A DNA stretch of 64,000 bases from Mobula hypostoma. Lineage: Eukaryota. Below are positions 1-64,000 of the stretch, one piece after another. Location of the stretch: positions 113,586,001-113,650,000 of the forward strand of contig NC_086107.1 of the NCBI RefSeq assembly GCF_963921235.1, read 5' to 3'. A model generated the notes under the pieces. The model was not told the DNA's origin and did no database searches. It saw only the letters and a program-made list of their open reading frames with translations. The translations under genes were made by a program, and so were the position numbers. Numbering within the stretch: position 1 is the first letter of the stretch; each line of letters starts with the position of its first letter.

Positions 1-357
1 GAAAGGGGAGACTGAGCAATCACAATCACCAATCACAGCCGCCACTTACTCTAGCTCGCACTGCATCAGAACACGTGGAACCCAGGTTGGCCTCTACGGC
101 CACCAATAGACAGCCCCTTATGAGAACATCACCCTCGACTCGAGTGATTTCATTACCACTACATTCCAAGCATCTCAACCAGCACTGGATACAGTCATAC
201 CTCTGGAACTTTTTCAAGAGCAGGGAGGCAATGGTTGATGGGGAAAGGCGAGCTGAATCACCTGCCCCCACTCTGGATGGTCTCTGATCTTGTATGATGA
301 AGGACGTTTGGGGAGGGGGGTGGGGGTCGTGACCAAATTCGGAGCCAATGTACTTAC

Positions 358-490
358 TCGTTGGCCTTTCCGTAGTGGAGACTGAAGGCGAAATATTTAC
401 TGGACTCCTTCAACACCTCCCAAGTGCATTCAATCTGCTGGATCCCGTCGTAGGAACACTGCAGATTTCGTGGCATTATCTTGGCTTCCT
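358..490 (-). CDS. CSF2RB: CSF2RB-like coding exon 6 (domain 3, start of second cytokine-receptor module); gene continues past window start
   Basis: Acceptor ctctcccttccacag, donor GA|GTAAGT, 133 nt, phase 1 to 2. Encodes EEAKIMPRNLQCSYDGIQQIECTWEVLKESSKYFAFSLHYGKAN, resembling human beta-c D3 [27 protein letters not shown]. A second module directly after WSXWS, with no TM exon between, is the beta-c architecture. Bases 1-20 read as another polypyrimidine tract on the minus strand. Confidence 0.9.
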
Positions 491-779
491 CTGTGGAAGG
501 GAGAGGGCAGGTTGTTAGCATCAGATCGCGGGGCAAAGTCTCATTTTGAAACCTGCTCACTGAGGTGGCTTTCCGTCTCCGCAGCGCAGATTTAACCTTC
601 GGCCAGCAGGGGGCAGAGCAGGCCCTCTCTCCCTCACATTGTTTCCCAGCTAAAGATTCACTTTATTTGTCACACGTACGTCGAAACATTGAAACATACA
701 CTGAAGTGCATCACTTGCGTGAGCGACCAACACAGCTGAAGGATGTGCTGGGGTAGCCTGCAAGCGTCGCCAGGCTTCC

Positions 780-985
780 GACACCAACATAGCATGTCCA
801 CAATTTACTAACCCGAACCCGTAAACCTTTGGAATGTGGGAGGAAACCAGAGGACTCAGAAGAAACCCCAGCGGTCACTGAGAGAACGTAGAAACTCCTT
901 ACAGTCAGAGGTGGGATTTGAACCCTGATCTGCCGATCTCAGGTGACATAGTGTGTTAACGCTAACCGCTAAGCTATTGTGCCCT
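780..985 (-). mobile_element. tRNA-derived SINE (V-SINE-like family) fragment
   Basis: Contains the family core (tgtgggaggaaacc...gaaaccc...gagaacgta..aaactccttacag) that recurs many times in the window. Confidence 0.65.
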
Positions 986-1349
986 AGTCCGCTATAGCTT
1001 TCAGATTACAGGGCAGATGGGATTGATGAAAAAGCATTGATGGGATGGGCCCACCGGCCTCCTATCATGTTGTAAGAGAATATGAAATTCCCCTTGAATC
1101 AGGGGATCCTAACCTGGGATCCACGAACCCCTCAGTTAATGGAAGGGGTCATGGCATGAACAAGACTGGGACCTCCTGCGTTAAATGGACCTTCACATAT
1201 TATTTATTTACTTGGAGATACAATGCAGCACAGCCCATTCCAGTCCTTTGAGCCATGTTGTTCAGCAATCCCCTCGAAACCCCCATTTAACCCTAACCTA
1301 ATCACAGGACAATTTACAACCACCAATTGACCTACCTGCTACCTTTTTT

Positions 1350-1890
1350 AAGACCATAAGATAAAGAAGAAGAATTAGGCTATTTGACCCATCGTGTCTG
1401 CTCCACCATTTCCCTCTCAGCCCCAATCTCCTGCCTTCCCCCCCAATATACCTTCATGCCCCAACTAATCAATAATCTATCAACCTCTGCCTTAAATATA
1501 CATAAAGACTTTGCCTCCACAGCCACCTGTGGCAATGAATTCCACTGATTCACCACTCTCTGGCTAAAAAAATTCCTCCTCATCTTCATTCTAAATGGAT
1601 GCCCCTCTATTCTAAGGCTGTGGCCTCAAGTCTTAGACTCGCCACCACAGGAAACATCCTCTCCACATCCACTTTCACTATTCGATAGGTTTCAATAAGA
1701 TCCCCCTTCATTCTTCTGAATTCCAGTGAGTAGAGGCCCAGAGCCATCAGACACTCGTCATGCGATATGCCTTTCGATCCCGGAATCATTTTCGTAAACC
1801 TCCTTTGAACCCTCTTCAATGTAAACATATCCTTTCTTAGATTAGGGGCCCAAAACTGCACACAATATTCCAAGTGAGGCCTCACTTTTG
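1350..1890 (-). mobile_element. CR1 LINE 3' fragment
   Basis: ORFs contain VRPHLEYCVQFWAP, LEFRRMKGDLIETY and RNFFSQRVVNQWNSLP, the CR1 ORF2 C-terminus. Confidence 0.9.
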
Positions 1891-2480
1891 AAGAATGGGA
1901 GAAAGACCCACCCATTCCTCAGGGAGTATGTTCAGAAGATGCTAGGGTTGAACTCTGAACCCCAACGCCCTGAGCTGTAACAGCGTCACGCTAACCACAA
2001 CACTACCGTGACGTCCTATAGGAGCAAGTTCCGCAACCTCACCAAACTCAAGGATGTGAACGGTCAGTGGCCCAGGATAACCTGAGGCCAGAGCAGGGCT
2101 GAAACGAAGGAGGGATCTCACCTGGCTTAGGGATATTTGTCAGCCACTTGATGGTGAATACCTGTTGGGGTCTGAGATGCTGGATCTAGGCTCAAGAGAT
2201 AAACTGCTCAGAAATGACACTGTGATGTGAAAAACAAAAAGCATCCAGTGCTCGGCAGCTCTGCGGGTGAAAACGCCTCATTAATGAGAGAGGTCAGAGG
2301 AGAATGGCCAGAGTGGTTCAAACTGACAGGAAGGTGACAGTCACTCAAATAACCACGTGTTACAACAGTGGTGTGCAGAAGAGCATCTCTGAATGTGCTA
2401 CAGCAGCAGGGACAGTGACAGACTTTTACCAGAAAGGAGATGGGACGGAGAACTTGGAACCCTGACATGAATGTCCAAAA

Positions 2481-2763
2481 GTTTATTTATGAGATACAGC
2501 ACCGAATAGACCCTTCCAGCTCTTCAAACCAGGCCGCCCAGCAACCCCGACTTAACCCAAGCCTAATCACGGGACAATTTCTGATGACCAATTAACCTAC
2601 CAGCTGGTACGCCTTTGGACTGTGGGAGGAAACCGGAGCACCCGGAGGAAACCCACAGGGAGAACACACAAACTCCTTACAGGCAGCAGCAGGACATGAA
2701 GCGTCACCCACGTCGCCTGTACTGTAAAGTGTTGTGCTAACTACTACGCTACCGTGCCACCCC
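2481..2763 (-). mobile_element. tRNA-derived SINE (V-SINE-like), near complete
   Basis: Minus-strand head GGTGGCACGGTAGCGTAGTAGTTAGCAC, family core, and AATAAA-type tail. Other copies at ~7590-7830, 35165-35458, 52210-52502 and 61490-61765. Confidence 0.75.
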
Positions 2764-3220
2764 CTGTGTGTTGCAGATCAAACAACAACCTGCTGGGGAA
2801 CTCAGCAGGTCAGGGTGCATTGATGGGGAGGGGAAAGCTATTGTGGAGGAAAGCTATCCTTCGTAATGTCCTGGTGCAGGGTTTCAACCCAGAGCACAAC
2901 TTGTCTCTCCACAGGTGCTGCTTGACCTCCTGAGTTCCTCCAGCAGATCCTGGTTCCAGCATCTGCTGTCTCCTGCATTGACATCCTCTACAAACAGAAG
3001 TCACAGCCTCAAAAGCGGGGCTGGATAATTGAAATAGATTGGTTTCGACCATCCTCAAACACAGATAACTTCTCACCTCAAAGCTGACCGACTCCACAAC
3101 CTATAGACACTCAAAAACTCATGTTCTCAGGATTATATATTTACTAAAGTGCTGACCATTTAATTGAACAGTGAAATAACCACAAAGGGGCCAGATTCTA
3201 GAAATAATTGCATTTAAACA

Positions 3221-3792
3221 CACTCAGTGGCCACTTTATTGGGTACACCTGTACACCTGCTCGCTAATACAAGTATCTAATCAGCCAATCACGTGGGAGC
3301 AATTCAATGAATAAAAGCATGCAGACATGGCCAAAAGGTTCAGTTGTTGTTCAGACCAAACATCAGAATGGGGAAGAATTGTGATCTAAGTGACCTTGAC
3401 TGTGGAATAATTGTTGGTGCCAGATGGGGTGGTGTGAGTATCTCAGAAAATGCCGATCTCCTGGGACTTTCACACACAACAGTCTCTAGAGTTTACAGAG
3501 AATGGTGTGAAAAACAAATAAAAAATCCAGAAAGTGGCAGTTCTATGCAAGAAAACACCTTGTTAATGACAGAGGTCAGAGGTGAAAGGTCAGACTGGTT
3601 CAAGCTGACGGGAAGGCGACAGTAACTCAAATAACCACGTGTTACAACAGTAGTGTGCAGAAGAGCATCTCTGAATGCACACCATGTCGAACCTTGAAGT
3701 GGATGGGCTACAGCAGTCTGAACACCAGGCACATATACTCTGTGTCCACTTTATTAGGTACAGCCAGCGTTCAATAAAGTGGCCACGGAGTG
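3221..3792 (+). mobile_element. Non-autonomous Tc1/mariner element (internal deletion)
   Basis: TIRs CACTCAGTGGCCACTTTATT / AATAAAGTGGCCACGGAGTG followed by TA. ORF MGKNCDLSDLDCGIIVGARWGGVSISENADLLGLSHTTVSRVYREW is a Tc1 HTH N-terminus. Partial copies at 2220-2400 and 43410-43600. Confidence 0.85.
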
Positions 3793-4299
3793 TATATTAA
3801 ACTCTTTCGAAGAAGTCGAGGGTGAAGTCTGGAAGACCAACATCTATTACCCATCCTCAATGCCCTTCAGGAGGTGAGGCCAAGCCACTGGTGTGACCTC
3901 CAGGAACTTGTTCCAGTCACGGGAATGGACCAGCAAATCCTTTCCAGGTCAGACTGTTGCTCAGATTTTGATTGGCTGCTCAAATAGCGCTTTGTGGAGT
4001 TTGGTACTAAGTTTGGTCTGTTAATCTTGAACTTCCCCCTCCCCCCCACTTTCCTTCCTTTCGCTCTTTTCCTCCTGTCTTTTCTCATTCCTCATTCTTG
4101 TTACCCTTTTCCTCCCTCCTCATGATCTACCATCACCTCCACCTGGTTCCCCTCCTCCTTCCCTTTCTTCCATGGTCCACTCTCCTTCCCCCATTAGATG
4201 CCTTCTTCTCCTTCAGCCCTTGCCCTCTTCCACCTATCACCTCCCAGTTTCTCACTTCATCCCCCTCCGCACCCACCCGCCTTCCCCCTCACCTCTCTC

Positions 4300-4510
4300 T
4301 TGCCAGGAATGACTTCCTATGACGCTCTGTGCTGCATCTCGGTGGAATGAGTCTCTGGCTGAATGTACTCCTGTGCCCAACCAGCACATTATGTAGTGGA
4401 TGGGAGACATTGTCCAAGATGACATGCAACTTAGACAGCATCCTCTTTTCAGACACCACCATCAGAGAGTCCAGTTCCATCCCCACAACATCACTGGCCT
4501 TACGAATATG
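4300..4510 (-). mobile_element. Rex1/Babar-type LINE 3' fragment
   Basis: SHPLHNVL...STFSQRLIPPRCSTERHRKSFL, the same family as 8500-9130. Confidence 0.8.
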
Positions 4511-4634
4511 CATGGCTCAAGATTTCCACCATCTGCAGAACGTTTGTGTCAAGCGTCTTGCTATATTTGCCCGTTCTGGTTAACGCTATGCCCTTTCCCC
4601 ACAGACCTTTCTCCAGACTTCCCCTGGTAGTCAC

Positions 4635-4827
4635 CTGCTTGAGGCTCCACCTCAGTTCTCATCACATCCCATTGGACAGGCGAGCTCCACACACTCCAGC
4701 GGCCTCCATAGTTGGAGTCTAGCTGCCTCACCCGTACGCGAGCAATGTAGGTATCGTCAGAGATCAGGGCTGTGCTCTTGATTTCAAGTTGACTGTTGTC
4801 CCCTGCGATGGTTTCGCTCACTGAATT
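4635..4827 (-). CDS. CSF2RB: CSF2RB-like coding exon 5 (domain 2, C-half with WSXWS)
   Basis: Acceptor ttttgccttctgcag, donor G|GTGACT, 193 nt, phase 0 to 1. Encodes NSVSETIAGDNSQLEIKSTALISDDTYIARVRVRQLDSNYGGRWSVWSSPVQWDVMRTEVEPQA, with the YxARVRVR and G-x-WSXWS class I receptor signature. Confidence 0.93.
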
Positions 4828-5141
4828 CTGCAGAAGGCAAAAGGGAGAGGTCATTCATTTTCTTTTTGGGGATTGTCACGAGAAAGACAGACATTTCCCA
4901 AATCTTCTAGCTTAGATCTTCACACCTCCAGAGATAAGATCGCTACCTAGTTTAGAGCGATCTGAAGGTCAATTCCTCAGTTCTGGTGGCATTCACTTCC
5001 CTGAACCCACTTCATCTTCATCCAACCTGAGCTAGCGTTGTACCACTGATGTCACTGTGAGGTCCCTTACCTGGTCCCCAACATCCAACCTGCTTGGCCA
5101 GACCAATTTGTTCATCTCCAGCACATTCACACAGTCCTTAC

Positions 5142-5299
5142 CTCCCAGGACTCCCAAGTCCGCTTGTAGCTGACTTCATACTGTAACATTCCCAAGCGTA
5201 TACTGGAGGAATCCCCAGCATAAATTGTTTCCCAGGACAGTAGGTAGTCCCCTGACAGCGTGTCAGCAACAGTCAGATTGTACGGAGGTTGCAGCTTGA
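5142..5299 (-). CDS. CSF2RB: CSF2RB-like coding exon 4 (domain 2 FN3, N-half); not in the ORF track
   Basis: Acceptor ctttcaaccttcag, donor GAG|GTAAGG, 158 nt, phase 1 to 0. Encodes (I)KLQPPYNLTVADTLSGDYLLSWETIYAGDSSSIRLGMLQYEVSYKRTWESWE, with typical PPxNL, LLSW and YEVxYKR motifs. Confidence 0.92.
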
Positions 5300-5408
5300 C
5301 TGAAGGTTGAAAGAGTCAAAAATATTAGTCCTGGAGGACGAGCCTTGACTGTTGTTTTACAAAGTTCAAATCTAAAAGTAAATTAATATCAAAGTACATC
5401 TACAGTAT

Positions 5409-5637
5409 TGTGGTAAACCACATATTTATGTTGTAACTGGGTTACCTGTCTGGACACACCCCTCTGCTGACTGCCCCTGTGGCTCCTCCCACAGAGTCCT
5501 GTATAAAGGTGTTTGCCTTGCCCCTCCCCCTCAGTCCGGGGGCAGACACTCACTGTGGAGGTCGTATTGTACAGCGAATAAAAGCATTTCAGTATTTTAC
5601 CAAACCTCAGTCTTTTGGAGTAATTGAAGGTGCTTCA
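5409..5637 (+). mobile_element. Short solo LTR (229 bp)
   Basis: TG...CA ends, 5-bp TSD AGTAT (5404-5408 / 5638-5642), TATAAA at ~5502 and AATAAA at ~5577. Confidence 0.75.
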
Positions 5638-5770
5638 AGTATGTCATCATATACTTGCCTGAGATTCCTTTTCTTGCATGCATTCACATTAGAACAACAA
5701 AAAACTACACACAGTCTGACAAACAACCAATGTGTAAAAGAACACTAACTGTGCAAATACAAAGTAATAA

Positions 5771-6080
5771 CCACGTGGCCGAGTGGTTAAGACGTTGGAC
5801 TAGTGATTTGAAGGTCGTGAGTTCGAGCCTTGGCTGAGGGAACGTGTTGTGTCCTTGAGCAAGGCACTTAACCACACATGGCTCTGCGACGACACCGGTG
5901 CCAAGCTGTATCGGCCCTTGCCCTTCCCTTGGACAACATTGGTGTCGTGGAGAGGGGTGACTTGCAGCATGGGCAACTGCTGGTCTTCCATACAACCTTG
6001 CCCAGGCCTGCGCCCTGGAGAGTGAAGACTTTCCCAGGCGCAGATCCATGGTCTCGCAAGACTAACGGATGCCTTTATTT
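5771..6080 (+). mobile_element. tRNA-headed SINE (second family)
   Basis: A-box TGGCCGAGTGG and B-box GTTCGAGCC head. A near-identical inverted copy lies at 56855-57148 and a fragment at 56555-56615. Confidence 0.8.
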
Positions 6081-6149
6081 ATTTAATCATGTATACTATT
6101 ATTTGGGTGGCACAGTAGCATGGTGGTTAGCACAATGCTATAAAGCACC

Positions 6150-7590
6150 TAAACACGAGAAAATCTACAGATGCTGGAATTTCAAGCAACGCATATAAAA
6201 ATTGCTGGTGAGCACAGCAGGCCAGGCAGCATCTATAGGAAGCGGTACAGTCGACGTTTCGGGCCGAGACCCTTCGTCAGGACTAACTGAAGGAAGAGCT
6301 AGTAAGAGATTTGAAAGTGGGACGGGGAGGGGGAGATCCAAAATGATAGGAGAAGACAGGAGGGGGAGGGATGGAGCCAAGAGCTGGACAGGTGATTGGC
6401 AAAAGGGATACGAGAGGATCATGGGACAAGAGGCCCGGGGAGAAAGAAAAGGGGGAGGGGGGAAGCCCAGAGGATGGGCAAGGGGTATAGTGAGAGGGAC
6501 AGAGGGAGAAAAAGGAGAGAGAGAAAAAAAATTAACAATGATAAGGAATAAATAAATAACGGATGGGGTATGAAGGGGAGGTGGGACATTAACAGAAGTT
6601 AGAGAAGTCGATGCTCATGCCAACAGGTTGGAGGCTACCCAGACGACTTCTGCCACCTTCAACGGGATCCCACCACTAAGCATATCCTTCCCTCCTCCCC
6701 TCTCTCTGCTTTCCACAGCGATCGCTCCTTATGCGACTCCCTTGTCCATTCATCCCCTCATCCTTTCCCACTGATCTCCCTCCCAGCACTTATCCTTGTA
6801 AGTGGAACAAATGCTACACATACCCTTACACTTCCTCCCTTACCACCATTCAGGGCCCCAGACAGTCCTTCCAGGTGAGGCATCACTTCACCTGTGAGTC
6901 GGCTGGGGTGATATACTGCGTCCAGTGCTCCCAATGTGGCCTTCTATATATTGGCGAGACCTGACACAGACTGGGAGATCGTTTTGCTGAACACCTACGC
7001 TCTGTCCGCCAGAGAAAGCAGGATCTCCCAGTGGCCACACATTTTAATTCCACATCCCATTCCCATTCTGACATGTCTATCCACGGCCTCCTCTACTGTA
7101 AAGATGAAGCCACACTCAGGTTGGAGGAACAACATCTTATATTCCGTCTGGGTAGCCTCCAACCTGATGGCATGAACATTGACTTCTCGAACTTCCGCTA
7201 ATGCCCCACCTCCCCCTCGTACCCCATCCGTTATTTATTTATATACACACATTCTTTCTCTCTCTCTCCTTTTTCTCCCTCTGTCCCTCTGACTATACCC
7301 CTTGCCCATCCTCTGGGCTTCCCCCCTCCCCCTTTCTTTCTCCCTGGGCCTCCTGTCCCATGATCCTCTCATATCCCTTTTGCCAATCACCCGTCCAGCT
7401 CTTGGCTCCATCCCTCCCCCTCCTGTCTTCTCCTATCACTTCTGATCTCTCCCTCCCCCTCCCACTTTCAAATCTCTTCTTTCAGTTAGTCCTGACGAAG
7501 GGTCTCGGCCCAAAACGTCGACTGTACCTCTTCCTATAGATGCTGCCTGGCCTGCTGCGTTCACCAGCAATTTTTATGTGTGCTGCTTTA
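6150..7590 (+). mobile_element. Penelope-like element, 5'-truncated with inverted terminal repeat
   Basis: GIY-YIG domain VIYCVQCSQCGLLYIGET...RFAEH...PVATHFN...LEEQHLIFRLGSLQPDGMNIDF at ~6900-7200. 6150-6643 is an inverted copy of ~7140-7590. Inserted into a SINE whose head is at 6105-6148 and whose body resumes at ~7590. Confidence 0.9.
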
Positions 7591-8254
7591 AAGTACCGGT
7601 GACCCAGGTTCAATTCCCACCACTGCCTGTGAGGAGTTTGTACGTTCTCCATGTGACCGTGTGGGTTTCCTCAAGGTGCTCCAGTTTCCTCCCACAGTCC
7701 AAAGGCGTACCAGTCAGTAGGTTAATTGGTCATTGTAAATTGACCTGTGATTAGGTTAGGGGCAAATCGGGGGATTGCTGGGCAGGGTAAACGAAGGGCT
7801 GGAAAGTCTGTATCTCAATAAACAAATAAATCAATTTCTGGACAAATAAGTAAATAGATAGATAAGTGAATGAATAAATAGATAAATAACACCGGTTAAT
7901 GTGGCACTATTACAGCTTGGGGCGTTAGAGTTCAGAGTTCAATTCCAGCTCCTCTGCAAGGAGTCTGTTTACATCCTCCCTGTGCAATGCATGGGTGTTC
8001 CTCGGGTGCTCTGCTTTCCTCCCACAGTCCAAAGACGTACTGGGCAGGCGAGCTGGACATTGTAAATTATTCCGCGACCAGGTTAGGGTTAAACTGGGGC
8101 TGGGCTGGGCTGGCTCGAAAGGCCGGAAGGGTCACAAAATAAATAAATAATCCCAAGCACACGAATTGCAGAATCGTTGAACGTGGGTCTGAAGGTTGGA
8201 ATCGAGTGACAAGGATAAACCGAAACAAAACAAACACTCTCAAGACCAACTTAC

Positions 8255-8418
8255 TGTTTTCCATCAATTGGAAGGATTTTTTGAGGTCTACAGGTTTCTT
8301 CGGTTTAAAAGTGAAAATATATTCAATTCCGATACCAAAATACTTTTCCTTTATGCTGCAGTGGCCCACAGTGCCAGAGATTCCCCTGGATGTCTCCGTC
8401 TTGTTGCACAAAAACAGG
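8255..8418 (-). CDS. CSF2RB: CSF2RB-like coding exon 3 (domain 1, C-half)
   Basis: Acceptor ttctcttctcctttcag, donor A|GTAAGT, 164 nt, phase 2 to 1. Encodes LFLCNKTETSRGISGTVGHCSIKEKYFGIGIEYIFTFKPKKPVDLKKSFQLMEN, which aligns by eye with human [23 protein letters not shown]. Confidence 0.85.
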
Positions 8419-8499
8419 CTGAAAGGAGAAGAGAAAAATAAGGTGTTTTACTAGAAGTATTTCAACCCACTTCATGACAACAAATTCAACATAACCCAG

Positions 8500-9130
8500 T
8501 TACCTGGGGATACGAATTGACAATAAACTGGACTGGTCAAAGAACACTGAGGCTGTCTACAAAAAGGGTCAGAGCCGTCTCTATTTCCTGAGGAGACTGA
8601 GGTCCTTTAACATCTACCGGACGATGCTGAGGATGTTCTACGAGTCTGTGGTGGCCAGTGCGATCATGTTTGCTGTTGTGTGCTGGGGCAGCAGGCTGAG
8701 GGTAGCAGACACCAACAGAATCAACAAACTCATTCGTAAGGCCAGTGATGTTGTGGGGATGGAACAGGACTCTCTCACGGTGGTGTCTGAAAAGAGGATG
8801 CTGTCTAAGTTGCATGCCATCTTGGACAATGTCTCCCATCCACTACATAATGTACTGGGTGGGCACAGGAGTACATTCAGCCAGAGACTCATTCCACCGA
8901 GATGCAGCACAGAGCGTCATAGGAAGTCATTCCTGCCTGTGGCCATCAAACCTTACAACTCCTCACTTGGAGGGTCAGACACCCTGAGCCAATAGACTGG
9001 TCCTGGACTTATTTCCTGGCATAATTTACATATTACTATTTAACTATTTATGGTGCAACTGTAATGAAAACCAATTTCCCCTGGGATCAATAAAGTATGA
9101 CTATGACTATGACTATGACTATGACTATGG
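8500..9130 (+). mobile_element. Rex1/Babar-type LINE 3' end
   Basis: RLYFLRRLRSF...MFYESVVASAIMFAVVCWG...HPLH...RKSFLPVAIK, ending in AATAAAG plus a (TATGAC)n tail. Confidence 0.85.
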
Positions 9131-9189
9131 TTATGGTACAGAGCATCTCCAGTGGCTTTACCCTGAGGGTGCAGTTTCCAATCAGGACA

Positions 9190-9560
9190 CCAGAGGGAGG
9201 GAGAGAGCAGTCAAGCCATGTAGAGGGAGGGAGAGGACGCCTTGGGGCATAGAGGAAGAGAGAGAACAGCCTTGGAGCAAAGAGGGAGGGAGGGAAGGGT
9301 CTAGGAGCATAGAGAGAGTGTGAGATGGGTCTAAAAGTGCAGAGGGGGAGAAGGAAGGGACTAGGAGTGTAGAGGGAGAGAGTGAAAGTCTAGTAGTGTA
9401 GAGGTAGAGTGAGACAGGTCTAGGAGTGCAGAGGGGGAGAGGGAAGGGACTAGGAGTGTAGAGGAAGAAAGAGGTCTAGGAGTGTAGATGGAGAGAGGGA
9501 AGGGTCTAGAGTGCTGAGGGAGAGAGAGAGAGGGTCGAGGAATGTAGAGGAATGAAGAGA
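9190..9560. repeat. Purine-rich degenerate minisatellite (~30 bp unit)
   Basis: Recurring GGGTCTAGGAGTGTAGAGGGAGAG-like units. Confidence 0.7.
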
Positions 9561-9895
9561 AGGGTCTATGAGTGTACAGGGACACTGAGAAGTACCTGGT
9601 GAGATCTGTAGGATCAGGATTGCAGAGGGAAGGGCAGAGGGGTCTGGGAGGGAGGGGTCGGAGAGTGTTGGGTGGGTGTTCCATGGTATGTGAGCTATTG
9701 ATTCCCGAGTGGATGAAGTGACCCTCCTATGCTGCGAGTCAGCAGGCTGCCAACACTGAGCAGGACCTGAGGGGCAGGGGAAGAGGGTGAGCACGAGTAA
9801 AGAGTGAAAGAGTGACGGAATCCCCCACCCGAGGGAGTGCGGGGACCAAGTGGGGAAGGTAAGGTGAGGTAGAACGAGTAAGGTTAGAGATAGAG

Positions 9896-10094
9896 ACTGA
9901 GTGTGTGTGTGATGTGTGTATGTGTGTGTGTGGAGTGTGTGTGTGTGTATGTGTGTGTGTAGAGTGTGAGTGTGTGTGTGTGTGTGATGTGTGTGTTTGT
10001 GTGTGTGTGTGTGGAGTGTGTGTGTGTGTGTGTGTGTGTGTAGAGTGTGAGTGTGTGTGTGTGTGTGATGTGTGTGTTTGTGTGTGTGTGTGTG

Positions 10095-10131
<37 letters not shown>

Positions 10132-10260
10132 TGTGTGTGTGTGTAGAGTGTGAGTGTGTGTGTGTGTGTGTGATGTGTGTGTGATGTGTGTGTGTGTGTG
10201 TGGAGTGTGTGTGTGTGTATGTGTGTGTGTAGAGTGTGAGTGTGTGTGTGTGTGTGTGTG

Positions 10261-10294
<34 letters not shown>

Positions 10295-10380
10295 AGTGTG
10301 TGTGGAGTGTGTGTGTGTGTGTGTGTGTGTGCGTGTGCGTGCGATGCCTGTGTGTGTCTGACTGTATGAGTGTGTGTGTC
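9896..10380. repeat. Compound (GT)n microsatellite
   Basis: Long GT array with interruptions that recur every ~80-100 bp (agagtgtgag at 9961, 10042, 10145, 10231). Confidence 0.95.
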
Positions 10381-10590
10381 TGAACACCTTTGAAGATGGC
10401 TGCCAGTGACCAGTGGATTTCCATAGGGGTCAGTGTTGGGACCACAAATTTTCCCTTTATACATTAATGATGTGGAAGGCTTTGTCGCCAAGTCTGCAGA
10501 CAATACGCAGATAGGTAGAGGAACGTAGTGGTGCAGACACTCAGCACAAGACAGGCAACAACACAGTAATTCATCTTGAAGCATACGAAC

Positions 10591-10729
10591 CAGGGCTTGC
10601 ACAGAATTGAAAGTCTCTGATAGTATAGGTCCATTGGGATGGAATGGTTTGCTGTTGTGTCTTCCATCCACTGGCAGTCGATCTTGTTCATATAGTCGGT
10701 GTAACACTTTAAGCTGTTTATGTTTTGTC
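10591..10729 (-). CDS. CSF2RB: CSF2RB-like coding exon 2 (domain 1, N-half)
   Basis: Acceptor ttttccctgtcaccctag, phase 1, encodes (G)QNINSLKCYTDYMNKIDCQWMEDTTANHSIPMDLYYQRLSI... The C-Y-x-D-Y...C-x-W pattern matches human beta-c LRCYNDYTSHITCRW. The donor is uncertain: phase-2 GT after 10603 or after 10591. Confidence 0.85.
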
Positions 10730-10789
10730 CTAGGGTGACAGGGAAAAGTAGGGATCAAAAATAGGCACTGCAAAACTCTTCAAATGCCA

Positions 10790-11455
10790 TAAGACATAGG
10801 AGCAGAATTAATCCATTTGGACCATCGAACCTGCTCTACTATTCGATCAGGGCTGATTTATTTTCCCCTCTCAAACCCGTTCTCCTGCCTCCTCTCCATA
10901 ACCTGTGACACCCTTTCTAATCAAGAACCTATCAACCACTTTGAATGTACCCAATGACTCATCCTTCACAGCTGTCTGTGACAATGAACTGCACAGAATC
11001 ACCACCCTCTGGCTAAAGAAATTTCTCCTCATCTCCGACCTAAAGTGATGTCTCCTTTTCTAAGGCTGTCCCCTCTGGTCCTAGATTCCCCCACTATAGG
11101 AAACGTCCTCTCCACACCCACTCTATCTGTGCCCTCTGGTCCTAGACTCCCCCACTATAGGAAACATCCTCTCCACACCCACTCTATCTGTGCCCTCTGG
11201 TCCTAGACTCCCTCATCATAGGAAACATCTCTCCACACCCACTCTGTCAAGGCCTTTCACCGTTCAATAGGTTTCAATGAGATCCCGCCTCATTCTTCTA
11301 AACTGCAGTGAGTACAGGCCCAGAGCCATCAAATGCCCCTCGTACATTAACCCTTCCATTCCGGGGATCATTCTTGTGAACCTCTTCTGGATCCTCTCCA
11401 ATGCCAGCACATCCTTTCTTAGATAAGGAGCCAAAACTGCTCACAATACTCCAAG
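10790..11455 (-). mobile_element. CR1 3' fragment with an internal 61-bp tandem triplication
   Basis: CR1 ORF2 C-terminal sequence. The unit CCCTCTGGTCCTAGA..CCCCACTATAGGAAAC..CCTCTCCACACCCACTCTATCTGTG starts at 11071, 11132 and 11193. Confidence 0.85.
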
Positions 11456-12119
11456 AGAAAAGATTCTGGAATCTGGGGACAACCGATGCTGCCTGACCTA
11501 CTAAGTCCCTCCAGCATTTTGTGTGTGTTCCTTTCAATATTCGAAAGGTTTCAAAGAGAGTACCTTCCACACCTCCTCCACCATTTCTGAATATTTGCTT
11601 GCCTTTCTTGTCTGATTAGATGATTTAAAGGGAAAGTAATTTAGTTTGGAAGCTCATTTTCAGCTATGCTTTGGACAGTTTCACTTTGCCTCTGTTCCGC
11701 TGAGGACAGTGTAAACCCCTAGTGGGAGACACTGTAGATTCTGATTTCAAAAATAAACTTAACTTACAACAAAATTTATATACAAAAAGGAACAACAGAC
11801 TGTAAAAGTCTTTACATTTTTAGTGTCAGTTGGTCAATATACTGTATTCAATAATGGTAGTCAAAAGGGATTTCCCGATGGCCAAACTTTTTAATTTCCA
11901 TTCCCATTCCCATTCCCCTTCCAACAGGTTGATCCATGGCCTCCTCTATAAGCAACACTGGGCAGCCTCCGGCCTGATGCCAGTTCAAAGCATCACCAAG
12001 AGAGGGAGCTCTGCATTGGCCTGATCTTCCTGAGGAGGACCTGAATTTGTACAGCACAATCAGATACCTGGAAAAAAAACAGTGACAGAGTTCTAAAGTG
12101 TAGACGATGTCATCATATT

Positions 12120-12782
12120 GTCATGTCACCCTTACTTCCTTAGGAGTCTGTGGAGATTTGGCATGTCATCTAAAACTTTGACAAACTTCTATAGATGTGC
12201 AGTGGAAAGTGTATTGACTGGCTGCATCGCGGCCTGGTATGGAAACAGCAATGCCCTTGAATGGAGAATCCTACAAAAGGTAGTGGATTCATCCCAGTAC
12301 GTCATGGGTAAAACCCACCCAACCATTGAACACATCTACATGAAACACTATCGTAGGAAAGCAGCGTACATCATTAGGGACCACATCACCCAGGCCATGA
12401 TCTCTTCTCGCTGCTGCCATCACGTAGAAGGTACAAGAGCCTCAGGACTCACACCACCAGGTTCAAGAACAGTTATTACCCCTTAACCATCAGGCTGTTG
12501 AACAAAAGGGAATAACTACACTCACTTGCCCCATCATTGAAATGTTCCCACAACCAGTGATCTTACTTTAAGGGCTCTTTATCTCATTATCTCATGTTCT
12601 TGTTATTTATTTACACTTGCATTTACACACTTTGTTGTCTTCTGCACTCTGGTTGATCTTTCATTGATCCTGTTATTCTATAGTCTTGCTGAGTGTGCCC
12701 ACAGGAAAATGAATCTCAGGGTTGTATATGGTGATCTATATGTACTTTGATAATAAAATTTACTTCGAACTTTGAACTTTGA
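12120..12782 (+). mobile_element. Rex1/Babar-type LINE 3' end (second subfamily)
   Basis: YFLRSLWRFGMSSKTLTNFYRCAVESVLTGCIAAWYGN with a (GAACTTT)n tail. Relatives at 33885-34580, 49130-49800, 57180-57990 and 60960-61460. Confidence 0.85.
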
Positions 12783-13126
12783 CTCTGCAATAGCCAAGCA
12801 AGATCCCACACACACAATGGAATGCTGTTTGAGGGATGTTGATTCAGAAATTACAACTCCAGTCATCTTCAAACTCACCTGGGAATGCAGACACCTCGCG
12901 ACTGCATCTTGTCAGATGCAAATTATTTTATTTAGAGATACAGCACAGTACCAAGCTCTTTTGGCCCAATGAACTTGCGGTGCCCAATTACGCCCATGTG
13001 AACAATTAACCTACTAACCCATACATCTTGGGATGTGGGAAGAAACTGGAGCTCCCGGAGGAAGTACAGGTACTCACGGGCTGAACGTACAAACTCCTTA
13101 CAGAACTGAACTGCGATCACTGGCAT

Positions 13127-13519
13127 TAGGGCATTTTCTGGAATTGGGGTATAAAGCAAATACTGCCTTTAGACCTGGATGTGGATTGTAGATTGAATTT
13201 GAAGTGTAGCCCCGAACAATAGTTTCTTGGAGTTGTGGACATAAGTTAACTGAAAACTGGACAATGCTGATTAATATTCACTTTGGGTGTCCGTAGTGTA
13301 GGTGTGAAGAAGGAGGTGTGAAAATTGTATGTAATTCAAAGGAAGCATTGTAGATACGTTGTAACTATAGAATAGTCCTTGGAGCCTTAGCATATAAAAT
13401 GTCATGTAATATTGGGTCAAAGAGGCCTCTTCCTCCGATAGTGTCTCATTTTGTTGAATGAAACACTCCTGGATCCACTAGCTTCAGTGTCCCTCTGGTG
13501 ACTTTGCTCAAGCTACAAC
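13127..13519 (+). mobile_element. LTR-like repeat inserted in a SINE
   Basis: Splits a SINE, contains TATAAAA and ends in ACAACA. A homologous inverted copy lies at ~34777-35553, itself split by a SINE. No clear TSD. Confidence 0.45.
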
Positions 13520-13645
13520 AGCAGGCACTGTAAAGCGTTATACTCTCCACTACGCTGTCCAGCAGAGCTGTGACAAGTCTGCGCTCTGCAAGTTAACACT
13601 ATGTGGATTCTTGGAGATATCCATGAAAGGAGAGGAGTTGCTTAC

Positions 13646-13724
13646 CCTCGGTCACCTTTTGGCCAAGGACAAAGACCAGTGAGAATAGTGTCCACACAAA
13701 GATGGGTCGTCCTCTACCGAACAT
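13646..13724 (-). CDS. CSF2RB: CSF2RB-like cytokine receptor, first coding exon (signal peptide)
   Basis: ATG at 13724 gives MFGRGRPIFVWTLFSLVFVLGQKVTE+G: basic N-terminus and hydrophobic core. Ends at a phase-1 donor G|GTAAGC. The pyrimidine-rich acceptor (ctttctgctctttgccgccag) puts the exon start at 13795, so it carries 5'UTR. Phase fits the next exon. Confidence 0.8.
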
Positions 13725-14189
13725 CTTGAAAATCCTTGTTACTTCCTTTTCTCTAATGTTTCTTCTGAGGGAACCGCAGCTTCGTCTCTGTGTCACTGGC
13801 GGCAAAGAGCAGAAAGTTCCATTAGCTCAACAACAAACTGAGTGATTCTATATAACTGTGACTCAAAAGACAGCAAACAGTGGAAATCTGAAATAACAAA
13901 GGGCAAACGCTGGAAACACTCATCAGGTTAGGCAGCATCTGTGGAGGGAGAAACTTAATGCTTCATAGAGACACATGTGGATGCTAGAATCTACAGCAAC
14001 ACACAAAATACTGGAGGAATTCAGCTGGTCAGGCAGCATCTGTGGAGGGAAATGGGCAGTCGATGTCCTAATGAAGGTTTTCAACCTGAAACGGAGACAA
14101 AGGGCTTCCAGTCTAAAATATTAACCATGTCTCTCTCTCCACAGATGCTGCCTGACCCCGGCTGAGTGCTTTCAGTGTTTTCCCTTTCA

Positions 14190-14815
14190 GTCTGTGTATG
14201 AGCATGTGTGTGAGAGAGACAGAGGAATGGAGAGAGACCAGCAGAGATGGAGTAGGAGTAGAAGTGAGAAAGACTGGAGGAGAGAGATGTGAGTGTGTGT
14301 GTGAGAGAGAGGGAGAATGTGAGAGTGAGTGTGTGAGTGAGAGTGAGAAGGGAAGACAGAGAGAGGGAATGTGGGAGTGTGTGTGAGAGAGTAAATGTGA
14401 GTGTGTAAGAGGGGGAATGTGAAAGTGAGTATGTGTAAGAGAGAGAGAGGGAAGAGAGAGAGAGTGGGAATATGACAGTGTGTGTCTGAGGGAGAGACAG
14501 GGCATGTGAGAGTGAGTGTGTGAGAGAGAGAGAGACAGAGAGAGAGAGACAGAGATGAAGTAAAGGTGAAAAGACTGAAGGAGAAAGAGGTCTGTGTATG
14601 TGTGTGTGTGTGTACATGTGTGTGTACGTGTGTGTAAATGTGTGTGTAGTGTGTGTGTACATGCATGTATGTGTATCAGTGTGTAAGTGTGTGTGTGTAC
14701 GTGTGTACACATGTGTGTGTACATGTGTGTATGTGTGTGTGTACGTGTGTGTGTGTGCGTGTGTGTGTATGAGAGAGCGGGCGGGAGGGAGTGAGTGAGT
14801 GAGTGTGTATACATG
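14190..14815. repeat. GA/GT low-complexity microsatellite block
   Basis: Direct observation. Confidence 0.9.
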
Positions 14816-14929
14816 AATCAACAGTACATGAATGTGTTTAGGCATGTGTAAGGGAGCACACATTATATGAGTCTGCTGTGGAAAGCGTGGACCCCCGGCC
14901 TCATGTCCAACTACGGTATATTTCAGTAT

Positions 14930-15440
14930 GCTTACTCATTCTTTGCATAGTCATTTATTTACATATTGTATGTTCCTATCCTTGTGGACAAGAAGGGAAT
15001 TATCTGGATACGAATGCGGATAAAACTGGGGCTTACGATTACAGCAATCAACGGAATAAAGATATTGAAAACTGTCAAACAAAGAGCTGTGTTTGTACTG
15101 TCAGGAGAGCAATAGGCATTGTTCAAATTGGCGCTGTTATATTTATAGTTCTGAGAGCAGATTGAGCAGCAGATAAGTTTCTGTGGGCAGGGACGATATC
15201 CAGGCAAAGGCAAAGAACCGGACAGAGAGAGAGTTGAAGAGTCACAGTGGTTCTATTTCTTCAGTATCTTAAAATCTCTGTGAGGCTGTAAGTTTCCTGA
15301 TAGTGGGTAAAGTTACAAGAAAGATAAGATGCGGTTTCACAACTGTAAAGCTCCCTCCTTGTTCCTTTACAACCAGACTCAAGAAACAGCCTGAGGAAAT
15401 GGGCCAGGCACTTCTGCCCTTCAAGTCTCTCCTATCACTG
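14930..15440 (-). promoter_or_regulatory. Candidate promoter / non-coding first exon region of the receptor gene
   Basis: Non-repetitive block upstream of the signal-peptide exon. Minus-strand GTAAGC donors near 14935 and 15036. Motifs: AGATAAG (GATA) at ~15171 and ~15322, TGCGGT (RUNX) at ~15330, GAGGAA (ETS/PU.1) at ~15393. Confidence 0.4.
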
Positions 15441-15687
15441 GTGAAGCACAAAGGCAACAATTGCGTCATGACAGCCTCCAAGCAGGTTACGCTCAATTTG
15501 ATCCCTTTAACCATTCGATCCTTGAACCGTCTGCTACAAGATTCAAGACTGTTTAATGTCATTTCCAGTACACAAGAGTAAAGGAGATCAAAATTATTGC
15601 TACTCCGGATCCGATGCAGCACAAAAAAATGATAAACAACACAATATATACATAAGATAGATTAAGCAGTAATGTGCAAAAGTTTAG

Positions 15688-15980
15688 GCGCACACTCACA
15701 CACACACGCACACGCACACACACGCACACACACACTCACAAACACGCACACGCACACACACACACACACACGCACACACACGCACACACACACTCACACA
15801 CACTCACGCACACGCACACGCGCACACACACTCACACGCGCACGCACACACACACGCACACACACACGCACACACACACACACACGCACACACACACACG
15901 CACACACGCACACACACACACGCGCACACACACACGCACGCACACACACGCACGCACACACACACACACACACACACTCA
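15688..15980. repeat. (CA)/(CG) compound microsatellite
   Basis: Alternating purine-pyrimidine tract of ~290 bp. Confidence 0.95.
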
Positions 15981-16479
15981 TATATAGCTAGGGTGCCCAA
16001 GTTATTTGTACAGTACTGTATCTATACACTGATCATATATCTTTACAGTGTATATACCGTACATTCCTTTCAGATTTTATATACATACAAAAGACACAAC
16101 GCTAAATTGAAATCAATTGAACTGAAACAAAAAAACTGAACACTCCCAGACTGTTTCAAGGACTCTGTGGTTTGATGTTGTAAATTCTGTGTGTTTTCTC
16201 ACTCATTTTTTTTGCCCATTTGCACAATTTGTTCACTTTTTTGCACATTGGATGTACGATGTTTTCTTTGAACAGGTCCCACGGTGTTTCACTGTTTCGT
16301 GGCTGTCTGTGGGAAGGTGAATCTCAGGGTTTTATACTGCACACGTATTTTGATAATAAATGTACTTTGAATCTTTGAATCAAAGATTCCGTGGCCTTCT
16401 TCTCTGGGCCAGAAGTAGTACCCATCCTTTCTCTCATCGTCGGTCTCCGGACAATGGCTGGGTGCCACCGTAGTGTAGT

Positions 16480-17940
16480 CCCAGGTCATCTCTGCCCACG
16501 AGCTGAGACTGGAGTCAAAGATTTCCTGGGACTTAGGTGGACTGGCATTTATAGGATTCCCTGTGAATGCGGAGCAGTGTATATCGGCCAGAGGGGGGAG
16601 ACGGAGGAAACCTGCATCAAGGAGCACAGGAGATCTATGTGTTTGTGTCACCCCGAGAAATCGGCTGTAGCAGGACACTGCGTTCGTGATGGCTATAAGA
16701 TTAACTTCAACAGCACAGAACTACTGTGTCACACAAATGGCTTTTGGGACCGCCTAGTAAAGGAAGCCGTTCAAATAAAACTGGAGGAAAAGAATTTTAA
16801 CAAGACGAAAGGTCTCACTCTAATTAAGAATTGGAATTTGACAATAGACAATAGACAATAGGTGCAGGAGTAGGCCATTTGGCTCTTCGAGCCAGCACCG
16901 CCATTCACTGTGATCATGGCTGATCATCCACAATCAGTATCCAGTTCCTGCCTTATCCCCATAGCTTTTGATTCCGCTATCTTTAAGAGCTCTATCCATC
17001 TCTTTCTTGAAAGCATCCAGAAACTTGGCCTCCACAGCCTTCTGGGGCAGAGCATTCCATATATCCACCACTCTCTGGGTGAAAAAGTTTTTCATCAACT
17101 CTGTTCTAAATGGCCTACCCCTAATTCTTAAACTGTGACCTCTGGTTCTGGACTCACCCATCAGCAGGAACATCCTTCCTGCCTCCAGCGTGTCCAATCC
17201 CTTAATAATCTTATATGTTTCAATAAGATCCCCTCTCAGCCTTCTAAATTCCAGAGTATACAAGCCCAGTCGCTCCAATCTTTCGACATATGACAGTCCC
17301 ACCATCCTGGGAATTAACCTTGTGAACCTACGTTGCACTCTCTCAATAGCAAGAATGTCCTTCGTCAAATTTGGAGAGCAAAACTGCACACAGTACTCCA
17401 GGTGTGATCTCACCAGGGCCCTGTACAACTGCAGAAGGACCTCTTTGCTCTTATACTAAATTCCCCTTGTTATGAAGGCCAGCATGTCATTAGCTTTCTT
17501 CACTGCCTGCTGTACTTGCATGCTTGCTTTCAGTGACTGATGAACAAGAACACCTAGATCTCGTTGTACTTACTCTTTTCTTAACTTGACTCCATTTAGA
17601 TAATAATCTGCCTTCCTGTTCTTACCACCTAAGTGGATAACCTCACATTTATCCACATTAAACTGCATCTGCCCACTCACCCAGCCTGTCCAAGTCACCC
17701 TGCATCCTCATAACATCCTCCTCACATTTGATTGTAAACAAATTGGGACAGCGGAAACCTGATTGGACGAGAGCTAACCTGTCGGGAAGAATCGATTACA
17801 GGACTAGACATGCCAGGCACATTATCCTTGAAGAAAATGTTAGAGATTGTCATCAAAATGTTGGTTGTAATCGATACCTGAACTGCTGGAAGCCCAAGAG
17901 TTTATTCATCATATACACTGGAAAGCACTAGATCTCTTTT
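16480..17940 (+). mobile_element. Penelope-like element 3' part (GIY-YIG), interrupted by CR1
   Basis: GIYRIPCECGAVYIGQ...IKEH...SAVAGHC...LVKEAVQI...NFNK..GLTL..NWNL. The frame resumes as IVNKLG at 17731, after the CR1. Confidence 0.85.
16842..17725 (-). mobile_element. CR1 LINE 3' fragment with TSD
   Basis: LYRALVRSHLEYCVQF...[13 protein letters not shown]...NFFTQRVVDIWNALP, a (TCTATTG)n tail, and the TSD ATTTGA on both sides. Confidence 0.9.
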
Positions 17941-18069
17941 TTTACTTCAAAGCAATTTCGGCTATTTTGCTCTTAAACCTAATCTGTCATTCGATACCTT
18001 TATATGATAAAGATCTAGACCTGAAATTCACAATCATATGGCTTCCTCAAGCACCTTTGTTCTGCCTTT

Positions 18070-18612
18070 CACTAAAGGTGGGATTTCCTGGTGGCCAGCC
18101 AGCTTAATTCCACTCCCCATTCCAATTCCGACAGGTTGATCCATGGCCTCCTTTGTGATCATAATGAGATATCTCTCAGGTTGGAGGAGCAGCACCTCAC
18201 ATTCTGTCTGGGTAGCTTCTAACCTGATGGCATAAATATCAATTTCTCTATCTTCTGGTCATTTACCCCGCTTCCCCTTTCTCCCTTTTTCCCAATCTGG
18301 CTCCCCTCTTGCCCCCTCTCTTCTCCTTCTGGAGTGACTCCTCCTTCTCTTTCTCCCATGATTCACTGCCCTCTCCTCGATCAGATTCCTTTTCCTCCAA
18401 TCCTTTACCCCTTCCACCAATCACCTCCCAGCTTCGTACTTCATCCCCCCTCTCACACCCACCCACCTTCCCCCTCACCTGCCACTCCCCCTACTTCTGA
18501 CTTCTTCCCCCTTTCTTTCCAGTCTTTATAAAATGCCTCAGCCCCAAAGCATCTTACTCCCCTCCACTGATGCTGCCTGATCTGCTGATTTCCTCCAGCA
18601 TTTTGTGTGTGT
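18070..18612 (+). mobile_element. Degenerate Penelope-like 3' fragment
   Basis: Similar to 7020-7590 (LEEQHLTFCLGSF.PDG.NI and the terminal repeat). Confidence 0.7.
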
Positions 18613-18649
18613 TACTCATCGCCAACCTTGTCAACTGGAGTGTGAGGGA

Positions 18650-19155
18650 GAGGGTTTAGAGAGGGCCCAGAGAAGGTTCACGAGAATGATCCTGGGAGTG
18701 AAAGGGTTAATGTATGAGGGGCATTTGATGGTGCTGGGCCTGTACTCACTGGAGTTTAGAAGAATGAGGGGAGATCTCAGTGAAACCTATTGAATATTGA
18801 AAGATCTGGATAGAGTGGATGTGGAGAGGATGTTTCCTCTCGTGGGGGAGTCCAAGACCAGAGAGCACAGGCTCAGAATAGGGAGATATTCTTTTAGAAC
18901 AGAGATGAGGGGGAATTTCTTTAGCCAGAGGATGGTGAACCTGTGGAATTTATTGCCACAGACAGCTGTGGAGGGCAAGTCACTGGGTATATTTGAAGCA
19001 GAAGTTGATAGGTTCTAGATTAGTCAGGGTGCTACAGGTTACAGGGAGAAGCCAGGAGAATGGGGTTGAGAGGGATAATAAATTTGCTATGATGGAACCG
19101 TGGAACAGACTTGATGGGCTGAATGGCCTAATTCTGCTCCTATATCTGAGGGTCT
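18650..19155 (+). mobile_element. CR1 3' fragment directly upstream of the pseudo-exon
   Basis: LERAQRRFTRMI...LEFRRMRGDL...RGNFFSQRMVNLWNLLP. Confidence 0.88.
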
Positions 19156-19199
19156 GTGAAGATTTTTGCTGTGATACCTGTTTCTCCCCATCACCCTAG

Positions 19200-19323
19200 G
19201 GCCAAATGTAAACAGCTTGAGGTGTTACAATATGCCGACTATATCTCCAAGATCGACTGCCAGTGGATTGAAGATACGACAGCAAACTGTTACCTCCCAA
19301 TGGATCTGCACTATCAGAAACTA
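19200..19323 (+). pseudogene. Inverted duplicate of CSF2RB-like coding exon 2, frameshifted
   Basis: By manual alignment about 98/118 nt match the reverse complement of 10612-10729. The acceptor context is shared (tcaccctag). A 5-nt insertion (ATATG, 19230-19234) breaks the frame. Confidence 0.85.
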
Positions 19324-20268
19324 GTAAGAGCATCAAACAAGAGAAGGAGCCGAGGGGGATAATAAATCAGCCAGGATAGAACTGTAAAGCAGACTGGAAG
19401 GGAATTCTGTTCTTTTGGTCTTATAGTTTGCAGTGGAAGGTGATGTCCAGTACAAAAGTGGGACAAGTGAAGCCTCTTTGAACTCCAGCCTACAAGTAGG
19501 CTACAATTGGATTTCTTGAGGATGCAGTGTCCTTTCGATGGTTAAAAGGTTAAATGTCATGCAAAATAGGGGTAAGCAGTGTGAATACTGTAAACTGAAT
19601 CATCAGTATCACAAGATCCTCCCACCACTACCTCATCTGTTGGCCCAGTCAGTTTCATTTTAGAATTAATACATTGTCCAGAAGAGGCTTTCTTTTTTTT
19701 ACCCAAGAGCTTTCATAATCAGAGAATACAAAGAAGAAAACTTTTCCACTTCTCTACTACAAACTTTTTTTTCCCCACAGAAATCAGGTTATTTTAGATC
19801 TTATTTTTCCAGTTAAGAGTTCGATGTATTATTGCATCATATGTCACAGAAAGGCAGAGAAATGCTAAAGAGGAACTCAGAAGTTGCTTGGAAATGATTT
19901 TGTGCTGATTTGTGCTGGAAGGGCCAGAAAGCAGTCTGAGTAAAGTTGGAGGTGGACTCAGATGCCCGCACACCAGCTGTAGCAGGGTTTGCAGGCCATT
20001 ACGTCCACAGAAGGCATGCCAGTGGCTATAGTTCATCAGGAGCTTGAGGAGATTTGGTACGCCACCAGAGACTCTAGTGAAATTCTGCCCATGTAGCATG
20101 GAGAGCAGTCTGACTCGCTACATCACCATCCCGTACGGAGGGGCCACTGCACAGGATCGGAAAAAGCTGCAGAGGACTGTAAACTCAGACAGCTCCATCA
20201 CGGGTATTAGGCTCTCCAGCATCAAGAACATTTTCAAGAGGTGGGGGCTCAAGCAGGTGGCACCCTTG

Positions 20269-21126
20269 TGTTACGAGAATACACATAAAATTAAGATGTT
20301 TGCTGGCCTGGGCTAGCATCAGTGGCATCAGCAGTTGGTCTGCCACCTGCCCTCAGGGGAAGGAGAGATAAGGAACAATGGAGCAGCGTCTGGAGATGTG
20401 TAATGAAGGGATGTGGGAGGAAGAGCTGTCTGGAGCGGCTCCCCCCTTTGAACCCTGAACTGTTTGAAGTGATGGACAGGCGATACCCCAGCAGGGGGAT
20501 AAAAAGGGACAGGTTCGCTAAGGCAGACACACACGCCACCCGAGGTAACGAGACCCTGGAAGCGGTACGCTTCTCACGAGTGGGTGAGAAGTCCCAGACA
20601 ACGCACAGGGTGGAAAGGTACGATCAGCGGGAACCCGGTGTGTGTCCGCCCTTGCCTGGGTGCCGGGTTCACTGCAGAGGATCGACCGCATCTGGAGGAG
20701 GGGTCACAGTCGGTGACCTCAGGTGACATCACCAAGGACCCGCCCAAAAAGCTGTTTGTGAGCCATCTCGCTGGTCTGTGAGTGAAGCTGTGCTGAATGA
20801 TCAGTTGTTCCTATTCTGTCTCTCTTCCCCCACCTTGTCCATCGCCATGGCAACGATTACTGCGAACTGAACTACTAACTGGACTGAACTTTGAGTCATT
20901 TTGAAATTGGTCATTTACCCCTAGACAACGATAGAGCTTGATTGATGCTGTTATCTTAATTCTGTGCACATGTGTGGTTATCATTGTTGAATTGTTGCAT
21001 TTATTATCCTTTCGATTACTGTGTTGCTTGTTTCTTTAATAAAACTTTCTTAGTTCTAGTACTCCAGACTCCAACTGAGTGATCCATTTCTGCTGGTTTG
21101 GCAACCCAGTTACGGGGTACGTAACA
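20269..21126 (+). mobile_element. Solo LTR (858 bp), probably Gypsy/ERV-type
   Basis: Inverted ends TGTTACG...CGTAACA, perfect 4-bp TSD CTTG, GGATAAAA at ~20498, AATAAA at ~21038. Splits a Rex/Babar fragment that resumes at 21127. Confidence 0.85.
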
Positions 21127-22414
21127 CTTGCCATCTGGCACATGCCCCTTTCTCATCACTGCCATCAGGGAGGAGGTAAAGGAGACAGAAGACAAACACT
21201 CAACGTTTTAGGAACAGTTTCTTCCCTTCTGCCATCAGATATCCGAATGAACAATAAACCCACGAACACTACCACACCAATTTGTTCTCTTTTTGTATTG
21301 TTTTTAAAAATGTTTCTCATTGTAACTTCAATGAGATTCTTTTTCTTTGCAAACATCCATGAGAACACAGGCGTGCCCCAGGAATGAGTGACATTTAAAT
21401 GTTAAAACTTCAAAGGACTCCATCCCCAGCTCCCGCCTCCCACATGCAAGCAGCAACAAGGCAATGACCCACCCTCCCAACCCCCCACCAGTAAAAAAAG
21501 CATCAACACTCCCCGCCGAGCATTCAAGCGTGCAACTAAACATCACTAAAGGCACAGATTTGCAGTACCCCAAAGACTACTTGTTCACCCGGTAATTCAA
21601 CATTCCACAGGCTCTCCCTCTTCCTAATAAGGAAAGAAGAGCTGTTGCTGTTTCACTTATAATTACAAATGCCTATGACTTATAATTAGGTGCCTGTACT
21701 GCTGCCATGGAGCAACAAAATTTAACAACATTCGGTAGTGAGAATAAATCTGATTCTGGTTCTGAAGGGGTGCAGACATGATGAGGTAGTTTCATCAACA
21801 TCCTCTTCCCAAATACTGCCACTCCAATCTCTGTTATCCCCCTCTTCAGTCCAATCTGGAACATTGCCCAATCTTACACTTCAACCACCAATCAGGGAAG
21901 TGGATGGCACTGCCTTGCATGTAGAAACTTCCCTGGTCTCTACCCTAATCCTCTTCTCTGTCTTGTTTCCATGGTTACTTACTCTTCAATCGCCACTGGT
22001 TGGAAGAACCTTGCTTTCATCAAACCTGCTCCATCCCAAAGCAGGTTATAATCTTCAGATGAAGGGTCTCGGCTTGAAATGTTGACTGTTCGTTCCCATC
22101 CATAGGTGCTGCCTGACCTGCTGAGCTCCTCCAGCACATTGTGTGTATTGCTCTAGATTCCCAGCACCTGCAGTGCCTCTTGTGTCTATAAGGCTCCGGT
22201 TCAATTCTGTCCTCACCAAACCTCTCTTTGGATACACTCTTACTGGATATCACCTTCTCTTTGATCCCTGATGCTCTCCACTCACAGGCCAAAGATCTTA
22301 ACACTTTATTAATAACGATTGACACTAACAATGCTAACAATGGAGAGGCGAGCAAAGAGTGTTCGAGGAAAGCAGAGGCAGAGGTGAGACATGGTCATAG
22401 CAAGTGGAGATGAG

Positions 22415-22600
22415 CGATGGCGGAGGCTCAGGGAAGGCCTAGAGTGAGAAGCTGGCTCAGGTGGTGATGGAGGCTCAGGGAAGGCCTGGTTGTGGGAAGC
22501 CAAGACAAGTGGTGATGGAGGCTCAGGGAAGGCCTGGTTGTGGGAAGCTGAGATAAGCTGTGGCAGAGGAACAGGGAAGGACTGATTGTGGGAAGCAGAG
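22415..22600. repeat. ~48-bp tandem repeat, about 4 copies
   Basis: Unit GATGGAGGCTCAGGGAAGGCCTGGTTGTGGGAAGC.... Confidence 0.8.
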
Positions 22601-23010
22601 TCGGGGCATCCCTGAAAATGAGGGAAGTCCTGATGTCTGATCAATTTAAGCACTGGGCTGAACTGGAAAGGTTGGACACGGACCGAATCATGGTGGTGTG
22701 GTCCAGGCCCCAGAATGGTCTGACAGCGTGGAACGACCCGATGTCTGGACGATTCAAGTGCTGGGCCGGATTAAAAAGGCCGGGGCGTTGGGACCAGAGG
22801 CAAGGCGAGGGCCGGTTCTGCTCACTGATCCGTGACGTTTACTCAGCTCTACGCTGAAATGCAGTGCCGGCTGCAGTGATGCCCAGCTTTATGTCTGTGT
22901 CTCACAACGTTTACTGGGCTTTGCAATGAACTGATGCTGCTGCAGTGACGTCTGGCTTCCTGTCTTTCATAAAAATTCCGAAGCTATTTGCTTACTTTTA
23001 TTATTTGCAT

Positions 23011-23012
<2 letters not shown>

Positions 23013-23056
<44 letters not shown>

Positions 23057-23076
23057 TCCCTCTCCCTCTCCCTCTC
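23013..23076. repeat. (CT)n/(CTCCCT)n microsatellite
   Basis: Direct observation. Confidence 0.95.
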
Positions 23077-23679
23077 TGTGCATTGGGTGTTCAATGGTCT
23101 TTTTTTAATGGACTCTTTTCGGCTCTCTTTGTTTTGTGGCTGCCTTACTGTAAGGGGACGAATCTCAAGGTTGTATAATGCATACATACCTTGGTAACAA
23201 ATGCACTTTGAACTTTGAACTTCGTAGCAGCAGCAGAAGAACCAGAAAGACAGCTGATGGGCCCGTGAGAGAGAGAATAAGTTACAGGGTCACGGCGAAC
23301 TAGAATGGGAGAAGAGGACTAATGGGGTTTTGCCTGTGGAGAGCTAGTACAGACACAATGGACAGAATGTCCTCTTTCTGTGTCATAATAAATGAGTAGA
23401 TAATCGTGGAGAATCTGTGCTCTGTCTTCTCTAAAGAGGGGCAGTGGTAGAGACAGATACCAGAGGGATATTTAAGAAACTCTTAGTTAGGGCACACGGA
23501 TGCTAGAAAAATGGAGGGCTATGGAGCAGGGAAGGGTTAGATTGATCTTAGAGAAGGCGAAAGGGTCAGCACAACAATGTGGGCTGAAGGGCCTGTAGTG
23601 TGCTGTAATGTTCTATGTTCTATGTGGCTTCAAGTCCACAGTGATTGATCCAGGGACTTTACCTACTGAGGACCACAGG

Positions 23680-24460
23680 AAGGTACACAGCATCCATGGA
23701 GGGGAATAAACAGTCAATATTTCAGGCCGAGACCCTTCACGAGGACTGGAAACGAGGGGCAAAAGCTGGAATAAGACCGTGGAGAGAGGGATATGAGTAC
23801 AAGCTGGCAGGTGATAGGTGACGCCAGGTGAGGGGGAAGGTGGGTATCTGGGGCAGGGGGGAATGAGGTCAGAGGTAAAGGGCTGAAAAAGAAGGAATCT
23901 GATTGGAGAAGACAGCAGACTATGGCAGAAACAGAAGGCAGAAGGGAACCAGATGGAGATGATGGGCAGGTGAGAAGAAGAGGAGGTCTGAAAGGATAGA
24001 CAGAGTGATAATAAACGAAAAGAAAGTGGAGGGGGCTGGGAGGAGGGGAAGATATTACCGGAAGTTAGAGAAGCTGATGTTCATGCATTCAGATTGGAGA
24101 TTACCCAGACGGGATATGAAGTGGGGCTCCTCCAACCTGAGTATGGCCTCATCACGGCAGTAAAGGAGGCCATGGACCGACATGTCCGAATGGGAATGGG
24201 AAGTCGAATGCAAATGGATAAACACCAGGAGTTTCTGCCTTTTGCACAGACAGAGTAAAAGTGCTCCACAAAGTGGTCCCCCAACCAGCACCAGGTCTCA
24301 CCAATGTAGAGGAAGTCCCAACAGGAGCATCAGATACAGTAGATGGTCCCGTCAGCCTCGCAGTGGAAGCATGACCTTACCTAGAAGGAGTACTCGAGGC
24401 CCTGAATGGTGGTGAGGGAGTGGTTGGAGGGGCAGGTGTATTTGCAGGGATAAGTACCAG
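23680..24460 (-). mobile_element. Penelope-like 3' fragment
   Basis: SHSHSDMSVHGLLYCRDEAILRLEEPHFISRLGNLQSECMNISFSNFR plus the terminal repeat. Confidence 0.8.
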
Positions 24461-24699
24461 AGTGCTCCTTAACCAGCTGATCACCCACAAAGTCAATGGG
24501 TTTGACAGAAAGTGATCACATATAGAGCAACACTCACAGAATACTGGAGGAACTCAGCAGGTCAGGCAGCGTCTATGGAGAGAAATAAGCAGACAACATT
24601 TCGGGCTGAGACCCTTCATCAGGACTGGAAAGGAGGAGAGAAGAATCTAGCATAACAGTAATTTGGCATATTATCTTGGTCCAAAACCGATCTGGAAAA

Positions 24700-25665
24700 T
24701 TTACAAAGAACTGAAATGATAAATTTCAGAAAACATTATGCGCACTCAACCACGTTGAACACTACCTAGGACAGAAGGGGGAAGACGAATAACAGACATT
24801 AAAAATTTACACAACAGTCAGATAAGACTTCCAAGGATATAGTTTCATCAGTGAAAACAGGAATCAGCATATCACGCGAGAACATGCAATTCTGATAAGA
24901 AATACCCATCACTAAACTCAAATGAAAGTACAACCCAGAGAAATGAAGTAATTATCACTACTGCTGAAGGAAGAGTAATCCAATAGAAGAGTGTGACCCT
25001 TCGTGGAAGACATACCCACAACCTGAGCAGACTAGGTGTCGACAAGAAAGTGTCAGACGCCTGACTCAGAGTTGGAGACCTCTTCCCAGAAACAGAGGGT
25101 TCCTTGTGGCAATACAGGACCAGGTGGCTAACACGCACACAAAAATCAAAAATACACAATAAAAGACCAACAAATTCAAGGTGATAAATGCAGAAAATGC
25201 CAGAGAAACCAGAAACAATCCAACACATTACAGGATCCTGTAGCAGCTTCACTCAATCTGATTACGTACACAGGCACAATCAAGTGGCAAGCATCGTTCA
25301 GCAAAATCTCGGTTAAATACAAGCTCATAAAAGACTCCATACCTTACTATAAATACAAGCCTGATCCAGTTTTAGAGTCAGAGTTCCACAAATTATATTA
25401 CGACTGATCCTTCATTGCAGATCAGACAATCCATAATAACCATCTGGATATAATAATACAGGATAAACAAGCAAGAACAACAGATATAGCCATTCCAAAC
25501 CCACGTAACATACAGAATTCACTGATTGAAAGACATCAGAAATGTGCTGAATTAAAAGAGGAAATTGAAAGACTATGGAACATGAACAGGGTGTACATTG
25601 TCCCAATAGTAATATCTACAACTGGTATCATCCCGAAGTCACAACACAATAGCCTTAAGTAATTA
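24700..25665 (+). mobile_element. R4/Dong-clade (restriction-like endonuclease) non-LTR element fragment, decayed
   Basis: Across frameshifts it reads LFPETEG, ETIQHITGSC (CCHC knuckle), DY.HRHNQVA and DIAIP, which are C-terminal motifs of RLE LINEs. Confidence 0.7.
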
Positions 25666-26109
25666 GATAGATGGCTAGACAGATGCTTTATTGATACCAC
25701 AGGAAATTACAGTGTCACAGTAGTATTACAAGTTCAAAGGTATATTTAATGTCAGAGAAATGTATACAATATACATGCTGAAATTTTTTTTTCTTCGCAA
25801 CCATCCACGAAAACAGAGGAGTACCCCAAAGAATGAATGACAGTTAAATGTTAGAACCCCAAAGACACCCCCCAGCTCCCCCTCCCACACGTAAGCAGCA
25901 GCAAAGCAACGACCCCCACCCTCCCCACCAGCAAAAAAAAGCATCGGCACCCTCTACCGAGCACTCAAGCGTGCAGCAAAGCACCAATAATGTGCACAGT
26001 GCACAGATATACAAATATACAAATATTAAAAGAGAAGTAAGAAAGAATAAAAAAGAAGTTACTTCAAACAAACAAACAGGAAGGAGTCATCACTTCCCAG
26101 CTATAGGTT

Positions 26110-27780
26110 GACTCATTATAGAGCCTGATGGCCGAGGGTAAGAATGACCTCATATAACGCTCTTTGGACCAGCGCAGTTGTCTTAAGTCTATTACTAAAA
26201 ATGCTCCTCTGTTCAGTCAAGCTGGCATGCAGAGGTTGAGAAACATTGTCCAGAATTGCCGGGGTTTTCCGCAGGGTCCTTTGTACTACCACGATCTCCA
26301 GTGTGTCCAGATTGGCTCCTATAACAGAGCCAGGCTTTCTAATCAGTTTATTGTGCCTGTTGGCATCACCCATGTTGATGCCATTGCCCCAGCACACCAC
26401 CGCAAAAACAGACTGAAGGAACATGTGAAGGAGAGGCCTGAATGATCTAAAGGATCTCAGTCTCCTCAGGAAGTAGAGGCAACTTTGGCCCTTCTTGTAC
26501 ACAGCCTCTGTGTTGGTCATCCAGGTGCACCCCCAGGCACTTGTAGGTCCTCACCATGTCCACCTCCTCACCATCAATAGTAACAGGGACCCATGCAGGC
26601 TGAGTCGTCCTAAAGTCCATCACCAACTCCTTTGTCTTACTGATGCTGAGCTGCAGATGATTCAGCTTGCACCATTTGACAAAGTCCTCCACCAGGGTCC
26701 TGTAATCATCCTCCCGTCCTCCCTTTATCCCTCCAACTACTGCTGAGTCATCAGAGAATTTCTGCATATGACCTGACTCAGTGATGTACCTAAAGTAAAG
26801 AGGAGGGGAGCCAATATAGTCCCCTGTGGGGCCTCAGTGCTGCTTATAACCATGTCTGACACACAGCTCTGAAACTTCTCAAACTGTGGTCTGCCACTCA
26901 GGTAGTCCATTATCCAGGATACAATGGAGGTGCCAACCTTTGATAAATCAAAAACCATGATGCTCAAGGTGCTGCCCTGCTTATGCAAATGGGAGTAGGC
27001 TCTGCTCAGCGGGCAGATGACAGCGTCGTCGACTCCCATGTGCTTCTGGTGGACAAACTGCAAGGGGTCGGAGGCGAGCCAGGATCAGCCTCTCTAGAAC
27101 TTCGTGACGTGTGAGGTCAGGGCCATTGGATGGCAGTCAATCAAGACTTTCAGTTGGCCCTCCTTTGGTGCAGGGGCCACACACAATGTTTTCCACGCAG
27201 TCCAGACCATTTCCAGATTGAAAACGTGCTGGAGAACTCCACACAGCTTGCTCAGAACACTTCTCAGGACCTTGGGGTTCACAGCACCCGGTCCCAATGC
27301 TTTGCCATGTCTGAGTTTCCTCAGAGCCCTTCTCACCGGCTCAGTAGTGAAGGTGAGTCCATGATGACGGGGGAGTTGGTGGAAGGTGGGGCTGGGGGAG
27401 ATGAAGGTCAGGATGATAGCAAGTTGGTGTGTGGAGGTGTGGATGGCAGGTGCAGGGCAAGGAGGGGAGGTAGACAGTTGTAGTCTGTGTTGTTCATCCA
27501 CGTGTTGAATTGGAGGGGGAGGAGGAGGGAGGGGAGGTGTTGGTGCTGAGGGAGCATTGGGTGCCTCGGCACCTGGACTGGTGTGCTGAGGGGATTGTGA
27601 ACAGGCGGGCAATTGTCAAACCTATTGAGGAATTGTTTTAACTCATTAGCCCATTCACAGCTGAATTCCAAGGCTCTACAGCGAGGCTGATTGAAGCCAG
27701 TTATGCTCTTCATGTCTCTCCACACCTCCCGTAGGTTAATTTGCCCAAGCTGTTTCTCCAGCTCTCTCCTGTATTCCTCT
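26110..27780 (-). mobile_element. Rex1/Babar LINE, decayed RT fragment
   Basis: GPGAVNPKVL, PMALTSHV, APQGTILAPLLF, QKFSDD, LQLSISKTKELVMDFR. Confidence 0.85.
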
Positions 27781-28289
27781 TTAGTCACACAATTAGGCCT
27801 ACACAGTAATATCTATGTAAATCTCCAAAAAGGTGAGAAGAGAAGAGGCAAGAGGGAATCCAGATTTGGGAATGGGAGAAGACGGAAAGAGGTGGAAGAG
27901 CAACTACTCTAAGTTAGAGAAATTGATGTTCATGCCACCAGGTTGGAGGATACCAAGATGGAGTCTGAAGTGTTGTTCCTTTAACATGAGAGAGGCATCA
28001 TCATGGCAGCAGAGGAGACCATGGATCGCCATGTCAGAATGGGAATGGGAATTGGAATTAAAATGGTTGGTCACCAGGAAATCCTTCTTGTTTCGAGCTG
28101 GAAGAAAGTTATGAATGTGAAGGTTGGGTGTGGGCCTTGGATAGGTGAAAGATGGATGGAATATCCCCTTGTAGATTGTTTCCTAACTTGTCGACTTTCA
28201 TGATTAACGGGCTGAGAGTTCTTTGTCATTGACTTAGCTCAGTAAGCATGCTCCAGGCAGCTGGAAACCTGATGGTTTTACTGAACAAT

Positions 28290-29620
28290 TTTATGTTGGA
28301 GCATCTTCGGAGATCCTCTGGGGGTTTGCTGTTGTGGTGTTTGCCGAACTTGGCAATGAGCTTACAGACATTTCATCACCAGTCGAGGTGGCGTCCTCGT
28401 TGTGCAGCTGTTGGTGTTTCTCTCTGGGAGTGCTCGTGTTTATATAGACCCCTGTTTGCTTGCCTCGCTCCTGATGGCTAGCCCTTCAGTTGACCTTTGA
28501 ATTCTATTGGTTCGTATTATTTCATCATGTCTGTTTATGGAGTTATCAGAAGAGGGGCACACCTGTAAAAATTCATGTACCTGCCTCGTGTTTGCCTGCG
28601 CCAAAACCTCCGTGGTGTCCTTCTTGGCCTTCTCGTACTGAGATCACGTTTCCATACCACCAGTTTGTGGTTCCGTAAACGAGATCCTCTACAGTCTTTC
28701 AATGGATCAGTTCTCATCACCTCTGTTGCATCAAGGTGTAGAATTGTTATTGTTCTTGTAGTTTAATGTTCCTCTGTTTGCTTAAATCACCCATGTACAT
28801 ATAACTGTTCCACAAATTTTCCGGTAATTATGGTACAGTTGCTTCTGTACTTTTCTAGAAACTTCTTAGTTTTCAGTAGGAGGTGCCTCATTACTTGAAT
28901 CTGGCGATTTTGTTGGTTAATTGTTACCATTGGAATTTCTGTTATCCCAAGTCAGGTATGTGACGACCATGACTACTTTTTAGTCTGCTCTCCCGTGATT
29001 TCTCGGTACTCAGTGTCAAGGAAGATTAAAATCATGGAGGACAAGAGCAGGTAGGTGTTCAGCGCCGTCTACCAGCCTCTCACATGCTGCTGCCAGATGA
29101 AAGGTGTCTGTTGGCGATGGTCCCTCCCTCTCGCTCTCTCTCTTACGGGCTGCTCCCGGAGGAGGGTCCCAAGCCAAGTTTGTCTTTATTAAGAAAAAAA
29201 CGTTACAGCCATATACAACCCCCCACCACCCCATGATTCTCTGCATATTCCGGTCTCTCCACTTGAACTGGAAAACTGTGGAGGTTCTGATGCAGGCACA
29301 CATGAAGCACGAAAAGTTTTAGAAGCGTGGTTCTGTTCCAATAACTCTGTAGGCAAACAGATCGAAAGAGACGCCACCGACAAACACCTAAGAGCCAAAG
29401 AAACATGAGCCAGTAGAATTCAAAGGTCAACAGAAGGGTGGCCAGTCAGGACCTAGGCAAGGGAACAGAGGCCTATGTAAATGCGAGCAATCCCAGAGAG
29501 AAACACAAATATCTGCGCACTGAGGATGTCACCTCGACTGGTGATGAGATGTCTGCAATCTAATTGCCAAGTTCAGTGAACGCCACAATGTCAAATGCCT
29601 TAACCCAAGCTACCAATACT
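28290..29620. mobile_element. Penelope-like element with inverted duplication
   Basis: ~28330-28680 is an inverted relative of ~29230-29600. The latter encodes a GIY-YIG C-terminus (HLNWKTVEVL...FLEAWF). Confidence 0.6.
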
Positions 29621-29884
29621 CACCATCATCCCTGTCTGCCTTGCAACTAAATTCCCACAGCCGCCTTGGAAAAGAATTCCCCATATTCACAATCCTCTGG
29701 GGAAGACATTTCTTGAACAGATGACCTTCAGACTTGGCGACTGCGGCCCAGATTCCGTGAATACAAAAGCACACAAGTACGTCAAAATCACAGTCAAAAT
29801 AAATTCGTTATCAAATTACGTATATGTCACTATATACTACCCTCAGATTCATTTTCTTGTGGGTATTTTTCCCTGTATTCCTTC

Positions 29885-31155
29885 ATGTCTTGACCAATCA
29901 AGAATCTATCAATCTCTGCCTTCAATACATATAAAGTGTAAAGATTTGGCCTCCACAGCTGCCTTTGGTAAAGGATTCCACAAATACATCACTCTCTGGC
30001 TAAAGAAATTCCTCCTCATCTCCATTCTAAAAGGACACTTCTTTATTCTGAGGCTGTGTCCTCTGGTCTTGGACTCTCCCACCATTGGAAACATCCTCTC
30101 CACATCCACTTTACGAAAGCCTTTCACCATTCAGTAGGTTTCAATGACGTCACCCCTCATTCTTCTGAATTCCAGTGAATACAGGCCCAGAGCCATCAAA
30201 TGCTCTTCATATGACAAGCCATTCAATCCTGGAACTATTTTCATGAAGCTCCTTTCAACTCTGTCCAGTTTCAGCACATCCTTTCCAAGATAAAGGGCCC
30301 AAAATTGCTCACAATATTCCAAGTGAGGGCTCACTAGTGCTTTATAAAGCCTCAACATTACATCCTTGCTTTTATATTCTAGTCCTCTTGAAATGAATGA
30401 TAACATTGCTTTTGCCTTCCTCACCACAGACTCAACTTGCAAAGTCCCTTTGTACCTCAATATACTATATTCTCTCCATTTAGAAAATAGTTAGCCCTTT
30501 TATTTCTTCTACCAAAGTGCATGACCACATACTTCCTGACACTGTATTCCATCTGCCATTTCTTTGCCCATTCTCTTTGTCCTTTGATAGCCTCTCTATT
30601 TCCTCAAAACTATCTGCCCCTCCACCTATCTTTATATTGTCTGTAAACTTTGCAACAAAGCCATCAATTCCATCATCCAAATCATTGACATATAATGTAA
30701 AAAGAATTAGTCCCAACACAGACACCCTGTGGAACACCACTAGTCACCAGCAGCCAAACAGAAAAGGCTCCTTTTATTCCCAATCTTTGCCTCCTGTCAA
30801 TCAGCCACTGCTTTATCCATGCTAGAGTCTTTCCTGTAATAACATAAGCTCATAGCTTGTTAAGCAGCCTCATGTGAGGAACCTTGTCAAAGGCCTTCTG
30901 AAAATCCAAATACACAACATCAACCAATTCTCCTTTGTCCATCCTGCTTGTTATTTCTTCAAAGAATTCCAACAGATTTGTCAGACAAGACTTTCTCTTG
31001 AGGAAACCATGCTGACTGTGGCTTATTTTATCATGTACCTCCAAATACCCCGAGACACCATCCTTAATATCTTCCTAACCACGGAGGTCAGACTAACTGG
31101 CCTATACTTTCCTTTCATCTGCCTTTCTCCCTTCTTGAAGAGCGGTGTAACATTT
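29885..31155 (-). mobile_element. CR1 LINE ORF2 fragment
   Basis: QHGFLKRKSCLTNLLEFFEEIT, DVVYLDFQKAFDKVPH, AKFTDN, HLEYCEQFW. Confidence 0.9.
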
Positions 31156-31999
31156 GAACTTGTACTATATAACTTACGAGAAACGATGAAACAAAGACTG
31201 ATAACAACCAGAGTTCAAGTTAGATGCCAAGTTTAACGTTCAAAGTAAATTTATTCTCAAAGTACATATATGATACCATATTCAATTCTGAGATTCGTTT
31301 TCTGGCAAGCATTCAAAGTTCAAAGTACATTCTATTATCAAAGTATGCATACTTCGTACAACCTTCAGATTTGTCTCCTTGTAGGCAGCCACAAAACAGA
31401 GAAACACAAAAGAACCTGCTAAAAACAATAGGAGACTGCCAAACGCCTAGTGTGCAGAGAGAGAGAAAAGAAGAAACAAATCATGCAAACAATAAAAGCA
31501 AGAAAACGGCATTCAGAACTGACGTTCAGAAAGCCAGGCATCACTGCAACCAATCCAGACCATCCCTGGCCATTCACAGTAGAACAAAGAAATACAATAC
31601 AATCAATAAAAAATTCACACGAAGACTGGCAAGCAACCAATATGTAAAAGAAGATAAAGGTGTACAAATATATTAAAAAATAATACTGCTTGTCATATTT
31701 TTCAACTTCAAGACATTAAATTAATTGAAAGAAAACATGAGAGTTTGAAATACGGGTGTAACTTCGAGTTTACCTTAAGTGAGGCACGCACGTGTCACAT
31801 GATAGAGTGATGGCGTAGGCAACTTATGTATTTTTACATATAACTAATCATGAATTATTTAAATAAATAGGAAAGCTTAATCAAACTATATATATATTTG
31901 AGTTATCTTGTACAAGATAACTCAAATATTACTTAAGTATCCTGCTGCTGCTTGTAAGGAGTTTGTACGTTCTCCCCGTGACTGCGTGGGTTTCCTCCG

Positions 32000-32209
32000 G
32001 GTTTGGGTTTGGGTATTTGATCCTCCACAATATTCCACATGGGTATTTAAACTGGAGGAGGCAGCGTTTTTTTTACGATGTCGAGTTGCGAGCTCGACAT
32101 CAACCCGGCGCGGATGGAGAGCGCGCTCGGGAGTGGTCTGTCACTGGATCGAACTCGGGAACGTCCGTTCTCGAGCCCAGCGCTGATCTCACTGCGCCAC
32201 CAGCTGACC
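32000..32209 (-). mobile_element. CpG-rich tRNA-headed SINE (third family)
   Basis: Minus-strand head GGTCAGCTGGTGGCGCAGTGAG...GAGTTCGATCC, hairpin GATGTCGAG..CTCGACATC, (CCAAAC)n tail. Inserted within a V-SINE-like copy. Confidence 0.7.
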
Positions 32210-32410
32210 TAGTTCCCTGGTTCTCTAGAAACCAGGGTTCTCTGATTTCCCCCCAGAGTCCAAAGACATACTGGTTGGAAGGCTAATTGGTCACTGTAAA
32301 TTGTCCCATGACTAGGCTGGGATTAAGTTGGGAGATTGCTAAACAGAGTGGCTGGAAGGGCCGGAAGCACCTACTCTGCACTGTAGATCAATAAAAAGTA
32401 AAAATTAGAG

Positions 32411-33385
32411 CAGGGATGGCCAACCTGTGGCACATTGCACCCCAGTGACAAAAATAAAAAAGTAAGCCTACTCATGCAAAAAGTATTAACCAAAAACCGA
32501 TTCGTAGAAAAAAAATCTATAACAGGAATTCAAGTAGCTTAGAGCTAGAAATGGGGTTTACTGAGAATAAGTCTAAAACTTAGCAATTATTTTTAGCGAT
32601 TTTATTATTTTGTGCACATCTTTTGGTGAATGTTATCTTCTTTCACATTAATCTGTTTTCAATTTTAAAAAATGTTTAATGAGTCAAACCAGGAAAGAAG
32701 AACTCTTCTTCAGTCATTCTATAACTGTTCAATACACACTTGATATTTGTTTGATCCTGAGGCGCCAGGCGTCTGCACCAGCGGTGCGTCGCAGGTTTTT
32801 GCCAGCCAGTTTACAACTGACACTAATGCACTACGGAGTCGTGCTTTGTTCGCCCTTTGTGAACATTTGCAGTTTTGCACTTTTTCAAAGATTAAGCCTT
32901 GTTTTTACATTCAGTGACCCATCACAGTGCAAAAGAAAGGCAGAAAGTGATAGTAAGCATGAATTCAATGAACAGAGGGAAAATGAGCTCTTATTTATAG
33001 CGGATCCGGCAGGAAAACAGTTGTGCATTGTCGGTGAAAACACTTTCTCACATAATAGAAGACATGATCTTAATAGAACACAACATCAGACTGAAATAGA
33101 AGGAAAACTGAAGCTAGTGCTTGGGTCTGAGTTACGGCAAGAATATGTGATTAAGAAAAAGGAAGAAATCAAAAGAAGACAAAATATATTTGTTAAAAGT
33201 CTCATTAAGGTAAGTAATGTTTATCTTGTTTTTATATTAAATCAATATATCATGTAAAAATGCTAGATATGTCTATATTAACATATTTTTACAAGAATTG
33301 AACGGGGGTACAAGAGTTGTATGACGCATCTGAACTCGTGCGTGTAAAAATTGACGCACGGAATGTAAAAGGTTGGCCGCCCCTG
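32411..33385 (+). mobile_element. Non-autonomous hAT (Charlie/SPIN-like) DNA transposon
   Basis: TIRs CAGGGATGGCCAACCT / AGGTTGGCCGCCCCTG and perfect 8-bp TSD AATTAGAG. Internal remnant KRKAESDSKHEFNEQRENELLFIADPAGKQLCIV resembles a hAT transposase N-terminal BED-like region. Confidence 0.85.
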
Positions 33386-36204
33386 AATTAGAGTATTGAA
33401 GTGCACAACTCTACTGAGAACACAAGCTGTAGAGTCTTTGAAAGTGAGCCTATAGGTTCTGTACAGTGATCAGCTCAGTGCAGAGACGAGTGAAAGACTG
33501 ACAAGCAACCAATGTGAAGAAGAAGGCAAAATATGCAATTCTTTTTTAGAAATACCAAGAATAAGGGTTGTAGAGTGTTTGAAAGGCGTGGAGTTAGCTC
33601 AGCACTGAGGCGAGATATTATCAGCAACCAATTTATTTCAGTATTTCTACCCTGCTCTTGCTGGCTGACCCCTGATTCAGACTGTGAACTCTGTTTCTAG
33701 AAGATGTTAACACAAGGGACAGCAGATGTTGGAACCTGGAACACCAAATAATCTGCTGGAGGAGCCCAGGGGGTCGAACAGCATCTGTGAGGGGGTGAGG
33801 AAGGAATTAATTCTGTCCTGATGCAGGGCTTTGAATGCAACTGGCAACCATTCCTTTCCTCTTCATAGGACCCAGCACATACAGTAAATGTAATCACAAA
33901 GAAAGCTCAACCATGCCTTTACTTCCTTAGGAGTCTGCGGAGCTTCCGTACGATAACCACAACCTTGACAAACTTCTATAGATGTGTGGTGGAGAGTGTA
34001 TTGACTGGCTGCATCACAGCCTGGTATGGAAACACCAATGCCTTCGAACGGAAAATCCTACAAAAGGCAGTGGATTTGGCCCAGTACATCACAGGTAAAG
34101 CCCACCCAACCATTGGGCACATCTACATGAAACGCTGTCGTAGGAAAGCAGCATCCATCATCAGAGATTCTCACCACCCAGGCCATGCTCTTTTCTCACT
34201 GCTGCCATGAAGTAGAAGGTACAAGAGTCTCAGGACTCACACCACCAAGTTCAAGAACAGTTACTACCCCTCAGCCACCAGGCTCTTGAACAAAAGGGGA
34301 TAACTTCACTCAACTACTGAGACGTTCCCACAACCGATGATCTCACTTGAAGAATTTATTATTTGTTATTTCATGTTCTCGTTATTTATTGCTATTTACT
34401 TATAGTTTCATTTCAACAGTTTTCTGTCTTGTATGCACTTGATCTTTCATTGATCTTGTTTACAGATACTATTCTATAGATTTGCTGAGTATTCCCGCAG
34501 GAAAAAGAATCTCAGAGTTGTATGTGGTGACATATATGTACCCTGATGATAAATTTTACTTTGAAACTTTAAAACTTTGAGGTGCTGCTTGACCCATTGA
34601 TACCCTTCCAGTCCTGTAATTTGTTGATTTGATTTCCTTGACACACCAGCCAAGGGAAACATTCTTCTAGTATGTATGAAATATACATATTTCACAACAC
34701 AGGAAGGATTACAACATATTACTGTTCCAGAGAGTTTCCACCAGTCTCATTCCCTCACTTATTTTCCTTTAATCATTGTTGAGACTGTGAACAAAGTCAC
34801 TGGAGAGACACTGGTTTATACAAGTCTTTATTTGGCCAAGCAAGCAGGAAACATATGGGAGACACTCTTGGAAGAAGAGGCCTGCCTAACCCAGTAATAC
34901 ATGACATTTCTATATGCTAAAGGTCAAAGGTCCTTAGCAGGACAATCTATAGTTACAGTGTATCTACAATGCTTCCTTTGAATTACATAGAGTTTTCACA
35001 CACCTCCTTCTTTGCTCACACACTCCTGACACCCAAAATGAAAGTCAATTCCCACTGATTCTGGGCTGCATTCATGCATATGCAGATATCTCAGGTCAAT
35101 GAGTGTTTGTTTGTTTGCAATTGGCCCCAAAATGCAGCTCCAGGAACACCATTGTTCTGGGTGTATATTTATTTATTTACTGAGGTACAGTGCAGACTGG
35201 GCTGTTCCAGCCATTTGATTCACTCCGCCCAGCAATCCCCCGATTTAATCTGAGCCTGATCACAGGACAATTTACAATGACCAACTAACCTACCAATCGG
35301 CGTGTCTTTGGACTGTGTGAGGAAACTGGAGCACCCACAGGAAACCCACGCAGTCATGGGGAGATCGTACCAACTCCTCACAGGCAGTGGCAGGAATTGA
35401 ATCCCGGTCACGGGTACTGTAAAGCAGGTGGCCTAACCACTACACCTCTGTGCCACCTCAAACTCGATCTACAATCCACATTCAGGTATGAAGACTGGTT
35501 GCTGTTGAAATTAGTATTTGCTATGTACCATAACTTCAGAATATGCCCTAACAACAGGAATTCCATATTTATTTAGCCAGTTCGATATAAATCCCTCAGT
35601 TCCCATGGCAGAATCTGGATCACTAATCCAATAACATACCCACAGCACCATTGACCTGCGTCTAGCGAGTATGTCACTGGATTAATCCGAACCTACTCAG
35701 CCCCAAGCCATCAGGATTTCCGATCAGCCCTATCAATCGCTACTCACATCGCAGTCACAGACAATCCAGGGTAATTCCACACTTCCCCATTCACAGGAGC
35801 TGACATTCACATGTTGGCAGGCAACCATCAGCTGCAGGGGAACTCGCTGTGACGAGACAGGACACGATTCCTCGCAGCAAGGATCTCCAGCAGAGCTGGC
35901 ACTTTCCCCCCTGACAGAATCACTCTGATAAATTCATTGATGTCAACGTTTCTTTAGAGCTCTCTTCCTCTTTCCCCGTTGCATTCTCCGTCTGTTCTGA
36001 CTTCTCTCTGGCTCTCTCTGTGCCTTTTCTCGTGTTTAACAAGTCCTGCTATTGTGATTTCCTGGAAAGACCCAATGCACTTTTTGCCAACGTCACTAAA
36101 TACACCCTGAGTCATAACTTCTCTGCAAGAGAAGCTCTGGGTATGGGAGGGACAAGAAAACAAGAATTACAACTCTCTCCCACTTGTAAACGGGGACACT
36201 TCAA

Positions 36205-36650
36205 GCCAGCTCTCCCTCCTCTCTCTCTCGCTCTCTCTCTCCTCTCTCTCTCTCCAGCTCTCTCTCTGTTTCTTTCTCTCTCTGTCTCTGTCTCTCTGAC
36301 TCTGCCTCTCTTTCTCTCTCCCCCTCTGACTAGTTCTCTCTCCCCTCTCTCTCTTTTTCCTCTCTCCCTTTCTCTGTCTGTCTCTCTGACTATCTCTCTT
36401 TCTGTCTCTCTCTCTGACTCTCTCCCTTTCTCTCTCTAGCTCTCTCTTCCTCTTTCTCTCTGACTCTCTCTCCCTCTGTCTCTGTCTCCCTGACTTTCCT
36501 GTTCTCTCTTTCTCCATCTCTATCTCTCTCTCCTTCTCTCTCTCTGTCTTCCTCTAGCTCTCTCTTTCTCACTGTCTGTTTCTCTGACTTTCTCTCTCTC
36601 ACACACATATTCTCTCCCTCTCCCTATTTTCTCTCTCCCCCCTCTCTCCA
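36205..36650. repeat. CT-rich low-complexity tract
   Basis: Direct observation. Confidence 0.9.
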
Positions 36651-37560
36651 TTGCCTTATCTATCTGTCCGACTGTTCCCCGCCTCTCTGTTTACCTTCTT
36701 TTGCCGTTAACAGTTCCTGCTGCAGTAAGCATAACCCCAGGTTTTCTTCAATGGCACCTACGCCCAACCTCTCTTCCTCCCTCATTGATCTCCCCTGCCT
36801 TCAATATTCCCGGTCTTCTCAGAGGGCCACCCTCATTCAACCATTAAAGCAAGGGGTAGAAGCGAATTGCGATCACAAATTGTGACCATCTAACCTGGCC
36901 CACACCGTGGTGGAGAGCTGGGCTCCTGTGGTCTCCAGAACATTGTTTCACCCTTGCACTCGGCTTCCCACCAACTGGGATCCAAGAACTTTACACCTTG
37001 TGGCAACATTGCTGGAACAAACGTGGTGCTCGCAAATGACTCTGGCATTTCATAAGTCTACAACTTTTAATAAACATCCCCCTTAATATTCCTCCCCTTT
37101 CGGGAGGAATTTCTTTAGCCAGAGGGTGGTGAATCTGTGGAATTCATTGCCACAGACACCTGTGGATGATAAGTCATTGGGTATATTTAAAGTGGAGGTT
37201 GATAGGGTCTTGATTAGTAAGGATGTCAAAGATTACAGGGAGAAGGCAGGAAAGTGGGGTTGAGAGGGATAATAATTTGGCTATGTTGTCCTAATTCTGC
37301 TCCAATGTCTTATAGTCTTTTGGTCTACCACCTCAGCCATTTAGTGTCCCGACAAAGGCGCAACAGAACATTCCTCGAGGTATTCTGGTTTCTTCCCACA
37401 TTCTAAAGATGTAGAGGCTGGGTGAGTGAGCTGTGGGCACGCTATCTTGCTGCCAGAAGCGAGCTCCCCCAGCACATCCTCAGACAGTGTTGGCTGTTGA
37501 TGTAAACAGTGCATTTCACTTTGTGTAATTACTGGAAAATTCACTGAACAATGACATGCA

Positions 37561-38080
37561 TACTCAGAGGCCACGGCCACTTCAGTAAGTACACCTGCTC
37601 GTTAATGTAAATCTCCGTCCAGCCAATCATGTGGCAGCAGCTCAACGCATAAAAGCATGCAGACATGGTCAAGACACTCAGATCAAATATCAGAGTGGGG
37701 AAGAAATGTGATCCAAGTGACTTTGACGGGCTGGTTTGAGTATCTCAGAAACTGCTGATTTCCTGGGATTTTCACGCACAACAGTCTCCAGAGTTTACAG
37801 AGAATAGCGTGAGAAACAAATAAAAATCCAGTGAACTGCACTTCTGTGGGTGAAAATGCCTTGTTAGTGAGAGAGTTCAGAGATGAATGGCCAGATTGAT
37901 TCAAGCTGACAGGAAAGTGACTGTAACTCAAATAAACACACGTTACAACAGTTAGGTGTAGAAGAGCATTCCTGAACGTAAAGCACATCGGATATTGAAG
38001 CATGGGCTACAGTCGGAGCAGACCACAAACATACACTCAGTACTGTATTAGAAGGTACCTAATAAAGTGGCCACTCAGTG
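37561..38080 (+). mobile_element. Non-autonomous Tc1 copy (same family as 3221-3792)
   Basis: Shared internal sequence and the right TIR AATAAAGTGGCCACTCAGTG. Confidence 0.8.
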
Positions 38081-38086
38081 CATATA

Positions 38087-39676
38087 CAGCGCCTATAAAA
38101 GGTATTCACACCCTTGGAAGTTTTCATGTTTTGTTGTTTTACAACATTGAATCACAGTGGGTTTAATTTGTTTTTTTTTTGACACTGCTCAACAGAAAAG
38201 ACTTTTTCATGTCGTAGTGAAAACAGACCTCTACAAATAGTTCTAAATTAATTACAAATATAAAACACAAAATAATTGATGACAAAAGCATTCATCACCT
38301 CTAATATGACTGGTGCAGCCAATTGGCTTCAGGAGTCACATAATTAGTTAAATGGAGATCACCGTGTGCAGTTAAGGGGCTTTCAATTGATTGGAGTAAA
38401 AGTACACCCGGAAGGTGCAACAGCTGGCAGGTCAGTATCCCGGCAAAAACTACACCATGAAGACAAAAGAACACTCCAAGCAACTCCTTGAAAAGGTTAT
38501 TGAAAAGCACAAGTCAGGAGATGGATACAAGAAAATTTCCAAGTCACTGACTATCCCTTGGAGTACAGTTGAGTTAATCATCAAGAAATGGAAAGAATAT
38601 GGCGCAGCTGTAAATCTGCCTAGAACAGGCAGTCTACAAAAACTGAGTGACCGTGCAAGAAGGGGACTAGTGAGGGAAGCCACAAAGAGACCTATGACAA
38701 CTCTGGAGGAGTTACAAGCTTCAGTGGTTGAGATGGGAGAGGCTGCGCATACAATTGTTGCCCGAGTGTTTCACCTGTCACAGCTTTTTGGAAGAGTGGC
38801 AAAGAGAAAGCCACTGTGGAAAAAAACTCATGAAATCTCAGCTAGAGTTTGCCACAGAGCATGTGGGAGACTCTGAAGTCAGCTGGAAGAAGGTTCTATG
38901 GTCTGATGAAATCAAAGTTGAGCTTTTTGGCCGTCAGACTAAACACTATGTTTGGCATGAGCCAAACACCACACAAAAACACACCATCCCTACCATGAAG
39001 CATGGTGGTAGCTGTTGTGGGGATGATTCACTGCAGCAGGCCCTGGAAGGCTTGTGCAGGTGGAGAGTAAAATGAATGCAGCAAAATACAGGGAAATCCG
39101 GGAGGAAAACCTGATGCAGTCTGCAAGAGAACTGCGACTTGGGAGAAGATTTGTTTTCCAGCAAGACAATGACACTACACATAAAGCCAAAGCTACACAG
39201 GAATGGTTTAAAAACTTCAAAGTTAATATCCTGGAGTGGCCACGTCAGAGTCCAGGCCTCAATCCAACTGATAATTTGTGACTGGACTTGAAAAGGGCTG
39301 TTCACTCACTATCCCCATGCAATCTGATAGAGCTTGAACAGTTTTGTAAAGAAAAATGGGGAAAAATTGCAGTGTCCAGATGTGCAAAGCTGATAGCTGT
39401 CCACGCAGACGCAAGGCTGTAATTGCTGCCAAAGGTGTATCTACTAAATACTGACTTGAAGCAGGTGGGTACTTATACAATAAAATATTTTGTGTTTTAT
39501 ATTTGTAATTAATTTAGATCACTGTATAAAGATTTGTTTTCACTTTGACACAAACGAGTCTTTTTCTGTTGATCAGTGTCCAAAAAAAAGTCAAATTAAA
39601 TCCACTGCGATTCAACGCTGTAAAACAATAAAACATGAAAACTTCCAAGCGGAGTGAATGCCTTTTATAGGCATTG
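38087..39676 (+). mobile_element. Full-length but inactivated Tc1 transposon
   Basis: Long (~200 bp) TIRs CAGCGCCTATAAAAGGTATTCAC / GTGAATGCCTTTTATAGGCATTG. Transposase 38457-39454 (MKTKEHSKQ...GYKKISKSL, VLWSDE, FQQDND..HK, WPRQSPGLNP) has frameshifts and stops. Confidence 0.92.
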
Positions 39677-39944
39677 CGTGTCATTATATAAAAATACAAG
39701 CAAGCGTACAAAAATAAAAGCACAAGAAAAGTCATGATTCTACAACCCAATCCAACAATGATTTCCCTGAGGGCATTTGTGAGGGCGAGGCAGAGGGATC
39801 TCTTTGAGCTGTGACTTTCCCAGTGGACCTCTTGTCCTGCTGGAGCTGGATTACTGGGTCACTGTGGTGCTTCCTAAGTAGAGAGCAGCCCTATGCTGCA
39901 GGGTGCATCAAGGCAAGAAATGCAATGCCTGGTGTACCAGGTAA

Positions 39945-40592
39945 GATCTGAGGATCTTACCTGGTCTCTGAACTCCTCCATCCTGATCAAAAAGGCACAA
40001 CAGCGCCTTCATTTCCTGCAGAGAATGAAGAAAGCTCACCTCTGTCCCAGGATACTGACGGACTTTTACCACTGTACCATTGAGAGCATACTCACCAACT
40101 GCATCTCAGTGTGGTATGGCAATTGTCCCATATCAGACCGCAAAGCACTCCAGCGTGTGGTGAAAACTGCCCAGCGGATTATCGGCACCCAGTTGCCCAC
40201 TATTGAGAACATCTACCATAAACGCTGCCTGGGCAGGGCGAAAAGCATTATCAAGGATGCATCTCATCCTAACCATGGACTTTTTACTCTCCTCCCATCC
40301 GGTAGGCGCTACAGGAGCCTCCGCTCCCGCACCAGCAGGCACAGGAAGAGCTTCTTCCCTGAGGCTGTGACCCTGCTGAACCTCTCATCACAGCGCTAAG
40401 CAGTATTGCACCCATATTGTACTGTCTCAGTACTTTTATATTTGTGTGCTGTAGCATTTACTTTACTCACAGTTATTTTGTAGATAACACTATTCTTTGC
40501 ATTTCTGGTCAGATGCTAAATGCATTTCATTGGCTTTGTATCTGTACTCAGCACAATGACAATAAAGTTGAATCTAATCTAATCTAATCTAA
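39945..40592 (+). mobile_element. Rex1/Babar-type LINE 3' end (third subfamily)
   Basis: KKAQQRLHFLQRMKK...FYHCTIESILTNCISVWYG...HPNHGLFTLLPSGRRYRS, followed by AATAAAG and an (AATCT)n tail. Confidence 0.88.
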
Positions 40593-40594
40593 TT

Positions 40595-41170
40595 ACCGAG
40601 GCTTTATAAGGCACTGGTCGGGCAGCAGTTGGAGTTTTGAGCTCCTTATCTAAGAAAGGATACGCTATCATTGGAAATGGTCCAGAGGAGGTTCACAAGA
40701 AAGATCCCAGGAAAGACATGGTTAAGGTATGAGGAGCATTTGATGGCTCCTGGTCTCTACCCTCTGGTGTTTAGAAGATTGAGGGGTATCTCATTGAAAC
40801 CTAAACATTGAAAGGGCTAGACAAAGTAGATGTGGAGAGGAAGTTTCCTCTAGTGTGAGAGTCGAGGAACAAAGAGCACAGCCTCAGAATAGAAGGACGT
40901 CCCTTTAGAACAGAGATGAGGAGGAATTTCTTTAGCCAGTGGGTGGTGAATCTGTGGAATTCATTGCCACAGAATGCTGTGGAGGCCAAGTCACTGGTTG
41001 TATTTAAAGCGCAGGTTGAAAGGTTCTTAATTAGTAAGTGTGTCAAATGTTACACGGAGAAGTCAGGAGAACGTGGTTGAGAGGGATTATAAATCTGTTG
41101 TTATGGAATGGCAGAGCAGACTTGATGGGCTAAATGGCCTAATTCTGCTCCTACATCTGATGATCTTATA
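40595..41170 (+). mobile_element. CR1 3' fragment
   Basis: Decayed CR1 ORF2 C-terminus and 3'UTR. Confidence 0.8.
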
Positions 41171-41809
41171 GTCTTTCAGCTCTGTGGCTCCCAGGCAGAT
41201 CCACTTTTCCCATGAGTTTAGCTCCAAGCTTCTGGAGCTGCGCTGCAGTTGAATTTAACCTTCTGAGGAAGATCTAAACAGCCCTCAAACAATGGGAAGG
41301 TGTGGCTGAGTACAGGTCTCCAAGATGATAAGAGGCATACATAGAATGCACAGTCCAGGACAGGTATTACCTCAGGGCAGAAATGCCTAGTTTGAGGCAC
41401 CACAATTTTTCAAGTGAATAAAGGGAGGATGTCAAAGGTAGTTTTTTTGACACAGAGAGTGGAGGGTAGCTGAACGCACTGCCAGGGGTGGTGGTAGAGG
41501 CAGAGACATTAAGGACATTTGAGAGACTGATTGGCACTTGAATGAAAGAAAAATGGAAGGCTATGTGCAAGGGAAGGGTTAGATTGACCTTGGAGTAGGT
41601 TCAAAGGTTGGCACAGCATCCCGGGCCCCGAACAGCCCGTACTGTGCCCTAGTGTTCTATATTTTATATGGAAGGGTTATCTTGATCTTGATGTAGGTTT
41701 AAGGTTGGCACAGTATTGTGCTGCAGTGTTTCATGCTCTCCACCACTCCATCCAGCACACTCCTTTCCAACCTCACAGGAACACAATAAGCTCCTCAAAC
41801 TCAAGTAGC

Positions 41810-42135
41810 GTCCATCATCAGGAAACCCTTCCATCATCATCCATCATCAGGAACACCCACCATCATCATCAAACATCCGGAAACCCCTCCATCATTATCA
41901 GTCATCAGGAAGCCCATCCACCATCAGGAAACCCTTCCATCATCATCATCTATCATCAGGAAACCCTTCCATCATCATCATATATCATCAGGAAACCCCT
42001 CCATCATCATCAATCATCAGGAAACCCTTCCATCATCTTCTATCATCAGGAAACCCCACCATCATTATCCATCATCAGGAAACCCCTCCATCATCAATCA
42101 TCATCATCAAACCCCTCCATCATCATCCATCATTA
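41810..42135. repeat. CATCATCAGGAAACCC minisatellite
   Basis: About 12 degenerate units, running directly into a Rex/Babar 3' fragment. Confidence 0.85.
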
Positions 42136-42787
42136 AGGACCCCTCACCAGCCAGGGCAATCTCGTTGCTGTCATCAGGGAGAAGGTGCAGGAGCTCCAGG
42201 ACCCACACCACCAGATTCAGTAACAGTTATTAACCCTCAACCATCATATCTTCGAACCAGAGAAGATAATTTCACTCACCCCATCACTGAACTGTTCCCA
42301 CAACCTATGGACTCACTTTCAAAGACTCTTCATCTCATGTTCTCGAAATGTGTTGCATTTTGCACATGGGTCGTTTGTCTGCCCTGTTGGGGCAGTCTTT
42401 CACTGATTCTATTGTGCTTTTTTTTCCAGGACTGTAAAGGACGGAGTCCTCCAACCAGATCTCCTCAGATGTCACATTCTATGTGCTCCTTAGCCTGCCA
42501 GTTGTAAATCCTGTTCCCGTCAATCTTCTCTCAACCAACCCCCTTGTTTGCAAACCCACATTTTAATCTCTCTGGGTAGTGGTTAGCACAATGCTTTACA
42601 GTACCAGCAACCCAGGTCCAGTTCCCACTGCTGCCCGTAACGAGTTAGTATGTTCTCCCCGTGACAGTGTGGGTTTCCTCCCACAGTTCAAAGGTGTACT
42701 GGTTGATAGATTAATTCAACATTGTAAATGAGGCCAGGGTTAAATCGGGGATTGCTAGGTGGTGTGGCTCGAAGGACCAGGCATGCC

Positions 42788-43103
42788 AGTGTGGACAGAT
42801 AATCAACATGGTGCCCAAGGACTGGGTGGAATTGTTAATTTGGGAAAGTATTAGAGCCATTGCCTGCCTTTATTGTTGAAAATTTTGGTTGTTAATAAGT
42901 TTTAACTCTTGACCAAGGGTTGAGAGTAAACGCATGATTTACTGTAAACATCTTTCATTTGTAAATGAACAGAGAGTCAACGAAAAATTTTATTGTTAAT
43001 AACTGTATTGAATAAGGACTTACAGTCAACGAATGGTTTTCTTTTCTTGTATGTAATTATTTTTATTTTGTAATATTTCTGAATAAAGTATTTTTGGAAA
43101 AAA
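42788..43103 (+). mobile_element. Poly(A)-tailed retroposed fragment (L1/Tx1-like 3' end) inside a SINE
   Basis: 16-bp TSD AAGGACCAGGCATGCC (42772-42787 / 43104-43119), with AATAAA followed by an A-tract. Confidence 0.75.
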
Positions 43104-44689
43104 AAGGACCAGGCATGCCTAATCCACGCTGTATCCCAATAAATAAAACAAGCTTCTCCAAAGTTCCTTACTGAATTGGTGGGAAGGGATTCTGCAGATG
43201 CTGGAAATGTGGAGTTAACTCACTCACACAGAATGCTGCAGGAACTCAGCATCTCTGGAGATGAGTAAAGAGTGACGTTTCAGCCCAAGGCCCTTCGCCA
43301 GGACGGGAAAGGAAGGAGGGTGTGCGGGGGAGAGGAGCACCAGCGGGCAGGTGACAGGTGAGACCGGGCAGGAAGAGGGTGGAGTATTTGCGGCCACGTA
43401 ACTGGCTGAAGATAAGAACGGCCAGACTGGTTCAAGCTGACAGGAAGGTGACAGTAACTCAGATAACCTCGTGTTACAACAGCGGTGGGCAGAAGAACAT
43501 CTCTGAACAAACAACACGTTGAACATAGAAGTGAATTTATAGGCTACGCGGCAGAAGACCGCTAGCATACACTCAGTGGCCACTTTATTAAGTACAAGAG
43601 AAATCTACCAATTTACTGCGTGCGTACACACGCAACTTAAAGTGATGGTTAAAGCCACACTGCTAACTTCTCATTTTAACAGTTAACTGGAAACTCTTTT
43701 ACGCACATCTCTACTTCAGACGCGGAAATCACCCCGATTGAGTAAAGCAAGTGCTTTAATGTTAAACGAGCGAGAGCTTACCAAGTCTTCAGCGTGCATT
43801 TCCCAGTGAGACAGCCAACTCTGACGCGGGCGTTTGGCGTCCTTGTTCCCTGCCTTTGCCAGCTTCCAGGTCGGCGTGGACGCGGCCCTCGCTGCCGAGT
43901 AGAAAAGGGAGGTTTTAACCCCCACCTCGCCGGGCTGATGAGAATTTCCTGCATTCACACGGCAGCTGTAACATTCTCTTCAGCAGGGTCGGCAGGAGCA
44001 AGCATTGCCGATCTACACGTCTCGCCTCGACTGGGACTTTTTTCTCGCTCTGTGAGAAGTTGGGAATTTCCAAGGAAAGTGAATCAGTTTCGTCCGAATG
44101 CAGCAATCACAACAGGGTAGTCGGGCCCGAGAGAGAACTCCCAGGAGAGGAAACACTAGAGACAGATTAGGAAAACATGCAGTACCTCCCAACACGCTGA
44201 CACAGATTCAGTCTCTATTCACGTGTACATACAGTAACAGGTTTTTTTTCGCGCTGCATCGGATCGGGAGTTACAATCACATCGTTCTCCTTTACTCGCG
44301 TGTACTGGACATGGCTTTACACAGTCCTGACTCTTGAATCTTGTAATGCGTCGTTTGCGTTAACAACCAACCCGATTTACGGTTGTGCTGAGGGGCAGCC
44401 CGCAAGCGTCTCCACACAGCCCCGTGTAAACATCGCGTGTCCCCCCACATGCTCAGCAGGACGACACGGACAGCTACAACAATACCGACAAAACACCCCC
44501 CCCCACCCCTTTTCCACCCTCACACAGGCTCCTACCCATAAGACCATAAGATATAGGAACAGAATTAGGCCATTTGGCCCATCAAATCAACTCTGCTATT
44601 TTACCATGGTTGATCCATTTCCCTCTCAGCCCCAATCTCCTGCCTTCACCCTGTATCCCTTCATGCCCTGACTAATCACAAACCTATAG

Positions 44690-45420
44690 TCATATACATA
44701 CCCGGGGAAATTAGTTTTCATTACAGTTGCACCATAAATAATATAGTAATAAAACCATAAATAGTTAAATAGTGATATGTAAATTATGCCAGGAAATTAT
44801 GAAATAAGTCCAGGACCAGCCTATTGGCTCAGGGTGTCTGACCCTCCAAGGGAGGAGTTGTAAAGTTTGATGGCCACGGGCAGGAATGACTTCCTATGAC
44901 GCTCTGTGCTGCATCTCGGAGGAATGAGTCTCTGGCTGAATGTACTCCTGTGCCCACCCAGTCCATTATGTAGTGGATGGGAGACATTGACCAAGATGGC
45001 ATGCAACTTAGACAGCATCCTCTTTTCAGACACCACCGTCAGAGAGTCCAGTTCCATCCCCACAACATCACTGGCCTTACGAATGAGTTTGTTGATTCTG
45101 TTGGTGTCTGCTACCCTCAGCCTGCTGCCTCAGCACACAACAGCAAACATGATAGCACTGGCCACCACAGACTCGTACAACATCCTCAGCACCGTCCAGC
45201 AGATGTTAAAGGACCTCAGTCTCCTCAGGAAACAGAGACGGCTCTGACCCTTCTTGTAGACAGCCTCAGTGTTCTTTGACCAGTCCAGTTTATTGTCAAT
45301 TCGTATCCCCAGGTACTTGTAAACCTCCACCATGTCCACACTGACCCCCTGGATGGAATCAGGGGTCACCGGTGCCTTAGCTCTCCTCAGGTCTACCACC
45401 AGCTCCTTAGTCTTTTTCAC
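44690..45420 (-). mobile_element. Rex1/Babar LINE 3' end inserted in a CR1 fragment
   Basis: Near-identical to 8500-9130 and 62775-63470. CR1 sequence lies on both sides (44545-44685 and 45421-45865). Confidence 0.85.
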
Positions 45421-46809
45421 ATCAACCTCTGCCTTAAATATATCCATGACCTGGCCTCCACAGCACAGATTCACCAGCCTCTGGCTATAGAAATTCCCCC
45501 TCATCTCCGTTCTAAATGGACTTCCCTCTATTCTGAAGCCATGTCTTCTGGTCTTAGACTTCCCGCACCATAGGAAACATCCTCTCCAAGTCCACTCCAT
45601 CGAGGTCTTTCAACATCCAGTAGGTTTAAATGAGGTCACCCCTCATTCTTCTGAATTCCAGACAGCAGAGGCCCAGAGCCAACAAAAGTTCCTCATATGA
45701 CAAGCCTTTCAATTTCAGAATCACTTTTGTGAACCTCCTTTGTACTCTCTCCAATGTCAGCACATCCCTTCTCAGATAGCGGGCCTAAGTCTGCTCACAA
45801 TACTTCAAGTGAAGCCTCACCGGTATTTCATAAAGCCTCAACATTATATCTTTGCTTTTATATTCTACCCCAGTATGGGCCTCAGAAGAGCTGCCATCTC
45901 ACAGATGCAAGGGCCAAAGGCTTGATCCTGACTTCTGGTGCTTTCTGTGTGGAGTTTGCAGGCTCTCTCTGTGACCACAGGACCAACTTTTATCCCACAT
46001 CCCAAAGACATGTGGACTGGTTAGTTGGTTGGTTGTCCGCTGTAAATTGCCTCTAGTATGGAGGTGAGAGGTTGAATCAGGAGAGGGGATGGATGCTGAT
46101 GGGAATGTACAGACAATAAAATGGGACTAGTGTTGATTTGAAGTAAGTGGGGGCTTGCTGAAAGATGCGGACTTACTGGGTTGAGATGTTGTGACTTCCT
46201 GTTCTATTCCCAGCTCCAGTTTCCTGGTCAGCTGTATTCGTCATCTCATTGGATAAACTATCGGATACCACTGGATTCTGGAACACCCACTCCCAGCTCT
46301 CCCTGTCCCTCCGAACGAGCCTTATCATTGCTAATATATATTGTGAAACCCATTGTTTTGTTGCTGCAGTATGGGGTGATATATAAAATACTATAAATTA
46401 CAGCAATATATATATATAAATGGATTAAGTAAGTGGAGCAAAAAGACAGCAAAAATAGTGAGGTAGTGTCCATACATTCATGGACCATTCAGAAATCTGA
46501 TGGTGGAGGGGAAGAAGAATTGAGTGTACGTCTTCAGGCTCCTGTGCCTCCTCCTAGTGTAGCAATGAGAGGAGGGCATGTCTGGGGGTCCTGAGTGAAA
46601 GATGCTAACTTCTTCAAGCATTGCCTCCTCATGCTGGGGAGGCTGGTGCCCATGATAGAGTTGGCTGAGTTCACAGTCCCCTGCAGCTTTGTCTGATCCC
46701 CCATACCACCATGGGCTCCTGTGAAATGCACTGGACACTACGAGATGCTGATCCTGCTGTCGACCAAGGAACTGATTGCAGACTTCAGCAGAGGGAAACC
46801 AGATGTCCA

Positions 46810-49125
46810 TAAGCCATCTTACCCTTGGGTAAGAGTGACCATAATATGGTGGAATTCTTCATTAATATGGAGAGTGACATAGTTAATTCAGAAACAAAGG
46901 TTCTGAACTTAAAGAGGGGTAACTTTGAAGGTATGAGACGTGAATTAGCTAAGATAGACTGGCAAATGACACTTAAAGGATTGACGGTGGATATGCAATG
47001 GCAAGCATTTAAAGGTTGCATGGATGAACTACAACAATTGTTCATCCCAGTTTGGCAAAAGAATAAATCAAGGAAGGTAGTGCACCCGTGGCTGACAAGA
47101 GAAATTAGGGATAGTATCAATTCCAAAGAAGTAGCATACAAATTAGCCAGAGAAAGTGGCTCACCTGAGGACTGGGAGAAATTCAGAGTTCAGCAGTGGA
47201 GGACAAAGGGCTTAATTAGGAAGGGGAAAAAAGATTATGAGAGAAAACTGGCGGGGAACATAAAAACGGACTGTAAAAGCTTTTATAGATATGTAAAAAG
47301 GAAAAGACTGGTAAAGACAAATGTAGGTCCCCTGCAGACAGAAACAGGTGAATTGATTATGGGGAGCAAGGACATGGCAGACCAATTGAATAATTACTTT
47401 GGTTCTGTCTTCACTAAGGAGGACATAAATAATCTTCCAGAAATAGTAAGGGACAGAGGGTCCAGTGAGATGGAGGAACTGAGTGAAATACATGTTAGTA
47501 GGGAAGTGGTGTTAGGTAAATTGAAGGGATTGAAGGCAGATAAATCCCCAGGGCCAGATGGTCTGCATCCCAGAGTGCTTAAGGAAGTAGCCCAAGAAAT
47601 AGTGGATGCATTAGTGATAATTTTTCAAAACTCGTTACATTCTGGACTAGTTCCTGAGGATTGGAGGGTGGCTAATGTAACCCCACTTTTTAAAAAAGGA
47701 GGGAGAGAGAAACCGGGGAATTATAGACCGGTTAGCCTAACGTCGGTGGTGGGGAAACTGCTGGAGTCAGTTATCAAGGATGTGATAACAGCACATTTGG
47801 AAAGCGGTGAAATGATCGGACAAAGTCAGCATGGATTTGTGAAAGGAAAATCATGTCTGACGAATCTCATAGAATTTTTTGAGGATGTAACTAGTAGAGT
47901 GGATAGGGGAGAACCAGTGGATGTGGTATATTTGGATTTTCAAAAGGCTTTTGACAAGGTCCCACACAGGAGATTAGTGTGCAAACTTAAAGCACACGGT
48001 ATTGGGGTAAGGTATTGGTGTGGGTGGAGAATTGGTTAGCAGACAGGAAGCAAAGAGTGGGAATAAACGGGACCTTTTCAGAATGGCAGGCGGTGACTAG
48101 TGGGGTACCGCAAGGCTCAGTGCTGGGACCCCAGTTGTTTACAATATATATTAATGACTTGGATGAGGGAATTAAATGCAGCATCTCCAAGTTTGCGGAT
48201 GACACGAAGCTGGGTGGCAGTGTTAGCAGTGAGGAGGATGCTAAGAGGATGCAGGGTGACTTGGATAGGTTGGGTGAGTGGGCAAACTCATGGCAGATGC
48301 AATTTAACGTGGATAAATGTGAAGTTATCCACTTTGGTGGCAAAAATAGGAAAACAGATTATTATCTGAATGGTGGCCGATTAGGAAAAGGGGAGGTGCA
48401 ACGAGACCTGGGTGTCATTATACACCAGTCATTGAAAGTGGGCATGCAGGTACAGCAGGCGGTGAAAAAGGCGAATGGTATGCTGGCATTTATAGCGAGA
48501 GGATTCGAGTACAGGAGCAGGGAGGTACTACTGCAGTTGTACAAGGCCTTGGTGAGACCACACCTGGAGTATTGTGTGCAGTTTTGGTCCCCTAATCTGA
48601 GGAAAGACATCTTTGCCATAGAGGGAGTACAAAGAAGGTTCACCAGATTGATTCCTGGGATGGCAGGACTTTCATATGAAGAAAGACTGGATGAACTGGG
48701 CTTGTACTCGTTGGAATTTAGAAGATTGAGGGGGGATCTGATTGAAACGTATAAGATCCTAAAGGGATTGGACAGGCTAGATGCAGGAAGATTGTTCCCG
48801 ATGTTGGGGAAGTCCAGAACGAGGGGTCACAGTTTGAGGATAGAGGGGAAGCCCTTTAGGACCGAGATTAGGAAAAACTTCTTCACACAGAGAGTGGTGA
48901 ATCTGTGGAATTCTCTGCCACAGGAAACAGTTGAGGCCAGTTCATTGGCTATACTTAAGAGGGAGTTAGATATGGCCCTTGTGGCTACAGGGGTCAGGGG
49001 GTATGGAGGGAAGGCTGGGGTGGGGTTCTGAGTTGGATGATCAGCCATGATCATAATAAATGGCGGTGCAGGCTCGAAGGGCCGAATGGCCTACTCCTGC
49101 ACCTATTTTCTATGTTTCTATGTTT
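46810..49125 (+). mobile_element. Young 5'-truncated CR1 LINE with almost intact ORF2
   Basis: ORFs of 404 and 338 aa joined by a single frameshift near 48008. Motifs SDH (endonuclease end), PGPDG, NYRPVSLTS, LDFQKAFDKVPH, VPQGSVLGP and FADD, with a (TTTCTATG)n tail. Confidence 0.95.
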
Positions 49126-50110
49126 AAGCCTGTACTCATCGGAGGATCAGAGGTAGGGAGAGTCTGTAACTTTAAATTCCTGGGTGTAGCTATCTCAGAG
49201 GACCTGTCCTGGACACATCATATAGATATGATTGCAAAGAAAGCACGACAGTGCCTCTACTTCCTCAGGAGTCTGCGGGATTCAGTATGTCATCAAAAAC
49301 TTTGGCAAACTTCTATAAATGTGTGGTGGAAATTGCATTGACCGGCTGTGTTTTGGCCTGGTATGAAAACACCAATGCCTTCGAGAGGGAAATCCTACAA
49401 AAGGTAGTGGCTTCAGCTCAGTACATCACGGGTAAAGCCCTCCCAACTATTGAGCATAACCACATGAAACGTTGCCATAGAAAAGCAGCATCCATCATCA
49501 AAGATCGTCACCACCCAGGCCATGCTCTTTCCTCACCGCTGCCATCAGGTAGAAGGTACAAGATCCTCAGGATTCGCACCACCAGGTTCAGGAACAGTTC
49601 CTACCCCTCAACCATCAGGCTCCTGAACAAAAGGGGATAACTATACCCATTCTATTTCTGGTGTTCCCACAACCAATGGTCTCACTTTAAGGACTCTTTG
49701 TCTTGTTATTTCATGCTCTCATTACTTATTGACACTTATTTATATCTGGATTTTCACAGTTTGTTGTTCATTGATCCTGTTTACAGTTACTGTTCTATTT
49801 GCTAAATATACTCATCTATTGAGATGTTCCCACAACCAATGATTAGGCCATCAAGTCTGCTCCGCTATTTGATCAAAGCCAATTTATTTTGCCTCTCAAC
49901 CCCATTCTCGTGCCTCCTCTCATGTAACTTTTTACACCCCTAATAATCAAAAATCTATCAACCTTCATCTTAAGTATAGCCAGTAACTTAGCCTCCACAA
50001 CCATCTGGCTAAGCAAGTTCCTCCTCATCTCTGTTCCGAAGGGATGAGGAATTCCTTTCACTCTGAGGCTGTTCCCTCTGTTCCTGGACTCTCCCACTAT
50101 TGGAAACATC

Positions 50111-50597
50111 ATAGAAACATAGAAAATAGGTGCAGGAATAGGTCATTCGGCCCTTCGAGCCTGCACCGCCATTCAGTATGATCATGTCTGATTATCCAAC
50201 TCAGAACCCCGCCCCAGCCTTCCCTCCATACCCCCTGACCCCCGTAGCCACAAGGGCCATATTTAACTCCCTCTTAAATATAGCCAATGAACTGGCTTCA
50301 ACTGTTTCCTGTGGCAGAGAATTCCACAGATTCACCACTCTCTGTGTGAAGAAGTTTTTCCTCATCTCGGTCCTAAAAGGCTTCCCCTTTATCCTCAAAC
50401 TGTGACCCCTCGTTCTGGACTTTCCCCAACATTGGGACCAATCTTCCTGCATCTAGCCTGTCCAATCCCTTTAGGATTTTATACGTTTCAATCAGATCCC
50501 CCCTCAATCTTCTAAATTCCAATGAGTACAAGCCCAGTTCATCCAGTCTTTCTTCATATGAAAGTCCTGCCATCCCAGGAATCAGTCTGGTGAACCT
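50111..50597 (-). mobile_element. Young CR1 3' end nested in an older CR1
   Basis: Nearly identical to 48635-49125. TSD GAAACATC at 50103-50110 and 50598-50605. Confidence 0.9.
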
Positions 50598-53541
50598 GAA
50601 ACATCGTCTCCACATCCACTCTATCTAGGCCCTTCTGTGATGCATCTGTAAAAATTGATAAGGATTATCTCCATCGGAACTCCAGGCTGCAGTTTGTATC
50701 TTAACCAGAGCAACCCCAGCATGTGCCATCTTCAGGCCAGCTCGGGTTCTGAATAAACCACTCAGGGTCAGCTCAGACCGGTCTCCCGAGAAGGCAACAG
50801 CTATCATAAAGGACCCTCTGGTACGGAGAGTGCTCGCAGGCTGGACCCAGGTGCAGAGGAATGGCAGTCTCCCTCTGTCACGGTGGGCCCTGGCATCGCC
50901 TCAGCCTGGGAGTGGTGGACGACAGGCTCACACCTTACCCCAAGAGCGGAGAAATGGCAGACGACCCACGAAGAGGCAGAAACAAGGGGGTTAGGCACAG
51001 GTACACCAACAGAGCCCCAGACAGATGACTGAGCGACACTGCGAGACAATTCATCCTCTGTAACGCAGTTGGACCCCACTAAAGAGCCAACTAGAGACCT
51101 CTTTAAATAATTATAGAATGAGGAAAGCCCATGCCAGTCACCATTAACTTGACAAGTTTAAACCGAAAGCACAAGGGTTTAATAATTCTGGTTAAGATAA
51201 CAACTAGTAAATATAGGTGCTCTCGAAACCTGGAAGGTTAAAGTTGTACAGCAAGCCCGCGAGGTTCATGACACCCTCACTGTCTAGGACATGCCCTCTT
51301 CTCGTTACTGCAATCAGGGAGGAGGTGCAGGAACCTGCAAACACAGGTCTTCTAGGAAGAGCTTCTTCCCTTTTGCCATCAGATTTCTGAGTGGTCCATG
51401 AACCCAAGAACACTGCCTCACTGCTCTTCCTTTGCACCACTTAGAGTACAGCACTCTGCAGGCCTTTTAATCCCCTCTAAGGTTAACCAAACCCTTCCCT
51501 CGTACGTAGCTATCCGTTTTTCTATCATCGGCTTTTTAAATGTCGTAATGTATCTGCTTCTACCGTCATTTCTGGCAGGACGTTCCAAGCATCCACCACC
51601 GACTGTGGGATAAAAAACTACCTGTGACATTCCCCCCCCCCACCACCATACTTTCCTCCAGTCACCTGAAAATTATGCCCCCTTGTTGATATGGCTCGAC
51701 TGCATCAGCTTCTGGGGATTAGACGCTCCAACTCTCCGGAACACCGATAGCAGGCGAGGTCTCTCCTCTAACTTGTCGCCGTTTTCAGGCACTAGGATTT
51801 TAATATTTAAAGAGCACCTGAAATGAGGTCCAGTGCTCCACTGTCAGCTCACTGTCTCGTATCTTGTTCAGGACCCTGTCTTTGTTTCAGATCTGTATCA
51901 TGTCTCAATTCTAGTCTCAGACACTCCAGCACTTGGCTCCTATCTATCCTCACCTAGATTCTGAACCAGGCTGTCTGACCTCCGAACCTTATGCATGTCC
52001 GGATAACTGGCTGCATATCTCCTTCTGTCCTCTGTTCCCGATTTATACCAGGATTAGGAGGATTGCATTATAAGGAAGATCTAGACAGGCCAGGCTTGTA
52101 GAGTGACAGGGGACATATAAGGTCCTGAGAGTCAACTGTCTAACTGTAGAGAGAATGTTTCTCTGTGTGGGAGAACCTGGAACCATTGATCACTAAATAA
52201 ATATTTATTTCTTTGTTTATTGATTGATTGAGAGAGATACAGCCTGGAATAGGTCCTTCCAGCCCCCGGAGCCGCACGCTCCTAGTTAACCCTGGCCTCG
52301 TCACGGGACAAGTTACAATGACCAATTAACCTCCCAACCGGTACGGCTTTAGATTGTGCGAGAAAACTGGAACACCCAGAAGAAACCCACACAGTTCACG
52401 GGGAGAATGTGCAAACTTTCTTACAAACAACGGTGGGAATTGAACCTCGGTCACTGGTACTGTAAAGTGTTGTGCTAACCACTACGTTACCGTGCCACCC
52501 CAATAGCAAATATATATAAAAATAAAGGGCCACTAATCGAAAACCTGGATGAGAAGAACTTTTTTTAGAGTTATAGAGATATACAACACAGAAAGAGGCT
52601 TTTTGGCCCAACTTGTGCATGCCAGCCAAGATGCCTTCCTGAGCTAGTCCAATTTGCTTGCCCGTATCCTTCGAGACCTTTCCGATCATTTTTCCCTCAG
52701 AGGGTCACAAATGTTTGGAACCCTCTTCCTCAAAGCTGTTTCTTTGAGTATTGTTAAGGTAAAATTAGTGAGTTACTTGAGAGATACAAAGGGGTGAAAG
52801 GTGATCAGGATTAGACAGGGATGTTCAGTTAACTTTGATCCCGTGATCTAATTAAACAGTGAGGCAGGCTTGAGGCCTACCTCTGCTCCTAGTTTTTATA
52901 TTTGTAAATATCTGTGGTCCATACCAATAAATGCCATGGTAGTGTGGCATTTAGCGCGATGCCATCGGAGTTCGGAGTCAGTTCATTTTCCCTGTGACTG
53001 CATGGGTTTCCTCTGGGTGCTCCAGTTTCCTCCCACAATCCAAAGACCTACCGGTTGGTAGGTTAATTGGTCATTGTATATAAAAGTTGCTGGTGGAACG
53101 GAGCAGGCCAGGCAGCATCTCCAGGAAGAGGTACAGTGGATGTTTCAGGCCGAGACCCTTCGTCAGGACTAACTGAAAGAAGAGATAGTAAGAGATTTGA
53201 AAGTGGGAGGGCGAGGGGGAGCCATCCCTCCCCCTCCTGTCTTCTCCTATCATTTCAGATCTCCCCCTCCCCCTCCCACTATTTCGGGGTAACATGAGGG
53301 GGAAGTTCTTCACTCAGAGAGTGGTAGCTGTGTGGAATGAGCTTCCAGCAGAAGTGGTTGAGGAAGGTTCGATGTTGTCATTTAAAGTTAAATTGGATAG
53401 ATATATGGACAGGAAAGGAATGGAGGGTTATGGGCTGAGTGCAGGTCGATGGGACTAGGTGAGAGTAAGAGTTCGGCACGGACTAGAAGGGCTGAGATGG
53501 CCTGTTTCCGTGCTGTAATTGTTATATGGTTATATTAGACT

Positions 53542-53732
53542 GGGGGGTGGTGAGGCCTGGGCCGGACGTCCCGTTCACCCAGGGAAAGTGAACGCACAAT
53601 ACATCGCCTCTCCTTTCCCGGTGTAGTGATCGCCGCATGGTCACCGTCTGGCCTGCTAGGCCTCTCCTACATTACTGTGTCCGTAGCAACACCTTCTCGT
53701 CGGTGCCCCCCGTTTCCACCGAGCTTGCTACG
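53542..53732 (+). ncRNA. Candidate HDV-like self-cleaving ribozyme
   Basis: P1 GGGGGGT / GCCCCCC, P2 CGTAGCAA / TTGCTACG, P3 ACC / GGT, L3 TTCTCGTC and J4/2 CCGA, all in the correct nested order. Confidence 0.65.
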
Positions 53733-54204
53733 TCATGGCGTGACCGAGTGTCCGGCGGTATAACTGGATGGGCAGGCTGGGCTCGTTAGCCTTGGTTGGA
53801 ATTGGCAGCCAGCCTAAGAGAAGGACCGCTCTGAATCCAAATCCGGGCAGGTGGGGCTCGTTAGCCTTGTCAGGCTGCCCACCGCGGAGAAGGACACTCC
53901 GACGTAAATCCTACGACCCGAGGACCTCGTTGTCACCGTCCCAGCTTGCTGGGCTATTGCAGACGAACTCTGGGTGTAAAGGATGGGGCCAGTACCGCGC
54001 ACACTGCACTCCACCTAAAATACCATCGCGCAGGCCGAAGGACACGCCCGCACCTACGACCATCCTCCCCGACACAGCCGCTGAGGCCAGGCCTGCCTGT
54101 CCCGCATTTGCCTCGTCAGCCACCAGCGAGCCTGCAGAAGGCGTGGGCAGCCCCCTTCCTGAATCTTCATTCGCGAAGCCAAGCCATGGTGATGATGATG
54201 ATGA
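53542..54204 (+). mobile_element. CpG-rich non-autonomous RTE-type retroposon with a structured 5' end
   Basis: Two copies of an RTE 5'UTR-like motif (GGCTCGTTAGCCTTG...GGCAGCCAGCCTAAGAGAAGGA..CTCTGAATCCAAA), a (GAT)n 3' tail, and no RT ORF. Confidence 0.65.
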
Positions 54205-54897
54205 GCCTAGGGTTAAATCAGGGGTTGTTGGTGGTGCAGCTCGAAAAGTCAGAAGTGCCTGCTTCATGATGTATCTCTGGGTGAAAAGCAAAGAAAAGGT
54301 AATCATGGTTGTCTCATACACAGACGAAAGAGACAACAAAGAATTCCAGTGATAACAATTAACCTATAAAATCGATTCAAGTAATATGATATCTGCTCCT
54401 GAATACTAAGAAGTTTCTAGAGAAATACTGAAGCAACTGTAACGTAATTACTAGAAAAATCACTGAACATGTGATGATAAAAAAATTCAACAGGCTTAGA
54501 AAAGTTAGGCTACAAGGAAACTATCAGTTCCACACCCCCAAAAAAGCCATCCTGTTTACGTAATTTATACAGAAAGCCTAATGATGGCCATTAACTGCCT
54601 TATCTGGATGGGCTTCGATACTGTCTCGCAATAGTGTAACGCCTTTACCAAAACGTGGAGATTATTCTCATCATAGGTCCCAGGTTCTGCTGTGACACAG
54701 TCCCTCAGGCAAAGTGACATTGTGGGTGCTGATCCTGAAAACCTGAAATAAATTCTGAGAAGCCAGGAAGCATTCAACGTCGGTGGCATCTGTGGGGTGA
54801 ACGTTTCCAGCGAAGACCTTCAAACTGACATCTGAACTCTTTCAGATTCATACAGCCATAGAGTCATGGAGCACAGAGGCTCTTCGGCCCATCTAGT

Positions 54898-55292
54898 TGT
54901 TCTGTGTGGGCGTGCCTTATTCTGAGTGTCAAAAGTTGCTTCCGTTGTGATTGGTTAGTTTAGAAACTGCAGCTGCTTTTCCTGCTGGTGTCCAGTTTCA
55001 AGAATCCTGGGTATATAAAATAGAACGTGGAAGGGACTTGCTCTCATCTTCCTTTGCTTAAGGTAAGGATGCACAAGATGATTGGGAAGGTAGGCTCCAT
55101 GCGCACTTTTAAATAAGTATGCTCAATAAATGTAAGTATGTTTGTTGAGTATTCAGCTTTGTAGTGTCTGTAACTTGGGGAACATGAAAGCTTAGTCAAA
55201 TTTTTATTGTTTTTAAATAAGTGGCTTACAAACCCATTTGAAGTCAGTGCATTTCCTGTCTCACTTGCCAGACCCGCGAATCCGATTCAACA
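54898..55292 (+). mobile_element. Probable solo LTR
   Basis: TGTT...AACA ends, TATATAAAA at ~55012 and AATAAA at ~55125. The flanking CTAGT repeat is offset by 5 nt. Confidence 0.4.
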
Positions 55293-55939
55293 TTACCCTA
55301 GTCCATGCCAAGCTATTTCTTTGCTAGTCCCATTACCCCACACCAGGACCACATCCCTTCAAACCTCTTCAATCCATGTACTTATCCAAACTTCTCTTAA
55401 ATGTTGAGAGTGAACCCCCTCGCTCAGAGAAAGCAGCACTGCAGGGGTTAATGCTGCCACGTACCCCCCACTGTCCAGTCGAATGAGAACTGCTGGGAAA
55501 AGCCACCCACTAGACTTCTTCGAAAATGACTCAGTATTAATAATCACAGTAAAATTTATGGGCCTGGTGTTAACATAGTCAGCTCCACTGCCAAACATCT
55601 TGTCCCTCGATGCACTTCCACTGAAAGCTGGCTGCAGGAGGTTCTTGGTGAAAGCAGCTGAATATTCTGAAGCAGCAAGGTTTCCAGCAACTCCAGCAGA
55701 TGTCAACTATCCAGGGAGGCATGAGTTTAAAAGCCGATGCTGGACATCTGACAGAGAGCGAAGCAGAAATGATGTCTAACCTCGGGAGTTCACTTCCTTC
55801 CCAAAGTTCAAAGGTCAAAGTAGATTTATTATCAAAGCCCACATTTATATCTTCCTGATAGGCTGAATGACGTTTACGCTCAATTTAATGCACAGAACAA
55901 TGTGCCAGTGAGGAAAGCCCCCCATCCCCCTGAAGAGCA

Positions 55940-56530
55940 GGCACTTTGTCTGACCCCAGCAGATGCTGTGGTAGCAAACCTTTCTACTAGGATATTAGTC
56001 CCTCTCCCGTTCAGGTGCAAACGTTCTCTTCTGTACAGGTCCCAAAGAGCCCTCCTTCCCACACCAACTCCTTAGCCACATGTTAAACTGTAAGATCTTC
56101 CTCTCTCTGGCCTCACTAACCCTTGGCACGGGTAGCAATCCTGAGATCACAACCCTGTAGGTCCTGTCCTCTAACCTAGCACCAACCTCCCCGAGCTCCC
56201 TTTGCAGAACCTTGCACCTCTTCCTGCCGAGATGGACCACAACCTCCGACTGCTTACCCTCCCGCTTAAGAACGCCAAGGACTCGATCCGAGATATCCTG
56301 GATTGGGGCATCTGCGGGGCGACATGTCATCCAGGAATCTCGTTCTCGCCCATACAACTTCCTTTCTGTTCCCCTAACTAACAAATCCTCGATCACCCCA
56401 GCCCATCTCCTCTCTCCACTTGCCTTCTGGGTCACAGACAGACACCGTGCCAGAGACCTGACCACTGTGACTTTCCTCTGCCAGGTCATCCTCCCCCCAC
56501 CCCCCCAACAGTATCTACCTGTTATTGAGA
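55940..56530 (-). mobile_element. CR1 ORF1 (SGNH esterase-like) fragment
   Basis: VIEDLLVRG...VVVHLG...VVISGLLPVP...NMWLRSWCGKEG...LHLNGRGTNIL. Confidence 0.8.
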
Positions 56531-56854
56531 GGGATAGACAACATCAGTGTCACAGAGAGGGGTGACTTGCAGCATGGGCAACTACTGGTCTTCCATACAA
56601 CCTTGCCCAGGCCTGGTCATATCTTCTATCAAGCATTAGGGTAAAAAAAATATGGACAGCCTAATTATGCCACGTGGAAAGAGAAGGGGAATATTATGGT
56701 TAAGAGATGATGCCGTCTTGCTACGCCTCTTTCTTCTTTAATAAACTGAGTTTTTCTTCTTTGATTTCCAAAGCACATCACATCAGACTGTGCTACCTTT
56801 CTTTCAAAGGGTGCCCCAATGGTCACCGGGTTGTCTAATATATATTTTTAAAAA

Positions 56855-57148
56855 AGGCATCCGTTCGTCTTGCAAGACCATGGAAAGTCTTCACTCTCCA
56901 GGGCGCAGGCCTGGGCAAGGTTGTATGGAAGACCAGCAGTTGCCCATGCTGCAAGTCTCCCCTCTCCACGACACCGACATTGTCCAAGGGAAGGGCATTA
57001 GGACCCATACAGCTTGGCACCAGTGTCGTCGCAGAGCACTGTGTGGTTAAGTGCCTTGCTCAAGGACACAACACGTTCCCTCGGCTGGGGCTCGAACTCA
57101 TGACCTTCAGATCGCTAGTCCAATGCCTTAACCACTTGGCCACGTGCC
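56855..57148 (-). mobile_element. tRNA-headed SINE, copy of 5771-6080
   Basis: Reverse-complement match along its whole length. Confidence 0.8.
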
Positions 57149-58029
57149 CACTAATATATATTTGTATATGAAATAGCTAAGGTTTCTGTACCTCCTTCCC
57201 GACAGTAGCAATGAGAGCAAGGCATGACCTGGGTGATGGGGGTCCGTAATGATGGATGCCGCCTTCCTGATGCATTGCTTCTTGAAGGTGGCTTGGGGAC
57301 TACAGAGGCTAGTGCTCATGATGGAGATGACTACTTTTATAACTTTCTGTAACGACTTCAATTCTGTGCAGTAGCCTCCCCGCACCAGACGGTGATGCAG
57401 CCAGCCAGAATGTTCTCCATGGTACATCAGTAGAAGTTTTCGAGTGTTTTAGCGACAAACCAAATCCCCTCAAACTCCTAAAGAAATATAGCCACTGTCT
57501 TGCCTTCTCTGTGGCTGCATCAAAATGTCACAGATTAGATCCTCAGCGATGTTGACACCCAGGTACTTGAAATTGCTCACCCTCTCCACTTCTGATCCCC
57601 CGATGAGGATTGGTTTGTGTTTCCTCATTCTGCCCTTTCTGAAGTTCACAATCAGCTCTTTGGTCCTACTGATGTTGAGTGCAAGGTTGTGGTTGTGACA
57701 CCTCTCAGATAGCTGGCATATCTCGCTCTCTCATCACCATCCGAGATTCTGCCAACTATGGTTGTATCATCAGCAAGTTTATAGATGGCATTTGAGCTGT
57801 GCCTAGGTGTAGAGAAAGTAGCGTGGTGGGCTAAGCACACACCGCGGTGGTGGGCCAGAGTTGATCGTCAGCGAGGTAGAGATACTGTTTCCAATCCACA
57901 CAGATTATGGTCTTCCAGTAGAAACTCCAGTTGCAGAGGGAGAGACAGAGGCCCAAGTTCTGTAACCTTTTTGATCAGGACTGTAGAAATGCTGGTGTTA
58001 ACCATGAGCAATAGTCAATAAACAGCATC

Positions 58030-58650
58030 TAGACATTGTTGAACACCTACACTCTGTCCACCAGGGAAAGCAGGATCTCCCAGTGGCCACACATTTTAAT
58101 TCCACATCCCGTTCCCATTCTGATATGTCTATCCATGGCTTCCTCTACTCTAAAGATGAAGCCACACTCAGGCTGGAGGAACAACACCTTATATTCTGTC
58201 TGGGTAGCCTCCAACCAGATGGCATGAACATTGACTTCTCTAACTTCCGCTAATGCCCCACCTCCCCCTCGTACCCCATCCGTTATTTATTTTTATACAC
58301 ACATTCTTTCTCTCTCTCTCCTTTTTCTCCCTCTGTCCCTCTGACTATGCCCCTTGCCCATCCTCTGGGCTTCCCCCCTCCCCCTTTTCCTTCTTCCTGG
58401 GCCTCCTGTCCCATGATACTCTCATATCCCTTTTGCTAATCACCTGTCCAGCTCTTGGCTCCATCCCTCCCCCTCCTGTCTTCTCCGATCATTTTGGATC
58501 TCCCCCTCCCCCTCCCACTTTCAAATCTCTTACTAGCTCTTCCTTCAGTTAGTCCTGACGAAGGGTCTGGGCCCGAAACGTCGACTGTACCTCTTCCCAG
58601 AGATGCTGCCTGGCCTGCTGCGTTCACCAGCAACTTTGATGTGTGTTCCA
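58030..58650 (+). mobile_element. Penelope-like 3' end inserted in a Rex/Babar fragment
   Basis: Near-identical to 6985-7590. Confidence 0.88.
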
Positions 58651-59689
58651 GACATTGTTATTTGTATTGTCCAGGTGACCCAAGGCTGTGTGAAGAGCCA
58701 CTGAGGTCGCGTCTGTCGTCGACCTATTGTGACGATAGGCAAGTTGTCGTGAATCCAGGTCCTTCCTGAGACAGGAGTTGATTCTAGCCATGACCAATCT
58801 CTCAAAGCACGTCATCGTCGTAGATGTGAGTACTACCAGTCAATAGTCATTAAGGCAGCTCACACTGCTTTTCCTGGACACTGGTATAATTGTTGCCCTT
58901 TTGAAGCAGGTACAGGGGAGGCTGCTGCCCGTGACAGCGCTGGCTGAGTTTACAGCTTACTGCAGCTTTTTCCGATCCTGTGCAGTGGCCCCTCCGTACC
59001 AGATGGTGATGCAACCAGTTAGAATGCTCTCCACACTACAATAAGAAAGACTCTAGACACCTTTTTATCTATCTGCAGTGCACTTTCTCTGGAACTGTAG
59101 CACTTTATTCTGCATTCAGTTATCATTCGACCTCAGTGCACTGAGTAGTGATCTGATCTGTTTGAACAGTATGCAAGTTAAGCTCTTCACTGTATCTCAG
59201 TACATGTGACAGTAGTAAACCAATATCAATACCGATACTCTGAATGGTTCCCCTCTCCCCACGTTCATATTTGGTTCACAGCCCACCTATCATCTTGCAC
59301 TCACTCTCCCTCCAGCCGGTATGTGATGGCAGGGAGAGAGACAGGCAGACAGATAGCATCCAAGAAGGTTTAAACCAATTGATTCGTTGTTTCAGACCAA
59401 CCCTTCAATATAACATCCCAACTTCTGTCCTCAATACTGTGATTTATGAAGACCATAACTCTCTTTATGACCCTATCTACCTGTGACTCCACTTTCAGGG
59501 AGTTGTGGATCCCTATTCCCAGATCCCTCTGTTCTAGTTCACTCCTCATGTTCTACTGTTCATGGTGTAAGTCCTACCCTGGTTTGTCCTCCCAAAGTGC
59601 AACACTTCGCAACTGCCTGAATTAAATTCCATCTGCCATTTTTTGTTCGCCCATCGAAAGCCTGGTGAGACTTTGATTTCCCCCTGGTC

Positions 59690-60038
59690 TGTTGCAAGGA
59701 CGTGGCTGGGGGTGAACCCAAGTGCAGGACATAGATGCTAAGACAGAGTCGTAGGTGCTAGCACCACCGCGAATGGGGAGCCGGTATCCGGGAGACGATG
59801 CGAAGCTTAGAACTAACAGTTCTCAGGAATAGGAGACAAGGTTTACTCTCACAAGAGTCGACCAACGAACTGGCAGCTTATTGCTGTGGTCACAGGGTTT
59901 TTATCCTGCCATTTCTCATGGGAAGCAGGTGCGTGTAGTTAGTGGAACCTGGGAATGACTGGAATCTAAATGAGGTGATTGAGGCCCAATTCTTGAGGCA
60001 AATGCCAAGGTGGGGGATTGCCAGAAGGAACCGTGACA
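59690..60038 (-). mobile_element. Solo LTR (349 bp)
   Basis: TG...CA ends with perfect 5-bp TSD TGGTC (59685-59689 / 60039-60043). Strand inferred from GATAAAA on the minus strand. Confidence 0.7.
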
Positions 60039-62774
60039 TGGTCTGGCCAGAGCTTCCAGTCTGGGGCCTGTAAGGTGCCCACAACAGCATATATCTTCAT
60101 ACCATGCTCTGATTGTTCTGCTTCAGGTTAGACCCACACCTGAAGATCAGGTGGCAACTGCCCCAGGCAGGGATGAATTTGCCCTTCATGACTAGACGAT
60201 GGCCCTCAGCGTGGAGTTTGTGCAGACGGGTGTCTGATGGCTGCTAGAATGTTCTGTCACTTCCTCTTTTGCCCGGTTGGAAGTGAGCCGGTGTTGGACT
60301 TCAGCAAGCTTAGCAGATCTATCACTGCACATGGCACTAGTCGACTTGCAAATCCCTAAGTAAGTTTCACCTCTGAGGACAAACAGCTTGTGGGGATGTA
60401 ACAAGTTCAAGCTGAGAAACCTCAGCTTCCTTTTTTTTATTTTTTAACTTGTCACTGTTCCACTGAACTTTCACAGTTCCTTCCTCTTTTTTTGTTTGGT
60501 TAAAAGAAAATTAAGAGCATGAAGGAAATATATGTCCCCGGTGAAGAAAGAGTTCTTGGAATTATTCAATAAGACCACAGGACCATAAGATATAAGAGCA
60601 GAATGAGGCCATTTGGCCCATCGAGTCTGCTGACATTGCCAGGTGGCAGACCCATTTCCCTCTCATCCCCAGTCTTCTGCCCACTCTTAATATCCCTTCA
60701 TGCCCTGACTAACTACAAACCTATCAACCTCTGGCTTAAATGTACCCAATGACCTGGCCTCCACAATCACCTGTGGCAACGAATTCCATAGATTCACCCC
60801 TCTCTGGCTAAAGAAATTCCCCCTCATCTCCATTCTAGGAGGATGCCCATGTATTCTGAAGCCATGTCCTCTGGTCTTAGACTCCACCGGCACATAGTCC
60901 AGAAATTGCTTCCTTGTTGGGCCATAAATGTATTTGTCAAGACAGTCGCCCTGAATATCAGAATCAGGTTTAATATCACCAGCATATGTTGTGAAATTTG
61001 TTGTTATGTGACAGCAGTACATTGCAATACATAATAATGAAAACTGTAAATTACATTAAGAGTTATATATATATCTAAAAAGTAAAATTAAATGAGTAGT
61101 GCAAAAACGCATTGAGGTAGTGTTCATGGATTCAATGTCCATTCAGAAATTGGATGGCAGAGGGGAAGAAGCTGTTCCTGAATCGTTGAGTGTGTGCTGT
61201 CAGGCTCCTGTACCTCCTCCCTGATGATAGCAATGAGAAGAGGGCACATCCTGGGCGATGGGGGGGGGCCTTAATGATGAATGCCACCTTTTTGAGGCTT
61301 TGCTCCTTCAAGATGTCCTGGATGCAGGGAAGGCTAATGCCCATGATGGAACTGAGTTTACAACTCTTTGCAGCTTATTTCAATCCTGTGCAGAGCACCC
61401 CTCCCCACCGCAGACGGTGATGCAGCCAGTTGGAATGCTCTCCATTGTACTTCTGTGGAAATAGGGGCTGTTCTGTGCCATTTCAGGCAGGACAGTAGCA
61501 TGGTTGTAAGCACAACGCTTTACAGTCCCAGTGATCGGGGTTCAATTCCCGCTGCTGCCTGTAAGGGCTCCTTACGTCATCCCCGTGACCGCATGGATTT
61601 CCTCCAGGGACACTGGTTTCCTCCCACAGTCCAAAGATTTACTGGTTGGTAGGTTAATTGCTCGTTGTAAATTGTCCTGTGATTGGGCTAGCGTTAAATC
61701 AGGGGTTGCTGGCAGCGTAGCTCGAAGGATGGGAGAGACTATTACGCACTTTATCTCAATAAATTAATATCAAGGTATAGTGAGAAGCTTGTATTGCATT
61801 CTCATACAGATCATTATAGAGGTATAGCAAGGTACGATCACAACAGAATACAGAATAAAATGTAACAGCTACAGAGAAAGTTCAAAGTTCAAAACTCAAA
61901 GTAAATTTATTATCAGTGTACATACAGTATATGTCTCTATAATCTACCCTCATATTTCACAGAAAATACAAATAAATACACCAGGATCAATGAAAAAACA
62001 CACAACAAAATGGACGAACAACCAACATGCAAAAGACAACAAACTGTGAAAATACAAAAAAGAAAAATAAATAAATGCTATCGCGAATATGAGATGAAGA
62101 GTCCTTGAAAGTGAGTCCAGAGCGTTGGCAGAAAGAACGACAGTCTACAAATCAGTGAATGCGAATGAATCAAGGATGGTTTAAGCAGACACTCTAATTG
62201 TCTTTGTTCTTGCCGCGTGTTTGGGGATGGAGGCCGCCATTTTGTGAAGAAACTCTGTTCTCCAATTTGTGAGCTTGAATTTTTTTCTCTTGATTGATAT
62301 TTTAAAGTAGGCGCAATGATGCTCCCAGTGATCTGCCGGACTAGAGATCGTTTCCAAATGAGAAGTTATTTGTGAAATGTTCTTTGTTTGGATATAACGT
62401 ACAGGATTGCTGGGTTGGTGCTGGGCTGGAGTGATTCGAGCTCATTGCTGGTTGAGAACAAAGAGCCATAAATTATCGACAGTCACTTGCCGGGAGGAGG
62501 GCAATAAATGGATGCTGGCTTGGAGCAGGGCCAGTAACAAGGTGGTAAAGGTCAGACACATGACCTGTTGCCAATGGCACTGGAATGCGATATTTGAATT
62601 GATAAGGAATAGATGTAAAAGTGGATGCTTTGTGTGTGCTGGCAGTGGTAACTTCGAAGGGTAACCATCACAGATACAAGAACACATGGAGAGTCAATCA
62701 GAACTATGAAAAATGCCTGGCCAGTGTAGACCCCTTTGCCCGGGTAATAACTTCGCTATTCTTTGACTAGTTCT

Positions 62775-63470
62775 CTGAGGAGAGCTAAGGCACCGGTGAC
62801 CCCTGTTTCCATCCAGGAGGTCAGTGTGGACATGGTGGAGGATTACAAATACCCGGGGATATGAATTGACAATAAACTGGACTGGTCAAAGAACACTGAG
62901 GCTGTCTACAAGAAGGGCCAGAGCCGTCTCTATTTCCTGAGGAGACTGAGGTCCTTTAACATCTGTCAGACGACGCTGAGGATGTTCTACAAGTCTGTGG
63001 TGGCCGGTACAATCATGTTTGCTGTTGTGTGCTGGGGCAGCAGGCTGAGGGTAGCAGACACCAACAGAATCAACAAACTCATTCGTAAGGCCAGTGATGT
63101 TGTGGGGATGAAACTGGACTCTCTCACGGTGGTGTCTGAAAAGAGGATGCTGTCCAAGTTGCATGCCATCTTGGTCAATGTCTCCCATCCACTACATAAT
63201 GTACTGGCTGGGCACAGGAGTACATTCAGCCAGAGATTCATTCCACCGAGATGCAGCACAGAGCGTCATAGGAAGTCATTCCTGCCTGTGGCCATCAAAC
63301 TTTACAACTCCTCCCTTGGAGGGTCAGACACCCTGAGCCAATAGGCTGGTCCTGGACTTATTTCCTGGCATAATTTACATATTACTATTTAATTATTTAT
63401 GGTGCAACTGTAACGAAAACCAATTTCCCCCGGGATCAATAAAGTATGACTCTAACTATGACTATGACTA
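62775..63470 (+). mobile_element. Rex1/Babar-type LINE 3' end
   Basis: Near-identical to 8500-9130, with a (TATGAC)n tail. Confidence 0.88.
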
Positions 63471-64000
63471 CTCAGGAGAGTCAGGGAAACTTAGAGGATA
63501 TGCACAAAAGGTATTTAATGTTTGAATTCACATCTTGTTAGTTTAAACAATAAAGGTACTTGTCAGTAAGTACAGATTCTCTCTCTCTGCCTCACTGACC
63601 ATTGATACAAGGGGTGATTCTTATAAAAATATGTTGTGGGAACAGTTCATTGCTGGGTTGAGTTGAGTAATCTCCTCTGGTTGAACATCCTGATGGTTGA
63701 GGAGTAGTAACTGTTCCTGAACCTGGTGGTGCGAGTCCTGAGACCCCTGTACCTTCTACCTGATGGCAGCAGCGAGAAGAGGGCATGGGCTGGGTGTGGG
63801 GGTCCTTGTTGGTGGATAGATGGATGGTATGAAGTGCAGGTTCAAGATCTTAACAAGGTAGAACTGTGAGGTCGGGAGGATGTCGACTAAGCGGTCTCCT
63901 TCCGTTCTGTAACCAGAGAAAAAGATTAAGATTAGATTTACTTGTCACATGTACATCAAAACCTTGAAACACACAGTCAAATGTGTTGCATTCGTCAACG

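What the first reader, a model, noticed from the sequence alone, without database searches (positions are those of the whole stretch)
53542..53732. Candidate HDV-like ribozyme starting at the inferred first base of a non-autonomous RTE-type element
Seen: every HDV-fold element in the right order. P1 is GGGGGGT (53542-48) with GCCCCCC (53705-11). P2 is CGTAGCAA (53682-89) with TTGCTACG (53725-32), 8/8 Watson-Crick. P3 is ACC (53691-93) with GGT (53702-04), closing L3 TTCTCGTC (HDV has UCCUCGCU). G53712 allows a single P1.1 pair, and J4/2 CCGA (53719-22) supplies the putative catalytic C. P4 is reduced to TTTCCA. J1/2 is a ~130-nt self-folding insert: GAGGCCTGG/CTAGGCCTC, GGCCGGACG/CGTCTGGCC, CGTTCAC/GTGAACG. 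Known: RTE and R2 retrotransposons use 5' HDV-like ribozymes. Inference: this short ORF-less element frees its own 5' end by self-cleavage instead of using a Pol III promoter, i.e. a ribozyme-headed SINE-like family with an unusual P4-less, large-J1/2 fold.
Basis: partly seen in the sequence, partly recalled or inferred. Interest (0 to 1): 0.78.

Follow-up and report, generated by a model that had tools for sequence, protein, structure and literature searches.

The report
Self-cutting RNA heading a jumping gene
The first ~190 bases of this short mobile element fold like the hepatitis-delta self-cutting RNA; the element inherited it from a 4.1-kb retrotransposon whose relatives in other animals carry the same device, so it is a new variant of a known trick.

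Summary
Every helix and motif sits at the stated coordinates. A descriptor with these features hits the 128 kb of window (both strands) once, here. It hit 0 of 150 shuffles in full form and 6 of 150 in relaxed form.

53542 is the true element start. Homology began in the 5' G-run in 21 of 29 copies sampled with an internal query. Eight were truncated and none ran upstream.

The element is not an ORF-less SINE. It is an internally deleted copy of a ~4.1 kb LINE encoding an apurinic-type endonuclease (APE) and reverse transcriptase (RT). It keeps the LINE's first ~530 nt and last ~130 nt.

Relatives of that LINE in metagenome contigs carry the same fold at the same place. This was seen in 11 loci. 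P1, P2 and P3 sequences differ but still pair, L3 and J4/2 are conserved, and J1/2 inserts run about 40-250 nt. Three of them also lack P4.

Most likely this is a real HDV-like 5' self-cleaving ribozyme. Cleavage is untested, Rfam sees nothing and no RNA run was listed.

Ribozyme-headed RTE, R2 and L1Tc elements, their deleted derivatives, large J1/2 domains and P4-less minimal forms are all in print. This is therefore a new variant of a known kind.

The parts
53542..53548 (+). P1 5' strand (GGGGGGT). Predicted cleavage is 5' of G53542, which is the first base of the element.
   Evidence: Most family copies have C at position 7 (Watson-Crick); the window has T, a CpG decay that gives G.U. Copy 5' ends lie in this G-run.
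53549..53681 (+). J1/2 insert, a self-folding domain. The window copy has lost 20 nt that most copies carry.
   Evidence: MFE fold. Alignment. Relatives have J1/2 of about 40-250 nt.
53682..53689 (+). P2 5' strand (CGTAGCAA).
   Evidence: It has a unique complement within 230 nt downstream.
53691..53704 (+). P3 (ACC/GGT) closing L3 TTCTCGTC.
   Evidence: The L3 pattern T-Y-C-N-C-G is shared with 11 relatives. P3 occurs as ACC/GGT, GCC/GGC, GGC/GCC and GCG/CGC across the clade.
53705..53711 (+). P1 3' strand (GCCCCCC).
53712..53712 (+). G that can pair with C53696 of L3, giving a single P1.1 pair. The next position would be U-U.
   Evidence: The same G-C plus U-U arrangement is described for the CPEB3 ribozyme (PMC4836649 passage).
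53713..53719 (+). 7-nt linker in place of the P4 hairpin.
   Evidence: It is conserved in family copies. Linkers of 12 nt stand between P1 and P2 in L054, L087 and L090.
53720..53724 (+). J4/2 (CGAGC). C53720, or C53719, is the candidate catalytic cytosine.
   Evidence: CGA directly precedes the P2 3' strand in L054 and L087.
53725..53732 (+). P2 3' strand (TTGCTACG).
53735..53743 (+). ATG 2 nt after the ribozyme. It is in frame with the LINE's APE-RT frame in family copies. The window copy has TGA at codon 3.
53752..53770 (+). Small hairpin CCGG-CGGTATAA-CTGG followed by the second in-frame ATG (53768).
   Evidence: The homologous hairpin CTGG-CGCTATAA-CCAG occurs in L054 and L087.
53542..54073 (+). 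5' block shared with the full-length ~4.1 kb LINE.
54074..54189 (+). 3' block, equal to the last ~115 nt of the LINE. It holds the end of the ORF2 frame (stop TGA 54160-62, TAA in other copies) and about 27 nt of 3' UTR.
54190..54204 (+). (TGA)n tail.

Best explanation
53542-53732 is an HDV-like (double-pseudoknot) self-cleaving ribozyme at the 5' end of an old, dead, internally deleted copy of an RTE-like LINE.

Inferred mechanism:
1. The element has no promoter of its own and is transcribed from outside.
2. The ribozyme folds co-transcriptionally and cuts 5' of G53542. This sheds host sequence and leaves an RNA that begins with the ribozyme.
3. The LINE's reverse transcriptase recognises the ~40-nt 3' UTR with its (TGA)n tail and copies the RNA to its end. 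New copies therefore start at G1.
4. The deleted form keeps only these two ends and is copied in trans.

The ribozyme has a large structured J1/2 domain, a one-pair P1.1 and no P4.

Shown here: the fold, its position at the element start, its inheritance from the LINE, and conservation with compensatory changes in relatives.
Inferred: cleavage itself, the catalytic C, the lack of a promoter, and any role in translation start.
For: (1) All fold elements are at the stated coordinates. The full descriptor hit 0 of 150 shuffles and the relaxed one 6 of 150.

(2) Element start. With the 5' query, homology in 27 of 29 other loci begins at 53539-53550 and upstream flanks are unrelated. With an internal query, 21 of 29 loci start at -5 to +8 of the G-run, 8 are truncated at +17 to +241, and 0 extend further upstream. 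Six of these 29 are re-fetches of the first set, L121 repeats L120, and L123 shows the same upstream flank as L120.

(3) The same 5' end heads ~4.1 kb copies with APE and RVT_1 domains. ORF2 runs to within about 35 nt of the tail.

(4) Relatives at 38-93% aa identity:
- The strict descriptor hits 4 of 80 loci, all on the coding strand, and 0 on the other strand in 345,837 nt.
- Cores of the form P3-L3-P3-P1 strand-G lie about 600-830 nt upstream of the ORF2 match in 10 of 52 loci. L090 is added by a relaxed search.
- That relaxed search gave 15 cores with P2 (7 also with a P1 5' strand) against 1 (0) on the reverse-complement control.
- Helices differ in sequence but pair. P1 examples are GGGGTAT/ATACCCC, GTGGCGT/ACGCCAC and GTGGTGT/ACACCAT. 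P2 is 6-10 bp and different in each. P3 occurs as four pair sets.

(5) L054, L087 and L090 share the P4-less build, each with its own P2 (6-8 bp), and L054 and L090 with their own P1 (no P1 5' strand was found in L087).

(6) In L090 the P1 G-run directly follows a (TGTA)n flank.

(7) Literature:
- RTE and baggins elements carry HDV-like ribozymes and lack promoters (PMC6765202 passage).
- Structured J1/2 domains speed cleavage (PMC4908430).
- P4-less minimal forms exist in genomes and are reported with a metal dependency like the full-length ribozyme (PMC6326823 passage).
Against: - No cleavage data and no RNA data.
- Rfam gives no HDV-family hit for the window or for 10 relatives.
- The fold has no P4, only one P1.1 pair, a G1-C rather than a G.U first pair, and a 5-nt J4/2.
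- Fold z-scores are ordinary: -2.2 for the window and -1.5 for L015. The L015 MFE picks P2, not P1.
- Most relatives show no core with my descriptors: 42 of 52 loci. L036, the locus best matched to the query alignment, has an unrelated first ~360 nt.
- The descriptor was written after seeing the case.
- Copies of a retrotransposon decay neutrally, so within-family conservation says little. Only 14 of 30 copies keep P2 and P3 without a mismatch.
- A 5' pile-up would also follow from a fixed transcription start.
Confidence: 0.75

Rival explanations
1. Relic ribozyme. The fold is homologous to the ribozymes of related LINEs, but loss of P4 and of one P1.1 pair has inactivated it. Under this reading the family's 5' ends are set by a transcription start in or near the G-run, as with the dual promoter and ribozyme of L1Tc.
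For: There is no P4 and only one P1.1 pair. There is no Rfam hit. The number of 5' G residues varies from 4 to 8 among copies. L1Tc combines an internal promoter and a ribozyme in the same 77 nt (PMC3383444).
Against: The P4-less build recurs in three other lineages, each with a fresh, fully paired P2 (and a paired P1 in L054 and L090). That is not expected of a dead structure. The family reached at least 298-429 first-look candidates. P4-less minimal ribozymes exist in genomes and behave like the full-length ribozyme in metal dependency (PMC6326823 passage).
Confidence: 0.17
2. Chance look-alike. Under this reading the region is an ordinary structured 5' UTR or protein-binding leader of the LINE, with no relation to HDV-like ribozymes.
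For: Helices of this size alone are common: 113 hits in the window. Fold z-scores are ordinary. The descriptor was post hoc.
Against: The full descriptor hit 0 of 150 shuffles. The same topology, with L3 and J4/2 motifs and compensatory helices, appears in 11 relatives on the coding strand only.
Confidence: 0.06
3. Pol III SINE with a tRNA-, 5S- or 7SL-derived head.
For: The element is short (~660 nt), abundant and non-autonomous.
Against: ARAGORN finds no tRNA-like gene in 53300-54400. Rfam finds no 7SL, 5S or tRNA match. The head is identical to that of the 4.1 kb LINE.
Confidence: 0.02

Closest known systems
HDV-like ribozymes at the 5' ends of RTE and baggins LINEs (drz-Agam-2 type; Ruminski et al. 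2011, seen only as a citation; review PMC6765202 passages; PMC4908430 part 1)
   Same: A double-pseudoknot ribozyme forms the first bases of a promoterless LINE. The J1/2 domain is large and structured. P1 is 6-7 bp.
   Different: There is no P4 hairpin. P2 is 8 bp, not the 12 bp of Agam-2. The host and LINE subfamily differ. No Rfam model detects it. Whether P4-less RTE ribozymes are already described in Ruminski 2011 could not be checked, because the paper is not held.
R2 SIDEs, 'Short Internally Deleted Elements' (Eickbush and Eickbush 2012, PMC3414825, abstract read)
   Same: A non-autonomous element made by joining the 5' ribozyme and the 3' end of its LINE through internal deletion, and copied by the LINE's machinery.
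   Different: The parent is an RTE-like, dispersed LINE, not the rDNA-specific R2. The deleted form is the majority here (22 of 29 sampled copies), whereas SIDEs are called rare.
L1Tc/NARTc and ingi/RIME of trypanosomes (PMC3383444 passages)
   Same: The autonomous LINE and its short derivative share the same 5' HDV-like ribozyme, which defines nucleotide +1.
   Different: L1TcRz is 77 nt with a P4 and doubles as an internal promoter. Promoter activity was not tested here.
Minimal HDV-like ribozymes lacking P4 (Riccitelli et al. 2014, known here only through a passage in PMC6326823 and reference lists)
   Same: The P4 stem is absent and the core is retained.
   Different: Those are about 50-60 nt RNAs from microbiome sequences. 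This one sits in an animal LINE and carries a ~130-150 nt J1/2 domain.
Mammalian CPEB3 ribozyme (PMC4836649 passages)
   Same: P1.1 consists of one G-C pair plus a U-U. The U and G of L3 that form the metal-binding wobble are present.
   Different: CPEB3 is intronic, single-copy and has a P4. Its first pair is G.U, whereas here it is G-C.

Membership tests
HDV-like self-cleaving ribozymes | Nested double-pseudoknot strand order: P1, P2, P3, L3, P3', P1', (P1.1), P4, J4/2, P2' | tested here: met
   Every strand is in order. P4 is treated in its own row.
HDV-like self-cleaving ribozymes | P1 of 6-7 bp beginning at the cleavage-site nucleotide, and P2 of about 7 bp (PMC4908430) | tested here: met
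   P1 is 7 bp with one G.U (7 Watson-Crick pairs where position 7 is C, as in most copies). P2 is 8 of 8.
HDV-like self-cleaving ribozymes | 3-bp P3 closing a 7-8 nt L3 that carries the conserved U, C and G, plus a P1.1 pair | tested here: met
   ACC/GGT closes TTCTCGTC, and G53712 can pair with C53696. There is only one P1.1 pair, as in CPEB3.
HDV-like self-cleaving ribozymes | Cytosine in J4/2 just before the P2 3' strand | tested here: met
   CCGAGC at 53719-24. CGA occurs at the same place in L054 and L087. Which C is catalytic is inferred.
HDV-like self-cleaving ribozymes | P4 hairpin between P1.1 and J4/2 | tested here: not met
   Only a 7-nt linker is present. P4 is absent from published minimal members, so it is not strictly defining.
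HDV-like self-cleaving ribozymes | Helices supported by compensatory change in relatives | tested here: met
   Eleven relatives have different, paired P1, P2 and P3 on the coding strand only. This rests on a script tabulation. A formal test on a structural alignment was not done, because the MAFFT columns were out of register.
HDV-like self-cleaving ribozymes | Match to a curated covariance model (Rfam HDV-type families) | tested here: not met
   There were 0 hits in the window at gathering score and none at E <= 10 around the site. There were 0 hits at E <= 1 in 10 relatives. The long J1/2 inserts are the likely cause, which is an inference.
HDV-like self-cleaving ribozymes | Site-specific self-cleavage giving a 5'-OH product | not testable with these tools
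   No RNA holder was listed. A bench assay is needed.
RTE-clade LINE (the parent element) | APE and RT in one ORF, a very short 3' UTR and a short-repeat tail rather than poly(A) | tested here: met
   Pfam finds Exo_endo_phos and RVT_1. The ORF2 match ends about 6-35 nt from the end of homology. The tail is (TGA)n. The features of the clade are taken from recall, with Tay et al. 2010 seen only as a reference-list title in PMC6765202.
RTE-clade LINE (the parent element) | RT groups with named RTE references in a phylogeny | not tested
   No named reference LINE set is available. The homologues found carry no clade names.
SIDE-type non-autonomous element | 5' ribozyme block and 3' end of the same LINE joined by internal deletion | tested here: met
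   The window shares 53542-54073 and 54074-54204 with the two ends of the 4.1 kb copies.
Pol III SINE | tRNA-, 7SL- or 5S-derived head | tested here: not met

The most novel reading that the evidence does not exclude
A patchily distributed clade of RTE-like LINEs may carry its own lineage of HDV-like ribozymes that current covariance models cannot see. Close ORF2 relatives occur in amphioxus, teleosts, crustaceans and a sea urchin. In this lineage a roughly 40-250 nt structured J1/2 domain is the rule. In one or more sublineages P4 has been lost altogether, and the J1/2 'pinch' would take over the stabilising role. In this genome the ribozyme would also serve as the uncapped leader for an ORF that starts 2 nt after P2.
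Probability: 0.3. Interest if true: 0.55.

Novelty: new variant of a known kind. Interest (0 to 1): 0.38.

Why it matters
It adds a large-genome animal host and a whole LINE clade to the retrotransposons that free their 5' ends with an HDV-like ribozyme. It also shows that Rfam models miss them.

The P4-less core with a big J1/2 domain is a natural test case for two questions. One is what P4 and the J1/2 'pinch' contribute to catalysis. The other is how short deleted elements parasitise a ribozyme-headed LINE.

It does not open a new principle.

Tried and rejected
- Rfam at gathering score on the window, at E <= 10 around the site and at E <= 1 on 10 relatives gave no HDV-type hit. The only hit was a chance snoRNA match (E 4.6).
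- RNA evidence: the look-up of sequencing runs listed no RNA holder. All rows were contigs with small shares, so read laying was not run and nothing is claimed about expression.
- The count of structure pairs was not run. The MAFFT alignment of the four P4-less cores (A2) put the pairs out of register, so helices were tabulated by script instead.
- A motif search for more members of the P4-less subgroup through the TATAAC hairpin found only L054 and L087.
- I suspected that the upstream repeat (53282-53535) is joined to the element start in several copies. The long L007 alignment was not confirmed by a separate BLAST, so the idea was dropped.
- I suspected that the big ORF starts right after the ribozyme throughout the clade. 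This is not so: in relatives it starts 300-700 nt later. It holds only for this family and partly for L036.
- Ruminski et al. 2011 and the 2011 RNA Biology review are not held.
- A search for P4-less HDV-like ribozymes in retrotransposons found none in the held library.
- Earlier notes of this scan had nothing on this genome or sequence. Notes on other HDV-like finds did not change my reading.

Full report
**What is in the sequence**

The window lies in a 3.48-Gb, 200-contig genome.
- P1: GGGGGGT 53542-48 with GCCCCCC 53705-11.
- P2: CGTAGCAA 53682-89 with TTGCTACG 53725-32.
- P3: ACC 53691-93 with GGT 53702-04, closing L3 TTCTCGTC.
- G53712 follows P1.
- A 7-nt linker stands where P4 would be.
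- CCGAGC precedes the P2 3' strand.

The unconstrained MFE fold of 53542-53732 contains P1, the long J1/2 hairpin and P3. Its z-score is only -2.2.

**Is it more than chance?**

- Helices of this size alone are common: 113 hits in the window with P2 >= 6 bp.
- With the L3 pattern T[CT]CNCG added, there is one hit on both strands, this one.
- That descriptor gave 11 hits in 150 locally dinucleotide-shuffled windows, and 6 shuffles had at least one.
- The full descriptor also requires G after P1 and CGA before P2'. It gave 0 of 150.
- I wrote the descriptor after seeing the case, so the independent evidence below matters more.

**The element and its ends**

A search of the window's own genome with 53542-53740 found 298 first-look candidates, of which 40 were scored. 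In 27 of 29 other loci fetched, homology to the window starts at 53539-53550. The upstream flanks are unrelated. The exceptions are L018 (53533, AT-rich chance similarity) and L007 (a weak extension that a separate BLAST did not confirm).

An internal query (53770-53990; 429 candidates, 29 other loci fetched) avoids that bias.
- 21 of 29 copies start at -5 to +8 of the 5' G-run.
- 8 are truncated at +17 to +241.
- None runs further upstream.
- Six of these 29 are re-fetches of the first set, L121 repeats L120, and L123 shows the same upstream flank as L120.

The G-run has 4-8 G. Position 7 is C in most copies, which makes P1 fully Watson-Crick. The window's T is a CpG decay.

**What the element is**

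Nine of the first 29 loci share only 53542-54073 with the window and then continue differently. Five of them, fetched at length, are ~4.1 kb elements about 90% alike. They carry Pfam Exo_endo_phos and RVT_1.

A 1059-aa homologue maps from element position ~920 to within about 35 nt of the end of homology. The tail is (TGA)n. The frame that starts at the ATG 2 nt after P2 runs into the endonuclease domain with two stops in the decayed copy L033. It is 45% similar at protein level to L036.

The parent is therefore an RTE-like LINE in anatomy. A phylogeny was not possible.

The window copy joins the LINE's first ~530 nt to its last ~130 nt. Among the 29 copies sampled with the internal query, 22 are such deleted forms and 7 run on into the LINE body. 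The window copy:
- is about 15% diverged from the others;
- has lost 20 nt of J1/2;
- has a stop at codon 3;
- keeps P1, P2 and P3 without a mismatch.

In the family, 14 of 30 copies keep P2 and P3 without a mismatch. No tRNA-like head is present.

**Comparative test**

ORF2 homologues of about 1,050 aa occur in amphioxus (71%), medaka (69%), a carp, a mantis shrimp, a sea urchin and many unnamed contigs. A scan of metagenome contigs returned 80 loci.

| Test | Coding strand | Control |
|---|---|---|
| Strict descriptor, 80 loci, 345,837 nt | 4 loci (L042, L054, L081, L098) | 0 on the other strand |
| Core search, P3-L3-P3-P1 strand-G | 10 of 52 loci, each about 600-830 nt upstream of the ORF2 match | none |
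| Relaxed search, 43 loci | 15 cores with P2, 7 also with a P1 5' strand; adds L090 | 1 and 0 on the reverse complement |

The spacing of about 600-830 nt compares with about 760 nt in this genome's family. Some of the 15 relaxed hits are probably spurious (L073, L074, L078).

The helices differ in sequence but still pair:

| Helix | Examples |
|---|---|
| P1 | GGGGTAT/ATACCCC (L042), GTGGCGT/ACGCCAC (L054), GTGGTGT/ACACCAT (L098), G6/C6 (L085) |
| P2 | 6-10 bp, different in every lineage |
| P3 | ACC/GGT, GCC/GGC, GGC/GCC, GCG/CGC |

L3 keeps T-Y-C-N-C-G. J1/2 is about 40 nt in L090 and 100-250 nt elsewhere.

Most of these relatives have a P4 hairpin. L054, L087 and L090 do not. They have 12 nt between P1 and P2, against 13 nt here. 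L054 and L087 also share with this family a small hairpin after P2 with a TATAA loop.

Weak points:
- 42 of 52 loci showed no core.
- No P1 5' strand was found for L087. It has a mismatch in L064 and L094.
- L036, the locus best matched to the query alignment, has an unrelated first ~360 nt.
- Rfam finds nothing in 10 of these loci.

**How it most likely works**

The LINE and its deleted derivative are probably transcribed from outside. The ribozyme cuts 5' of G1. The RNA, now starting with the ribozyme, is reverse-transcribed from its 3' UTR and tail, so copies begin at G1.

This is the published model for RTE, baggins, R2 and L1Tc elements:
- PMC6765202, passages.
- PMC3383444, passages.
- PMC3414825, abstract.

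Other published points bear on the fold:
- Large structured J1/2 domains are known and speed cleavage (PMC4908430, part 1).
- P4-less minimal ribozymes are known (passage in PMC6326823).
- The one-pair-plus-U-U P1.1 is that of CPEB3 (PMC4836649, passage).

Cleavage, the catalytic C and any role in translation start are inferences.

**Novelty**

The kind is known. What I did not find in the held library is a P4-less HDV-like ribozyme in a retrotransposon. However, Ruminski 2011 and Riccitelli 2014 could not be read. Earlier notes of this scan concern other HDV-like finds on other DNA. None concerns this family.

Noticed in passing
window 53282-53535: The 3' part of another abundant interspersed repeat ends a few bases before the element's G1. 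A 93% identical copy lies about 220 nt upstream of the element in L025. Related pieces occur in L008, L117 and L129.
   Followed up: partly
window 53752-53770; L054 191-209; L087 271-284: A small hairpin (CCGG/CTGG here, CTGG/CCAG in the relatives) has a conserved CG(G/C)TATAA loop. It lies just after the ribozyme and directly before an ATG in the window and in L054. It is possibly a further RNA signal.
   Followed up: partly
proteins P0009, P0019, P0026, P0051, P0052: ORF2 relatives at 64-71% aa identity occur in amphioxus, medaka, a carp, a mantis shrimp and a sea urchin. This patchy spread hints at horizontal transfer of the LINE clade.
   Followed up: no
L016 (G000:C9:199329397-199329607), P2 pair equivalent to 53684/53730: One copy has a double T-A to G-C change that keeps the P2 pair. 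It is the only transversion-type compensatory change seen within the family.
   Followed up: no
L120, L121, L123 (G000:C9 at 185.23, 185.27 and 189.00 Mb): Three copies show the same upstream flank (L120 and L121 identical over the 120-nt junction chunk tested). They reflect segmental duplication, not separate insertions.
   Followed up: no
L036 1-360: L036 is the best-matching locus (93% aa identity to the query alignment's first protein, P0001). It shares the region from ~357 onward with this family but has an unrelated first ~360 nt with no HDV-like core by my descriptors. This is either a swapped 5' module or an assembly artefact.
   Followed up: partly
5' flanks of L016, L017, L030 (own genome) and L090, L081 (relatives): Sequences just upstream of element starts are often AT-rich or microsatellite-like: (TA)n, T-runs, (TTGTTA)n, (TGTA)n and GT-rich. 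This suggests a target preference.
   Followed up: no
L025 around the deletion junction; L013, L014 junctions: Deleted copies differ by tens of bases at the internal junction. L025 keeps about 90 nt more of the LINE 3' region. More than one deletion derivative therefore exists.
   Followed up: no
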